From an uncultured delta proteobacterium (GTDB lineage: Bacteria; Desulfobacterota; Binatia; UBA9968), in contig CAWJZV010000011.1 in assembly GCA_963847445.1 (NCBI GenBank), positions 1 to 64,000 on the forward strand: 64,000 bases of DNA, read 5' to 3'. Position numbers and translations under genes: made by a program. The notes under the pieces are model-generated. The model did not search any database and had not been told where the DNA came from. It saw only the letters and a program-made list of their open reading frames with translations. Below, piece by piece: positions 1 to 64,000 of this stretch (its first letter is position 1; the number at the start of each line of letters is the position of its first letter).

Positions 1-82
1 ACCACGAAGTGCTTCATAGCTTGCGCTCGCCTACATAAAATGAAAATGGATGGGATTCCCTCCATAGGCGGTCTGCTTGACG

Positions 83-107
83 CGTCATTCCCGCGCACGC
101 GGGAATC
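83..107. repeat. CGTCATTCCCGC-GCGGGAATC hairpin repeat (intron target, 5' exon part)
   Basis: Stem ATTCCCGC/GCGGGAAT at 87-106; continues as CAGG after the intron at 849. Confidence 0.85.
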
Positions 108-848
108 GTGCGCCCGTGAGGGCGCCACATCAGCACGGTGAAAGTCCGTGTCGGAGTATGCCACAAACTCCGAAGTCGAAGGTAACTGCGTCGCTGTGAA
201 GCGAGGTGGAGAGCAACCGGAGGCGAAAAGTCGGTCCGTAGTAAAGCGAACTCGATTCGGCGGAGGAGCTGCGACGAGCCTGCGATTCCAGGGCGAAGTC
301 CGAAAACCGCTGGACACGCTGGCGTGGTGGTAAGCGATGTTCAGGCAGCCCACGTGGTTGGAGACGGAACGACAAGAAGGTGTGGCGAGGTAAGCGGGGA
401 GACCTGCATGGTAGGTGAGCTGTGCAGGAGTCAGAGCCTTCATGGTAGCGCAGCGGCCAAAAGCCGCGAAAAGCGCTGGAAGCAAAACGGCGCCGAGGGA
501 CGGGAGGCAGGAAGGTGGATACGTGAATTCCACACAGAGGTAGAGCGAAAGCAAAGCGTTGCCAGTGTCTGAAAGGACTACGCAAAGCGCAGAGACGCGC
601 GGCCGCGATTGGTCGTGGGTGGAAGCCTCGAAGTGGAGCGAACGCATGTTGGCGGCGCTGGTTAACGGCGTCATAAGAGGCAAGTAGCTAATGCTTTTTC
701 GCGCACAAGGGTTGTTCACCATTATTGCGATCCCTGTGTTAGCGAGCCAATCCCGATGAGGAAACCACCGACTGGAGAGCCGTGTGCGGGAGAACCGCAC
801 GCACGGTTCGGAGGGCGGGGACGGCGAAAGCCGTTCCCCGACCCCTAT
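108..848 (+). mobile_element. Group II intron, ORF-less (IEP internally deleted), AGC-triad domain V
   Basis: 5' end GTGCG at 108. Domain V GAGCCGTGTGCGGGAGAACCGCACGCACGGTTC at ~777-809, then the domain VI hairpin and a terminal CCTAT ending at 848. IEP remnants: N-terminal (WSWVEASKWSERMLAALVNGVIRGK*, 565-687) and C-terminal (AQGLFT..ASQSR*, ~690-759). Splicing the intron out restores the repeat GGGAATC^CAGG. Confidence 0.9.
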
Positions 849-866
849 CAGGTGACGGACAGTGTC

Positions 867-936
867 CGTCATACCGTTGAAAAACGGTATCCAGGTGGAT
901 GATGGGCCTGGATACCCGCTTTCGCGGGTATGACGG
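867..936. repeat. Two inverted copies of the CGTCAT..ATCCAGG hairpin family
   Basis: cgtcataccgttgaaaaacggtatccagg (867-895) and cctggatacccgctttcgcgggtatgacgg (907-936). Confidence 0.8.
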
Positions 937-1156
937 AACCCCGGAGGCTCTTCGATTGTGCAGATCATCCCCTTACAGGTATCTTCGGAAGGACATGGCG
1001 ACACGTCATCACAGGCACGAGCACGGAGTTCGGAGTGTCAATTATCCGGAACCTTCGTGTCCTTCGTATTGCTATCCAAAAACTAACACCAACATGTTTG
1101 TCATAGCGTACGGCTTTAATATTCCGGGAGTCGAACATTCTCGGATTCGGAAATTC

Positions 1157-1298
1157 CTCTCGCCAAGGCGCAAAGGCGCCAAGTTCGGAATTGTTGTCAT
1201 TTCGACCAGAGGGAGAAATCTCTCTTAGATCCCTCGCGTTCGCTCGGGATGACGGGCATAGGCCCGTCACCTTTGCGAGCTTAGCGCCTTTGCGAGAG
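1157..1298. repeat. Nested palindromic element (GCGCAAAG-type arms enclosing a GTCAT..ATGAC hairpin)
   Basis: Outer arms ctctcgccaaggcgcaaaggcgccaag / ctttgcgagcttagcgcctttgcgagag. Inner gtcatttcgacc..gggatgac at 1196-1253. Outer arms recur at ~50079-50204. Confidence 0.7.
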
Positions 1299-1399
1299 AT
1301 ATTCCGAGTTTTGATTGCGGCTGTTTGCCAACGGGCGAACCTCTTTTTCCCAGCCCAGTCTGGGAAAAAGCATGTACTACTACCCGTGATAGATTACGC

Positions 1400-1537
1400 G
1401 GCTTGCGCAAATTTCTCGATGCGCCAAAGCCAAGAGGGCGGGTTTCAAACCCGCCCCTACGACTCGCGATTTCTTTTTGCGCCCTTTGCGTTCTTTGCGG
1501 CCATTCTTCTTTTCGGTTGCGGCTCAGCCGCGCTAGG
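1400..1537 (+). repeat. Composite dispersed repeat, copy A (contains GGGCGGGTTTCAAACCCGCCCCTAC REP-like hairpin)
   Basis: Near-identical to 20702-20861 and, in reverse, to 8760-8885. Confidence 0.85.
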
Positions 1538-1689
1538 CACTACGTGGTGACATGACAACCTGAACGTGGCCCATTAATCATACTAAAGCCTGAAGAACCT
1601 AACTTGCTTTGTCAGACCGTGATTTGACTCCGTCAAGCACCGATCATATAAAAGATTTCTCACAATCGGCGAAGGGAGAGTTTAAGTTC

Positions 1690-3072
1690 ATGGCAAAGTT
1701 GGATTTATTGGTTAAAAATGGCGCGGTGTGGACGCCGGGCGGTTTTATCGACGCCGATATCGCGGTGAACGACGGCAAGATCATCGCGCTGGGCAAGCCG
1801 CCGGTGCTGCCGGACACGGCCGACCAGGTGATCGATGCCAAGGGGAAGAAAATCATCCCCGGCTTGGTCGATACCCACACCCATCATCGCGATCCTGGTT
1901 TCACTCATAAAGAAGATATTACTACCGCGACCATGGCCGCGGCCGCCGGCGGCGTGACCACGTCGATCGGCATGCCCAACGTCAATCCGCCGACGACTAC
2001 GGTGGAACGTTATCGCGCGCTGGTGCAACATCATAGCAAGAACGCGATTGTCGACTTCAACCACAATCCCTCCGGCACCGTGCCCGAGGAAATCCCCGGG
2101 CTCGCCAAAGAAGGACCGTTGGCGTTCAAGATCTTCATGGTCAAAGACACCGGCCGCGACTATCCGCATATGCCCGGCATCGGCATCAACAACAACGGCG
2201 AGCTGTTCAAATGTTTCGAAACCGTTGGCAGCACCGGCCTGCCGCTGATGGTGCATCCGCACGATCAGGATTTAATGGACGAGATCGAAGGACGCTACTG
2301 GAAGAAAGAAGACCGCAGCCCGCAGGCCTACGCCAAAGCTTACCGCGATTACGACGGCATCATATGGGACACGGCGATGGCGACGTTGTTCCGCATGCAA
2401 AAGGCGCTTGGCACGCCGCTGCATGTTCTCCACATGACCACGCCGGAAGGGATCGCCATGCTGCGCCGCGCCAAAGACGAAGGCCGGCCGTGCAGCTGCG
2501 AGGTCAATCCTTGGGCGATGTTTCTCGGCACCTGGGAGAATGTCGAGAAGATGGGGCCCTATTGCTTGGGCTTCTGGGTGCCGCCAGCCCATGTCAACGG
2601 ACTGTGGGAAGCGATCAACGATGGCACCATCGACATGATCGGCACCGATCACGCGCCGCACACCAAGGAGGAAAAAGACCGCGGCTGGACCGATATGTGG
2701 AGCTGTCCGGGCGGCGAACCGCAGATCCAAGATTACCTGAGTTTGTTCCTCGACGCGGTGAACCAAGACAAGCTGTCGCTCGATCGCTTGGTGCGCATCT
2801 CGTCATTCAACCCGGCCAAGGTTTTTAACATCTATCCAAAGAAGGGCGTGCTCCTGCCGGGCTCCGACGCCGACATGGTGATCGTCGACATGAACAAAGA
2901 GGCAGTGATCTCCAACGAGACCACCTACACCAAAGTCGGCTGGACGCCGTACCACGAACGCAAGGTCAAAGGCGTGCCGATCCGCACGATCCTGCGCGGC
3001 AAGACGGTGATGCTCGACGGCAAGATCACCGGCAAGCCGGGGGATGGGCAGTTGGTGAAGCCGGTGAGTTAG
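1690..3072 (+). CDS. Dihydroorotase/allantoinase-family amidohydrolase
   Basis: HTHHRDPG, GGVTT..MPN, KIFM and TDHAPH motifs; ATG at 1690 after GGGAGAG. Confidence 0.85.
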   Translation: MAKLDLLVKNGAVWTPGGFIDADIAVNDGKIIALGKPPVLPDTADQVIDAKGKKIIPGLVDTHTHHRDPGFTHKEDITTATMAAAAGGVTTSIGMPNVNPPTTTVERYRALVQHHSKNAIVDFNHNPSGTVPEEIPGLAKEGPLAFKIFMVKDTGRDYPHMPGIGINNNGELFKCFETVGSTGLPLMVHPHDQDLMDEIEGRYWKKEDRSPQAYAKAYRDYDGIIWDTAMATLFRMQKALGTPLHVLHMTTPEGIAMLRRAKDEGRPCSCEVNPWAMFLGTWENVEKMGPYCLGFWVPPAHVNGLWEAINDGTIDMIGTDHAPHTKEEKDRGWTDMWSCPGGEPQIQDYLSLFLDAVNQDKLSLDRLVRISSFNPAKVFNIYPKKGVLLPGSDADMVIVDMNKEAVISNETTYTKVGWTPYHERKVKGVPIRTILRGKTVMLDGKITGKPGDGQLVKPVS

Positions 3073-3146
3073 ACTGGATCTATCAGTTTGACCTGGGTCG
3101 ATGGGTATTGATATATAGAGACATCAACATTCTCGGAGGAGTAATA

Positions 3147-3594
3147 ATGACTAGAATCGTACGAGTTTTTCTTGCTGTTTTTAGTCTTCAATTCTTCGTG
3201 ATCTCCGGTGCGACGTTCTCGTTGGCACAAGTCGATCCAACGAAGGCGCTGATTGGTACTTGGGAGGGGCAGGTACAGGTATCAAAGCAAATGGGACGGA
3301 CACTCACCATCAATTCGGTAAAGGCAAAGGGCGATGGTGAATGGGTCGCGCGGGGCAGGTACGCCATAGAGGGGATGGAAAGTAAAGAGACGACTGGCGG
3401 ACAAGCAATGAGCGTATCGTCAAAAGACAATGAAATCTATCTTGAGTTTACTACAGGGAGCGTCCAAGAATCCTGTGAAACTCAAGCTGGTGGGTGAAAA
3501 CAAGCTTGAAGGCACGACTGATTTTGGCGGCAAGGTACGCGAAAGAAAAACTGGTGCTTGAAAAAGTGGCACCGAAAGCGGGAGACATCAAGTA
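3147..3594 (+). CDS. Hypothetical secreted protein (apparent frameshifts near C-terminus)
   Basis: GGAG RBS, signal peptide, LIGTWEG motif; reading continues in a shifted frame after ~3465. Confidence 0.5.
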
Positions 3595-3735
3595 AGTTTT
3601 GTCCGGCTTGCGTTCCCTAATCCCAATTCTATCGTTAAGTCAAAAACAGCGGAAGAGCATCTTGAATGTTCTTCCGCTGTTTCTTTGATAGTCACAGGAA
3701 AATTGTCGATAGGTGACTGGTGTCCCTCGCCATTC

Positions 3736-5067
3736 TTAGGTCGCGGGGCCTTCGACCTGTTCGTCCGGATCGATCTTATTGACGATCAGGCCCGAGCTTA
3801 GCTTCGGATAAAAGTAGGTCGATTTCTGCGGCATCTTTTCATTGGCGGCGACGATGTTTTGGATTTCTTCTGCCTTGGTGGCGTTCAAAATAAACGCGGC
3901 CTGGTAGTCTTCTTTTTCCAAAGCTTGCAGCACGGCTTCTTCATCCTGCGAGTAGCGGATGGTGGCGCCGCTGACTTGCTGCTCGGGGGACATGCCGAGA
4001 ATATGCTCGAGGACCAGTAGGTGCAGCGTGCTGACATCGAGTTCCCGCAACGGCGCGCTCATGTCTTTGGCCAAGCGCTGCATGATGCGTTTGTTTTTCA
4101 GCCGCAGGATCAAATAACGCGGGTCGCGCTTGAAGCTGGCGCCGATGACGCGGTGCTTCTTGGCGGCGTTCTTGAGGGCTTTCAAAAACGAAGTCTTGCC
4201 TTCCGGCGTCTTCGGATGCTGCTCGACGTAAAAATAGGTTTGCAGCGCCTCTTCCAGTTCCAAAAACGGCTTGTGGTTGAAGCCGCGCACCAGCCGATGG
4301 GTCGGCAAAATGACGACATTGTCGTCATTGATATTGGCGAAATAGGTCAAGATAAAGTTATACGCTTCATTGCCGCTGCCTGGGCCGCGCTCGCTGCGCA
4401 GCTGGTCGCGGTAGCGCAGCGTGGCTTCGTAGCGATGGTGGCCGTCGGCGATCAGCAGGGTCTGCTCGGCCATTTCCCGCTGGACTTTTTCGATGACCGC
4501 CGAGTCGGTGATGCGCCATAGCTTCAACTCGTCGCCGTTGTCCAGTACGGTTTCGATGAATGGCGCCATGCCTTCGACGGCGACGCTGAGAATGATCTGG
4601 ATCGTCGGTTTCGGTTGAGCGTAGAGGACGAAGATCGGGCTCAACTGGGCGTGACAGGCGAGCATGAGTTTCAGCCGGTCTTCTTTGGGCGCGTCGAGGG
4701 TCTTTTCGTGAGGCTTGATCGCGCCGGTGGCAAATTCTTGCAGTTCGGTCAAAGCGAAAAAGCCCAGCCGGACTTTTTGCTCGCCGCTCTTGAGCTTGAA
4801 GCGGTGCGCCGAGAAATAAATCGCCGGCGCTTCATCCCGTTCCAGAATCCCCTGGCTCTGCCACTCGCCGAACAGCTGGGCGACGGCGTTGTAAGAGTCG
4901 GCTTCTTGATTGAGATCGAGCCGGACGAAGTTATAGACCGACTTCTTATAGAGCTTGTCTTGCTCTTCCGTGGAGATCACGTCGTAGGGCGGCGCGATCA
5001 CCTTGCTCAAATCTTTGATTTTTTTTGGGCTGTAACAGAGTGCTCGAAACGGCGCTATACGTATCAT
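3736..5067 (-). CDS. DUF1015 family protein
   Basis: PPYDVIS, PHEKT, IADGHHRY and MPQKSTYFYPK motifs. Confidence 0.9.
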   Translation of the reverse strand: MIRIAPFRALCYSPKKIKDLSKVIAPPYDVISTEEQDKLYKKSVYNFVRLDLNQEADSYNAVAQLFGEWQSQGILERDEAPAIYFSAHRFKLKSGEQKVRLGFFALTELQEFATGAIKPHEKTLDAPKEDRLKLMLACHAQLSPIFVLYAQPKPTIQIILSVAVEGMAPFIETVLDNGDELKLWRITDSAVIEKVQREMAEQTLLIADGHHRYEATLRYRDQLRSERGPGSGNEAYNFILTYFANINDDNVVILPTHRLVRGFNHKPFLELEEALQTYFYVEQHPKTPEGKTSFLKALKNAAKKHRVIGASFKRDPRYLILRLKNKRIMQRLAKDMSAPLRELDVSTLHLLVLEHILGMSPEQQVSGATIRYSQDEEAVLQALEKEDYQAAFILNATKAEEIQNIVAANEKMPQKSTYFYPKLSSGLIVNKIDPDEQVEGPAT

Positions 5068-5089
5068 TATGTTTGAATCCGCTCGGTGA

Positions 5090-5962
5090 TTAGCTTTCCT
5101 TGGCCACGCCTTGGTTCATGGCGCCGATGCCTTCGATCTCCGATTTCAGAACATCGCCGGGTTTCAGTTTCTCTTGAAACTCCGGTGAGTCCGGATTGCC
5201 GGTGGTCAATAGATCGCCGGGATAGAGCGTGGTCACTTGGGACAGAAAACTGATCTGTGTGGCGATGTCGTTGATCATGGCGTCGGTCTTCGCCGATTGT
5301 TTCAACTCGCCGTTGATCCACAGCTTCATCCAGAGATTATGCGGATCGGCGATTTCATCTTTGGTCGTGATCCATGGGCCGATGGGGGCGAAGGTCTCGA
5401 ATCCTTTGCGCACGCTGCGCGTACCGCCCATATTCTTGCTCTTGCCGTAGCCGCGCGCGGTGACATCTTGCATGATGGTGTAGCCGAACACGGCGTCCAT
5501 GGCTTGGGCCTTGCTCAGATGGCGCACTTTTTTGCCGATGACCACGCAAAGCTCGAGCTCGGGAAAGATCGACTCGGCATCCTTTGGGATGACAATATTG
5601 TCTTCCGGTCCGGCGATGGCGGACGGCGGCTTTAAGAAAATATTCTCTAGCAGCTCTTCCGGCGAAATCGTCGATGCCGCGCCACGGCCGCGGCCGGCGT
5701 CGAGTCCGCCGGTGCCGCGCTTGTAGTTGCCGGCCGCGGCATAGATTTTCGACGGCCGCTCCACCGGCGGCTTGAGCAATTTGGCGTCGAGCTTGACACC
5801 GCCGCCCTTGGCGACGAGGTCGGCTAAGGCGCCTTTGATTTGATCGTATTGAGCGATCAGATCGATCATGGTCGCCCCCTTGGGCAATACGCCGGTGATC
5901 GGAATCAGCGTGTCGTTGTGAACTATGGCGAGGCCGTCAGGTTTGATCGTGGCGAATTTCAT
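5090..5962 (-). CDS. Fumarylacetoacetate hydrolase family protein
   Basis: FLKP, ELELCVVIGK, DVTAR, GPWI and TLYPGDLLTTG motifs. Confidence 0.9.
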   Translation of the reverse strand: MKFATIKPDGLAIVHNDTLIPITGVLPKGATMIDLIAQYDQIKGALADLVAKGGGVKLDAKLLKPPVERPSKIYAAAGNYKRGTGGLDAGRGRGAASTISPEELLENIFLKPPSAIAGPEDNIVIPKDAESIFPELELCVVIGKKVRHLSKAQAMDAVFGYTIMQDVTARGYGKSKNMGGTRSVRKGFETFAPIGPWITTKDEIADPHNLWMKLWINGELKQSAKTDAMINDIATQISFLSQVTTLYPGDLLTTGNPDSPEFQEKLKPGDVLKSEIEGIGAMNQGVAKES

Positions 5963-6101
5963 CGGCAGTTCCTTTCAGTGTGACTATTTTAAATATCTGG
6001 AAGTAGCGATTTTGACAAGCTGGCGGGGCATAATGCGCGCCGTTAGTCTGAACTCGGAGTTATCTCCGAAAGTTGTTCTGGGCTTCTCGAGGGGAAGTAT
6101 T

Positions 6102-6263
6102 CACCACAGAGGCGGAGAGATTCACAGAGATCCGGAGTAGTTTTTATCAAGAATTTCTTTTCTCCGCGTCCTCTGCGTCTCCGCGGTGTCATGCCCGATC
6201 CCTGGATGGTCTATCCGGCGGCGCAGATCCAGACGAGATTTCTCGCTGCGCTCGAAATGACAG
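6102..6263. repeat. CACCGCAGAG-type 9-bp-periodic palindrome followed by a GTCAT..ATGAC hairpin
   Basis: caccacagaggcggagag..ctctgcgtctccgcggtg, similar to 30785-30867; gagatttctcgctgcgctcgaaatgac follows. Confidence 0.7.
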
Positions 6264-6360
6264 GTCATGGGTTGCTGGCATTCCGGACGCGACGGCAGAT
6301 TGTCCAACTGAACCGCCATCGATCAATTGATCCACTGACATCGCTATGGCATAAAAAACC

Positions 6361-7228
6361 GTGACTGAATCTTGGTTGCATCTCACGGTTCATACCAGCG
6401 CCGCCTGTCTGGACGCCGTCGCGAATTTTTTGACCGAGAGCGGCTCGTCGGGCGTCGTCTTAAAGCGCCGGGCGGTGGAGGCTTATTTCCCCAATAATCG
6501 CAATGCCGCGGCGCTCAAGCGCGCGGTTCACCGCTTCGTCATGGATGTTGTCAAACTCCAAGGCCGCAGCAGCAAGCCGCGCTTGTCGTGGCAGATCGCC
6601 CGGCCGGAAAACTGGCAGAACTCTTGGAAGCGCTTTATCCGGCCGAGCCGGGTCGGCAAACAGTTTTGGGTGACGCCGCCCTGGCTAACGCCGCCGCAGT
6701 TTCGCTCGCGCCAGGTGATCACCATTGAGCCCGGCATGGCGTTTCGGCACCGGCACCCATGCGACCACGCGCGGCTGTTTGGAATTTATCGAGCAGGTCG
6801 CGGCGTTATTGCCACCGGTGAAATTCACCGCGCTCGATGTCGGCACCGGCTCGGGAATCCTGGCGATCGCGTTGGCGAAGTTGGGGGCCAAGCGGGTGTG
6901 GGCGCTGGACAACGATCCGGTGGCGCTTGGCGTCGCTCGGGAGAATTTTCATGTCAATCGAGTAGCGGACAAAGTCCAGCTGTCCGCGACCTCGCTGAAC
7001 CGCCTCAAAAGAAAGTTCCTCGTCGTTGTCGGAAATCTTACGGCGGAAACGATTGTCGCGCTTGCCAGCGCCATGGCGCCAAGAGTTGCGGCTGGCGGGT
7101 ATTTGATTTTGTCCGGCATCCTGCATGACAAGGCGGCCTCGGTGCTGCGCTGTTTTGTGCCGCGCTTTCGCGTCGTCAAACGCCAGCGGGCGCGCGAGTG
7201 GGTGACATTGCTTTTGCAACGGCGCTAG
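6361..7228 (+). CDS. prmA: Ribosomal protein L11 methyltransferase (1-nt frameshift near 6745)
   Basis: IEPGMAF|GTGTHATT split across frames; LDVGTGSGILA; LSGI; lies upstream of rsmE. Confidence 0.88.
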
Positions 7229-7234
7229 CAACTT

Positions 7235-7975
7235 ATGGCTCGTTTCTTCGTCCGCAAAGAGAATATTCAAGCGACCAGCGCGACCCTCGCCGGCCAGGAG
7301 CTGGAGCATTTGCGCCGCGTGCTGCGCTTGACCGCGGGCGATGTCGTGACGCTGTTCGATGACACCGGCTGGGAACATGAGGCGGTGATTCGCACTCTTC
7401 ACGCCGATCGGGGAGAACTGGAAATTCGTCATTCCTATGACGCCGGTAGAGAATCTCCACTGGCGCTGACTTTGGCGCTCGGGTTAACCAAGGGCGAAAA
7501 GATGGACTTCGTCGTCGAGAAGGCGACGGAGCTTGGCGTCGGCTCGATCATGCCGTTTACCTCAAGTTTCACCGTGCCCAAGCTCGACGACAAGAAAATC
7601 GCCAAACGCACCGAGCGTTGGCAGAAGATCGCGCTGAGCGCGGCGAAACAATGCGGCCGGACTCGGGTGCCGGAGATTTTGCCGCTGTGCGAGTTCGATG
7701 CGATGGTTGAGGGTGCCGGCGCGAGCCAGCTCAAGTTGTTATTCTGGGAAAAGGAGACGGCGCGATCGCTGCGCCAGGTGCACGAGGCGAATGCTACCGC
7801 GACCGCGATCTTAGTCGCCGTCGGCCCCGAGGGCGGCTTAAGCGGCGCCGAGGCCCAATTGGCAGCGGCGCGGGATTTCCACAGCGTCCATTTAGGCCGG
7901 CGCATTCTGCGCGCTGAGACTGCGGCGGTGACTGCTTTATCGTTGGTGCAGTTCCTTTGGGGTGATTTGATTTAG
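7235..7975 (+). CDS. rsmE: 16S rRNA m3U1498 methyltransferase
   Basis: HLRRVLR, KATELGV, GPEGG and LGRRILRAETA motifs. Confidence 0.95.
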   Translation: MARFFVRKENIQATSATLAGQELEHLRRVLRLTAGDVVTLFDDTGWEHEAVIRTLHADRGELEIRHSYDAGRESPLALTLALGLTKGEKMDFVVEKATELGVGSIMPFTSSFTVPKLDDKKIAKRTERWQKIALSAAKQCGRTRVPEILPLCEFDAMVEGAGASQLKLLFWEKETARSLRQVHEANATATAILVAVGPEGGLSGAEAQLAAARDFHSVHLGRRILRAETAAVTALSLVQFLWGDLI

Positions 7976-7981
7976 CGCGGC

Positions 7982-8010
7982 TTGCCTTGGCGCGGCACAA
8001 CTTTTAGCAT
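7982..8010 (+). promoter_or_regulatory. Putative sigma70 promoter of the RDD gene
   Basis: TTGCCT-17 nt-TAGCAT just upstream of ATG 8023. Confidence 0.45.
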
Positions 8011-8022
8011 GAGTTAATTAGA

Positions 8023-8724
8023 ATGTTCGCTGAACAAAACTTGAAATGCCAGAACTGTGAAGCTCCAGTCGTGGCCGCCGACGAACTTTGCGGCAAGTGC
8101 GGCGCTAAGCTGTTGCACCGCCGGGTGCTCATGGGCGTGCCGAAGCCGGAGAACTTTAGTTTAAGCGCGGAGGAAAACCAGCCTGACGTTGACGAGGATG
8201 CCGCGTGCGACGAACGGGAGTTCCCAACTCGGGCTGAGTTGGCACGGTTCGGGAATCCTACGCCGCCAACGCCCGAACCGATGGCAGGCGTGCGCTGGGG
8301 CGGCTTTTTCCGCCGCGCCAATGCGTTGACCATCGATCTGTTCGTGATCGCTTTGCTATCGTCAATCATGGGTGCTATGGCCTACGTGGGCTACAAAGTC
8401 GGCCTCGGCGCCCATGGGCAGGTCATCTCCAGCGACAACGCCGCGGCGCTGTTCGCCATCCTCACACTGGGCTGGCTGGGCTTGACCAGCGCTTATTTCA
8501 TCGTCATGCATGGACTGGGCGGTCAGACCATCGGCAAGACGTTACTCGGCCTGCGCGTCGTCGGTGCCGATCGTCAGCCGCCGAGCTTTCGCCAAGCGGC
8601 GCTTCGCTGGCTCGCGGCGGTGGGCTTCGCGCCCATTGGCCTCGGCTTTCTCTGGGTGCTCTGGCAGTCTGAGAAGCGCGGCTGGCATGACATTGTCGCG
8701 CGCACTTGGGTCGTGCGCGAGTAA
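8023..8724 (+). CDS. RDD family membrane protein with N-terminal zinc ribbon
   Basis: CxxC..CxxC; RR..A..ID; GQTIGK..LRVV; RGWHD motifs. Confidence 0.88.
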   Translation: MFAEQNLKCQNCEAPVVAADELCGKCGAKLLHRRVLMGVPKPENFSLSAEENQPDVDEDAACDEREFPTRAELARFGNPTPPTPEPMAGVRWGGFFRRANALTIDLFVIALLSSIMGAMAYVGYKVGLGAHGQVISSDNAAALFAILTLGWLGLTSAYFIVMHGLGGQTIGKTLLGLRVVGADRQPPSFRQAALRWLAAVGFAPIGLGFLWVLWQSEKRGWHDIVARTWVVRE

Positions 8725-8759
8725 GTAGCCGTTTGTCCGGAGTATCTCACCACGAAGGT

Positions 8760-8885
8760 CCTAGCGCGGCACAGCCGGCAACCGAAAAGAGGAATGGCCG
8801 CACCCTTCGACGGTACTCAGGGCGATCGGCACGCAAAGGGCGCAAAAAAGAATCGGCAGTAGGGGCGGGTTTGAAACCCGCCCTG
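8760..8885 (-). repeat. Composite dispersed repeat, copy C (with 27-bp CCCTGAG..GTCGAAGGG insert at 8803-8829)
   Basis: Reverse complement aligns with 1435-1537 and 20737-20861. Confidence 0.8.
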
Positions 8886-8901
8886 TGAGGATGCAATCGT
8901 C

Positions 8902-9864
8902 ATGAGTAAATTGCGCATCGGGGTCGTGATGGACCCCGTCGACAACATCAACATCGACAAGGACACCACCTTCGTTCTGATGCTCGAAGCCCAGCGGCGC
9001 GGCCATGAACTTTATTTCATGGAAGTCGACGATCTGTTCGCGCGCGGCGGCGCCACCCATGGCCGCTATCGCCGGCTGCAACTGGCCCGTGCCACCCCTC
9101 ACGCACAACTCGGTGAGTTTGCCACCGGATCGCTGGCGGATTTCGACACGGTGTGGATGCGCAAAGATCCGCCTTTCGACATGAAATTTTTCTTCGCCAC
9201 TCATCTGCTCAGTCTGATCGACGCGAGCAAATGTTTTCTCATGAACAATCCCAAGGGGCTGCGCGAAGCCAACGAAAAACTTTATGCCATGCGCTTTCCG
9301 GAACAGATCCCGCAGACGCTGGTGAGCAGCAATATGGAGCGGCTGCGCTCGTTCATGGATGAGCTGGGCGGCGAGCTGATCGTCAAGCCGCTGGACGGCT
9401 GCGGCGGCAGCGGTGTGTTTTACTTGAACGGCCAGGACCGCAACACCAATTCGATTCTCGAAGCGGCCACCGACAACGGCCGGCGGCTGGTGATGGGGCA
9501 ACGCTACCTGCCCGAGATCCGCCAAGGCGACAAACGAATTATCGTTCTCAACGGCGAGCCGCTTGGCGCGGTCTTGCGCGTGCCGCTGGAGTCCGAGACC
9601 CGCGGCAACATTCATGTCGGCGGCCAGTGCGTGAAGAGCGAAGTGACGGAGCGCGACCGGGAGATTTGCGCCGCGCTGGCGCCGCTTTTGCGCGCGGATG
9701 GGCTTTACTTCGTCGGTCTGGACGTGATCGGCAACTTTCTCACCGAGGTTAACGTGACCAGCCCGACGGGAATCCAAGAGATTAATTCTTTAAACGGCGT
9801 GCGCCTCGAAAGCCAAGTCATCGATTTCGTCGAAAGCCAGGTCGAAAAGCTCGCCAAGAGCTAG
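8902..9864 (+). CDS. gshB: Glutathione synthetase
   Basis: VMDP..KDTT, MRKDPPFD, NEKL, KPLDGCGG, GDKRI and EVNVTSPTG motifs. Confidence 0.95.
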   Translation: MSKLRIGVVMDPVDNINIDKDTTFVLMLEAQRRGHELYFMEVDDLFARGGATHGRYRRLQLARATPHAQLGEFATGSLADFDTVWMRKDPPFDMKFFFATHLLSLIDASKCFLMNNPKGLREANEKLYAMRFPEQIPQTLVSSNMERLRSFMDELGGELIVKPLDGCGGSGVFYLNGQDRNTNSILEAATDNGRRLVMGQRYLPEIRQGDKRIIVLNGEPLGAVLRVPLESETRGNIHVGGQCVKSEVTERDREICAALAPLLRADGLYFVGLDVIGNFLTEVNVTSPTGIQEINSLNGVRLESQVIDFVESQVEKLAKS

Positions 9865-9917
9865 GTCAAACTTGACTCGCCGAAACTTTTAAGCAATATT
9901 CCAGGTTCACTTCTTTT

Positions 9918-9990
<73 letters not shown>

Positions 9991-10347
9991 CATTTTTACC
10001 TCTTAAAATCCAACCCGTTACATCTTCGGCTCTAGTCGCGGAAGTTCGTTTTTACCGTCTCCATTGCGATTACTTTGCTAGAAGCCAAAACATTTATTGC
10101 GTTATCGTATTTTCGACCGAAATCGTTCTATGATAGATTCGTGGTGTGATGGCATCGGATAGAAGCGGTTGTGTCGTTTTTTATTTTGAGGGTAATGAGC
10201 TGCAGCATCGTGGAACTAAACGCTTCGCGCTGGAATCGTCAGAACTTCGGAACAAAAGCAAAACCCATGTTTCGCAAAAAGTCCTTTAACAACTGAGCGA
10301 TCTATCATGCATGTTGCGGCGCGCGACATGCCGAGGAGAAAAAACTA

Positions 10348-10809
10348 ATGAAAACTATAGAGCCATCGAGACCGGTCACATTCTCAGGGCGCATGATACG
10401 TGTCTTTCCCGTACTTTTGGCCATATTGTTCGTGGGGTGTGCCACCTCGCCGATCGCCATTAATCAGGCATCGCCGGTGCCGACCTCGCGAATCCTGGCG
10501 CCGCACTTGTTATCGGAAGCCCAGTACACGGGGAGCCTCGTCATCAAGCGTGACGGAGGTTTCATGGGTTCGGCTTGTGCCATTCGGGTATTCGTCGGGG
10601 CCGTGCCAGTTGCCGATCTCGCACCGTCGGAAAAGGTCGAGCTTTTCGTTCCCCTTGGCGAGCATGTTGTAGCCGCTACTTCGATCAGCAGCTTTTGTGG
10701 CGGAGGCGTTTCTGAAGCGGCGGTCATCATAAGGCCGGAGGTTCAAAAGATTTTGCGTATTGCCAGCGGTCAGAGCGGGGATATTCATCTTCAGCCAAGC
10801 GCCTTCTGA
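10348..10809 (+). CDS. Putative lipoprotein
   Basis: GAGGAG RBS; LFVGC lipobox; KRDGGFMGSAC motif. Confidence 0.7.
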   Translation: MKTIEPSRPVTFSGRMIRVFPVLLAILFVGCATSPIAINQASPVPTSRILAPHLLSEAQYTGSLVIKRDGGFMGSACAIRVFVGAVPVADLAPSEKVELFVPLGEHVVAATSISSFCGGGVSEAAVIIRPEVQKILRIASGQSGDIHLQPSAF

Positions 10810-10994
10810 TGACGTACTAGCCGAGGTATTCTTCACAGTAATTGCAACGCCACCGTTGATTGCGGTCACCAAGAACGCTGAGACGATGGTGCGGGCGCTT
10901 AATGACTGATGTAAGCTAACCGAGCTTGACTGTCATCTTGGACGCGAAATAACCCGCCGATCATTTAATAGTCATACGAACCCGAGGAGACTCC

Positions 10995-11438
10995 ATGGGT
11001 AAAGGGATATTTCTTGAACCAGGTCAGGGAACGATCTATTCCGCGAGGGGCAGCACGATGGCCTTCAAGGCGTTGTATGAGACTACGGGCGGTGCTTTCA
11101 GTTTCATGGAGCGGGAGCTGCCAGTAAGCAACCGGCGGCCCCAGCCTCACACGCATGAAGGACCAGAAGGCTTCTATGTCCTGGAAGGCTCCATCGAGTT
11201 TATCGTCGGAGGAGAAAGCAGAATAGGAGGTCCCGGCTTTTGGGCTCTGGCGCCAAGGAGCGTGTCGCACACGTTCGGCAACGCAGGTGACTCTCCCGCG
11301 AGACTACTAATCATTCACTCCCCAGCAGCAGATGCCTACTTCGCCGAGTTAGAAGCTCTCTGGAAGGATGCCACTCCGACCCCTGAGGAAGAACGGCAAC
11401 TGATGAAACGACACGGACTTGAACCTACCGAAACTTGA
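10995..11438 (+). CDS. Cupin domain protein (quercetin 2,3-dioxygenase-like)
   Basis: PHTHEGPEGFYVLEG and PRSVSHTF motifs; GAGGAG RBS. Confidence 0.85.
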   Translation: MGKGIFLEPGQGTIYSARGSTMAFKALYETTGGAFSFMERELPVSNRRPQPHTHEGPEGFYVLEGSIEFIVGGESRIGGPGFWALAPRSVSHTFGNAGDSPARLLIIHSPAADAYFAELEALWKDATPTPEEERQLMKRHGLEPTET

Positions 11439-11589
11439 TCTTCAGGTTGGGCGTAGAACTAGCCGTTGGAACAGACGGCGGCTGTGTAAACCGGAGAGCG
11501 GGAGTTGCTGCTAAAACCTTGCGACGACAGTTGGGTCGCAGATACGAAGCTGATCTTTGCTCCGACAGTTTAACAGCGATTCAAAACGA

Positions 11590-11904
11590 TTACCGCTTGC
11601 CAATGCGGCGCAAACCGGTGCGGTGCGCAGAGTAATGTGATTCCGGAGGTATCTCGTCGGCGGATTCCTCATCCGCGGCGATCAACCTCTGCGCATGGCG
11701 TTGCAGATTGCCCCAACTCAACAGATCCAGTCTGACTTTGCGCCGCAGCGCGCTTTCGTAGGTGAGCCCGTAGGCGCCGCAGTGACGCGAGCAGAGCCAG
11801 ATCGATTCGCGTCCAGGCCTAGTTACGTTTGTGCGAAAAAGGGTAGCGCCGCACACGCAAGGTTTGCTTTCGGCGCTCGGGAGAATGATCTTTAAGGCTT
11901 GCAT
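11590..11904 (-). CDS. Hypothetical small Cys-containing protein
   Basis: AGGAAAG upstream of ATG; CVC..CSRHC pattern. Confidence 0.35.
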   Translation of the reverse strand: MQALKIILPSAESKPCVCGATLFRTNVTRPGRESIWLCSRHCGAYGLTYESALRRKVRLDLLSWGNLQRHAQRLIAADEESADEIPPESHYSAHRTGLRRIGKR

Positions 11905-11985
11905 GATTGCACTTTCCTAGTGTTGGCGATTCCTCTGGTCTGGTCACAGCGTGTAAAGGTTGGAACTATTCTGGATTAAGTCTTG

Positions 11986-12238
11986 TTAGCTGCTTAACAC
12001 CGCCATGATCGGACCTTGGCCAGGATGCCATTGGCTGCAGTTGGGACAGCGCGCGAGCATGTTTTCGAGTTCCTTCAACTCCCGCTCGGTGGGATCGAGT
12101 ATCACCGCGAGCGGATGGTTACAGCGCGTCGCGACCGGCGGCCGGCGATCGTCGATCGAATTACGCTTGAAGAGTTTCATGTTCGGCTGCGCGGCTATCC
12201 ATTTGGCTCACAGTATCTTGCCAGGCTGACGTCGCCAT
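11986..12238 (-). CDS. Hypothetical small protein (C..H / CPNC), probable 1-nt frameshift
   Basis: ATG 12238 after GAAGG; removing one A near 12203 joins MATSAWQDTVSQW to MKLFKR..RCPNC. Confidence 0.3.
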
Positions 12239-13292
12239 GATCACGCCTTCGCTAGTGAACAGGCAGCGTGCAACCGAAGTTCCAAGGTGCTCGGTTGCTG
12301 GTACTGCAGGGCGTCGCGAAAGACTTTCCACGGGATCACTGGGAAATCCATTTGTCTCCTTTTTGTTTAGTGCGACTTCCGTTGATGGGATTCGAGATGG
12401 GCCATGAGAAACGTCAACGAATAAATTCTTGTGCCGCATTGTTTGCAGAACGTGGCACGCTGCTTGGTCTTGTGCACGGGAACTTTTCTAAACATGGTTG
12501 CGAGTAAGAGTTTCATCGGATGGTACTTCGTTTGCGCTGACATGCCGACGATAGAGCAACCATGGTGCCAGACTCTCGAAACCTCGTCGGACGGACTAAA
12601 TCCTCACGAATCTCGTCATTTACGGCTGGCTGCCCTGACTATGACGGAATCAAAGTCAGCGGAAAGCTTTCAGAATTGTCCAACTTCGAGCCAAGATTGT
12701 ACGGGAAACTGGTGGCAACCTGCGGTAACGATCGAAAACTGCCAAGAATTACTTTCATGGAACGGTGACCAAGGTGGCAGATTTTCATGGGCCGGACACC
12801 CGCCCGGCCGATAATTGGAATCCCTTCGAAATATTGAGGTTGGTGCCCTTGGCGGATTGATGCCAATGGCGTCAATGACTGACCCGTGAAATTCGCATCG
12901 GGCGGGTTTGTGGTATTCGGATAACGCCGGTTGCTGTAGAATAACCGGAAACCAACCAAACAGAGGCACTATATGGATCTTCTATCACGGTACTTCGAAT
13001 TGTTTTCGCGCCATGCTCTTGAACCGTCGCTCGCGTGGGTTATCAATCATCCGATTGTTTCCCTCGTCGTTGTCTTTGTTGCGGTCTGGGTGTCCGTGCG
13101 CAATTATCGGATGCTTTAAGCGATTGGTCATCGGGCTGGCGATTAGTCGGAGCAAGAACCGACCGCTCAGCCCGCATCTGGTCTCGGCTCATAGTCTCTT
13201 CGCGATGGCGCCCTTCCATAGTTCCATTCCATAGTTGCAATTGTTCAGGTCGGGGAATAGGATTTCGCTCACTTCACGGAGGAGTTTGAGCT

Positions 13293-14160
13293 ATGCCCCT
13301 AGTTTCCGCCTTAGCGGCGAGCCATGCGCCGAATATTCTTCTCGAGCCGGGACAAGAGTGGGAAGATTTTATGGACTTGCACTACAGCATGGCGCCGCAG
13401 GCCTCGGCCAATCGGCCGACCCTGGAGCAGCAGAAGAAGCTGCGGCAAGACGCGGAGGTGGCATTTTCTACGCTGCGCGCCGATCTGGAGCAGGCCAAAC
13501 CGGATGTGCTGATCGTCGTTGCCAACGATCAATTCGTCAATTTTTTTTGGAACAATATCCCGACTTTTTTTGTCACCATCGCCGAGCGCGTGCAGGGGCA
13601 GTTCACCCGGCATAGGTTCGATTATCAAAATCACCAGGAACTGGGCAAAGCGATCATTCGCGCCGGCATGGAGAAGGGCATCGATTTTTCCTACGGCGAG
13701 CATGTCGAGTTGCAACATACGCAGAATGTCCCGCTCCATTTTCTCCTGCCGCAACCGACGATTCCCATCCTACCGATCTACGTGAACACCTGGGTCGACC
13801 CGGCGCCATCGCCGCGGCGCTGTTATCAGGTCGGCGAGTTGATCCGTGAAGTTGCGCATAACGCTAAAGAGCGCGTGGCGATCCTCGCCACCGGCGGTCT
13901 GTCCCATTTCCCCGGCTCGCCGCGCATCGGCGAGATCGACGAGAGTTTCGATCATCAAGCTGCTCGAAGTCATGCGCCAGGGGAAAGGCCGCAGTTTGGT
14001 TGACTATTCAGTGCAAGATCTCTTGCAGGCGGGCGATACCGAGTTTCTCAACTGGATGGTGGTGATCGGCGCGGTGGGCGACGCCAAGGCGAGCTTTACC
14101 GCTTACATGCCGGACTTCGTCGCCACCGGTTGGGGCTTTGTCAGCTGGAAGCTAGTTTAG
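13293..14160 (+). CDS. Class III extradiol dioxygenase, LigB/beta subunit (frameshift near 13955)
   Basis: ASHAP, PDVLIVVANDQF, ATGGLSHFPG and GDTEFLNW motifs. Confidence 0.85.
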
Positions 14161-14187
14161 CCGAGAGCCTAGCGTCAGGGAGGGTTT

Positions 14188-14433
14188 GTGAGCTGTTATG
14201 ATTTGAGTCGTTTGTTGTTCGATCTCAAGATGAACGAAGCGATCTACCAGCGGGCGTCATCCGACTTCGAAAGCGTCATGGCCGGTTATGAGCTATCGAG
14301 CGAGGAAAAAGACGCGCTGCGCGCCGGCGATCCGCGCAAGCTGCGCCAGCTGGGCGTGCACGGCATGCTCTGTCTCTACATCAAGCGGCTCAATCCACAG
14401 TTTCGCGACAATATTTATTGGGCGCAAAAGTGA
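14188..14433 (+). CDS. LigA-like small (alpha) subunit
   Basis: 81 aa with YELSSEEKDAL..GDPRKL..LGVH, adjacent to the LigB gene. Confidence 0.75.
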   Translation: MSCYDLSRLLFDLKMNEAIYQRASSDFESVMAGYELSSEEKDALRAGDPRKLRQLGVHGMLCLYIKRLNPQFRDNIYWAQK

Positions 14434-14438
14434 GACTA

Positions 14439-14612
14439 GTGGTCAGAGATCAGAAGTCGGCGGTCGGAAATGGCGGTTAGGAGTCGGCGCTTAAGGTGAG
14501 ATTGTGGCAGAATGCTCGGCAGCATGATTAAGAATCCCAGCCCGTTTCTTAAATGTGCACTTCTAGTCTCTGATTACTTTGCCGACTTCGAACTGCCGAC
14601 CGCCGACCTCCA
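14439..14612. repeat. Inverted arrays of 7-bp units (GTCAGA/GTCGG .. CCGAC)
   Basis: ggtcagagatcagaagtcggcggtcgg .. ccgacttcgaactgccgaccgccgacc. Confidence 0.55.
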
Positions 14613-14626
14613 GGTCTTCAACCTTT

Positions 14627-14655
14627 TTGACCGACTCCATTAGGTTTGTTAGTAT
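14627..14655 (+). promoter_or_regulatory. Putative sigma70 promoter of the SDR operon
   Basis: TTGACC-17 nt-TAGTAT with TG extended -10. Confidence 0.55.
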
Positions 14656-14692
14656 CCGGCACATTCAAAAATTACCAGGGGGAAAAGCAAGC

Positions 14693-15484
14693 ATGGATCT
14701 CGGACTCAAAGGTAAAGTGGCCTTGGTCGCCGGCGCGAGCCAGGGCATGGGCAAGGCGGCGGCGGTGGGCTTCGCGCGCGAAGGCGCCAAGGTGGCGATC
14801 TGCGCCCGCGGCCAAGCGGCGTTGAACGAAACCGCGGAACAAATTCGTAAACAGACCGGCGGCGACGTCTTGGCAATCGTCGCGGATATGAGCAAGCCGG
14901 AGGATATCAAGAAATTCGTCGACGATGCGGCGAAACATTTTGGCCGGGTCGATGTGGTGGTCAACAACGCCGGCGGTCCGCCTCCCGGCGAGTTCATGAA
15001 GTTTACCGACGAGGACTGGCAGAATGCTTTCAATCTCAGTTTCATGAGCACCATGCGCATGACCCGCGAAGCGGTGCCGCATCTGCGCAAAGTCGGCGGC
15101 GGCAAAGTGATCAACATTACTTCTTACTCGGTCAAAGAACCGATCGCAGGGTTGGTGCTGTCCAATGCGGTGCGCAGCGCGGTGATTGGCTGGGCCAAGA
15201 CGCTGTCACGGGAACTAGCCCGCGACAATATTCTGTTCAATAACGTTTGCCCCGGCCGCATCGATACCGATCGCGCGCAGAAGCTGAACAAGGCGCGCGC
15301 CGACCGCCTGGGCCGTCCGGTAGAGGAGATCAACAAGGAGATGGCGGCGGAAGTGCCGTTGGGACGTTACGGCACGGCGGAGGAAGCCGGCGATCTGATC
15401 GTGTTTCTCGGATCTGACCGTGCCAGCTACATCACCGGCACGACCATCGCCATCGATGGCGGCCTCGTGCGCGCGACTCAGTAG
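14693..15484 (+). CDS. SDR family oxidoreductase
   Basis: GASQGMG, VNNAGGP, CPGRIDT and YITG..DGG motifs. Confidence 0.9.
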   Translation: MDLGLKGKVALVAGASQGMGKAAAVGFAREGAKVAICARGQAALNETAEQIRKQTGGDVLAIVADMSKPEDIKKFVDDAAKHFGRVDVVVNNAGGPPPGEFMKFTDEDWQNAFNLSFMSTMRMTREAVPHLRKVGGGKVINITSYSVKEPIAGLVLSNAVRSAVIGWAKTLSRELARDNILFNNVCPGRIDTDRAQKLNKARADRLGRPVEEINKEMAAEVPLGRYGTAEEAGDLIVFLGSDRASYITGTTIAIDGGLVRATQ

Positions 15485-15490
15485 GAGGAC

Positions 15491-15820
15491 ATGACCATGG
15501 TGCATTTCGTGATTCAGTGGGATCTGCCCGATCAGAAGGCCAACCTGACGGTTTACGCCAACAAGGCGAAGAACGATTGGTTGCCGATCACCCTGGGCCA
15601 CAAGGGCGTGATCGAAGTGCGTAACTACCGCAACCCGCTGGAAGTGACGCCCCATGTGGCGATCACCATCGATTTCGAAACGCTGGATAATTGGCGCGAT
15701 TTCATCGATTCGGCGGATTATATCCGGATCATGCGCGAGCTGCGCGTGTTGGGTTGCCGAAATTTCACCGTCAACATTTGGGCGCCGTCAAAATATTTTC
15801 CCGAGTCGATGAAACCGTAG
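15491..15820 (+). CDS. Hypothetical dimeric alpha-beta barrel-like protein
   Basis: AGGAGG RBS immediately after the SDR stop; 109 aa. Confidence 0.65.
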   Translation: MTMVHFVIQWDLPDQKANLTVYANKAKNDWLPITLGHKGVIEVRNYRNPLEVTPHVAITIDFETLDNWRDFIDSADYIRIMRELRVLGCRNFTVNIWAPSKYFPESMKP

Positions 15821-15832
15821 GAAGAAAACTAC

Positions 15833-15990
15833 CGTTCAAATCGTTCAAGCCGTTCAAACGCTGCGCTCCGTTCAAAACGTCGAACGGACTCGCTGCTTTA
15901 CAGTTTTAGTACCGTAGGTCGGGTTAGCGCCGCGTACGCGACAGCTCCGAATCGAACATCTGTTGGGTTACGCTTCGCTAACCCAACTTA
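15833..15990. repeat. CGTTCAA 9-bp array plus GTAG REP-like pair
   Basis: cgttcaaatcgttcaagccgttcaaac; gtaggtcgggttagcg..cgctaacccaactta between convergent genes. Confidence 0.7.
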
Positions 15991-16011
15991 GGACCTACGA
16001 AGATGCTAGGT

Positions 16012-17244
16012 TTACGCGTTTTGATACGGCCAGATTTGGTTTACCCGCAGGATATGAATGCCATGGGTCTTATCGCTTAGATAAATGAAGCCGCGGCGGT
16101 CGACCAGAACGTCTTCGGACTGGGCGACCAGTCGGCTCGGCTTGGTGCCGATTCTTACCGTTGGATCGGCTGGGACGAAATAGCCGAGTTCCTTGGGTTG
16201 GCGCGCGTCGCGGATGTCGTAGACCCGCAATCCGGCGTTGAAGTAGGTCAGGTAGGCGACGTCGTCGCGGTCTTCGAGGCAGGCTTGGTGGTTCGGGTGA
16301 TGATGGTTGTGCGGGCCGAAGCGGCCGGCTTTCTCGTAGAAATTCTTCAGTTCACTCTCCGGTGGCGGTTCTGGCAGGGGAAAGAGCGACAGCATGCGCG
16401 GCCGCTTTTCGTCGCTGATGTCGACAATGCCGGCGAGATTCAAATTCTCGTCGCCGTTCTCCCTAATCGCCTCGTCATTGATCAAAGCCAGCTTGCGCCG
16501 CGGCAGCGGCAGGTAGGTATGAATGCCCTGAGTCGCGGTGATGCCGCGGAATGCCAACTGGCTCACCAACTTCGGCTGTGCGAGATCGCCGACGTCGAGG
16601 ATGATGCCGCCGCCGTCGCCGTAGGAAAGATAAGCGCGCTCGCCTTCGATATGGGCCGGGCCGTGAAAGGAAAATTTCAACCCCTTGGCATCGGCGCCAG
16701 CCTCCTGTTCCGGTAACGAGAAGCGGCCGACCTCGCGTGGATTACTCGGATCACCGATGTCGATGCTGCGATAAATTTTTCCTGTCAGTCCCGGCGCGCC
16801 GGCAGCGGCGTGAACTATGTTGCCGCCGGCGTAGAAGTTGCGGTGCGTGCCGGTGCTGCCGGTTTTCCAGTGGCCAATCTGCTTGGGCTGGGTCGGCTCG
16901 CTCACATCGAAAATAAAAAACCCTTCCGCCGATGGCTGGCCGTCAACGCCGCCCCAGCCCGGCGCGATGCGTTCGAGGCCGGCGATCATTTTACCGTCGG
17001 CGACCTGGATCTGAATGGTCCAGGTATTTTCCGGCCCTGGAACGTAAGCGCAATATTGCGGCGCCGCCGGATCGGTGACATCGAGTATGCTCCAGCCGCG
17101 ATGCCAAAGGTGGGCGACGTAGAGATACCAGCGGCGATTGTTTTCCTGCATCGCCAACTTGAAGGCCGGCTTGCCGTTCAAATCATGGTAGCCGACGGCG
17201 TCAATATTTTTCGCGAAGTAGCCTTTGGGAACCGCTTGCGCCAT
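16012..17244 (-). CDS. LVIVD-repeat beta-propeller protein
   Basis: Repeated ILDVTDP / IFDVSEP / IVDISD / VYDIRD units; FGPHN; YFNAGLR. Confidence 0.85.
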   Translation of the reverse strand: MAQAVPKGYFAKNIDAVGYHDLNGKPAFKLAMQENNRRWYLYVAHLWHRGWSILDVTDPAAPQYCAYVPGPENTWTIQIQVADGKMIAGLERIAPGWGGVDGQPSAEGFFIFDVSEPTQPKQIGHWKTGSTGTHRNFYAGGNIVHAAAGAPGLTGKIYRSIDIGDPSNPREVGRFSLPEQEAGADAKGLKFSFHGPAHIEGERAYLSYGDGGGIILDVGDLAQPKLVSQLAFRGITATQGIHTYLPLPRRKLALINDEAIRENGDENLNLAGIVDISDEKRPRMLSLFPLPEPPPESELKNFYEKAGRFGPHNHHHPNHQACLEDRDDVAYLTYFNAGLRVYDIRDARQPKELGYFVPADPTVRIGTKPSRLVAQSEDVLVDRRGFIYLSDKTHGIHILRVNQIWPYQNA

Positions 17245-17246
17245 GG

Positions 17247-17903
17247 TTATCGCCTCACGCCGACGCCCAACTGCGGGCAGTATTTTTTCACCGGGCAGTT
17301 GCTGCACATCGGCGAGATCGGCCGGCACAGATGCTGGCCGAAGTTCACCAGCAAGTTGTTGTACTCGATCCAGTATTGCTTCGGCAGTTTGGCGCGCAGG
17401 GCAAACTCGGTTTTCTCCGGTGTGGCGGTTTTGATATAGCCCCAGCGATTGGAAATCCGGTGCACATGGGTGTCGACGCAGATGCCGGGCTTGTGGTAGC
17501 CCAAGGTGACGACCAGGTTGGCGGTCTTGCGCCCGACGCCCTTGAATTGGAGCAGTTCATCGATTTCATCGGGCACTTTGCCGCTGTGATGGTCGATGAT
17601 CGTCTGGCACATTTCGCGAATTTGCCGCGCCTTGGTTTTATAGAAGCCCACCGGGTAGATCAGCTTTTCGATTTTCTTCGCTGTCAGTTTGACCATCGCT
17701 TGAGGTGAATCGGCGACGGCGAACAAACGGTGAGAGGCTTTCGCCGTGGTCGCGTCTTGGGTACGCAAACTCAAAATGCACGAGATCAATACGCGAAACG
17801 GGCTTTGGTAGGTCTCCGCCATGAGGGTTACGACGGGGGTTTCCCATTTGGGCACTTCACGGCGCAGGATGCGCACGGCCGCATGAATTTCGCGTTCGGT
17901 CAC
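17247..17903 (-). CDS. nth: Endonuclease III
   Basis: HhH GVGRKTANLV; VDTHVHR; CRPISPMCSNCPVKKYC Fe-S motif. Confidence 0.93.
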   Translation of the reverse strand: MTEREIHAAVRILRREVPKWETPVVTLMAETYQSPFRVLISCILSLRTQDATTAKASHRLFAVADSPQAMVKLTAKKIEKLIYPVGFYKTKARQIREMCQTIIDHHSGKVPDEIDELLQFKGVGRKTANLVVTLGYHKPGICVDTHVHRISNRWGYIKTATPEKTEFALRAKLPKQYWIEYNNLLVNFGQHLCRPISPMCSNCPVKKYCPQLGVGVRR

Positions 17904-17984
17904 GGGCTAGTGTTTTGCCTTTCGATTGGCTAAATTGCCACGGTATCTATCACAGATCGCGCGCCCGGCAAAAGTTATTCACCC

Positions 17985-18560
17985 ATGGTTACTGACAAAG
18001 TTTTTTCCGCTTTAATATCGCGCACGCCGGAGATCGTCACGGGTAACGGCCTCAAGCCGGCGGCGGTGTTGATCGCGATCCAGGAGCGCGCCGACGGCGA
18101 CTACATCGTGCTGACCAAGCGCGGCGACAACATGCCGACGCACAAAGGACAGATCGCCTTTCCCGGCGGGCGGGTGCATGCGGGGGACGCCGATCTGGTT
18201 GCCACCGCGTTGCGCGAAAGCCATGAAGAGATCGGCGTCGTGCCGGAACATGTACGGGTGCTCGGCCGGCTGGACGAATTCACCGCGGGATACGGCATCG
18301 TCGTGACCCCGGTGGTCGGCGTGATTCCGCCGCAATACGATTTTCTCCTCGATCTGGCGGAGACCAGCGCGGTCGCCTCGGTGCCGATTCGCTCGCTGAT
18401 GGAACCCGGCACTTATGTGAAGAATGCCCATCTCTCGCCCGGCGGCCATCCGAGTTATCACTTCTATGTCAACAATGGCTGGGATATTTGGGGCGTCACC
18501 GCGCGCATCCTGGTGCAGTTTCTCGAGCTCGCTTATGATTTTGAGTCTGAAAAGAAATAG
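17985..18560 (+). CDS. Nudix CoA pyrophosphatase (NudL-like)
   Basis: HKGQIAFPGG..ALRESHEEIG; IWGVTA. Confidence 0.9.
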   Translation: MVTDKVFSALISRTPEIVTGNGLKPAAVLIAIQERADGDYIVLTKRGDNMPTHKGQIAFPGGRVHAGDADLVATALRESHEEIGVVPEHVRVLGRLDEFTAGYGIVVTPVVGVIPPQYDFLLDLAETSAVASVPIRSLMEPGTYVKNAHLSPGGHPSYHFYVNNGWDIWGVTARILVQFLELAYDFESEKK

Positions 18561-19002
18561 TCTGGCGCTGCTGCTCGCCGCCGGTTTGGGACTTTGGTCC
18601 GCCTGTGTTTCCGGGCCGCATTTTTATTTGCAATATGGCGATGAGTACCGCGAGCTCGATCTGGAAAAAATCCTCGCCGACAATCCGCTGGCGCCAGGGG
18701 AGAATATCAAAGTCGCCAATCTCGGCCGCTCGGCGAGCGCCAGCCAGCATATCGTGCAGATCCGCGACCGCGAGATCTTGCATGTGCACAAACTTCATGA
18801 CGGCACGGTGACCATGCTGCGCGGCCAAGGCTATCTAGTGTTGGCCGACAAACGTATCAATCTTAAGGTCGGCGATGTAATTCACATCCCGCGCGGCGTC
18901 GCCCATCAGTATGTCAACGGCGCGAGCGAAGCGACGGTGGTGTTGGCGGTATACGCGCCGGCCTTCGACGGCAAGGACACCCATCCGGTCGCCGTTCCCT
19001 AG
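18535..19002 (+). CDS. Cupin domain lipoprotein
   Basis: Signal peptide ending WSAC; HVHKLHD and IPRGVAH motifs. Confidence 0.75.
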   Translation: MILSLKRNSLALLLAAGLGLWSACVSGPHFYLQYGDEYRELDLEKILADNPLAPGENIKVANLGRSASASQHIVQIRDREILHVHKLHDGTVTMLRGQGYLVLADKRINLKVGDVIHIPRGVAHQYVNGASEATVVLAVYAPAFDGKDTHPVAVP

Positions 19003-19029
19003 ACTCCATAACGAGCGCAATCCGATTCC

Positions 19030-20544
19030 GTGAAATTACCTAACTTCCTGCTGCCGATGCTCGCCGCGGCGTTGCTTGCCGCGCCGTTTCTCGAACCGTG
19101 GTTTTTCCCATTGGCTTGGTTTGCCTTCGTGCCGCTGTTTTGGGCCATCGATCGCGCCAAAACTCTGCGACATGCGGTCTTGTACGGTTGGTTGATGGGG
19201 CTGGTGGCCCACTTGATCGGCTTCCATTGGCTCACCTATACGATCAGTGTATTCGGCGGCTTGCCGTTCGCCGTCAGCTGCGTGGTTTTCGTGCTCTATG
19301 CCGCGCTGCAGGGGATTCAGATGGCGCTCTTTGCCCTGCTCGTGCGCAGCATCGGTTTCGGCCCGTTGCTGATCTTTCCGGCGCTGTTTTGGGTGCCCCT
19401 CGAATTTCTCTTTCCGCTTTTGTTCCCCTGGTATATCGCCAACTCCCAGGTGGCGTTTCTCTGGATGATCCAAACCGCCGACCTGGTCGGCCCCTACGGT
19501 ACTGGTTTCATCGTCATGTGGTTTAGCGCAGCGCTCTATCACGCGCTGTTCACGAGCGCGGAACCGAGAAAGAAAATCCTGCCATTGGCTTACGCTAGTT
19601 TAGCGATCGTCGTTGCCGTGGTTTATGGCTTCCAGCGTTTGCAGAGCGTCGGCGACGAAATGGCCGGCGCGCGCAAATTATCAGTCGGCGTGGTCCAGGG
19701 AAATGTCGACATCGATATGAAATGGAATCCAGTGCTGGCGCAAAAAAACCTCGACCAGCACCGCCAGCTCACCAACGATCTCGCCGCCGTGCCGCTGGTG
19801 GTTTGGCCGGAGTCGGCGATCGAGGCGATCATTCCGGAGAGGGTGCAAGCGCTGCCGTTGGACGTGATGCCGGCTTTCAAGTCGGACCGCGCCTACTTCA
19901 TCTTCGGCGCGAAAAGTTTTCGCGGCAATCCCGGGCGGACCGACGGCAAAGCCTTTAACACGGCTTTTTTTACCGACAGTAAGGGGCGGATTCTCGCCCG
20001 CTATCATAAACAAGTATTACTCGCCTTCGGCGAGTATCTGCCCTTCGCAAAATTGTTGTCGTGGATTCCGGCGTTGCCCATGGCCGATGGTTTTACGCCA
20101 GGACCGGGCCCGGTGGTGTTTCATTTGCCGCGCGCGGTGCGGGTGGCGCCGCTCATCTGTTACGAAGATCTGCTGCCCGACGTGGTGCGCAAGTTCGTCA
20201 GTGAAACCCGCGCCAATATTCTGATCAATCTCACCAACGACGCATGGTACGGCAAATCGGTGGGACCTTGGCAGCACCTGCGTCTGGCGCAATCGCGCGC
20301 CATCGAAACCCGGCGCAGCTTGCTGCGCGTCACCAACACCGGGGTTACTTCGTTGGTCAATGCCAAGGGCGAATTGGTCAAAACCTTGCCGATGTTTACC
20401 GCGGCGGTCATGCACACCGAAGTGGATATTTTGGATGAAACGACTTACTACGTTCGTTTCGGCGACTGGTTCGCCTGGGCGATGACGATCGCGACGCTGG
20501 TCTTGATTCTGCTGCAGGTGAAGCGTAGCTGGCTCAGAAAATAA
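19030..20544 (+). CDS. lnt: Apolipoprotein N-acyltransferase
   Basis: VQGN, WPES, K..L..FGEY, ICYE, TNDAWY and TNTGVT motifs. Confidence 0.95.
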   Translation: MKLPNFLLPMLAAALLAAPFLEPWFFPLAWFAFVPLFWAIDRAKTLRHAVLYGWLMGLVAHLIGFHWLTYTISVFGGLPFAVSCVVFVLYAALQGIQMALFALLVRSIGFGPLLIFPALFWVPLEFLFPLLFPWYIANSQVAFLWMIQTADLVGPYGTGFIVMWFSAALYHALFTSAEPRKKILPLAYASLAIVVAVVYGFQRLQSVGDEMAGARKLSVGVVQGNVDIDMKWNPVLAQKNLDQHRQLTNDLAAVPLVVWPESAIEAIIPERVQALPLDVMPAFKSDRAYFIFGAKSFRGNPGRTDGKAFNTAFFTDSKGRILARYHKQVLLAFGEYLPFAKLLSWIPALPMADGFTPGPGPVVFHLPRAVRVAPLICYEDLLPDVVRKFVSETRANILINLTNDAWYGKSVGPWQHLRLAQSRAIETRRSLLRVTNTGVTSLVNAKGELVKTLPMFTAAVMHTEVDILDETTYYVRFGDWFAWAMTIATLVLILLQVKRSWLRK

Positions 20545-20613
20545 TCGGTTTGATGTTACGGTCGGTGGTTACTTCCGTCGGTGTTGTTAGCACCACACAT
20601 GCAAGATTATGTT

Positions 20614-20878
20614 CACCACGAAGGCGCGAAGGACACGAAGGGTTCGGAAATATTTTTCCGAACTTCGTGCTCTTCGTATTACTATCTGTGATAATTTGCG
20701 TGGCTTGCGCAAATTTCTCGCTGCGCCAAAGCCAAGAGGGCGGGTTTCAAACCCGCCCCTACAACTCCCGATTCCTTTTTGCGCCCTATCGGTCCCGATC
20801 GCCCTGAGCATCGTCGAAGGGTGCGGCCATTCTTCAATTCGGTTGCGGCGCAGCCGCGCTATGTCCTTCGTGGTGAAT
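20614..20878 (+). repeat. Composite repeat, copy B, within CACCACGAAG-type arms
   Basis: caccacgaaggcgcgaaggacacgaag..cttcgtggtg; core 20702-20861 matches copy A, plus an insert at 20795-20821. Confidence 0.85.
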
Positions 20879-20944
20879 CCTATTCCCTCATTTTCGGTTG
20901 TGGCACTGCCTCGCTAGGCGCTTCGCGGTGAAGCCGAGAATTCA

Positions 20945-22165
20945 CTAACCCCCCGACACCGCTAAATCATGGGGCCGTTTGCCGAGGCGTTTGCCGCCGT
21001 TGGCGGTGACGACGATGGTGTCGCCCCAGGTGCTGAGCGATTGGCCGTCGGCGGCGACCGCTGACGGTTTGAAGATGAAGACCATGTTTTCTTGCAGCGT
21101 GACGCCGAGTTGACGCGGGCTCTTGGCGTGGGCGGTGATGATCGGACCGTCGTCGCCGGCGCCGCGGCCATGCATGTTCAGGTCGCCGCGGGCGCCGGCT
21201 GCTGGGCCAGATTTTGGCGCGGCGCTTTCGGCGGTCTTGATCGTCAGCTCAGCCAACTCTTTAACTGTGACGCCGGGTTTCAAGCGCTCCATGACGCGGT
21301 TGAAGATTTCGCGCTGGACTTTGATCAATTCTTGATGCACCGGGTTCGCCGCGCCGACGAACACCGGCTGCACACCCTGGGCGCGGTAGCCGACCCAATT
21401 CGCTTCCAGCTCGTTGATGATCAAATCGCCGTATTCCAATAGGCGCATGCTCGGGCGGGTGAGGGTGCGAACGGGGTTTCTGCCGGAGATCCAGTTGCAG
21501 TGCACCGGCATCTCCGAGCCGTTGTGCATCATGCCGTATTGGGCCGCGGCCCAAACATCCCAGTCTCGGACGCCGGGCTTGGCCGCTTCGATCTCTGCTT
21601 TGTAACCCTCCTCGACGATCGCCATCGACTTCGTCAGTACTTCGATTTCTTCAGCGCTCTTGATGTAGCGCACCTCGACCAGGATCGGCGTCGCGTCGGT
21701 TAACTGAGCGTTGGGAAAGGCATCGCGGATTCGTTGCCAGGTGCCGTGGAGGATCGTTCCTTCCGGCGTGCGCGTGCCCTCGACCTCTCCAAGGCCGGCG
21801 ATGCCGATGCGGCCGTTATCGATCTTTAATTCCTTAAGCCGCTCAACAATGATCTTGCCGTATTCGCGCCGCGCTTCGCGAACATCGGTGGTCCACTCTT
21901 GCGTGGTGGTCCAGCGCGGATTGGCCGAGGTGGCGATGGCGGTGACCGCGCCATGCAACGGAAACACCGCGGCGATATCGGCGTCGCCGCCGCCGCCGCA
22001 ATGGGTCAGGTAGCGGGTGTTGGCTTGAAAGTCCATGGAATGGCCGGTGTTCTGCGGCGTGACGATGACATCGAGGTGCTGCTCGGCCATTTTTTCGCGC
22101 ACGGCGCTCCAGCGGCGGTCGCGTTCAGCGAGAGAGAAACGAGGATAGGGGTACAGCTCGGACAT
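20945..22165 (-). CDS. M24 (pita-bread fold) family protein, non-canonical active site
   Basis: Creatinase-like N-terminal domain; R.IKS.EE; GDLIINE; HGRG; FKP; GDT. Confidence 0.85.
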   Translation of the reverse strand: MSELYPYPRFSLAERDRRWSAVREKMAEQHLDVIVTPQNTGHSMDFQANTRYLTHCGGGGDADIAAVFPLHGAVTAIATSANPRWTTTQEWTTDVREARREYGKIIVERLKELKIDNGRIGIAGLGEVEGTRTPEGTILHGTWQRIRDAFPNAQLTDATPILVEVRYIKSAEEIEVLTKSMAIVEEGYKAEIEAAKPGVRDWDVWAAAQYGMMHNGSEMPVHCNWISGRNPVRTLTRPSMRLLEYGDLIINELEANWVGYRAQGVQPVFVGAANPVHQELIKVQREIFNRVMERLKPGVTVKELAELTIKTAESAAPKSGPAAGARGDLNMHGRGAGDDGPIITAHAKSPRQLGVTLQENMVFIFKPSAVAADGQSLSTWGDTIVVTANGGKRLGKRPHDLAVSGG

Positions 22166-22172
22166 GGAAACT

Positions 22173-22301
22173 CCGTTCAAGGCGTTCAAAACGTTTAAAT
22201 CGTTCAAGCCGTCGGAATCGGATAAACCACGAAATACCCGAAAGTCACGAAAAAAGAATTTGACGATTCCTAGTTTCGTGCTTTTTGTGTGTTTAGTGGT
22301 T
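22173..22301. repeat. CGTTCAA 9-bp array plus AACCACGAA..TAGTGGTT palindrome
   Basis: Four GTT(C/T)AA units at 22173-22211; arms at 22224-22301. Confidence 0.7.
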
Positions 22302-22329
22302 GTCTTTCTTGCGGTTATACTGTGTCAGC

Positions 22330-22917
22330 TCAGTGCGGTTTTCGGCGCGCGCGCATGCGTGTGACCGAGGCTTGGAACAGCCGTTCCGCTTCGTCTGCCA
22401 ACTCTTTCGGCGGCCATTCTTCTTTGTGCACGCAGAGGCTCTTGTCGTAGGGGCCGACGTGGTACTTGCTGCGCATCTCTTCAGGCACGTCGGAACAATG
22501 AACTTCGAGGTGATTGCCGTCGGGGTCGTTGAAATAGATCTCCGCGCCTTTGGTTCCCGAGCGGGTCACCGGGCCGACGAAAGGAATCTGCCATGTATTG
22601 AAATGCTCGGCCCATTTCTCCAAATCTTCGGCGCAAGTATCGAGAGCCAGATGGGGATGAGACTGGTTCCAGTCCGGTTGGCCAAACTCTTGTTCGAAAA
22701 GATCGATCTCGAAATTGGCCGCCATGCGTATTCCGAATTGAAGCGATCGCGATAAACCCTTGGCGACACGGTCGGGAGCCGACTCGTGATGCGCCTCAGC
22801 GCCCAGGGCGACGATGTAAAAGCGCGCCGCGCGATAACGCTCTTTGACGGGAATGGTCAAATGATTCAAGCCGCGAATATGCAGCGGCGCATCGGGGTTG
22901 ATGTTTTCATCGCTCAT
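22330..22917 (-). CDS. VOC (glyoxalase/extradiol dioxygenase fold) protein
   Basis: LNHLTIPV, HPHLAL and YFNDPDGNHLE motifs. Confidence 0.85.
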   Translation of the reverse strand: MSDENINPDAPLHIRGLNHLTIPVKERYRAARFYIVALGAEAHHESAPDRVAKGLSRSLQFGIRMAANFEIDLFEQEFGQPDWNQSHPHLALDTCAEDLEKWAEHFNTWQIPFVGPVTRSGTKGAEIYFNDPDGNHLEVHCSDVPEEMRSKYHVGPYDKSLCVHKEEWPPKELADEAERLFQASVTRMRARRKPH

Positions 22918-22953
22918 GGGGATCCTCCGTTTGGGAATTGCCGCATCTATTTT

Positions 22954-24144
22954 TTAAACCGCTACGAATGTCAGTTCTCGTTTGCCCAGACGCCGTGCGC
23001 CGTTCGCTTCGATGGCCACGGTGTCGCCGGCGCGGATGGAGTCGCGCATGAAGCCCTGTTTGCAGGCGGGCTTCAAGATGAACACATGGCCTTCTTTCAA
23101 TAGCTGATCTTTTTCGGGAAAATCCTTGCGCGCGCCCCAGAGCATCGGCGCGTCTTCGCCCAAGCCGCGGCCATGCATGAGGGCGCCGTCGGGTTCGTAG
23201 CCGGCGGCGGCGACTTCGTCCTGGTAAAACTTCACGACCGCGCCGAAGGTGATGCCGGGTTTCAGGAATTTCAACATGCGGTCGAAAATGACCTTGGTGG
23301 CGTCGAAGATTTTCTCTAATTCTTTTGGCTTTGGTCCGAGGGAGATCGGTTGCAGTGCCTGGGCGATGTAGCCGGCGTATTTGCCTTCGACTTCGGTGTT
23401 GATCAAGTCGCCTGCTTTCAGTTTTCTTGTCGTGAACACCCGCTGTGCCCAGGGCACTTCCGGTCCGCCGGTGCCGAACAGCATCATGGTGATCGGCTCA
23501 CCGCCGCGGCGCACCACTTCGCGGAGCATTTCGGCGATCAGCTCGTGTTCGCCAACACCGACCTTGGCGTGTTGGATCAAGACTTCGTTAGCGTGGCCGA
23601 TGATCTCCGCAGCCTTCTCTATGAACGCGACTTCTTCGGCGCTTTTCACCGAGCGTACTTCTTGCATGACATCGGTGGCGTTGGCGAACTTCACATTGGG
23701 CAGCGCCGTGCGAATCTTTTCAAAGGTTCCCCAGGGCACGACCCCTTCCGGGGCGCGCACCATGCCCGAGAGAGCGACGACGCCGACGCGTGTGGCGCGG
23801 ACTTCTTTCAAGCGCTCGATGACCGGTTCGCCGTAGGAACGGCGCGATGGGCGAATGTCTTTGACCCAGTCCTGCGCCAGGCCCCACCATTCGATTTCGT
23901 TTTCCCCGCGCACCACGGCGGTGACTTCGGCTTCCAAGGGAATTACGCAGCCGACTTCGGTCTGAGTGCCGCCGATCTGGGTGATGTAGCGTGTGTCGCA
24001 GCCGAACTGGTCCCAGTGGCCTTCGTGGGGCAAGGCGATGAGCGCGTCGAAATCGGCCTGCTTCATCGCCGCGCGCAGCAGCGACCAGCGCCGGTCGCGT
24101 TCTTTCATTGAGAAGGTTGGGATGATCGGTTTTTCTAGTGCCAC
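22954..24144 (-). CDS. M24 family protein, non-canonical active site
   Basis: Paralogue of 20945-22165; RSVKSAEE; GDLINTE; HGRGLG; LKP; GDT. Confidence 0.85.
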   Translation of the reverse strand: MALEKPIIPTFSMKERDRRWSLLRAAMKQADFDALIALPHEGHWDQFGCDTRYITQIGGTQTEVGCVIPLEAEVTAVVRGENEIEWWGLAQDWVKDIRPSRRSYGEPVIERLKEVRATRVGVVALSGMVRAPEGVVPWGTFEKIRTALPNVKFANATDVMQEVRSVKSAEEVAFIEKAAEIIGHANEVLIQHAKVGVGEHELIAEMLREVVRRGGEPITMMLFGTGGPEVPWAQRVFTTRKLKAGDLINTEVEGKYAGYIAQALQPISLGPKPKELEKIFDATKVIFDRMLKFLKPGITFGAVVKFYQDEVAAAGYEPDGALMHGRGLGEDAPMLWGARKDFPEKDQLLKEGHVFILKPACKQGFMRDSIRAGDTVAIEANGARRLGKRELTFVAV

Positions 24145-24246
24145 GGTGAATAATCTCTCCGGGTGAATGGAGTAATGGAGTGGTGGAGTGATGGGTCAAG
24201 CCAATACTTTATTACTGCAGCACGCCAGTTGTCTTTTGAAACGCTT

Positions 24247-25144
24247 TTACTTCTGAATCTTTACACCTTTATCGAAGCTCGAGATGCCTCGGCCCTGCTT
24301 TTGGCGATTTTCAACGGTGAGTTTCCATTTCTCTTCGTCGGAGATCATTCCGGCCTCTTTGTCGCCGAGGGCGGTGATCTGCAAATAATTGGTGTCGGGA
24401 TCGAAAAAATAAATGCTTCGTTCGCCGTCCGGGCGCAGGCCGTCGGTGGCGCGGAAGTCGCCGAGAGATCTACCTTCCAGTTTGGGTATGCGTTCGAGCA
24501 TCACGTCGTAATCTTCCTGGCTGACGTTGAAGGCGACGTGGCAGGCGCGGCCTTTCTTTTTGGTCCGTTCGGACAGTTCTTTAACTTCTTTGACGCCGAC
24601 CATCTGGCCGTTTTGAAATTCGAAGAGCGTCTCGCCGCGCACTTCGCCGACACGTTTGAGGCCCAGGCCTTCGGTGTAGAAACGCGTGGCCCGGGCGAGG
24701 TTGGCGGTCTCGAAAATCACATGACTGATGCCGTCCTTGGCCGCCAGCGGTTGGCGGCGCACGCAAAGTTCGATCTGGTTGTCGTCGGGATCGATGAACT
24801 GAAACGCTTTGACGAATGGCGAATCCGATTCGATGGATTTCGACGTCAAAACATTTGACGCCGCTGGCGCGAATTTTTTCCACCGCGGTATCGAAGCTCG
24901 ATTCATCGGCCAAGGCCAGGGCGTAGCGCGGCGCGCCGCTCGCCGATGCCGGCACGGCGACGCCCGGCAAGGTCAAGCCGACGATGTTCTCGCCGGCTTT
25001 CACATAAGTGTGGCGCGGCGAGCCGTCGGCGTTTTTGCGCTGGGTCATGAACGCCAGACCGACGGTTTCCAAATAAAATTTTTCCGAGCGCGGCAAATCC
25101 CGCACCGGGAAGGCGACATGGTCGAGGGTCTCAGCTTGAAACAT
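24247..25144 (-). CDS. Two-domain VOC protein (frameshifted)
   Basis: LDHVAFPV..; FIDPDDNQIEL; ISHVIF; CHVAF; YFFDPDTNYLQ across two frames. Confidence 0.8.
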
Positions 25145-25156
25145 AGGATTCTCCGT

Positions 25157-26253
25157 TTAGTGCCCTGAGGATTTTCGCTTCAAAACGACTTCGTCGAGGA
25201 TCTGCACGCCGTCTTTCAACAGCTTGGCATTTTGTTCCAGTGTGTTGAGCTGGATGCGCGGCGTGCCGAGCAGAGTTTTGCAGCTCCTTCATGCGCGGAT
25301 AGATCGGCTCGACTTTGGGATGGGCGACGACGCGGCCTTCCCTGGCGATCAAGCGTTGGCCTTCTTCCGAGATCAGATAGTCGTAAAAAAGCGCAGCAGC
25401 ATGAGGATGTGGGGCATTGCGCGCCAAAGTGAGCGGATAGATCAAGGCGGGGATCAAATCCTCCGCGACCCAGTCGACCGGTGCATTCGCCGCGCGCAGT
25501 CCTTCGTTGTTGTAGGCGTAAGTGGTCACCGCGAGGTTGCCCTCGCCGGCCATCATCATTTGCGTCGTGGTATCGCGGCCGACGCGGATCATGAGATTTT
25601 GCTGGGTCAATTTGTTCAGGTAATTCACCGTTCGTTCTTTGCCCCAGGCGGCGAGCATCGCCATGACTTCTTCGAGCGACGATTCGTCAAAGAGAATCTC
25701 GTTTTTCCACTTGGGTTGGAGCAAGTCGTCCCAACTCTTGGGCGCGTCCTTGGGGTTGACCTTGCGCGGATTGAAGGCGAACACTCGGAAGGCATAGTTC
25801 ATGTTGGTGTAAAACGGCGACTTCGCATGGGCCGGATAGATCGCCCGCAGCGGCGTGTCGTATTTACCGATTAAGTTGCGTTCGAGCAAAATCGGCAGGA
25901 GGTCGGTGGACGGTTTGATGACGTCGACCAGGTGTTTGCCGGCGTTGGCTTCCGCTACGATTCTTTGGGTCACCTGGCGGGTCTTTGAGCGCCAGAAGTT
26001 GGCGTTGATGAACGGGTACTTTTTCTTGAAACTCTGGATGTAGCGGGTGGCGTTCTCGATGCCCGAGTTGGTGTACCACACCATGTCGCCTTCTCTTTTG
26101 GCGCCTTCGATGAGCTTCTTTTCGCGCTCGGCGGCGGGCAGCTTCTCAAGAGATTTCCAAAGATCCTCGGAGGTCTGAGCTTGGCAGCAGGACCGGCGAA
26201 ATAACTTGTCAGCATGGCCGTGCGACAACGGCGAGTTTGAGCGAAAATCTCAT
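25157..26253 (-). CDS. ABC transporter substrate-binding protein (Fe3+/polyamine-like cluster), frameshifted
   Basis: EGAKREG..WYT; PKSWDDLL; APHPHAAALFYDY motifs. Confidence 0.8.
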
Positions 26254-26330
26254 GACGTCATACTCCTATTGCGCACGGCTTTAAACTCTATTTCACAGCG
26301 CCGATGGCTGCAACCGATCCGCGCGGCGGA

Positions 26331-27314
26331 TCAGTTGGGCCGGTTCATCCCAGGCCGGTTGATTTCGTCGAGGATGCTGTGATCGATCACTTGTTTATAG
26401 GTGAGCTGCACCGGCTGCTCCATGCTTTTTTCCAGCAGCTCAAGGGAGATTTTGAACTGCCGCTCGGTGAAATAAGGATAGCTCAGCGTGATGCCATCTT
26501 CATAGGCCGCCTCGACGACTTCGGGATGCTGAATGCGCAAATGTTTGCGGATCAGCCGCAGCGATAGTTCCTTGTTGCTCTTCTGCCGTTCCGACGCCTC
26601 CATCATGGCTGTGAGCAGGGATTTGAAAGCGCGCCGCTGGTTTTGCAGCGTGTCTTTCTTGGCGACGAAGATCGACGGCGGAAACGGATAGTCGGGCCGT
26701 TCGAGTTTGGCCAGATCGCGAAAACCCTTACGTTTAAGCTGGAGGGTGTAATAGCGGTTGAACGAACTGCCCATCGTGGTTCCCGCCTCCACGGCTGCAG
26801 CGCGTTGTCCCTGACCGCCGGTTGATAGAAACGTGATCTTGCGCGGATCGATGCCCATGCGTTCGAGAATGACCGTGGTGTAACCATGGTCGGCCGAGCG
26901 CGGCCGGCTGACACCGATGATTTTGCCTTCCAAATCTTTGCCGGTTTTGATCGCCGCATTGACCACCAACCAATGCTCCGAAGCGGAACCCCACGCGCCG
27001 ATGGTGGTCAACGGCGGCGGGTTTTTCGCCGCGAGCACGGCGAATAGCGACTGCGGCGTGCCGAAGGCGGTATCGACTTCGCCGGCGAGCAGCGCCGCCG
27101 TGGATAGATTGGACTGCATCCAGATCACTTCGACGTCGATGCCATGCTTGGCGAAGATTCCCTGCTCCTGGCCGATCCAGAACGGCACCAGGGACGAGCC
27201 GATGAACAGCGTGCTGACGCGCAGCTTCTCACGCTCCTGGGCGTGAACGCTGACTGCCGCGGCGCTGAAAAGTGCGACAAACAAAAAAGCCAGAATAGTG
27301 ATATTTCGCTTCAT
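26331..27314 (-). CDS. NitT/TauT (NMT1/THI5-like) ABC substrate-binding protein
   Basis: Signal peptide; GIFAKHGIDVE; DLEGKIIGV. Confidence 0.85.
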   Translation of the reverse strand: MKRNITILAFLFVALFSAAAVSVHAQEREKLRVSTLFIGSSLVPFWIGQEQGIFAKHGIDVEVIWMQSNLSTAALLAGEVDTAFGTPQSLFAVLAAKNPPPLTTIGAWGSASEHWLVVNAAIKTGKDLEGKIIGVSRPRSADHGYTTVILERMGIDPRKITFLSTGGQGQRAAAVEAGTTMGSSFNRYYTLQLKRKGFRDLAKLERPDYPFPPSIFVAKKDTLQNQRRAFKSLLTAMMEASERQKSNKELSLRLIRKHLRIQHPEVVEAAYEDGITLSYPYFTERQFKISLELLEKSMEQPVQLTYKQVIDHSILDEINRPGMNRPN

Positions 27315-27335
27315 GGTTCGATTCTAAACACGGTC

Positions 27336-27992
27336 TCAGTCGGTTTCCTCCGTCCGGCGTTTGGGCCGCGATAGGTATTCTTTCAATAGCGGTGAATCGT
27401 AATCGGCTTTACCGACGCCTTGGAGATGGGCGTAGTATTTGCCGGTGGATTTGCCTTGCTCGTCATATTTCGTCCCCATGTAGAGCAGCGGGTTGGCGTC
27501 TTCGCGATAGAGCTCGCCTTCCATGACGCCTTTGCGGATATGCGTGGCGAGGACTTCGCCGACGAACAAGTCCATGCCGTCGTCGAAAGGGATCTGCTTG
27601 ACGACTTTGTATTCGACGTTGCCGATCGCTTCGCCGATCAGCGGCACGGAGATTTTCGACGGCGCCACGGCGGTGAGCTTGGCCGCCGCCCACTTGTCGA
27701 CATCGTGACCGGAAATGTAGCCGGCGAAAACCACCACGTCCATCATCTTGTCGGTGGGCGCGCTCATGACGAACTCGCCGCGCTCCAGCAGGAAGTCGTA
27801 AGTCAAAGTTTTTTTCTGAACCGCCACGATCATGCGCGACGGCTCGGCGCCGGTGGGGGTGAACCACATGGCGGTCAAAAAGTTCAGGCGATCGTTTTTG
27901 CCGCGGGTGACGACCAGCGACGGGATGCGGATGGAAAAAGGTTTGTTGCCGTGGTTGCCAGCTTCAAAATCGACCGGATCGTGCCAATTCAT
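27336..27992 (-). CDS. Flavin reductase-like family protein
   Basis: N..TAMW; GEFV; SGHDVDK; VPLIGE; LFVGEV motifs. Confidence 0.85.
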   Translation of the reverse strand: MNWHDPVDFEAGNHGNKPFSIRIPSLVVTRGKNDRLNFLTAMWFTPTGAEPSRMIVAVQKKTLTYDFLLERGEFVMSAPTDKMMDVVVFAGYISGHDVDKWAAAKLTAVAPSKISVPLIGEAIGNVEYKVVKQIPFDDGMDLFVGEVLATHIRKGVMEGELYREDANPLLYMGTKYDEQGKSTGKYYAHLQGVGKADYDSPLLKEYLSRPKRRTEETD

Positions 27993-28130
27993 AGTCCGTC
28001 TTTTCTATAGAATCTCGCGATTATTTCAACTCGGATTTGCGTCTAGGGTTTTGAGTTCGGATAACCGCAAACCCCACACTCAAGACTCAATTCGGTTGTG
28101 GTTCAGTTTGATTTTAACGTCGCATCTCAA

Positions 28131-28421
28131 TGTAGGGGCTGACCTGCGTGTCGGCCCTCCGAACGGACGGACACATAGGTCCGCCCCGACAAAATTTGGC
28201 TAAACTGAACCACTACTGTAATTCATTGAAGGCCGGCCCCCGCTTATCCTCCCGAAGGGCAACCACAGGGGGTTGCCCCACTACCGGACAACGTCGTAAA
28301 CAGAGATGCATGGTCGACATCGGGGAGGGATTGGAGTCCCGTAGGATGGGTGGAGGCACCTTGTGCCGATACCCATCGTCTTCTGAGCTGATGGGTATCG
28401 CTTCGCTCCACCCATCCTACG
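28131..28421. repeat. Cluster of GTAG/CTAC REP-like hairpins
   Basis: gtaggggctgacc..ggccc; gggcaaccacagggggttgccc; gtaggatgggtggag..ctccacccatcctac. Confidence 0.75.
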
Positions 28422-29353
28422 ACGCGCCAACTCGTAACAATCCTGCCGCTTGCCTTGTGCCATTGATTTCATCCAACACCATTTCTTCCACCGACTGAAT
28501 CTTCCAACCGAATTCGTTTACCGTGCGTGAGTTGTCGAAGTTCCATGCTGGCACGCGGGCTTTTTCGTCGAAGGTGATTTCGGCGTTCGGGTAGATATTT
28601 CTTGACGAGGGTGGCGAGATCTTTACCGGTTGGGCTTGGGCCGGTGCCCATGTAGGTGTCTTGTTTCACCTCGCTCGCCAGCGCCATCTTGGTGTAGAGC
28701 TGGGCGATGTCGCCGACGCCGACGATGTTGCGCGGGCCGTTGGACGGCCAGTTGGCGAAGCCGGGTTTGCCGAGAGCGGGGTCTTGGATCATCCGTTTCG
28801 AGAAGGCGGTGTTGCCGGGGCCGATGACTGCGGCGGAGTGGACTTTGACGATCTGGACGCCGTAGATTTTGCTGTAGCGCTCGGCTAGTCCGTTGTTGAC
28901 CAGCTTCATCAAGCCGTAGAGGCTTTTCGGCGCGCGCGGTTCGGTGTTCTCATCGATCGGCTCGGAGCCGTAGCCGTCTTGGTAGCCGAAGATACCGACG
29001 GTGCTGGCAAAGATGATTCGTTGCATTTTCGCCAAGCGCGCGGCTTCGAACAGATTGGTCACGCCAATGATATTGACGCGGGCGGCGTTCAATAGATCGC
29101 GGCATTCGGGCGAGAGCAGCGGCGTCATGTAGTAGCCCAGCGCGACCATGCGCTGAATGCCGTTCTCCAATACCGCCGACATGACTTCTTCGAGATTAGT
29201 CATGTTGCCTTGGATGAACGGCACGCCAGGCACCGACCATTGCGCCGGCGCGGGCACGAGATCGAAGGCGACGACTTCGGCGCCTTGAGCCGCTAGGTTT
29301 TTCACCACGTGGCGGCCGATGTAGCCGCTGCTGCCGACGACCATGATTTTCAT
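28417..29353 (-). CDS. NAD-dependent epimerase/dehydratase (frameshift near 28590)
   Basis: GSSGYIG and YGLMK motifs; the corrected C-terminus ends at a TAG inside the REP hairpin. Confidence 0.85.
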
Positions 29354-29485
29354 TGAATGACCTCCGCGATTGCTCTGGGATTTATACGACGTTGGGATTG
29401 AAACACGCAACATCGAATCAGCGTTGAACATGAAATAGCAGGTTTGTTATGAGAGGCTTAGGGTGTGATCGGAAGTCCGTGGTTT

Positions 29486-29571
29486 TCTCTCCCCTTGCGG
29501 GAGAGAGTTAGAGTGAGGGGTATTGAGAGATTCTCGCACCCTCTCCTCAATCTCTCCCGTCGAGGGAGAGG
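29486..29571. repeat. CTCTCCC..GGGAGAG palindrome pair
   Basis: ctctccccttgcgggagagagttagagtgagggg / ccctctcctcaatctctcccgtcgagggagagg. Confidence 0.7.
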
Positions 29572-29632
29572 AGGCAAGATTACCGTGAGGACAGTGTAGC
29601 CAGCCAGTACCAGTAGGCGAGGAGACCAGTTT

Positions 29633-30731
29633 ATGACTGTTGAAAAACCAAGAATCATCGACGCCGACGGTCACGTCGCTGAGGATTCGGCGGCGATCAT
29701 TGCGCGGATGCCGGAGGCGTATCGGGACAAGGCGAAATCACAGCCGTTCAATCCGTTTCCGCCGTTCGACCATTTGCACGCGGGGCATCTGGTCGACATG
29801 CCGCCGGGGGCGTTTAACCGCAAAGTCGGGCCGCAGGAGTGGTTGGCGTTTTTGGACGAAGTCGGCATCCATACGACGGTGCTCTATCCGACCGCGGGCG
29901 TGGCCTCGGCGAATATCGTCAATCCCGACTGGGCGGTCGATGCCACGCGGGCGTACAACGATTGGCTGTCCGAGACTTATTTACAGCATAGTCCGCGTTT
30001 TCGCGGCCTGGCGCTCTTGCCGCAATCGCTGATCGATCCGCGGCGCCGCGGCCGATGAGCTGCGCCGTGCCGTGACCAAGCTCGGTATGTGCGGCGCGGT
30101 GCTGCCGTCGAATAGTTTGCACGCGCCGCCGTTGGGTACGCCGACCTATTTCCCGGTTTATGAAGCCGCCAATGAACTGGGTTGCTGCGTCGCCATTCAT
30201 GGCGGCGTGCATGGCAACATGGGTATGGACGGCCTCGATCCCTACGCGGCGGTACACGCCATCGGCCATCCGTTGGGACAGATGATCTCGCTGGCCTCGC
30301 TGGTCTTCAACGGAGTGCTGGAGAGGTTCCCGAAGATTCGCTTCGGCTTTCTCGAAGGCGGCGTCGCCTGGTTGCTTTTCTGCCTGGAGCGCTTCGATCG
30401 ATCCTACGATACCCATGTGATGCGCGATCTGCGCGGCAGTTATTTAAAACTACGGCCCGGTGAGAAAGTCAGCGACTACATCATCCGCCATGTCAAAGCG
30501 CGGCGCATCTTCGTCGGCTGCGAAGGCGGCGAGCCGTTGATCGGCAAAGCCGTGCAGATGGTCGGCAACGAGCCATTCATGTATTCGAGCGACTTTCCAC
30601 ATGAGGTCAACGCCGCGACCTGCAAGAAAGAGTTGGACGAGTTGATTGAAAATGACGAACTGTCGGAAGCGGATAAGGACGCGATCTTGTATGAGAATGC
30701 GATCCAATTCTACGGAATCAGGGAGAATTAG
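29633..30731 (+). CDS. Amidohydrolase-2 family protein (decarboxylase/hydratase-like), frameshifted
   Basis: IIDADGH, VLYPT, AYNDW, FLEGG and YSSDFPH motifs. Confidence 0.88.
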
Positions 30732-30743
30732 CCGCAAAGAACT

Positions 30744-30960
30744 TAGCATAGCACAGCCGCAACCGAAGAAGTAAAGAGGAATTGCACCGCAGAGGCACAG
30801 AGTTCGCAGAGTTCGGAATTAACTTAATCAAAAACTCCTACTCCGCGTCCTCGGCGCCTCTGCGGTGAGTCTTCCGAAGATTTGCGCAGACTGAGCAAGC
30901 TATTATGGATAGCAATGCAAAAGGCGCAGAGAAGAGGGCGTATACAATACGCCCCTACGA
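30744..30960. repeat. Composite repeat remnants with CACCGCAGAG palindrome and GGGCGTAT..ATACGCCCCTAC hairpin
   Basis: gcacagccgcaaccg arm; palindrome at 30785-30867; hairpin at 30935-30958. Confidence 0.7.
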
Positions 30961-30994
30961 GAACTTTCGGAGCGCTGCATGCCGCGCCCGACGA

Positions 30995-31671
30995 TTATTT
31001 TGCCATGAAGACCAGAAAATATTGATGCGGCAGGAAGGTATGTTCTTTGCTGAGGCGGAAACCGTTGGCTTCCATCTGTTTGATCAAATCCTCGCGGGCG
31101 ATTTTCATTTGCAGGGGCGGGCCGAAGGGAAGTTCTTTTTTGTGAAAGTCGATCATGACGATCTCGCCGCCGGGTTTGAGCATCTTCTTCATTAGTGAGA
31201 GATATTTCGTTTGATTCTCGACATGGTGCCAGACGTCGCAGATGAAGAAGCGATGGATCGATTGGTCCGGCAGCAGCGGATCGTCCAGGTCGGCGAGGAT
31301 GGAGACGACGTTGACCGATTTGGTTTCGCGGATGCGCCGGTTGATGTGGCGGATCATGTCGGCGCTGACGTCGACGGCGTAGACTTTGCCTTTGTCGCCG
31401 ACATGATGGGCTAGGCGGAATGTGAAATAGCCCGTGCCGGCGCCGATATCGGCGATGGTTTCGCCGGGCTTGATGTTGAGCGCGGCCAGGACCTCATGAG
31501 GTTTCTGATATTCATCGCGCTTGGGGTCCTCCAGAGCTTTCATGTAGGCTTTGGGATCGTTGTGCAGGCGATGCATTTGTTGAGGATCGCGCTTGGCTGC
31601 GTCTTGGGCGTAGCCGTTCGCGATATGAACGCCAGCAATAGCAGTGATAGAGATAACCACGATTGTGTCAT
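30995..31671 (-). CDS. Class I SAM-dependent methyltransferase, probably secreted (frameshift in signal region)
   Basis: RDEYQKP, ADIGAGTGYF and LPHQYF motifs; AGGAGG RBS before ATG 31671. Confidence 0.8.
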
Positions 31672-31865
31672 GATAAAGCGACCTCCTTAACTTGATCTTA
31701 GCGAGTTGGACTGCGCCGGTCCATGTTGCACTTGCGTTGGAGTTGATTGGCATTGCGTTGTTTCCGAATGATATCATCCCGTGAGTGCAAGTCTATCGGC
31801 GGTGACGCGGATTGGAAGACGCTCGGATTTGAGTGTAAAGTGCTGTTGGAGTGGGACCGTGAGAG

Positions 31866-33320
31866 GTGCAAACAATGGGCGAGCTAATTGAATATCAAAT
31901 CGCAATTCAGCGTCGCCGCAATAAGCGCGGCAGTTGGAAACATGCTCGGGAACGTCTGCTCGGTGAAGTCTGGCCGATCATCACGCCGTCCTTCGAGCTG
32001 ACACCCGGTGGTAAAATTTTTACCATCGGTAGCTGCTTCGCGCGCAACATAGAAGAACATATGCAAAGGCTGGGATTTGAGATACCGATGTTAAAGTTTC
32101 GGGTGCCCGCGGAGGAATGGGGCGCGAGAGCTAACGGAATCCTGAACAAATATACGCCGGCCGCCATCTTCCAAGAGATCGAGTGGACTAAAAAGATATA
32201 TGTCAGAGACGGCGTCGTGCGCGAAAGCGATTGTGAGGACTTCCGCTTCGACTGCGATGGGGATTTTTGCCTAGATACCAATTTAGCCGGTTTTAATTTA
32301 GTTTCCCGCCCCCGGTATTTCGAGAGGCGTTGTCAGATTTATGAAGTATTCAAAGAGATCTTTACCGCGGATTGCGTAGTGATCACGTTGGGTCTGATCG
32401 AAGCCTGGTTCGATCGCGACAAGGGCGTCTACATCCAAGAGGTGCCCAGTGGCAAAATCTTCGCGAAGCAGGCTCAGCGGTTTGCGTTCGAGGTGTTGAG
32501 TTACGAACAATGCCGCGATTACATTCAGCGATCCGTCGATACTGTCCGCGCGGTGAATAAGAATGCCAAGATTCTGATTACCACCTCGCCGGTGCCGCTT
32601 AGCCGAACATTCACCACCGACGATGTCATTACAGCTAACTCCCATTCCAAGGCGGTGCTCCGCGCGGTTGCCGGCGACATTGCCGCCGCCAATGTCGCGA
32701 TAGACTATTTCCCGAGTTACGAAAGCGTCAGCGGTACTAAGAACTGGCAGATCTGGGGCGACGATTTGCTCCACGTCTCGGATGCGTTTGTCGGCAAGGT
32801 CGTTTCCCGGTTGACCGACATCTACTGTCCAGGCATCCAGCAGTCGCGCAAAAAGTACTTGGACTTTTACATGGCTTCGAAAGGAGACGATCTCAACGAG
32901 GCATTGGAATTGGGTGAACAACTGACCGAAGATCGCTCTCCCGAGTACCGCGAAAGGTTAAGTCAAGTATTGGAGCGAAAGGGCGAAATCAATGCGGCGG
33001 TGAACGAGCTCAAGAAAGCCGTCGACCAAGCTCCCGCCGAACCAAGGCTCAGGTTTCAATTCAGCAAACTTTTGGCGCAAAGCGGCCGCATGCAGGATGC
33101 TCTGTCTGAAGCTCGTTATTGTGTGGCATTAGATCCGACGAATCTGCGCTATCGCCGCCATCTAGTCACTCTCTACGCGGCGGATAGAAACTACCTCCAC
33201 GCACTTGGCCAACGCGTGTTGGCGGCACTCTATCGGCGCCAGTCTAAAACTCAAAATGTAACCCTGAAGCGTTTGCTGCAGCTCTTTTGCCACCAAGGCG
33301 TCACCGCGCAAAAACCTTGA
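31866..33320 (+). CDS. GSCFA domain protein with C-terminal TPR repeats
   Basis: TIGSCFAR, TLGL.E.W, T.SPVPL, YFPSYE and HV motifs, followed by TPR-like helices. Confidence 0.85.
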   Translation: MQTMGELIEYQIAIQRRRNKRGSWKHARERLLGEVWPIITPSFELTPGGKIFTIGSCFARNIEEHMQRLGFEIPMLKFRVPAEEWGARANGILNKYTPAAIFQEIEWTKKIYVRDGVVRESDCEDFRFDCDGDFCLDTNLAGFNLVSRPRYFERRCQIYEVFKEIFTADCVVITLGLIEAWFDRDKGVYIQEVPSGKIFAKQAQRFAFEVLSYEQCRDYIQRSVDTVRAVNKNAKILITTSPVPLSRTFTTDDVITANSHSKAVLRAVAGDIAAANVAIDYFPSYESVSGTKNWQIWGDDLLHVSDAFVGKVVSRLTDIYCPGIQQSRKKYLDFYMASKGDDLNEALELGEQLTEDRSPEYRERLSQVLERKGEINAAVNELKKAVDQAPAEPRLRFQFSKLLAQSGRMQDALSEARYCVALDPTNLRYRRHLVTLYAADRNYLHALGQRVLAALYRRQSKTQNVTLKRLLQLFCHQGVTAQKP

Positions 33321-33529
33321 ATGCGGTTTGTGCCAGGCGGTGCTGCTATGCGGCGCCGACCGAGGCGAAGATAAATCGATTTAAATTAGCACCGGGCGAA
33401 CCGTCCGTGCTCAAATGTCGCCAAGGCCTACCTTTCCCCGTCTGATGCGAGTTCTTATGAATGCTTCTCGCTCCAGAAATTACGATTCGACGTTGCCTGT
33501 TTTGCCGTTTCCCTGTATTCCTAATCGCT

Positions 33530-34900
33530 ATGGCGCAAACTGAACTCAAGCGGCAAATCGGGTTGTTTTCAGCGGTGATGTTGATCGCCGGCGATATGAT
33601 CGGCACGGGAATTTTTATTTCTACCGGGGCGATCGCGGAGACCTTGCCGTCGCCCGGCGGTGTCTTGCTCGTCTGGCTTTTTGGCGGCTTGCTGGCTCTT
33701 GCCGGCGCGCTGACTTGCGCGGAATTGGCCGCAAGCCTGCCTTACGCTGGAGGCGACTACATTTACATCCGCGAGGCTTACGGCAGACTGATGGGATTTC
33801 TCTCCGGCTGGTCTTCGTTTCTCGTAACCTTTTCCGGCGCCATCGCATTTCTCTCGGTCATCTTGAACGGCTTTGTGTCATTCTTTTTCCCCATCTTGGG
33901 GTCGGAAGAAGTGATCTTTTCTCTGCCTCTGCCGTTGATACCGATCACCGTCAAAATAGGCACGCTGTTTTCCATTGGGGTCGTGTTGCTCTTGTCCGGA
34001 CTCCACTGTCTGGGCGTCCGGCAAGGAACTTTGACGCAGAATATCTTGACGATCTTGAAGATCGGCGCGCTCCTGGGGATCATTCTCCTCGGCATATTCT
34101 TCGGCAACGGCAACACGAGCCACTTCGAACCGCTGTTCGACTGGAGTAAGATCGGCAACTCCAGTTTGTTCGGCGCGGCCTTCATTCCGGTGATCTTTGC
34201 CTACTCGGGCTGGAACGCGGTGACCTACATTGCCGGCGAAGTGAAAGATCCGGATAAGAACCTGCCACGGGCGTTGATGTACGGCGTGCTTATCGTGATC
34301 GCGCTCTACTTGGCGATTAACGCCGTCTATATCTATGCCGTGCCGGTGACCGAGATGAAGGGCGCGCTGCGCATGTCGGAAGTCGCGACCACGGCGCTGT
34401 TCGGCTACAAGACCTCGGCCTGGATCACCGCAATCATCACGGTGTCGATTCTCGGCGCGCTCAACGTGGTGACGATGATCGGGCCACGCATCTACTATGC
34501 GATGGCGAAGGACGGTGTCTTCTTTCACCAGCTCACCTACGTTCATCCGAACTTCGGCACGCCCACCAAGGCGATTCTGCTCCAAGCCTTGTGGTGTTGT
34601 CTGCTGATTCTCACCAATACTTGGGGCACTTTGTTTACCTATGTCAGCGTGGTCATCACACTTTTCTCCGCTTTCACGGTAGGCTCGGTGATCGTGCTTC
34701 GTATCAAGCGGCCGGAACTCAAACGGCCCTATCGGCTGTGGGGTTATCCGCTGGTGCCGATACTCTTTGTCCTGGTTCACCTATGGATCGTCTGGGGCTC
34801 GGTGACCGAAAAGCCGAAAGAATCATTGATCGGTCTCGCCATCGTTTGCCTGGGCATTCCGGCTTATTTGATCTGGCGTAAGCGGGCAACGCAAAGCTGA
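33530..34900 (+). CDS. APC family amino acid permease
   Basis: IGTGIF, AEL..P.AGG.Y, AYSGWN and RPYR..GYP motifs. Confidence 0.92.
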   Translation: MAQTELKRQIGLFSAVMLIAGDMIGTGIFISTGAIAETLPSPGGVLLVWLFGGLLALAGALTCAELAASLPYAGGDYIYIREAYGRLMGFLSGWSSFLVTFSGAIAFLSVILNGFVSFFFPILGSEEVIFSLPLPLIPITVKIGTLFSIGVVLLLSGLHCLGVRQGTLTQNILTILKIGALLGIILLGIFFGNGNTSHFEPLFDWSKIGNSSLFGAAFIPVIFAYSGWNAVTYIAGEVKDPDKNLPRALMYGVLIVIALYLAINAVYIYAVPVTEMKGALRMSEVATTALFGYKTSAWITAIITVSILGALNVVTMIGPRIYYAMAKDGVFFHQLTYVHPNFGTPTKAILLQALWCCLLILTNTWGTLFTYVSVVITLFSAFTVGSVIVLRIKRPELKRPYRLWGYPLVPILFVLVHLWIVWGSVTEKPKESLIGLAIVCLGIPAYLIWRKRATQS

Positions 34901-34971
34901 ATGGATAATTGAGAATGGATAATGGAAAATGCCGCCCGCGCTCCCTAATTTTCCATTTTCCATTATCCATT
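34899..34971. repeat. Inverted arrays of 7-bp (AATGGAN) units
   Basis: aatggataattgagaatggataatggaaaat / attttccattttccattatccatt. Confidence 0.7.
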
Positions 34972-34981
34972 AATTTGAAAT

Positions 34982-35605
34982 ATGGCTGTTCGTATCAATA
35001 AAGTTTACACGCGCACGGGCGACCGGGGCGAGACCGGGCTGGTCGGCGGCAAGCGCGTCGCCAAGGACTCGCTGCGGGTCGAGGCCTATGGCGCCGTCGA
35101 TGAGCTGAACTCGATTGTCGGCGTGGCGCGGGTGTTTAACGAAGAAGATCGCGAATCCGGCGAAGGGCATCGGTTTCTCGACGAAGTCCTGTGCCAGATC
35201 CAAGACGAGCTGTTCGATATCGGCAGCGAGCTGGCGACGCCGCCGGAGTTTTTCCAAGCGGGCATGTACCGCGTCGGCGCGGATGAGATCAAGCGGCTGG
35301 AAAAATGGATCGACCAGTGCCAGAAAGATCTCGAACCGTTGCAGTCCTTCATCCTGCCCGGCGGCGGCCGCATCGGCGCCTACTTGCACCAGTGCCGCAC
35401 GGTGTGCCGGCGCGTCGAACGGGATGTCTTGCGCTTGTCGCGCGAGGAAATGATCAACGACGACGTGATTAAATATCTCAACCGGCTAAGCGATCTGTTT
35501 TTCGTCTTGGCGCGCTGGATCAGCCATCAGATGGGCGAGCGGTACTTTGGCAGCGCGGATTCGTGGCAGCGCGGACTGAATAATCAAGGCAAAAGGAAAA
35601 AGTAA
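34982..35605 (+). CDS. pduO: ATP:cob(I)alamin adenosyltransferase, PduO type
   Basis: KVYTRTGDRGET, FILPGG, RTVCRR.ER and YLNRLSD motifs. Confidence 0.9.
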   Translation: MAVRINKVYTRTGDRGETGLVGGKRVAKDSLRVEAYGAVDELNSIVGVARVFNEEDRESGEGHRFLDEVLCQIQDELFDIGSELATPPEFFQAGMYRVGADEIKRLEKWIDQCQKDLEPLQSFILPGGGRIGAYLHQCRTVCRRVERDVLRLSREEMINDDVIKYLNRLSDLFFVLARWISHQMGERYFGSADSWQRGLNNQGKRKK

Positions 35606-35658
35606 GAAGGGCAAGATTCCGGACGTTCATTGGAGCACTCTGGGGAGGGCGATTAGAA

Positions 35659-36429
35659 ATGGGTCTACTCGACGGGAAGAAGGCGGCGATCTTTGGCGTG
35701 GCCAATGAGCGGAGCATCGCTTGGGCGATCGCGGAGGCGTTTCATGCGGAGGGGGCGGAGCTGGCGTTTACCTTCGCCGGCGAGATTTTGGAAAAGCGCG
35801 TGCGGCCGTTGGCCGAGGGGATCGGCTCGAAAATTATCTTGCCCTGCGACGTGACCAAGGACGAAGAGGTCGAAAAAGTTTTCGCGACGCTCAAGCAAGA
35901 ATGGGGCGGTCTCGACATCTTGATCCACGCCATCGCCTTCGCCAACAAAGAAGACCTGGCCAATCCCTATGTGCAGACCAGCCGCGCTGGATTTCATCTG
36001 GCGATGGACGTCAGCGCCTATTCACTGGTTTCACTGACGCGCCACGCCGCGCCGCTGATGGAAGGACGCAACGGTGCGGTGCTAACGCTGACCTACATGG
36101 GTTCGGAAAAAGTCATTCCGAATTACAATGTCATGGGCGTGGCCAAAGCCGCGTTGGAAGCGAGCGTGCGTTATCTGGCCCATGATCTCGGACCGAAGGG
36201 GATTCGCGTCAATGCGATCTCCGCCGGACCGCTGCGAACCCTCGCGGCGGCGGGAATTTCCGACTTCAAGTCCATGCTGCACCATGTCGCCGAGCGGGCG
36301 CCGCTGAAGCGCAACATCGACGCCGAAGAGGTCGGCAAGACCGCGCTATATCTCTGCAGCGACTGGGGCAGCGCCGTGACCGGCGAAGTCGTGCACGTCG
36401 ACGCCGGCTACAATATTATGGGAATGTGA
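35659..36429 (+). CDS. fabI: Enoyl-ACP reductase
   Basis: GVANERSIAW, YNVMGVAK and AGPLRTLAA motifs. Confidence 0.95.
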   Translation: MGLLDGKKAAIFGVANERSIAWAIAEAFHAEGAELAFTFAGEILEKRVRPLAEGIGSKIILPCDVTKDEEVEKVFATLKQEWGGLDILIHAIAFANKEDLANPYVQTSRAGFHLAMDVSAYSLVSLTRHAAPLMEGRNGAVLTLTYMGSEKVIPNYNVMGVAKAALEASVRYLAHDLGPKGIRVNAISAGPLRTLAAAGISDFKSMLHHVAERAPLKRNIDAEEVGKTALYLCSDWGSAVTGEVVHVDAGYNIMGM

Positions 36430-36440
36430 GATGAATGGCT

Positions 36441-36514
36441 GAATGGAGTGATGGAGTAGTGGAGTGATGGGTTGCGGATTTCCGACCCAATACTCCATCA
36501 CTCCAGTACTCCAA
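36441..36514. repeat. Inverted arrays of 8-bp TGGAGTNN units around a conserved loop
   Basis: tggagtgatggagtagtggagtgatgggttgcggatttccgacccaatactccatcactccagtactcca; same as 48604-48693. Confidence 0.8.
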
Positions 36515-36529
36515 CTTTCCAGAGGGCTT

Positions 36530-36972
36530 ATGGCAGTTCAAAGAGATCACACCACAACAAGCGCACGAAACTCTAAGCGCCGACAGGACCGTCGTCTACA
36601 TCGACGTGCGCACGGCGCAGGAGTTTGCCAACGGCCATCCGGCCGGCGCGGTAAACATCCCCGTGGCGTTTGCCGATCCGGCGCGCGGCATGGTGTTGAA
36701 TCGCGAACTTCGTCAACGTCGTCGAGAAAAACTTTGCCAAAGACAAGAAAATCATCGTCGGTTGCCAGGCCGGTCCGCGCTCCACTCGAGCGGCCGGTAT
36801 GCTGTTAGAAGCCGGTTATCAGGACATTGCCAACTTACTCGGCGGCTTCGGCGGCATGCGCGATCAATCTGGAACGGTCATCGCGCCGGGCTGGTCGGCG
36901 TCGGGACTGCCGGTGAGTAGTGATAATGGCGACGGGGTAAGCTACCAATCGCTTTCAGCGAAAGGACGCTGA
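36530..36972 (+). CDS. Rhodanese-like sulfurtransferase (frameshifted)
   Basis: IDVRTAQEF..GHP.GAVNIP; GCQAGPRS; LLGGF across frames. Confidence 0.8.
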
Positions 36973-37033
36973 AGGCGAATTCCATATGGCAGATTTCACA
37001 TTACAAATTCCGTAACGTTACTACATTGCTCTT

Positions 37034-37709
37034 ATGAATCCTGCGCTTTACTTTAAACAGCTCGAAATCGGCCCGATGCAGAACTACGTTTATCTGATCG
37101 GTTCGACGGAAACACGCAAAGTTGCTGTCGTCGACGCCGCTTGGGAGATCGACACGATTGTCAAAACCGCGGCGCAGGACGGCATGGAAATCACCCATGC
37201 TTTCGTCACCCACACCCACCCGGATCATGTCGGCGGTGGCGTTTGCCGGGATGGCGATCGATGGTGTAAGCGAGCTGTTGGAGAAGTGCAAAGCCAAAGT
37301 GGTGGTGCATAAGGCCGAGGCGGAGTTTCTCAAAGGCTTGGTGGCGTCGGACCTGATCAAGACCGATCACGGCGACAAGATCGACGTCGGCGGTATCGAG
37401 ATCGAGCTCATGCACACCCCCGGCCACACGCCGGGCTCGCAGTGCTTCCTGGTCGACGGCCGCGTGGTCTCAGGCGACACGATGTTCATCGACGCCTGCG
37501 GCCGAGTGGACTTCCCGGGCGGCAATGCCGAGCAGATGTATTACAGCCTGACGCAAAAACTGATGGCCCTGCCCAATGAAACGATTCTGTTCCCCGGCCA
37601 CAACTACGCTGCGCTTGCGCACGCCACCATCGGCGAGCAGAAGAAGACCAATCCCTATTTAAGATTTGGCTCGCTGAAACAGTTCCTGGCGGCGATGGGG
37701 TATCGCTGA
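37034..37709 (+). CDS. MBL-fold hydrolase (glyoxalase II / persulfide dioxygenase-like), frameshifted
   Basis: THTHPDH, HTPGHT, SGDT and PGHNY motifs. Confidence 0.85.
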
Positions 37710-37725
37710 GCGCTGCGCGCTCAGC

Positions 37726-37820
37726 GAATTCCAGATTACAAATTCCAGATTCAATAGCCGGGCTGCTGATTCAGTGGCAAATTCCCAATCTGGAATTTGA
37801 AATCTGAAATTTGAAATTTC
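37726..37820. repeat. Inverted arrays of 7-bp (AAATTCC/AGATT) units
   Basis: aattccagattacaaattccagattc / aatctggaatttgaaatctgaaatttgaaatt. Confidence 0.7.
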
Positions 37821-37828
37821 GCCGGGAT

Positions 37829-38866
37829 CTACGGCGCTTTGCCAATGAATTTGTTGGTCCAGAGCAATCCTTCGGTGGCTGTCGGGATCTTCGCGCGGTC
37901 TTTCAACATGCCGGCGCCGGCGGCGAAGTTGATGATCTTGTTCCAGCCGTCCACCGTCATGTTGCCCCACTTGGGCATGGCCGGAGCGACCATGCTGTAG
38001 GCCAGGTTGAACACATCGTCTTCCAACTTCGATTTGTCGGAAAATTTATGGGCGCGCAGGGCGGCTTTGAACTCGTTGGGTTTGCTGTGGTAGAGCGCGC
38101 CGGCGCGGGAGATCGCGCGGGACACCGCGGTGGTGGTGGCGCGGTTGGCCTCGGCGTAGTCGGGGCGGGCCATCAAAACTTCAAAGTGATAGTCGGTGAA
38201 TTCGGGGATTTCGCCCAGCCCCAACGGAATCAGCGCGTAGCCTTTGCCGGCGGCTTCGGTGATTTCCACCGACGGCGGCGATTGGGCGAAGCCATCGATG
38301 ACGTTGTTCATCAGCGCCGGCACCAGTTCATTGCCGCCGAGGGCGGCGAACTTCAACTTGCTCGGGTCGGCGCCTTTGGCCTTGTTGGCCATGAAGCGAA
38401 AGATCTGCTCCGACACCGCGCCGGGGCCGGTGGTGCCGATGGTGCCAAGGTGATTCACCACCTGCATGCGCTCTTGCAGCGGACTTTTGCGCGTGAGCTT
38501 TAATTTATCGACGATCGCTTTGCGCACGCCGACGGTGAGCGTCATGTTACGGTTATGCGACTGCACGGCGATCAGCGGCGCGCCTTCGGCGTAGGCAAGG
38601 ATCAAACCTTCCGACGACGACGCGCAGAACTGCGCCGAACGGCCGACCACGGCGCTCTGGCATTGCGAGCCGCCGCCGGCGACGACGACTTTGGCGCGCA
38701 CGCCTTCCTGGTCGAAATATTTCAACTGCTCGGCGACCCAGACCGCCGAGAAGGCCAGGTTGGAAACCGCCGTGGTGATAGTAATTTCTTCTTTTTGCTG
38801 AGCGCCGACGGTGACGGCGCTCCCGGCCAGGATGGCGATGGCCAGCGCGCATAGCTTTTTATTCAT
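37829..38866 (-). CDS. NitT/TauT ABC substrate-binding protein
   Basis: Signal peptide; KYFDQEGV; in operon with permease and ATPase. Confidence 0.85.
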   Translation of the reverse strand: MNKKLCALAIAILAGSAVTVGAQQKEEITITTAVSNLAFSAVWVAEQLKYFDQEGVRAKVVVAGGGSQCQSAVVGRSAQFCASSSEGLILAYAEGAPLIAVQSHNRNMTLTVGVRKAIVDKLKLTRKSPLQERMQVVNHLGTIGTTGPGAVSEQIFRFMANKAKGADPSKLKFAALGGNELVPALMNNVIDGFAQSPPSVEITEAAGKGYALIPLGLGEIPEFTDYHFEVLMARPDYAEANRATTTAVSRAISRAGALYHSKPNEFKAALRAHKFSDKSKLEDDVFNLAYSMVAPAMPKWGNMTVDGWNKIINFAAGAGMLKDRAKIPTATEGLLWTNKFIGKAP

Positions 38867-38876
38867 TGAAACCTCC

Positions 38877-39713
38877 TTATCCTTGTACCTGGACGCTTTC
38901 GGTCTGAGTCTGCCAGCGCAACACGCGCCGTTCGATCAGATCGGCAACTTTGTTCATCAGGATTACGATTATCATCAAGACGGCGATGCCGACAAACACG
39001 TCGGCGGTTCTAAACACGCCGGCGGCGGCGCGGATATAATAGCCCAGCCCTTCGGTGGCGGCGATGAATTCGCCGGTGATGGCGCCGATGACCGAGAACG
39101 GGATGCTGGTTTTGAAGCCGGTGATGATGTACGGCGACACCGCCGGCAGGATGACGCGAAAGGACAAGCGCCAGCGGTTGGCGCCCATCAGCCGCGCCAG
39201 ATCGACGAACTCTTGATCGAGCTGTTTCATGCCGGCGTAGGTGTTAAAAAAATTCAGAAAGAAAACCAGGATGAAGACGACGCCGACCTTGGACCAGATG
39301 CCGATGCCTAACCAGACGATGAACAGCGGCGCCAGCGCCGTGCGCGGCACGCCGTAGAGCGCGATGATGATGGGCTCGAAGATATCAGCCAACGCTTTGC
39401 TCCTGCCGAAAATATAGCCGGTCCAAATGCCGGTCAAGGCGCCGATGGGAAAGCCGATGCCGATCTCTTGAAAGGTCACCCAGGTATTATTGATCAGCTC
39501 GCCGGATTGAAAGGCCTGCAAAAACGCCTTCCAGATCTTGCTCGGGCTGCTGATCAAGAACGCTTCGATCCAGCGGCCCGAGGCGACTTCCCAGAGCAGG
39601 AAGAAACCGCCGACGACGAAGATGCGAATGGCGTGAATCATCAGGTTGCGGCGCCAGCCAGGCTGTGACAGAGTCGGCGTGCGGCGGATTTGCGATTGTC
39701 GATCGGTGCTCAT
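38877..39713 (-). CDS. ABC permease (NitT/TauT)
   Basis: P..ALAPLF..W.G; LARLMGA..ILPA; GEF..GLG. Confidence 0.9.
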   Translation of the reverse strand: MSTDRQSQIRRTPTLSQPGWRRNLMIHAIRIFVVGGFFLLWEVASGRWIEAFLISSPSKIWKAFLQAFQSGELINNTWVTFQEIGIGFPIGALTGIWTGYIFGRSKALADIFEPIIIALYGVPRTALAPLFIVWLGIGIWSKVGVVFILVFFLNFFNTYAGMKQLDQEFVDLARLMGANRWRLSFRVILPAVSPYIITGFKTSIPFSVIGAITGEFIAATEGLGYYIRAAAGVFRTADVFVGIAVLMIIVILMNKVADLIERRVLRWQTQTESVQVQG

Positions 39714-39714
39714 G

Positions 39715-40539
39715 TCACTCTTCAGTTGTCGGGTCGGCGCCGTTGTCCCGCACATTGAGCTCATGGCGGAAAATATTCCACAGCCGCGCATGGGCTTCGT
39801 CAAAACCATCTTGCCGGTGGATTTCGAAAATATTGCGCGGCCGGCGTCATCGGCACGGTGATTACGTCGCGGATTTTTCCGGGCCGGTGGGTCATGACCA
39901 CGACGCGGTCGGCCAGCGCCACGGCTTCGACCAGATCATGGGTTACGAAGATGATCGTCTGGCGCTTTTGCTCCCAGATTTTCAACAGCTCGTCTTGCAG
40001 GATCATGCGCGTCTGGGCGTCCAGCGGACCGAAGGGTTCGTCCATCAATATCACCGTGGGATCGTAGGCGAGGGCGCGGACGATGGAGGCGCGCTTGGCC
40101 ATGCCGCCGGAGAGCTGCGAGGGATAACGTTTCTCAAAACCGGCCAGTCCGGCCAGCTGGATGAAGTGGCTGCACGCGCTGCGTCGCGCTCTTCTTTCGA
40201 ATAGGCTTTGCTGTCGAGACCGAAGGCGACGTTTTCTTCGACGGTGAGCCAGGGGAAGAGTTTACTTTCCTGGGGCACGTAGCCGACCTTGGTATTGAGA
40301 CCGCGCACTTCTTCGCCCTGGCAGATAATCCGCCCGGCGCTCAAACCGACCAGGCCGGCGATTAATTTTATCAACGTCGACTTGCCGCAACCGCTCGGGC
40401 CGACCACGGTGACAAACTCGCCGTGACGAATTTCGAGTGAGATGTTGTCCAGCGCACCGACTTGGTCGGCGTCGGCGGTGTGAAAAGTTTTCGCAACGTT
40501 TTCGACTCGGATGACGATTGGGTCTAGCGGCTGTGCCAT
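39715..40539 (-). CDS. ABC ATP-binding protein (frameshifted)
   Basis: GPSGCGKST; LSGGM; MDEPFGPLD; VTHD. Confidence 0.9.
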
Positions 40540-40639
40540 AGGTTCCGGTTGACTCGCTCGGCGTCGCGCCGACGAGAAATCGGGTCACTTTATATCATAA
40601 GGGAATTTTGCCGTTGCAAGTCTTTGGCCGAAGAGAACG

Positions 40640-40999
40640 CGATCTGGTTGATGTACCTGTACCCGGGGGGGCGATGAGATTTTCAAGATCTACGGCGGCG
40701 TGTGGAAAAAACTGGGCAGACAAAAAGTGGTCGCGCCCAAGCATGGCTGCTGGGAGAATCTCGCCAAGGCGCTCAAGCCCTACGGCGTGGCGAAAGAAGA
40801 TGTGCCGAGCCCGCTGCAACGTTTTTCAAACCATGGTGATCAACGCCAAGACCGGCAGCATGCGCTACTCGATGACCCGGCCGGGGCCGGAGGCGACATG
40901 GTCGACTTACGCTCTGAGATGGATTGCCTGGTCGGCATCAGCGCTGTCCGGAAGGCGGGCGGGGGAAGAGATCTGCGTGATAGTTATCTACAAACCGTG
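40640..40999 (+). pseudogene. C-terminal fragment of a DUF1989 (urea carboxylase-associated) protein
   Basis: HGCWENLAKAL..G....DVPSP.NVFQ..GD.VDLRSEMDCLVGISA across frames; N-terminal part not seen. Confidence 0.6.
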
Positions 41000-41134
41000 A
41001 CGTTCGTGTATCGGCAATCTGATCGCACGACGTTCGTCAAGCAGTTCAAATCGTTTAAGCCGTTCAAACCGTATCGGAGATTGCATCCGTTCGACGTTGG
41101 AACCATAGGAGCTGCAGGAACGATTGGAACAGGC

Positions 41135-42149
41135 TTATTTATAGAGCTTGTCGATGTAGCCGCTGGACTCGAGTTCCTTCAAAAAACTCACGTCGGTAAA
41201 GTCACTCGGTTTGGCCTGGCCGGCTTTGGGGTTTTTCACCTTTAGTTGGTCGAGAAAGAGCTGGATGCCGGGCTCGGTCGGATAGGGCACGCGTCGGGTC
41301 AGCTTGACGACGATTTCATTGTAGGCTTCTTCGACGGACTTTCTCGTCTTTGATCGCCAGATATTTTTGCAGGATCTTCTGCGCGCCCTTGGCATTGGTC
41401 AGATTGTAATGGCTGCCCTCGACGTAAGCTCGCAAGAAGCGGCGCACGGTGTCGGGCCTTTTTTTGATGTAGTCGCGGGTGACGGCGACGCCGTTTTGCT
41501 GCCATTCGACGTCGAGCTTGGTGAAATCGAGCAGCGCGCGAAAGCCGAGCTCTTTGGCTTTGAGCGTTTCCGGCGCTTGCAGCAAGCGTCGCCTGAAGCG
41601 CGTTGCCCTGCATGGCGGCCAGGCGCGCTGGAATATTGCCGGCTTGCACGTAGGTGACTTCACTTTCCTTGACGCCGAGCTTGTCGAAAACGGTGATCGC
41701 GGCGGCGTTGATCGGCGCTGCCGATGCGGCTGACGCCGAATTTCTTGCCTCTCAGATCTTCCACTCGCTTGATCTCGTCGGTGACGAAAAGCACGTAAGG
41801 AAAGCGATTGGCTCCGCCCGCAACCAGCACGGTGCCGGACCCTTGCAGGTTGCTGGTGACCACCGCGGAAGCTCCGGCGTGGACGATCGGTGTTTCACCC
41901 GAGACCAGGGCGGCGATGGCCAGCGGCGCGCCGACGAGCAGGACCAAGTCGACGTCGAGTCCGTGCTTGGCAAACAGGCCCAGATCTTTGGCGGTCCAGA
42001 TGGTTGCCTGGGTCGGCGCGATCACCGTGTAAGCGACGCGCAGTTTTTCCATTGGCGTTTGCGCCCCGGCATGAGAATGCGCCAGCGAAATTGCCATCGA
42101 CTACGCAAAGGAGCGAGAGCGGTCTATTCAAGATGCGATTTTTCATCAC
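41135..42149 (-). CDS. NitT/TauT ABC substrate-binding protein (frameshifted)
   Basis: GLFAKHGLDV; DLRGKKFGVSRIGS; FL.ELESSGYIDKLY. Confidence 0.8.
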
Positions 42150-42242
42150 GAAATAATCTCCAGGGAATGGGCTGATTGACCGGTAAACGCCGGCCCGTGG
42201 CCTCGGTTCATCTGTAACCCAAGTCGGCGGATTTAAAAAGCC

Positions 42243-42986
42243 TCACGCGGCCGCACGCCAGGGCGTTAAACGGCGATCGAGGTTTTGAATCAATGCCAAC
42301 AATGCCACGGCGAGCAGGACGATGGTCAAGATGGTGGCGAACAGCGCCGCCGAATTGAACGACGCGCTAAATGTCATCAGCATGGCGCCAAAGCCGACCA
42401 CGGCGAGAATCATTTCGCTGGTGACCATGCCCAACACCGCCCGTCCCATGCCGAGACGGATTCCGGCCATGATCATCGGCAGGGCGGCGGGCAGGATGAT
42501 TTTCAAAAACAGCTCGCTCTCTTTGGCGCCGAAGGACTTGGCCATTTCGGTCAGCGTCGGATCGACGTTGCGCACGCCGGCGGTGGTGTTGATGGCGATG
42601 ATGACGAAGGCGAACAGAAAAACGATCCAGACTCGCGAGTGGAGGCCGAGGCCGAAGGCGATGACTAAAAATGGGATGAACGAAATCATCGGCACCGTGA
42701 GCAGCGCGGTCATGTAGATATCGAGAAAAGCTTCGAGCCGGCGGTAGCGGCCCATGAGCAACCCCAGCGGGACAGCGAACAGCACCGACAGAACGAAACC
42801 GATGGTGAGCGCCTGCAAGCTCACGGCGAGGGCTTGGAAGAGTTGGCCGGAGACCAGCAGGTCGAACCACACACTCAGGACTTTCGAGATCGGCGGCAGC
42901 AAGCGGGCGTTGCCGGTGCGGCCGGCGATCTCCCAGGCCGCGCCGAGGGTAATGAGGGAGAGTAGTCTGAGCGTGTTGGGTTTCAT
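42243..42986 (-). CDS. ABC permease
   Basis: EMAKSFGA..IILPAALP EAA-like loop. Confidence 0.9.
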   Translation of the reverse strand: MKPNTLRLLSLITLGAAWEIAGRTGNARLLPPISKVLSVWFDLLVSGQLFQALAVSLQALTIGFVLSVLFAVPLGLLMGRYRRLEAFLDIYMTALLTVPMISFIPFLVIAFGLGLHSRVWIVFLFAFVIIAINTTAGVRNVDPTLTEMAKSFGAKESELFLKIILPAALPMIMAGIRLGMGRAVLGMVTSEMILAVVGFGAMLMTFSASFNSAALFATILTIVLLAVALLALIQNLDRRLTPWRAAA

Positions 42987-43000
42987 TCTGTGTTGCGGGG

Positions 43001-43026
43001 AGGGCGGGTTTAAAACCCGCCCCTAC
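43001..43026. repeat. REP-like hairpin GGGCGGGTTTAAAACCCGCCCCTAC
   Basis: Same hairpin as in composite copies A, B and C. Confidence 0.75.
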
Positions 43027-43053
43027 GCGAACGCCTTATGAACGGCTGACAGT

Positions 43054-44038
43054 TTATTTTCGGCCGATCTTCTTGAGCACGCGGTCGAGGGGGCCGGTGT
43101 CGAAGGATTGCGCGAAGCTCACCGCGCCTTTTTTCAGCAGTCCGGCATCCTCGAAAAACTTAATGCTGGCATCGCCGCGCTCTTTACCGGCGCCGCCGTT
43201 GATATCCCAGATGCGCAGCTCTTTGTAATTCGCCGCGATGGCGTCGATCAGTTCAGGTTTGGTCTCGGGCAGCAGCCGGAGGGCGTTTTCGCGCACCGAC
43301 GCGGGCCGTTCCTCGGCGTTGCGGTGGGCGCGCAGGAGCGCTTCCATCACGCTATCGACGGCGGCGCTTTCTTTTTGCAAGTAATCGGCGCGGGCAAAGT
43401 ACATGGAGCCGATCAGTTGCGGGAAGATCTTGGCGTAGGAGATCAAGACATGAAACTGGCCGGGCTTGGCGTTCAAAATATTCAGCACGTCGACGATCTC
43501 CGCCGGGGTGGCGTCGAGCTGGCCGCGCATGATCGCTTCGGCGCGCACATCCGAGCCGGGAATAATCAGCCAGTTGGGCGCGATCTTGAAGTGCTGCGCC
43601 ATCCATTTGACCAGCGCCTCGGTGACGGTGATCGGCGCATGGTAGCCGACCCGCTTGCCGTCGAGCTGCTTGGGGTCTTTGAACGACACCGGCGTTACCA
43701 GTTGCCATTCGTTGCGCACTTGCTCGCCGATCACCCTGACGTTCATGCCGCTTTCCACCGCCTTGATGACGGCGATGCCGGCGGCGGAGCCAATGTCAGC
43801 TTCGCCGGCGACCACCGCTTGGACGGCGAGATCGGTGCGCGGGAAAAAAGTCGGGACAACTTCGATGCCTTGCTTCTTGAGCTGTTCCCAAGCGAGCAGT
43901 GACGGTATGTCACCCATGTCGGCCGACGATGGGTAGGCGAAGCGGACTTTTTTCTGGGCTTGCGCCGGTCCGGTCACCGCGAGCTCCGACGGCAAGCACG
44001 ATCAGTAGGGCGGATAATCTTACGAGTGACCTGGTCAT
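43054..44038 (-). CDS. NitT/TauT ABC substrate-binding protein (frameshift in signal peptide)
   Basis: AGGAGG RBS; LDGKRVG; RAEAI..GQLDA. Confidence 0.85.
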
Positions 44039-44062
44039 AGGAATCCCTCCTGGTTTAATCGA

Positions 44063-44818
44063 CTATTCGACAGCGACTTCGACTTTCCAGCCGGTGAGAC
44101 GACGATCGAGCAATTGGACCAGCTTCATGGCGATCATGGCGACAATTAAGATCGTCAAGATCACGGCGAACAGCGCGTCGGTGGCGAAGGCCGAGCCGTA
44201 TTGCATGATCATGGCGCCGATGCCGGTGAGGGTCAGCAGCATTTCCGCGGTGACGATGCCTTTGACCGCGCGTCCCATGGCGAGGCGGACGCCGGCCATG
44301 ATCGCCGGCATGGCGGCGGGCAGAATGATTTTTAGAAACGTTTCTTTCTCCCTGGCGCCGAAGGAACGCGCCATCTCAAGCAGCACACGGTCGACCTGTT
44401 TGACGCCGGTCATGGTGTTGATGATGACGACGAACACGGCGAAGAGAAAGACCACGGCGATGCGCGATTGCACGCCGAGACCGAACCAGAGGATCAGCAC
44501 CGGCACGAAGGCGGTGGTGGGCGCCGACATCAGGGCGTTGACATAAAGATCGAGAAAATGCTCGACGGCGCGGAAGCGGCCCATGAGCAGGCCGATGACG
44601 ATGCCGACTAAGACCGCCAGGAAAAAGCCGACGACCATGGTCCAGAGGCTGGCGCCGAGATTGGGCAATAGTTTGCCGCCGAGCAATAGTTTGTACCAGG
44701 CTGCGGCGATTTGCGTCAGCGGCGGGATCAGCATCGAGTTGGCCATGCGCCCGGCGATTTCCCAAACCGCGGCCAAGGAGAGGATCGACAGCGCATTCAT
44801 TTTAAATTGGCTATGCAA
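44063..44818 (-). CDS. ABC permease
   Basis: EMARSFGA..IILPAAMP. Confidence 0.9.
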   Translation of the reverse strand: MHSQFKMNALSILSLAAVWEIAGRMANSMLIPPLTQIAAAWYKLLLGGKLLPNLGASLWTMVVGFFLAVLVGIVIGLLMGRFRAVEHFLDLYVNALMSAPTTAFVPVLILWFGLGVQSRIAVVFLFAVFVVIINTMTGVKQVDRVLLEMARSFGAREKETFLKIILPAAMPAIMAGVRLAMGRAVKGIVTAEMLLTLTGIGAMIMQYGSAFATDALFAVILTILIVAMIAMKLVQLLDRRLTGWKVEVAVE

Positions 44819-44878
44819 TTGTCGTCACCCTCGCCATCTACCTGCGCTCACTTTCATTGGCTATGAGAACCCCTTGGC

Positions 44879-45658
44879 TCAATGGCCATTCTCCATCGCT
44901 TTCTTGAGACTATCCCAGATGTAATTGGTCAACTCGACGAATTTAGGGTCGCGCCGAACTGCTTCGGCGCTGCGCGGGCGCGCCAGCGGGACGTCGAGGA
45001 TTTCGGCGACTTGGCCCGGCCGCGGCGTCATGACGACGACGCGGTCGGATAGGTAGACCGCTTCGTCCATGCTGTGGGTGATGAAGATCACGGTCTTGCG
45101 CTCGCGCTGCCAGAGTTCGAGCAACTCTTCTTGTAAGAGCTGGCGGGTCTGGGCGTCGACGGCGCCGAAGGGCTCGTCCATCAACAAGATCGACGGATTG
45201 ACCGCCAGGGCGCGGGCCAGACCGGCGCGCTGCTGCATGCCGCCGGAGAGTTCATGGGGATAGTGGGTTTCAAAATCGCTCAAGCCGACACGCTGCAAGC
45301 AGTCGCGGGCGATCTCGGTACGTTGCTGGGCGCGCATCTGGCGCAGCTCGAGACTGAACTCGACATTGGCCAACACCGTGCGCCAGGGCAGCAGCGCGAA
45401 GGTTTGAAAGACTAGCGCGCGGTCCGGGCCGGGCGCGGTGACTGGCTTGCCAGCGATGGAAATCTTGCCGCTGTCGTAGGGAATCAGACCGTCGATCATC
45501 TTGAGCAGCGTCGTCTTGCCGCAGCCGCTCGGACCGATGATGCTCAAAAACTCGTTCGCGCGAATCGAAAGATTCACATCCGTCAGAGCTTTCACCTCGG
45601 TGGTGTGTTCCTTGACGGTCTTGTGAAAACTTTTCGAGACCCGCTCGATTTCTACCAT
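44879..45658 (-). CDS. ABC ATP-binding protein
   Basis: GPSGCGKTT, LSGGMQQ, MDEPFG and ITHS motifs. Confidence 0.93.
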   Translation of the reverse strand: MVEIERVSKSFHKTVKEHTTEVKALTDVNLSIRANEFLSIIGPSGCGKTTLLKMIDGLIPYDSGKISIAGKPVTAPGPDRALVFQTFALLPWRTVLANVEFSLELRQMRAQQRTEIARDCLQRVGLSDFETHYPHELSGGMQQRAGLARALAVNPSILLMDEPFGAVDAQTRQLLQEELLELWQRERKTVIFITHSMDEAVYLSDRVVVMTPRPGQVAEILDVPLARPRSAEAVRRDPKFVELTNYIWDSLKKAMENGH

Positions 45659-45677
45659 TCTTGTCGCCTATCGGCTC

Positions 45678-45779
45678 CCGTTCAAAACGTTCAAGCCGTT
45701 CAATTCGTTCAAGACGTTGTCGGACTCCGAACCTCCGAAAACGGTTTGAACGGTTTGAACTATTTGAACGGCTTGAACC
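45678..45779. repeat. Inverted arrays of 9-bp CGTTCAA / TTGAACG units
   Basis: Four GTTCAA units, a spacer, then four TTGAAC units. Confidence 0.8.
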
Positions 45780-45791
45780 TCTTGTTCCGAT

Positions 45792-47225
45792 CTATTTTCC
45801 GGTGATCACCTTGTCGTCCTTGCCCGGCTCGTAGGGGCGGGTGTCGCGATTAAGATCGATCTTGTTCAATACCGCGTCAGGCGCCTGGGCTTCTTTGGGG
45901 AAGTCATAGGGCGGCAGCGGTTTGGTGGCGTCGAAAATCAATTTGGTTTCCATCGGACCGCGCTCCATACGGTTGTAGCCGTAGGCGGTGGGGTTCAAGT
46001 GCGAGCCGATGATGTTCGGGATGATCACCAAGTCGCGGTCGGCTTGGAAGCGCATCGCCAACGCCCACAGCACTTGGTTTTCGTTGAAGACATCGACATC
46101 GTCGTCGACGACGATGACATGTTTGATATTGGGATCGGTGACGATGGCGCCCAGGGCTGCTTGCTTGGGATCGCCTTCGGCGCGTTTTTTGACCGAGATG
46201 TAGCAATGGGAGCGGGCGGCGCCGGAGATCGGCAGGTTAACCGCAGTGGTGCTGGGGACAACTTCCTGCACCCGTTTGAGCAGACTGCCGAGCCGCGGCG
46301 CGGCGCCGATGATGTTGTGTTCGATGTGGGCGCTGTGAATGCTCTGGTAGATCGGATTTTTCTTCATGGTGATGGCGCTCACCTCGATGTAGGGCTGCTC
46401 GCCCTCCTTGTAATAGTAGTGCGGCCATTCACCGAAGGGGCCTTCGTACTGGCGCTTCTTGGGCGGCACGACGCCTTCGATGATGATCTCGCAATGGGCC
46501 GGCACCATCAGATTGACGGTCTCGGCTTTGACGACTTCCAAGGACTCGCCGAGGAATGCGCCGGCGATCTCCAGTTCCGAACCGACGCCGGCCTGCTTGC
46601 TGACCGCCGCCATGTTGAGCGCCGGATGATGGCCGATGCAGAGCGCGACTTCCATCGGCTCGTTGTGATCTTCGTATTCGGCGCGCACGTAGTTGGCATG
46701 GTTGGCCGGATTGACCATCAAGCCGAGTTGCCGTTTGCCCTGTTTTTGATGGCGATAGATGCCGACGTTGACTTCGCCGGTGCCACGTTCCTTGCAGATC
46801 AACGCCGCCGCGTTGACGTAGGCGCCGGCGTCGCCTTCGTTATGGGTCAAGACGGGGAGCAAGTCTAAATCGGCTTGCTCGCCTCTCAAGATCACTTCTT
46901 TGCACGGAGCGTCTTTGGCGGCGATCTCTTTGACCGGCAGCGGTTGGTGCTCGCGATGGGCCAGGTCTCGGACCATTTGCGGGACGTTGGGCGAACCGAG
47001 CGCCAAGGCCAAACGCTCGTAGGTGGCGCCGAGATTGACGATCGCCGGGATCTTGGAACCCTTGACGTTTTTGAAAAACACCAAGGGAAATTTATTCTCA
47101 CGTTCAAATTTTTCGACGATGGCGGTGACTTCGTAAACCGGATCGACTTCCTTGTCGACGACGACGACATCCTTGGGACGCTTCTCCAACAACTCATCGA
47201 GATAACTGCGCAGATCTTTTGACAT
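45792..47225 (-). CDS. UbiD family (prFMN-dependent) decarboxylase
   Basis: DLR.YL, NVGIYR, EGPFGE and VDDDVD..V.WA..R motifs. Confidence 0.93.
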   Translation of the reverse strand: MSKDLRSYLDELLEKRPKDVVVVDKEVDPVYEVTAIVEKFERENKFPLVFFKNVKGSKIPAIVNLGATYERLALALGSPNVPQMVRDLAHREHQPLPVKEIAAKDAPCKEVILRGEQADLDLLPVLTHNEGDAGAYVNAAALICKERGTGEVNVGIYRHQKQGKRQLGLMVNPANHANYVRAEYEDHNEPMEVALCIGHHPALNMAAVSKQAGVGSELEIAGAFLGESLEVVKAETVNLMVPAHCEIIIEGVVPPKKRQYEGPFGEWPHYYYKEGEQPYIEVSAITMKKNPIYQSIHSAHIEHNIIGAAPRLGSLLKRVQEVVPSTTAVNLPISGAARSHCYISVKKRAEGDPKQAALGAIVTDPNIKHVIVVDDDVDVFNENQVLWALAMRFQADRDLVIIPNIIGSHLNPTAYGYNRMERGPMETKLIFDATKPLPPYDFPKEAQAPDAVLNKIDLNRDTRPYEPGKDDKVITGK

Positions 47226-47377
47226 GGCAACCAACCTCAGCTTTCTAGAATTGAAAATGGCTGAACGCTTGCCGTTCTGAAGCGAGCATTGCTTTTATGC
47301 TATGCTCGCAAACTCCCACTCATGTCAAGCCAGTTTGCTGCTTCAGCAAAACTTTGAAGAAGCCGGCGGACCCTTGA

Positions 47378-47527
47378 CCGTCATTCCCGCGAAAGCGGGA
47401 AGCCAGGATTATCGTCACCCCGGTGAAACCGGGTCCATCCCCATCGACGTAACTCAGGACACCGTTCTTCAACGGTCCGACCGACAGCAATCCGTAACCT
47501 GGATGCCCGCGTCCGCGCGCATGACGG
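47378..47527. repeat. Intron-free copies of the CGTCATTCCCGC hairpin family
   Basis: cgtcattcccgcgaaagcgggaagccagg (47379-47407); cctggatgcccgcgtccgcgcgcatgacgg (47498-47527). Confidence 0.8.
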
Positions 47528-47617
47528 CGGAGAATTCGCGGAGTTGTTTATTGAGCTATTGAATCACCACATCACCCGTTCCTTGACTCTCTCCGACGGT
47601 TCTTCTAACACAAAGTC

Positions 47618-48601
47618 ATGGTTAAGCTGCCGGTGAAATGGGGCATCAGCCTGCCCAACCGTGGCGCGCTGTTCGGTCTCACCGACGTCGAGGAACTCAT
47701 CCATACCGCGGTGCTGGCTGAGCAATCCGGTGTCTTCGACTCGGTGTGGTTTGGCGATAGTTTGATTCATAAACCACGGCTTGAAGCAATTACCATGCTA
47801 GCGGCGGTGGCGACCCATACCAAGAAAGTTCGCCTTGGCACCATCTGCATGGCATCGTTTCCAGTGCGCCATCCGGTCTTGCTGGCGATTCAATGGGCGT
47901 CCCTCGATCAGATTTCCCAAGGCCGGTCGCTGCTCGGCGTCTGCATCGGCGGCGGTCATGAAGGCGAGCTGCGCGCTTTCGGCGTCAAAAAAGAAGAACG
48001 GGTCGGCCGCATGCGCGAGGGTATCGAGCTGCTGCGGCAGATTTGGAGCGACCGGAACAGTTCGTATCACGGCAAGTATTACACTCTCGAAGACTACAAC
48101 ATCGTGCCCAAGCCGGTACAAAAGCCGCCGCCGATCTGGATCGCCGTCAGTCCCGACCGCGAGCAGGTGGGCGACAGGATCGTCGATCAAGCGATGCGCC
48201 GCGTCGGTCTCCTCGCCGACGGCTACATCACCATGGGCGTCACCGCCGAAGAATTGGGCAAGCGCCTGATAATTATTGAGCAGACGGCCCAGGAAATCGG
48301 CAAGGATTTGTCCAACTTTGAAGTTGCCATCCACGGCATGGTCAACATCAATGACGACCGGGCATTGGCTTACCAGCAGTCCAAGGATTACTTCAATCAT
48401 TATTACGGCCCGACCTATCCGCCGGAGAGCCTGATCAAGATTTGGCTCGCTCACGGTGCGCCGAAAGATTGCGCAAAATTAATTCAACAATGGCTCGACA
48501 TGGGTATCACCACGCCGGTGCTGCGCTTCACCGCGCAGGATCAGCCGGGGCAGGTGAAGCGATTTGTCGACGAAGTGCTGCCGCTGTTGCGGATGGGCTG
48601 A
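47618..48601 (+). CDS. LLM class flavin-dependent oxidoreductase
   Basis: FDSVWFGDS, AAVATHT..VRLGT, ASLDQIS.GR and PKPVQ.PPPIWI motifs. Confidence 0.9.
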   Translation: MVKLPVKWGISLPNRGALFGLTDVEELIHTAVLAEQSGVFDSVWFGDSLIHKPRLEAITMLAAVATHTKKVRLGTICMASFPVRHPVLLAIQWASLDQISQGRSLLGVCIGGGHEGELRAFGVKKEERVGRMREGIELLRQIWSDRNSSYHGKYYTLEDYNIVPKPVQKPPPIWIAVSPDREQVGDRIVDQAMRRVGLLADGYITMGVTAEELGKRLIIIEQTAQEIGKDLSNFEVAIHGMVNINDDRALAYQQSKDYFNHYYGPTYPPESLIKIWLAHGAPKDCAKLIQQWLDMGITTPVLRFTAQDQPGQVKRFVDEVLPLLRMG

Positions 48602-48603
48602 AG

Positions 48604-48693
48604 ATTGGAGTAATGGAGTACTGGAGTGTTGGAGTAATGGGTTGCGGATTTCCTACCCAACATTCCATCACTCCAATACTCCACCACTCCAAT
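48604..48693. repeat. Inverted 8-bp TGGAGTNN arrays with conserved loop
   Basis: Same architecture and loop as 36441-36514. Confidence 0.8.
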
Positions 48694-48714
48694 TTGGAAG
48701 TTTGAGGTTTTTCT

Positions 48715-50061
48715 ATGTTTGACGATCTACGAGATTTTCTCGCCCACCTGGAAGACTTGGGGCAGTTGAAGCTGGTCAAAGACGAGGTCAGCGTCAAGCA
48801 CGAGATCGCCGCGGGCATGCGCAAGACCTCGGACATCGAAGGGCCGGCGCTGCTGTTCGAAAACGTGAAAAACTATCCCGACTGGCGCGTGCTCGGCGGT
48901 TTGTTCGCGACGCGCAAACTCGTCGCTCTCGGTCTCGGCGTGCCGCAGGACGAGCTGCTCGAGCGCTATATGACCTTGGAAGACAAGCGCATCCCGCCCG
49001 AGATCGTTGCCACCGGTCCGTGCAAGGAAATCAAATGGACCGGCGAGCAAATCGACCTGACCAAGCTCCCCATCGTCACCCACGCGAGCAAAGACTGCGG
49101 CCCCTACGTCACCATCGGCATGCAGATCGGCAAAGATCCTGACACCGGCATTCGCAATCTTTCCGTCCACCGCATGCTGGTGCTGGGCAAGGACAGGTTA
49201 TCGCTCTGGGCGCCGGCCGATCACCATCTCGGCCGGATGATTTTGAAGGCCGAGGAAAATGGCAAGGGATTGCCGGTCGCCACCGCGGTGGGCGTGGAGC
49301 CGTCGATCGTCGTCGCGTCGCAAGCGCGGGTGCCCTACGGCATCGACGAATTTCACGTCGCCGGCGGCCTGCGCGGCGGCGCGGTGAAGCTGGTGAAATG
49401 CGAAACCATCGATGTCGAAGTGCCGGCCATGGCGGAGGTGATCATCGAAGGCGTGACGATCCCCGGCGAGCGCGTGCCGGACGGTCCTTACGGCGAGTAT
49501 CCCGGCTGTTATAGCGACGCCAAGCAGGCGCCGGTGTTGCAGGTGACCGCGATCACCATGCGCAAGCAGCCGATCTGGCAGACCGCGCTCACCGGCATGC
49601 CGGTGACGGAAAACCACACGCTGATCGAATACGGCAACGCCGCGGTGGTCCATCGTGAAGTGAAGAAGATCGTGCCGGAAGTCAAAGGCGTCAACATGAC
49701 GCCGGGCGGGACGTTTCGCCATCACGTCGTGGTGGCGATCAAGAAGCGCGCGGAGAACGAAGGGCGCAACGTCATTCTCGCGCTGTTGTCCATGGGCATC
49801 GGTTTGAAGCAAGTGATCGTCGTCGACGACGACATCGATCCCTTCGATCCGATGCAAGTCGACTGGGCGATGGCGACGCGCTTTCAGGCGGATAAGGATT
49901 TAATCGTCATCCCGCGCATCGCCTGCTCGACCCTCGACCCATCCTGCCCCGAAGCGCGGGTCACCGCGGGCATGGGCATCGACGCCACCGCGCCGTTGAA
50001 AGATCACTGGCGCTTCGAGAAGGTCGAGATCCCCGGCGTCGATAAGGTGAAGTATATTTAG
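48715..50061 (+). CDS. UbiD family decarboxylase
   Basis: DLRDFL, GPALLFEN, NLSVHR, DGPYGE and GIDAT motifs. Confidence 0.93.
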   Translation: MFDDLRDFLAHLEDLGQLKLVKDEVSVKHEIAAGMRKTSDIEGPALLFENVKNYPDWRVLGGLFATRKLVALGLGVPQDELLERYMTLEDKRIPPEIVATGPCKEIKWTGEQIDLTKLPIVTHASKDCGPYVTIGMQIGKDPDTGIRNLSVHRMLVLGKDRLSLWAPADHHLGRMILKAEENGKGLPVATAVGVEPSIVVASQARVPYGIDEFHVAGGLRGGAVKLVKCETIDVEVPAMAEVIIEGVTIPGERVPDGPYGEYPGCYSDAKQAPVLQVTAITMRKQPIWQTALTGMPVTENHTLIEYGNAAVVHREVKKIVPEVKGVNMTPGGTFRHHVVVAIKKRAENEGRNVILALLSMGIGLKQVIVVDDDIDPFDPMQVDWAMATRFQADKDLIVIPRIACSTLDPSCPEARVTAGMGIDATAPLKDHWRFEKVEIPGVDKVKYI

Positions 50062-50220
50062 AACTCGGAGGAAAGATATCTCGCGCAAAGGCGCCAAGGA
50101 TGCCAAAGCTCGGAATCGGGCGATATTCACGGTGTAGGAGCAATTCTCCCCGTGGTTGCCATGTCCGGTGGGCCGGCACATGGCGGCTTTGCGCCTTTAC
50201 GCGAAGAACCGAACAGTCTA

Positions 50221-51092
50221 ATGAAAAACTTCGACTACCTGGAACCCAAGACCGTCGCGGAAGCTTGCGCGCTGCTCAAGCAGCATGGCAGCGACGCGAA
50301 AGTCTTTGCCGGCGGCGCGCATCTGACCATTCTCATGAAGCAGGGATTGTTGGAACCGGCGTCATTAGTCAACATCAAAAAGATTGCCGAGCTTAAAGGC
50401 ATCCGCTTCGACGCTAGCGAAGGCTTGACCATCGGCGCGCTGGTGACCCACCGCGAGCTCGAAACATCCGCGCTGGTGCAAGAACAATGTCCCGTGCTGT
50501 GCGCGGCGGAACGGGAAGTCGCCAACATCCGCGTGCGCAACATGGGCACGGTGGGCGGCAATCTCGCTTCCGGCGAGGCGCTGACGGATCTAGCGCAAAT
50601 CTTTATCGCTCTCGACGGCAAGGTTAAGATCGCCGGTCCCAATGGACAGCGGACAATCGCGGTCGAAGAACTGTTTCTCGACTTTTACACGACCAGCTTG
50701 GCCGAAGACGAGATTCTCACTCAAGTTGTGTTGCCGCCGCTGCCGCGCGGTCGGGCATCGAATACATTCGCTTCTCCAGCAGCTCGGTGGTCGACAAGCC
50801 GTGCGCGGGCGTGGCGGTGCGGCTGACAGTGAATTCGGATGCGACGATACAAACCGCGCGCATCGTGCTTGGCTGTGTCGGCGCGACGCCGGTACGGGCG
50901 CGCCAGGCCGAGGCGTTGATTACGGGCAAGAAGCTGACCGCCGACTTGGCGTTAGAAGCCGGCAGCATTGCGTCGCAGGAGTGCAGTCCGACAAGCGACC
51001 TGCGCGGCTCGGAGAAATATAAGCGCGCGATTGTCGGCACGCTGGTGCAGCGCGCGGCGATGAAAGCGAGCGAACGTGCTTCACAAACTTGA
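50221..51092 (+). CDS. Molybdenum hydroxylase FAD subunit (CoxM/CutM-like), frameshifted
   Basis: FDYLEP, AGG, RNMGTVGGN and SDLRGSEKYKR motifs. Confidence 0.88.
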
Positions 51093-51102
51093 TTCGAACA
51101 TC

Positions 51103-51567
51103 ATGAAAAAAACTATTTCACTTAAAATTAATGGCAGCGAGCGTAGCGCTGAAGTCGAGGCGCGCACGACGCTGCTGGACTTGGTGCGGGAGCAGTTTGG
51201 ACTGACCGGCGCGAAGTTGGGCTGCGACATTCAAGTTTGCGGCGCGTGCACGTTGTTGGTCGATGGCAAGCCGGTGAGCGCGTGTTCGATGTTAGCTGTC
51301 GACGTGGACGGTTGCGCGATCGAGACCGTCGAAGGCTTGAGTAGCAAGGACAAGCTCCATCCGCTTCAGGAAGCGTTCATGGAGTTTGGCGCGCTGCAGT
51401 GCGGTTACTGCACTTCCGGCTTTATTCTCACCGCCAAGGCGTTGCTCGCCGAGTGTCCACAGCCATCCGATCAGCAGATTCGCGATTATCTGGCGGGCAA
51501 CTTCTGCCGCTGCGGTTGTTATCAGGAGATTGTGCAAGCGGTGAAAAACGTTAGGGGTGAGGCGTAA
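51103..51567 (+). CDS. Molybdenum hydroxylase 2Fe-2S subunit (CoxS-like)
   Basis: GC....CGAC; QCGYC; CRC motifs. Confidence 0.93.
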   Translation: MKKTISLKINGSERSAEVEARTTLLDLVREQFGLTGAKLGCDIQVCGACTLLVDGKPVSACSMLAVDVDGCAIETVEGLSSKDKLHPLQEAFMEFGALQCGYCTSGFILTAKALLAECPQPSDQQIRDYLAGNFCRCGCYQEIVQAVKNVRGEA

Positions 51568-51617
51568 GGAGTGAGGGGTTTTCCGGACGACCGAACGCCT
51601 TACTCCTCACCCCTTAC
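51550..51617. repeat. Inverted 7-bp (GTGAGG) arrays overlapping the CoxS stop codon
   Basis: gttaggggtgaggcgtaaggagtgagggg / cgccttactcctcacccctta. Confidence 0.7.
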
Positions 51618-51655
51618 GGAATTTAGGATACGAGTATCGAGGTTGTAGAGAACAA

Positions 51656-54030
51656 ATGGAACCCACTGAAATCGGCAAATCCTATCGCCGGCTCGATTAC
51701 GAAACCAAGGTGACCGGACGGGCGCAGTACTTGGCGGATATGAGCGTGCCGGGGATGTTGCATGGCAAGATTTTGCGCAGCCCCTACCCGCATGCGCGGA
51801 TCACGCGCATCGACGCGACCAAGGCGGAGAAAGTTCCCGGTGTCATGGCGGTGCTGACACGCGATGACATTTTGCACGACCAAGGCATCGAGCCGTTTTA
51901 CGGGCCGGTGTTCAAGGATCAGACCATCGTCGCGACGGAGAAGGTGCGCCATGTCGGCGATCCGGTGGCGGCGGTGGCGGCATTGACCGTCGATGCCGCT
52001 GAAGCGGCGCTCAAATTAATCGAAGTCGATTATGAGGAGCTGCCGGCGGTGCTCAACATTGACGACGCGCTCAAGGCCGGCGCGATGCTGGTTCACGACT
52101 CGGTCAAGCTGCCGGCTTCCGGTTTCGCCGATCTCGCCGATTTGAAACCCATCGACGGCACTAACCTTTGCACCCACTTCCGCCTCAATCGCGGCGACAT
52201 CGACAAAGGTTTCGCCGACGCGGATCAGGTTTTCGAAGATACCTTCACGCTGCCGGCGACGCAGCATTGTTTTCTCGAGACCCACGCCTGCATCGCGTCC
52301 GTCGAGCCCGGCGGACGCATCACGGTCTGGGCGACGACGCAGAATCCGTTCGTGGTGCGCACCCAGCTGGCGAATATTTTCAAAGTTCCAGTGGCAAAGG
52401 TGCGCGTGATCGTGCCCTACCTCGGCGGCGGTTACGGCGGCAAAGTCTATCCCAAGGTCGAACCGATCACTGTGGCGTTGTCGCAGAAAGCCGGCCGGCC
52501 GGTGCGCTTGGTGCTTTCCCGCGAAGAAGTTTTTTACACCATCACCAAGCATGCGGCGGTGATCCGCATGAAGACCGGCGTGAAAAAGGATGGCACGCTG
52601 ATCGCGCGCGAGTGCGAGATCCATCTCGACACCGGCGCCTACGCCGAGATCGGCCCGCGGGTGGCGAAAAAATCCGGCTACACGGCGGCGGGACCGTATA
52701 AAATTCCCAACCTCAAGATCGATTCCTATTCGGTCTACACCAACAAGCCGCCGGCCGGCGCGTTTCGCGGCTTCGGCGTATCGCAATCGGCATGGGCGGT
52801 GGAGTCGCAGATGGACATCATCGCCGCGGCGCTCAATATGGACCCGGTGGAGCTGCGCAAGCACAACGGCTACAACGAGGGCGATAAGTTCGTCACCGAA
52901 GAGACGCTGCGCGCGGTGGGATTGAAAGAGTGTATTGATGAAGTGGCGAAGTCGATCGGGCTGGGATTCAGCAGGATAGAGATTTCAAAAGTAGGGGCGT
53001 ATTGCCATACGCCCGTGCGGTTCAAGAGCCTGCCCTGAGTCCGTCGAAGGGTTCAACCGCAGGGAACTTGCGGCGCGGCAAAGGGTTGGCGTGCATGATC
53101 AAGGCGACGATTACGCCGTCGATTTCCTGCGCGGTGGTGAAGCTGAACGAAGACGCAAGCCTATCTATATATAGCGGGACCGTGGAGATGGGGCAGGGGT
53201 CGGAGACCGTGCTGGCGCAGATCGCCGGCAAGGAGTTGGGTATTCCGATGCCGACCATTCAAGTGCTCGGCGTCGACACCGACGTGGTGCCGTATGATTT
53301 GACCACTTCGTCGAGCCGTTCGACCTTTCACATGGGCAAGGCGGTGCAGCTGGCCGCCCAGGATATCAAGCGCCAACTCAAGCAGATCGTGGTCAACGAA
53401 TACGACGTGCCGGAAGACAAAATCGATTTCGCCGACGGCAGGATTCGTCTGCCGGAAGCGCAGCTCGACTATGCCGAGGTGATGTTCAAGCGCTTTGGCA
53501 TGCAGGGTGGCACCTTGGTCGGCGAAGGGCAGGTGAAGACTTCGACCAAAGACGAGTTCGGCGAAAAGAGCACTTCGGCGTTTTGGTTTCTCGCCGCCGG
53601 CGCCGCCGAAGTGGAAGTCGACATCGACACCGGCAAATTCAAATTATTGAAATACGCCAGCGCCGTCGATGTCGGCAAGGCGCTCAATCCGCTCGGCTGC
53701 CAACAGCAGTTGGCCGGCGCGGCGATCACCGGCATGGGCCAGGCGATGTTCGAGGAGATCGCCTACGATAACGGCCAACTGATCAATCCCAATTTAGTCG
53801 ATTATGTCCTGCCTTCGCTGGGCGACATGCCTTTGGTCATAGATTCGATCGCCGTCGAAATGCCGGACCGCAACGGCCCCTTCGGCGCCAAGGGCATCGG
53901 CGAGAGCGCGCTGATCCCGGTCGCTCCCGCCATCGCCAACGCGATCTACGACGCCGTCGGTGTGCGCATCAAGGATCTGCCGATCAAGGCGGAAAAGATT
54001 TTTCTTGCGTTGGCAGACGGCAAAGCGTAG
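51656..54030 (+). CDS. Xanthine dehydrogenase-family molybdopterin large subunit (frame break at repeat insertion, ~52960-53050)
   Basis: RSPYPHA, GGGYGGK, AFRGFG, EMGQG and GAKGIGE motifs. Confidence 0.9.
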
Positions 54031-54074
54031 CAGTCGGTCGTCTTGAACATCCTTCGTGCAAAATGGAGCAGATC

Positions 54075-54531
54075 ATGAAGAAGTTGTCGCAAAACAATCA
54101 CGCTGGCTTCTGCCGTCTTTTTACTGTTGAGTATCGCGCCGTTGTCCTCCTGTCTCACCGGTTATCTGGAGGAAGACCTAAAGAAGCAACAGGAACAGAT
54201 TAAGGAGCAGAACGCGGAGATAGCCAGGCAACGGGCAGAACTCGAGGCGATGAGGCAAGGTAAGCAGATTTCAGATCAATGCAACCGCGCCTTCCGCGAC
54301 TATTTCGAAAAGGCACAGCTGTCGACAAACCGCGACGAACAGATTTCCCTGTACCGGCAAGGGTTGCAGCTTTGTCCCGACGACGATGTGGCGCATTATG
54401 AGCTTGGCCGCGCTTTAGTCGACGCCGGCCGGCGCGGTGAAGCGGAACAGGAATTCGCAGCGGCGCTCAAGATCAATCCCGGATTTGCCGAAGCGCGCCG
54501 CCAGTTGGACAGTCTGCGTGGCAACCGCTAA
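54075..54531 (+). CDS. TPR-containing lipoprotein
   Basis: LSSC lipobox, coiled coil, and AHYELG..AL.INP TPR. Confidence 0.7.
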
Positions 54532-54608
54532 TTTCTCGGCCAAATTTTCAACGGGTCATGTGTAAGCAGTTCCTCGCGCCAGACTTATCAAAGTTCGGAG
54601 GTTCGGTT

Positions 54609-55379
54609 ATGTGCACGCTAGCGGCGATGACGTTGGCGCTGATGATGGCATTCCCGGCGTATGCGCTCGATGAGAAAAAACTCGTCGATCTGACCTACGA
54701 GTTCAGCGCGGAGACCCACCATTGGCCGACGGCGAAACCCTTTCACTTCGAAAAGGTCGCAGAAGGCAGGACACCGGGCGGCTTCTGGTATTCGTCCTAT
54801 AACTACGGCGGCTCGGAGCATGTCGGTACGCATTTGGACGCGCCGTTTCATTTCGCCGAGGGCAAAAGGACCGCCGAGCAAATTCCTCTCTCGCAACTCA
54901 TTGGACCCGGAGCCGTCATCGATGTGAGCCGACAGGTCGGGAAAGATGCCGATTACAAATTGCAGGTGAGCGACATCGCCGCTTGGGAAAAAGCTCATGG
55001 GCGAATTCCCAGCGGAGCGATTTTGTTGATTCGTTCGGGTTGGGGCAAATTCTGGGGCGACCGCAAACGCTACTTCGGTACCGACACGCCGGGCGACACC
55101 GACAATCTCCATTTCCCCGGGCTGTCGAAAGAGGCAGCCGAATTCCTCGTCAAACAGCGGCGTATCAAAGCCGTCGGTATCGATACCCCGAGCATCGATC
55201 ACGGACCGTCGCAGGAATTCTCCACGCATCAGATACTTGGCGCGGCGAATCTGCCGATCTTTGAAAACGTCGCTAACCTGGACCGCCTGCCAGCGAAAAA
55301 CGCGACGATTTACGCCATTCCGATGAAGATCAAAGGCGGCAGCGGCGCGCCGCTGCGAATCTTCGCTATCCTGCCCTAA
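54609..55379 (+). CDS. Cyclase / kynurenine formamidase-like protein, secreted
   Basis: EHVGTHLDAP, RSGW, FPG, GIDTPSID and GGSGAP.R motifs. Confidence 0.88.
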   Translation: MCTLAAMTLALMMAFPAYALDEKKLVDLTYEFSAETHHWPTAKPFHFEKVAEGRTPGGFWYSSYNYGGSEHVGTHLDAPFHFAEGKRTAEQIPLSQLIGPGAVIDVSRQVGKDADYKLQVSDIAAWEKAHGRIPSGAILLIRSGWGKFWGDRKRYFGTDTPGDTDNLHFPGLSKEAAEFLVKQRRIKAVGIDTPSIDHGPSQEFSTHQILGAANLPIFENVANLDRLPAKNATIYAIPMKIKGGSGAPLRIFAILP

Positions 55380-55500
55380 TTGATCGTCCCGAATCTAGGT
55401 ACAATGTTGACCATGGTTCACATTCTGGTACTTTGATGCGCTTTTGCTTTAATAACCAAAAACCGATAAAGTTTACCGCGCTTCTGTAAGGGGGAGAAGT

Positions 55501-56901
55501 ATGATCGGGCGTAAAAAGAGCTTTGCAACTTCGATACTTGCCTATGTATTGGCACTATGGGCGGCGACTCGGCCACTGTTGCCCTAGCCGCTGAGATTCA
55601 GATGCAGATTCAGGCTGTACCGGGAGCTCAAGCGTCGCCATCGCCGACCGGAAAACTGCTGACCATTGAAGACGCGGTGCGGATCGGTTTGGAAAATCAT
55701 CCGAGGATCAAATCGGCCAATGAACGTGTCTTGTCCCAGCAGGCGATCCTCGGCCAGCAGATGGCCGCGTATTATCCGACGATTAGTTTGAGCAATCAGT
55801 ATGAAACCGGGCAAAGCACCACGATCGGCAATGAGCGCGCCAGTGAAGCTTACTCGAGCCAATTTCGCTATGACCACACGCTTTATAATTTCGGCAAACG
55901 GGAAGGCAACGTGCAAGCATCGCGGGAGACCTTGGGCGCGGTCCAACAAGACTATGCGACCACCAATCAGGACATCATTCTTGCGATAAAGCAGGCCTAT
56001 TATGTCTACTTGGGGGCCCAAGCGCTCGTCAACGTGCGCCAGGATACTGTGCGCAGCCGTGAGCTGCTGGTGCGCCAGGCGCGGGGATTTTTCGAAGTGG
56101 GAACGCGGGCCAAGATCGATGTTGCGCGCGCGGAAGCCAACCTTTACACGGCTCAGGCTGACCTCATCGCCGCCGAGAATGCGCGTCAAAATCGCCTGGG
56201 TGACGTCTGCGCAACGCCATGGGATCGCCACGCTTGCCCGAACAGCTGGTGGCCGAGGACTCTCCCGAAGTGGAGCTTTCGATGAATCTCGCCGGAGCGC
56301 GCAACATCGCCTACGACACGCGCACGGAGCTGAAAAGTCTTCGAGGCGCTACGGCGGGCTTCGGACCAGCTCATCGCCACGGCACGGCGCGGCCATCTGC
56401 CTGATGTGATCTTCGATGCCAGTTGGGGGCGCGCGCCATTCGAGCGGTGATGTGGATCAAAGAAACACCTTTCCGCTGCGCGCCAATTGGTCGGTGGGGC
56501 TAAGCCTTAACATTCCGATTTTCGACGGCTTCCGCACGACGCAAAGAGTCGAAGAGACTTTGCACAACTATTACGACGTAAAAGCCCGGGAAGAGGAGCG
56601 CCGGCAGCTGATTGCCCTGGAGGTCGAGCAGTTTTATCTTAGAGTGGTGGAGACCCAGGAGCGCATCAGAGCCAATGAGTCGGCGGCCAAGGCGTCCAAG
56701 GAGAACCTCGATCTCGCCCAAGGCCGCTACCAAGTCGGCGTCGGTTCGATCATCGAAGTGACCGATGCCGAGACCCTTTACACCGACGCGCAAACCACGT
56801 ATGTACGCAGCGTTTATGAATATAAGATTGCCGACGCGCAGCTGGCGCGCGCCATGGGCGATACCCGGGTCGCTGTATTGAAACAGAACTCGATCAAATA
56901 G
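55501..56901 (+). CDS. TolC-family outer membrane efflux protein (frameshifted)
   Basis: L..HP, YP.ISL, IPIFDG and RYQVG motifs. Confidence 0.85.
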
Positions 56902-56935
56902 GTCCAATGTCGGAAAGGGGTATATTAATAACCCT

Positions 56936-58227
56936 ATGAAACGCACTCTATGGATCCTAGCATTTCTCGTAGTGGTCGGCGGCTTCGCCGGCTTTCAACA
57001 GTATCAATCCTGGTCGCTCAATAAGAAACCTCAAGACAACGCGACGGCAAAACCCCAAGGCGGTGCCGGCCAGGGGCAAGGCCGGGGCGCCGGCGGTGGT
57101 GGTCGAGGCCCAGGCCGCGAAGCGGTGCCGGTTTTGGTCGCGACGGCGATGCAAAAATCGGTGCCGATCCAACTTCGCGCCGTCGGCAATGTCGAAGCCT
57201 ACACCACCGTTTCGATTAAGAGCCAAGTCACCGGGGTGCTTCAGAAAGCTCATTTTAAGGAAGGCCAGGACGTCAAAAACGGGCAGTTGCTTTTCACTGT
57301 CGATCCGCGCCCTCTCGAAGCGGCGCTCAAACAGGCTGAGGCGGCATTGGCGCGCGATAGCGCGCAGTTAAGGAATATGCGCGAGCAGCTAAAACGCTAC
57401 AGCGAGTTAGTTGAGAAGCAATATGTCTCGCGCGAGCAATTCGATCAAATCAAAGCCAACGCGGATGCCGCGGAAGCGGTGGTCGATGCCGACAGAGCCG
57501 TTGTCGAGAACGCCAAAGTACAGCTCAGCTACTGCTACATTTATTCACCCGTCAGTGGTCGCATCGGCAGCTTGTTGATCAATGAAGGAAACTTGATTCG
57601 GCTTAATGACGGCGCCCCGCTGGTAGTGATCAACCAAATCAATCCTATCAATGTCACGTTCGCCGTGCCCGAACAGAATTTGGCCGATCTCAAAAGGCAT
57701 ATGGCTGGCGGTAAATTAAAGGCGGAGGCGCAGATTCCAATCGGATGAAGGCCGGCCGGAACAGGGCGTATTAGCATTTATCGATAATGCTGTTGATCGG
57801 TCCACAGGCACCGTTAAGCTGAAGGCCGAGTTCACGAATCAGGAAAGACGGCTTTGGCCAGGTCAATTCGTTAACGTCGCGCTGACGTTGTCGACTCAAG
57901 GGGATGCGGTAGTCGTTCCCTCCGAAGCGGTCCAAGTCGGTCAGGAGGGCCAGTATGTTTTCGTCGTCAAAGAAGACAAGCGGGTCGAAGTTAGACCGGT
58001 GACGATTGGCAGCACCAGTGAAGGCTTAGCGATCATCGCTAAAGGCCTCGCGGTCGGTGAACAGGTCGTGCGTGAAGGCCAGTTTTTGCTTGGCCCGGAA
58101 TCGCGCGTGGACATCAAGGACCAGGGCGGCGTGGCCGAGAAAACCGGCGGCGGAGGGGAAGAAGGGTGGCGCCAACAGAGGCAAGAGAGACAAAGCTAAG
58201 GCGGAAGAAAAAAGAGGTGCATCATGA
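56936..58227 (+). CDS. RND efflux membrane fusion protein (frameshifted)
   Basis: V.G.L....F.EGQ.V..GQLLF.DP; SPVSGR; LWPGQFV. Confidence 0.88.
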
Positions 58228-61200
58228 ACATTTCGGCAATATTCATACGCCGTCCGGTAACCACCACGCTGATCATGATCGGGATTCTGATCTTCGGTAG
58301 TTTGGGTTACAAGTCGCTGCCGGTAAGCGATCTTCCGACGGTGGATTTTCCGACCATTACGGTCAACGCCACTCTGCCCGGGGCAAGCGCCGAAACCATG
58401 GCATCGGGGGTGGCAACGCCGCTCGAAAAAAACTTCTCGACCATTGCCGGCCTCGATTCCATGAGTTCGACCAGCAGTTTGGGCCGGACGCAAATAACTC
58501 TGCAGTTTAGTTTGAGCCGCAACGTCGATGCCGCGGCTCAAGACGTGCAGGCGATGATCGCCCGTTCGGCGCGCGACCTGCCGCCCAATATGCCGACTCC
58601 GCCATCTTACCGGAAGGTCAATCCGGCGAACAATTCCATTTTGCTATTGGCGTTGACCTCGCCGACACCTGCCTTTGTCGACCGTCGATGAATTTGCCCA
58701 GACGATCTTAGCGCAGCGGATCTCGATGGTGAGCGGCGTCGCCCAGGTCGATGTTATCGGCTCGCAAAAGTACGCGGTTCGGATTCAGCTGGATCCCAAT
58801 CAGCTGGCCGCCCGCCAGGTTGGCATCGACGATGTGGTCGCCGCGGTGCTGCGCGGCAACGTCGACCTGCCGGTGGGAACCTTGAATGCCCCCACCCGCG
58901 CTTACACGTTAGTTTCAGACGCGCAGCTGACCAACGCGCGCAGCCTATCAGCCGATGGTCGTCACCTATCGCAACGGCGCGGCTGTGCGCATTCAAGACG
59001 TCGGCACCGCGATCGATAGCGTAGAGAACACCAGAGTCGGCAGCTGGTTCAAAGATAAAAGCGCCGTCATCCTCGGAATACAGCGGCAACCGGGCGCCAA
59101 CGTTGTCGAAGTCGTCGATGCCGTCAAGGATATTTTGCCGGGGTTGCGTGCGCAAATTCCGCAGTCGATCAATTTGGAGGTCTTTTTCGACCGCACCCAG
59201 TCGATTCGGGAATCGGTGCACGACGTGCAATTGACCATGATCGGCACGATCTTTCTGGTCATCCTCGTCATCTTCCTGTTTCTGCGCAATGTGTCCGCCA
59301 CGATTATTCCGAGCTTGGCCCTGCCGATGTCGATCATCGGCACGTTTGCCGTAATGTATCTGCTCGATTACAGCCTGGACAACCTGTCGCTGATGGCGCT
59401 GACCCTGGCTGTTGGTTTCGTCGTCGACGACGCCATCGTCGTTCTCGAAAACATCGTCCGCCATATGGAGTTGGGAGAGTCAGCCCTACGAAGCTGCGGT
59501 CAAAGGCGCCCAGGAAATCGGCTTTACGATCGTCACGATGACGATATCGTTGGTGAGCGTTTTCATCCCGGTGCTGTTTATGAGCGGCATGCTCGGACGA
59601 ATTCTGCGGGAATTTTCCGTCACTATCTGCGTCGCGATTCTGGTTTCGGGGTTCATCTCGTTAAGTTTAACTCCCATGCTCGCCAGCCGTTACCTCCGTC
59701 CTGCGCATAATCAGAAGCATGGCTGGTTGTATCATTTCCTCGGCCGCGGTTTGGACGCGCATGAATAATGGCTATGGAAGTTCACTCGGCTGGGTGATGC
59801 GCCACCACGTCACGACTATGGTGGCCTCGCTGCTGGTATTGGTTGCGACCGGTCTATATGTTTGGCTTGGTGCCCAAGGGATTTATTCCGAGCGAAGATA
59901 CCGGTCAACTGTTGATCAACACCGAGGCGGCGCAAGGCGTTTCCTATCGAACAAATGGTCGGATACCAGCAGCAGCTGGCCGCCATCGTCGCCAAGGATC
60001 CCAATGTCGAGTCGTTTTTCTCCAGCGTCGGCGTTGGCGGTGTGGGACTCACCGGCAATACCGGCCGTATTTTTATGAAACTCAAGTCGCGCTCAGAGCG
60101 GCCGGCGGTCTGCTCCGAGAGGGCATGGGGTAAATCCTGCCAGCCACTCAATGCGGATCAGCTGATTCGAGAATTACGACCCAAGCTGGCACGTGTGCCG
60201 GGTATTCGCGTTTCATTGCAGAACCCGCCGGTGATCCGTGTCGGCGGACGACTGAGCCGCAGTCTTTACCAGTTTACCCTGCAGAGTCCGGACGCAGCGG
60301 AACTTTACCGCAACGCCGCGTTATTCGAAGAGAAGATCAAGAGCGTTGCCGGACTTTCAAGATGTCGGCAGCGATTTGCAGCTGAAGAATCCGCAGTTGC
60401 AGGTCGTGATTGACCGCGACAAGATGGCGACCATGGGGATTACGGCGCAAGGAATTTCGCCACGGCAGGTCGAAGAAGCTTTCTGGAACGCTTATGCGAC
60501 GCGGCAAGTCTCGACGATCAATACACCCAACAACCAATACCAGGTGATTTTGGAACTGGATCCGAAATTTCAAAACGACCCATCGGCGCTATCGATGCTC
60601 TATATACGCTCGACTACCGGCCAAGCCGCGACGGCGCAACCGATGGTTCCTTTAGGTTCTCTGGCGACCCTCAAGTATACTGTGGGACCGCTTACGGTTA
60701 ATCACTCCGGCCAGCTCCCTTCGGTGACCATCTCTTTTAACTTGCGCGAGGGGGTGGCGCTTAGGAGACGGCGGTGGCGACCGATCAACAAGCTTGCGCG
60801 TGACAATCTGCCGGGTACGATCAGCACCACTTTTCAAGGCACGGCTCAGGAATTTCAATCGTCCCTCAAGAGCTTATGGGTTCTCTTAGCTCTCGCGGTG
60901 TTCGTCGTTTACTTGGTCTTGGGGATTCTCTATGAGAGCTTTATCCATCCGCTAACGATACTTTCCGGTCTACCGTCCGCCGGTCTCGGCGCTTTGATCG
61001 CGCTTTATCTTTTTAGCATGGACCTGAGTATTTATGCCTTCGTCGGCTTGATCATGCTCATCGGCATCGTCAAGAAAAACGCCATCATGATGATCGACTT
61101 TGCTCTCGACGCCCAGCGCAACGACGGTAAAGCGCCGGCCCAGGCGATCTACGAAGGCGCTTTGGTGCGCTTTCGGCCGATCATGATGACCACCATGGCG

Positions 61201-61470
61201 GCGATCGTCGGTGCGGTGCCCATCGCGGTCGGTTGGGGCGCCGGCGCCGAAGCGCGCCAGCCGCTTGGCATCGCGGTGGTCGGCGGCTTGGTGATTTCGC
61301 AGATCCTCACGCTCTACATCACTCCGGTGGTCTATCTTTACATGGAGAAGTTATTGACGCTTGCAACCGGGCTGCCGGCGCGCTTGCGCGGCAAATCCGC
61401 CGCTGTGCCTGCCGCCGGCTTGACGCCGAATCTCGGCGTCGACGATCCCACCGCGCATAAAGTTTCCTAG
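58224..61470 (+). CDS. RND efflux transporter (AcrB/MdtBC-like), several frameshifts
   Basis: FIRRPV, LPV..LP.VDFP, VDDAIVV.EN, GIVKKNAI and RFRPIMMT motifs. Confidence 0.9.
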
Positions 61471-61630
61471 GCGCTCGCCGGACCAAAGGAATGAACATCA
61501 TAGGCCATCGTCTGGCAACAGACGGTGGCCTTTTAGCGTATGCTGTAGCCGTGATCCTTCGTCCAAAACCAATCATATCTCGCTGCCAGGTCGCCAACCT
61601 GCCCCCGTCGGGCTTAGCGGGCGATTACCG

Positions 61631-62766
61631 ATGAAACCGCCGAGTTGGCCGGTTATCGTTGTCGCTGGCGCTCTGGCACTGCTGGCTCTGGGTTTATTCC
61701 GCTTGGGCATGATCCCTTGGCAGCAGGTTACCGATGCCGAGGAAATTGTCGTCGCCGTCGCCGCGGTGAAGCCAGAGTCGCGGCCGGTGGTCCTACGCAT
61801 GAGCGGCGAGCTTCAGCCGAGCGCCGAAGTCGATGTGGTATCGCGGCTTGCCGGCAGGTTGACCGAGGTTAAATTTAAAACCGGCGATAGCGTGACCGCC
61901 GGTGCCGTGGTGGCGACGGTATACTCGGGCGAGCTGAGCGAGCGCGCCCGAGTGGTCGAAGCCGGGCTCACCGCGACCCGAACGCAGCTCCAGGAAAGAG
62001 AACAGCAAGTCGCGGCGGCGGAAAAACGGCTGGCCCACGACAAAGAGCTTTATCGTCAGGACTTGATCGCCCGGCGCGATGTCGAACAGTCTGAGATCCA
62101 AGCCGCCACGGCGCGGGCGGAGCTTGAGTTGGCGCGCGCCCACTTGGCACAGGAGGAAGCGATGTTGAGCCAGGCGCGCAAGCTGCAACAACTAACGCGT
62201 ATCGTCGCGCCGGTGAGTGGCGTGGTCGCCGGTGCCTTGCCGGCGGGCGTCCCAGTCAATGAGGCGCGCGCGATTCTTGCCATCGCACAAATCGATCGGT
62301 TGAAGCTGGTGGGCGCAGTGCCGGCGGGCTTTAAAGAGTTAATTCGCGACGGCATGACCGCGCAAGTTTCCCCCGGGCCCGGGAATGGGCCGGGGGGGCG
62401 CGTGCGGGGAGAGTGGTGCGCCTAGACGGCACCGCCGTCGGCGACGAGATTCAGCTGGAAATCAGCGTCGATAATCGCGATCGCGCCATGACCGTCGGCA
62501 CCGTCGTCGAAGCTGCGCTAACTCTGGCGCATCAAGAGCAAGTAATGACGATACCCCGGTCGGCGCTGCAGGCGGTGGCCGGCCAACATCATGTTTATCT
62601 AATTATCGACGGTCGTGCCGTGCGGCGCGCGGTGAAACTCGCCGATGAAAACGCAGACCCAGTGGCGATTCGCGATGGCTTGAATGCCGGCGATAGAGTG
62701 ATTGCCAATCGGCTTAGCGAAATCACCGAAGGCGCGCGCGTGCGCCCGGCGCCAACGGCGAAATGA
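61631..62766 (+). CDS. Second RND-type membrane fusion protein (frameshifted)
   Basis: RLAGRL..V....GD.V.AG; IVAPVSG; IPRSAL; GL.AGDRV. Confidence 0.8.
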
Positions 62767-62820
62767 CTGTCATGGTCGATATCGCCGGGAGTTGCGATGA
62801 GATGGATTCCTCGCGGCTGG

Positions 62821-64000
62821 TTACCAGTTGAACGGGTTGAGAATCTTGCTCGCCTTCTCGATATCCTGCTGAATCTGTCCGAATGCGCTCACTGGGGTAT
62901 CGTCTTGCCCCGTCCCAGGAGTTCTCGCGGTGGCTGGCCTTTGGCCCGGCACTGGGGCTTGCGTCTGTACCGGTCCCTTCACCAGCGATCTGGAGGGGTT
63001 TTCTTGCTTGGGCTCGCTAGCCGGAGAAGCAGCACTGCTTGGCACCGGTTCAGCGTTGGTGCGCGGCTGGGTTTCGCTCGGACTCAAATACAACGGCCCT
63101 TTTTCCAGCGCGAGCTTGGGTTCCAATTCGACGGTCTTGGGTTGTGGCTTGGCAACGGTGGCTTCCTTCACCTGCGCCGGGGATGGCGCAGCTTCAAACT
63201 TTGCCGGTTCGACCCCCTTAGCACGCAACTTCTGATCGATGCTGCTTAAAACCTCATTAACTGGAGCGCTTGGGGTTTTCTGATTTGCCGCGGCGGCTTG
63301 AGCCACCGCAGCTTGCACGATCGCGCTGTCGTTGAATGCTGCGGCCGCTGCCGGTGCATTCGGCGTTTGGTTGGGATTTGTCCCGCTCTTTTGCAGATTG
63401 GCGTCGATGGAACCCAGGAGCGCGCGGGTATCGGTTGGCGGTGGCACCGCGGCATCCGGTTTGGGCAGATCCGCGGCTGGCGCTTTCAGCGTTGCCTGGC
63501 GCGACTGGCTGTCGATGCCCTTTTGTTGCAACGACTGATCGACACTGGCGATCAGACCACTGGGTTTGGGATCGTTCTTCTTGACTGGTTCTTTGGCGTC
63601 TTTGCTACCGAACGGCGAAAGCGAAGTAAGAATGCCGCTGGATTCTTGTTTTGGCGCGTCGCCTTTCTTGGTGAGCAGTTCTTCCGCGGTCTTGGGCTTT
63701 TGATCGCTCGATGATGAGAACGGATTGAGCTTCTCGGTGACGCGGCGGAAAAAACTTTTTTCCGCGCCGGGCTCTTCATGGACTACTTCGTTCTTGGCCA
63801 CCAAGTTGAGATCCTTGAGCTTGGCCAGCGCCGGGTCTTCCTTCACCTCAGGCGCGGGAGCGGCACCGGGGCGGCGGTCGCGCATCAACAAAAGATCCAA
63901 TGGATCGCGTTTTTCTTTCTCGACCAGGGCTAACTGAGTGCGCGCATCGGCGGCGTACTTACTCTGCGGATAGCGCTGGATCAGCGCTTCATAGGCGAGC
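62821..64000 (-). CDS. 3' part of a TPR/BamD-like protein with long low-complexity C-terminal extension (start outside window)
   Basis: Open frame to the window edge reading LAYEALIQRYPQSKYA, typical of BamD/YbgF TPR ends; followed by ~350 aa rich in P/A/K/Q. Confidence 0.6.
   Translation of the reverse strand, partial: LAYEALIQRYPQSKYAADARTQLALVEKEKRDPLDLLLMRDRRPGAAPAPEVKEDPALAKLKDLNLVAKNEVVHEEPGAEKSFFRRVTEKLNPFSSSSDQKPKTAEELLTKKGDAPKQESSGILTSLSPFGSKDAKEPVKKNDPKPSGLIASVDQSLQQKGIDSQSRQATLKAPAADLPKPDAAVPPPTDTRALLGSIDANLQKSGTNPNQTPNAPAAAAAFNDSAIVQAAVAQAAAANQKTPSAPVNEVLSSIDQKLRAKGVEPAKFEAAPSPAQVKEATVAKPQPKTVELEPKLALEKGPLYLSPSETQPRTNAEPVPSSAASPASEPKQENPSRSLVKGPVQTQAPVPGQRPATARTPGTGQDDTPVSAFGQIQQDIEKASKILNPFNW

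Follow-up and report, generated by a model that had tools for sequence, protein, structure and literature searches.

One account of bacterial group II introns gives only three target specificities, namely homing sites, terminators and attC sites (PMC4424553). Class IIC introns such as B.h.I1 insert after stem-loops, those of terminators among them, and attC sites, and their stem-loop has been proposed to substitute for the IBS2-EBS2 pairing (PMC1702495). Published criteria set this class apart by a CGC triad, a shortening of the distal stem of domain V by 2 bp, an EBS1 of 3-4 bp and a small size, and a further hallmark is an 11-nt epsilon-prime bulge with a conserved AGGAA (PMC1702495). Introns of classes E and F (Cl.be.I2, Pe.th.I2 and Ge.ur.I1) are IIB-like, with a 5-nt domain V loop and with alpha-prime at the tip of the Id3 stem-loop, and in vitro only EBS1 matters for their splicing (PMC3753933). 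Hairpins have also been described next to non-IIC introns, as IIB introns of halophiles (with CL1 and class E proteins) lie after hairpin-forming, attC-like sites (Sonbol and Siam 2021; PMC7923331).

Two further systems are close to the locus described here. The ORF-less TeI3 introns of Thermosynechococcus elongatus, which are mobilised in trans, have lost their ORF, with N- and C-terminal remnants left behind, and their copies occupy different sites with good EBS/IBS matches and diverged EBS sequences (PMC2882425). The CGTC-tagged REPs, among them dRS3 of Neisseria, are high-copy repeats whose CGTC tag and CCA tail flank a stem of 8-9 bp, starting with AT, and its short loop (Di Nocera et al. 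2013; PMC3733652). That paper reports no dedicated transposase for them, and a term search in it gave 0 occurrences of "intron" (PMC3733652). Our literature search for earlier REP targeting by group II introns found only one table entry, for Pseudomonas putida KT2440, in which two of nine group II intron copies are associated with REPs (PMC1525189).

Here we describe a group II intron that splits a CGTC-type REP in the window, that is, the whole stretch of 64,000 nt that was analysed, whose first letter is base 1 of contig C11 in a draft genome of 7.19 Mb (48 contigs, 91.8% complete, 6.9% contamination). In our preferred reading, to which we assign a probability of roughly three in four, it is an intact, ORF-deleted intron of an IIB-like family that targets the 3' side of CGTC-type REP hairpins, the hairpin replacing EBS2, and its ORF-less form spread in trans. 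Both of its kinds, the stem-loop-targeting introns and the non-autonomous ORF-less introns, are already known; class IIC, when checked, does not fit.

An intact ORF-less group II intron inside a CGTC-type REP

The features of the locus are as follows.

83..107, + strand: 5' part of the REP and end of the 5' exon (CGTC tag 83-86, arm 87-95, loop 96-97, arm 98-106, C107)
102..107, + strand: IBS1 GGAATC, 6/6 complementary to EBS1, with five of its six bases within the 3' arm of the hairpin
108..848, + strand: ORF-less group II intron; approximate domains I 113-398, II 399-432, III 436-508, IV ~515-770, V 777-809, VI ~812-846
284..289, + strand: EBS1 GATTCC, within the domain Id hairpin 278-294, in its terminal loop
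631..687, + strand: N-terminal remnant of the intron-encoded protein, KWSERMLAALVNGVIRGK then stop (from the translation; aligns with the full-length proteins of the sibling introns L013 and L015)
685..695, + strand: ORF-deletion junction with the short filler TAGCTAATGC; ~1.1 kb of coding sequence gone as compared to the siblings
697..759, + strand: C-terminal remnant of the intron-encoded protein, FRAQGLFTIIAIPVLASQSR then stop (from the translation and the junction comparison)
777..809, + strand: domain V, 33 nt, with AGC triad, 2-nt bulge, 4-bp distal stem and 5-nt loop GAGAA (from the Rfam alignment and the sequence)
812..848, + strand: domain VI and 3' end ...CCTAT; bulged A841 is the 8th base from the 3' end (last base = 1)
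849..852, + strand: start of the 3' exon, C849 (IBS3) and the remaining REP tail CAGG; C is also at +1 in the 3' junctions of relatives
855..936, no strand assigned: adjoining REP hairpins of the same cluster, empty (forward copy 868-891, reverse copy 911-934)

The intron comprises 741 nt, from GTGCG at 108 to CCTAT ending at 848, and displays all of the group II end motifs (5' GUGYG, 3' AY and a bulged A in domain VI). A search with Rfam models, as proposed in the first-pass annotation of this DNA, placed RF00029 (domains V/VI) on 775-848 with 55.6 bits, above its gathering score of 40, and RF02001 (group-II-D1D4-3) on 190-388 with 31.9 bits, marginally below its gathering score of 32. The consensus fold of the window copy and six relatives (7 sequences) contains 137 pairs, 21 of which show compensatory changes on both sides. 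In the window copy, 134 of the 137 are preserved, while the three ORF-bearing siblings in the same alignment keep 133, 134 and 135, and L016, a relative with a disrupted protein gene, keeps all 137. The window interval 108-848 is therefore a real group II intron, ORF-less and structurally intact as RNA, and the boundaries proposed in the first-pass annotation are borne out.

The repeat that the intron splits has the features of a CGTC-tagged REP. It forms a 9-bp stem at 83-107 (detected by script) and, with the intron removed, reads CGTC-ATTCCCGC(G)-loop-(C)GCGGGAAT-CCA at 83-110, sharing with the published family the tag, the 8-9 bp AT-starting stem, the short loop, the CCA tail and the high copy number (PMC3733652). 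The intron-free site is CGTC-ATTCCCGCG-CA-CGCGGGAAT-CCAGG. The insertion follows the first C of the tail and precedes the second, and excision of 108-848 restores CGTCATTCCCGCGCACGCGGGAATC|CAGG. Genome-wide, 266 copies of the repeat were found under a strict pattern, and a looser script counted ~400 perfect GTCA-hairpins. Within the window, further copies lie at 868-891 (GGTATC) and, in reverse, at 911-934, as well as at 47380-47403 (GGAAGC) and, as a GGCATC-type reverse copy, near 47498-47527. The exact splitting of the repeat and the positions of the other window copies, both noted in the first-pass annotation, were confirmed in the sequence. Rfam matches to rsmX, sR34 and U4 at 847-1143 were rejected, as they score far under the thresholds and fall on the REP hairpins.

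Domain IV retains only the two ends of the protein gene. The ORF-bearing siblings in related genomes are 1845-1854 nt long and encode a protein of ~447 aa, or of 483 aa in L013 when reading starts at a GTG further upstream. These proteins match TIGR04416 (group II RT/maturase) with 383-393 bits over residues 67-407, and the protein length relative to this match leaves no space for an endonuclease domain.

Insertion sites and target pairing in the intron family

To compare insertion sites, 61 genomes of the order were searched, 25 of which gave matches, and six further public records were added. This set yielded 37 distinct readable 5' junctions, five of which come from the unpublished genomes G005 and G035. 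Three loci were left out of this count, namely L052 (a 69% fragment with no recognisable 5' end), L053 (an internal piece) and L062 (in which the contig starts 3 nt before the intron), and four loci with flanks repeating junctions already counted were not counted twice.

A REP-like inverted repeat was found directly before all 37 of these junctions, the hairpin ending 1-2 nt before the intron; as the copies are kin and orthologous sites may be among them, these counts overstate independence. Ten junctions follow a forward repeat (GTCAT...GGNATC|C), 23 a reverse one (GGAT...GGNATGA|C), and four are atypical (a fully palindromic copy, a copy with altered ends, a nested hairpin, and the decayed fragment in the source genome itself). 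A strict hairpin test, which demanded a perfect stem of at least 7 bp around 2-10 nt of loop, with 0-2 nt between hairpin and junction, was passed by 26/37 junctions, as compared to 144/5000 random positions of the source genome. This test replaced an earlier one that allowed loops of up to 30 nt, the background of which was too high (804/3000 random positions). The dispersed hairpin repeat named as the target in the first-pass annotation thus holds for the window copy and is widened here to a family-wide rule. A crude test for the REP signature before the candidate 5' ends of other introns of the source genome (C6:94912, C45:2003 and C11:94193) found none.

Each REP offers two sites, one per strand, located just 3' of the hairpin when read on that strand. 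The EBS1 sequences fall into two types, one base of register apart. One strand of the repeat, with GGNATC|C, serves the GATNCC type, and the other, with GGNATGA|C, the TCATNC type. This use of both repeat orientations with a one-base shift of the EBS1 register had been overlooked in the first-pass annotation.

The EBS1 of the window copy, GATTCC, is located in a hairpin loop in both the single-sequence MFE fold and the 7-sequence consensus fold, in which its last C belongs to the closing pair. The interval 279-292 given previously corresponds to the stem-loop around EBS1, and EBS1 itself spans 284-289. Six EBS1 variants occur among the relatives (GATTCC, GATGCC, GATACC, TCATAC, TCATTC and TCACTG/TCACTC), each of them paired with a matching exon. 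In 20 distinct copies, with G-U allowed, all six positions are paired in 13, one is mismatched in six, and three are mismatched in one. Full pairing in 13 copies was reached in 0 of 10,000 shuffles, and in 4 of 10,000 when the shuffling was confined to one orientation, although the copies are kin, so that these statistics overstate independence, and the unpublished genomes G005 and G035 account for four of the 20 pairs. The co-variation lies at position -4 in the forward type and at -5 in the reverse type. The assignment of GATTCC as EBS1, complementary to GGAATC, is correct: it sits in a hairpin loop and co-varies across the relatives.

Downstream of the intron, the +1 position is C at 10/10, 7/7 and 10/10 3' junctions in three partly overlapping sets, two cut points in the first set of 10 being shifted by 1-3 nt. 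For EBS2, domain I was scanned in 5-nt windows against exon positions -6 to -20, and none showed complementarity in 6 or more copies out of 8 or more. The sequences of the stems vary between sites, and no intron segment co-varies with them.

Distant, plasmid-borne relatives in Cupriavidus and Paraburkholderia, whose protein is 64% identical, likewise lie after a small hairpin, and their 6-bp EBS1 pairing (ACTAAA/TTTAGT) is perfect. These Burkholderiales relatives are the nearest cultured or named ones, and all other plasmid matches show protein identities of 42% or less.

Class of the intron

The first-pass annotation had excluded class IIC on the basis of domain V, and this stands by the AGC triad, the structure of domain V and the 6-bp EBS1, when set against the published criteria. 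The triad is AGC rather than CGC. Domain V is near full length, as it lacks a single consensus position when aligned to the Rfam model, and its distal stem is not 2 bp shorter. The EBS1-IBS1 pairing of the window family comprises 6 bp instead of 3-4 bp, and the ribozyme measures ~590 nt, as compared to 412 nt for the IIC example. The region that may correspond to epsilon-prime reads GAAGGUAAC and does not form an 11-nt bulge in the consensus fold.

It is very improbable that the window copy is an ordinary class IIC intron, although it shares several traits with that class. As in B.h.I1 and its kin, a stem-loop occupies the IBS2 position (37/37 junctions), there is no EBS2 candidate, and the target is paired through EBS1 and EBS3; endonuclease-free proteins and intergenic sites are further points of likeness. 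The best solved relatives of the sibling protein are also IIC reverse transcriptases (240.6 and 225 bits, versus 169.6 and 152.5 bits for the IIB and IIA examples), but no structure of class D, E or F was among the matches, so that the search cannot discriminate between classes. In contrast, the AGC triad, the 33-nt domain V with its 5-nt loop and single missing consensus position, and the larger ribozyme all depart from class IIC (PMC1702495). The 6-bp EBS1 overlaps the stem and co-varies with the exon at -4/-5, the junction lies 1-2 nt after the stem instead of the 3-11 nt of class IIC (criteria in PMC1702495 and PMC3753933), and the REP target has no T-run.

By its RNA features, the window intron looks IIB-like and, more narrowly, E/F-like, a provisional likeness in RNA structure. 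The 5-nt loop of domain V is GAGAA in the window intron and GAAAA in the Burkholderiales relatives. A putative counterpart of the alpha pairing of classes E and F is the loop of the hairpin 310-344 (GUGGU), which could pair with GCCAC in the loop of the hairpin 152-172 and is backed by a one-sided U/C change. The small, IIB-like size and the endonuclease-free protein are shared with these classes (PMC3753933). On the other hand, class E/F introns have a co-varying EBS2 and ordinary homing sites (PMC3753933), whereas in the window family the search for an EBS2 gave no candidate and every junction read lies at a hairpin. The halophile IIB introns resemble the window family in being non-IIC and in following hairpins, but they are few, mostly truncated copies at integron sites, for which neither a family-wide rule nor EBS1 co-variation was shown (PMC7923331).

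Such targeting has so far been described mainly for class IIC. If a IIB-like family that is always inserted at REP hairpins is real, stem-loop targeting would have evolved more than once. The wider proposal would be a second hairpin-targeting lineage, independent of class IIC, with a IIB-like RNA in which EBS2 has been replaced by recognition of a DNA hairpin, specialised on CGTC REPs, retargetable to either strand and accompanied by ORF-less riders; we hold this tentatively, at somewhat less than even odds. A role of such RNPs in the turnover or spread of the CGTC REPs, for which no transposase is known, seems highly improbable.

Target recognition and the proposed spread of ORF-less copies

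Given that no EBS2 was found while the stems differ in sequence between sites, the simplest reading is that the hairpin itself may be recognised, as proposed for class IIC. In this mechanism, the six base pairs between EBS1 and IBS1, some of them within the 3' arm of the hairpin, together with a single EBS3-IBS3 pair at the +1 C, would read the target, and the hairpin would supply the specificity that is lacking without EBS2, as in class IIC. The RNP would presumably recognise the hairpin on transiently single-stranded DNA. A difficulty for such recognition is the position of IBS1, 4-5 bases of which belong to the stem, so that the formed hairpin would hide most of it. With its 6-bp EBS1, the absence of a detected EBS2 and the use of both strands of a palindrome, the family would offer a compact system for studying the reading of DNA structure by an intron RNP. 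Two kinds of selfish DNA are linked here as well, with REPs serving as safe landing pads for retroelements.

The source genome contains one full intron copy and one decayed fragment (C46:377676-377971). The first-pass annotation had pointed out that only the perfectly matching repeat is occupied. This is true within the window and is uninformative, as 97 hairpin-repeat sites with a perfect GGAATC+C are empty genome-wide and 7/20 copies in relatives lie at mismatched sites. Over 28 nt, 33 of the empty sites carry exactly the sequence of the ligated exons, as does one over 44 nt, and a repeat followed by GTGYG occurs only once in the genome. The GGAATCC heptamer occurs 938 times, and only 97 of these occurrences are in REP hairpins, so that seven bases alone would not give the observed pattern of sites.

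A search for further copies and for a full-length sibling, which the first-pass annotation had recommended, found ORF-bearing siblings in related genomes and none in the source assembly. ORF-less copies of this lineage occur in three hosts, the source genome G000 (91.8% complete), G001 (65%) and G021 (95%), and no cognate reverse transcriptase was detected in any of them, although all three are incomplete drafts and may miss repeats. The only reverse transcriptase in G000 is frameshifted and belongs to another intron (33-45% identity). Mobility at the present day, as implied by the earlier notion of mobilisation in trans, is therefore not supported, and the window copy is an intact orphan and probably idle. 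The message of the window itself is thus modest: one intact, orphan and apparently idle copy. The orthologous locus in G003 and G014 lacks the whole REP block (window ~10-985) and is uninformative on the gain of the intron.

Contigs from three metatranscriptome runs match 137-373 and 428-764 of the window, the latter spanning the deletion junction, with 0-1 differences. These matches in the interior of the intron fit its transcription, although RNA libraries can hold DNA, and strand, ends and splicing are not readable from the contigs. Neither splice site is bridged by 31 nt in the RNA contigs. The joined form 107>849 was seen in four contigs of a DNA run, as is explained by the abundance of empty repeats, and in one RNA-run contig (run X16) with flanks diverged by 7-11%. 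The flanks have paralogues with 85-100% identity in the source genome, and window positions 1-83 are 100% identical to C5:63-145. Together with the common empty repeats, these paralogues would confound the suggested RT-PCR across GGAATC-CAGG in the same way. The intron is probably transcribed and not spreading.

The part of the earlier notion that survives concerns the past. The window copy (L001) and L011 of G001 share an identical ORF-deletion junction, including the 10-nt filler, and the breakpoints of L012 (G021) and of the decayed fragment C46:377676-377971 lie within 6 nt of it. These copies occupy different sites, and their EBS1 sequences differ, each fitting its own site. Intron 5' ends of the L012 subtype number at least four in G021, all at different sites. 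The near-identical junctions at different sites in the three genomes suggest that mobilisation in trans took place in the past: the ORF-less form would have arisen by deletion and then reached new sites by means of a sibling protein. In L070, the ORF was lost through a separate, independent deletion, indicating that ORF loss occurred at least twice; altogether, ORF-less copies are present in at least four genomes, with at least two separate deletions. Non-autonomous group II introns are rare in bacteria, and these copies add a case. The likeness to TeI3 lies in the ORF deletion with terminal remnants, in copies at different sites and in well-matched but diverged EBS sequences. However, the TeI3 driver proteins are encoded in the same genome and mobility has been shown experimentally (PMC2882425), whereas the window lineage has no driver in the assemblies of G000, G001 or G021.

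The strongest competitor of hairpin recognition is targeting by sequence alone, in which EBS1 and EBS3 read seven bases, perhaps with a few protein contacts, and the REPs are merely abundant neutral sites that remain after insertions elsewhere have been purged. We consider this possible but unlikely. It would account for the position of IBS1, which is mostly inside the stem and thus at odds with a folded target, and it draws on the numbers of REPs (266 strict copies), on the other heptamer sites being presumably mostly in genes, and on the general location of bacterial introns in intergenic or mobile DNA (PMC12584367). Yet all 37 junctions are at hairpins and none at other intergenic sites, the stems vary in sequence without a co-varying intron segment, and the same geometry, 1-2 nt past the stem, recurs in both strand orientations. 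Furthermore, the distant Burkholderiales relatives follow another, small hairpin.

Less likely still, in our view, is that the ORF-less intron is an immobile fossil that was never mobilised, its deletion being shared through recombination, gene conversion or vertical descent, with the window copy now decaying. The single full copy among 97 empty perfect sites, the lack of a cognate protein in the assembly and the decayed fragment on C46 are compatible with this, as is the ribozyme-sequence tree (11 rows, with contig-end fragments and the unpublished genomes G005 and G035 left out), which does not resolve the ORF-less copies as one clade. The fold, however, is as intact as that of the ORF-bearing siblings, and near-identical sequence is present in RNA libraries. 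ORF-less copies with the same junction occupy different sites, each with a matching EBS1, and the 5' ends of the L012 subtype mark at least four different sites in G021. The remaining alternative, that REPs insert beside introns, has a negligible chance of being right. REP clusters are indeed variable, since G003 and G014 lack the whole block (window 10-985) at the orthologous locus, but at 83-852 a complete REP is split exactly, between its hairpin and its tail, and EBS1 matches the bases of the REP and co-varies with them.

Repeats and tRNA in the window

The palindromic repeat (REP) interrupted by the window intron is a piece of a larger composite dispersed repeat, spanning window positions 1-985 without the intron itself (108-848). 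A paralogue of this composite lies at positions 63-318 of contig C5 in the same assembly (G000). Its first segment, C5:63-145, is 100% identical to window 1-83, and C5 shares 92.6% identity with the ligated 254 nt left when the intron is removed. Window 1-83 matches at least 10 further places at 85-94% identity. Two other genomes, G003 and G014, lack the entire composite block at their orthologous locus, where ...CACCACGAAG runs straight into GACATGG.

A second dispersed repeat of ~470 nt (window ~1067-1535) is inserted relative to G003 and G014, with numerous copies in G000 and across the genus. Beyond the intron, the only above-threshold Rfam match in the window is the following gene.
9918-9990, tRNA gene (Rfam, 72.7 bits)

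Other group II introns in the genome

Outside the window, G000 contains three further group II introns or remnants.
C45, ~340-2077, group II intron or remnant
C6, 94912-94986, group II intron or remnant
C11, 94193-94268, group II intron or remnant
None of the three belongs to the family inserted just 3' of CGTC-type REP hairpins. Two have near-identical domain V/VI sequences (43 bits). One scores 37.4 bits, under the cut-off. One carries a frameshifted reverse transcriptase, which is the only RVT_1 match of the assembly.

Unusual copies and distant relatives of the REP-targeting family

In genome G027, the family copy L036 (C52:23297-27079) is interrupted between positions 339 and 342 of the intron by ~1.9 kb of inserted sequence, which contains a second, broken RT-like frame (36% identity, 3 stops). 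The arrangement may represent a nested intron (twintron). Two other G027 copies, L050 (C32:85943-86074) and L017 (C33:5734-6179), are miniature derivatives in which nothing but the two ends of the intron is left, about 63+91 nt in L050 and about 313+137 nt in L017. Both still occupy REP sites, with CC.. or CAGG 3' of the intron end.

Five family members at the same REP type (L061, L062, L065, L066 and L067; protein identity 72-81%) come from MAGs that are classified in other phyla, mostly on short contigs, the record titles naming Acidobacteriota, Nitrospira and Gammaproteobacteria. Their presence there could reflect either horizontal spread or mis-binning. The nearest cultured relatives, L071 and L072, reside on plasmids of Cupriavidus taiwanensis and Paraburkholderia aromaticivorans, one of them between integrase genes. 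Their 5' exons have 23 nt in common, made up of a small hairpin and TTTAGT, and both continue with ACAA downstream of the intron; the surroundings otherwise differ. This shared flanking sequence looks like a conserved homing site.
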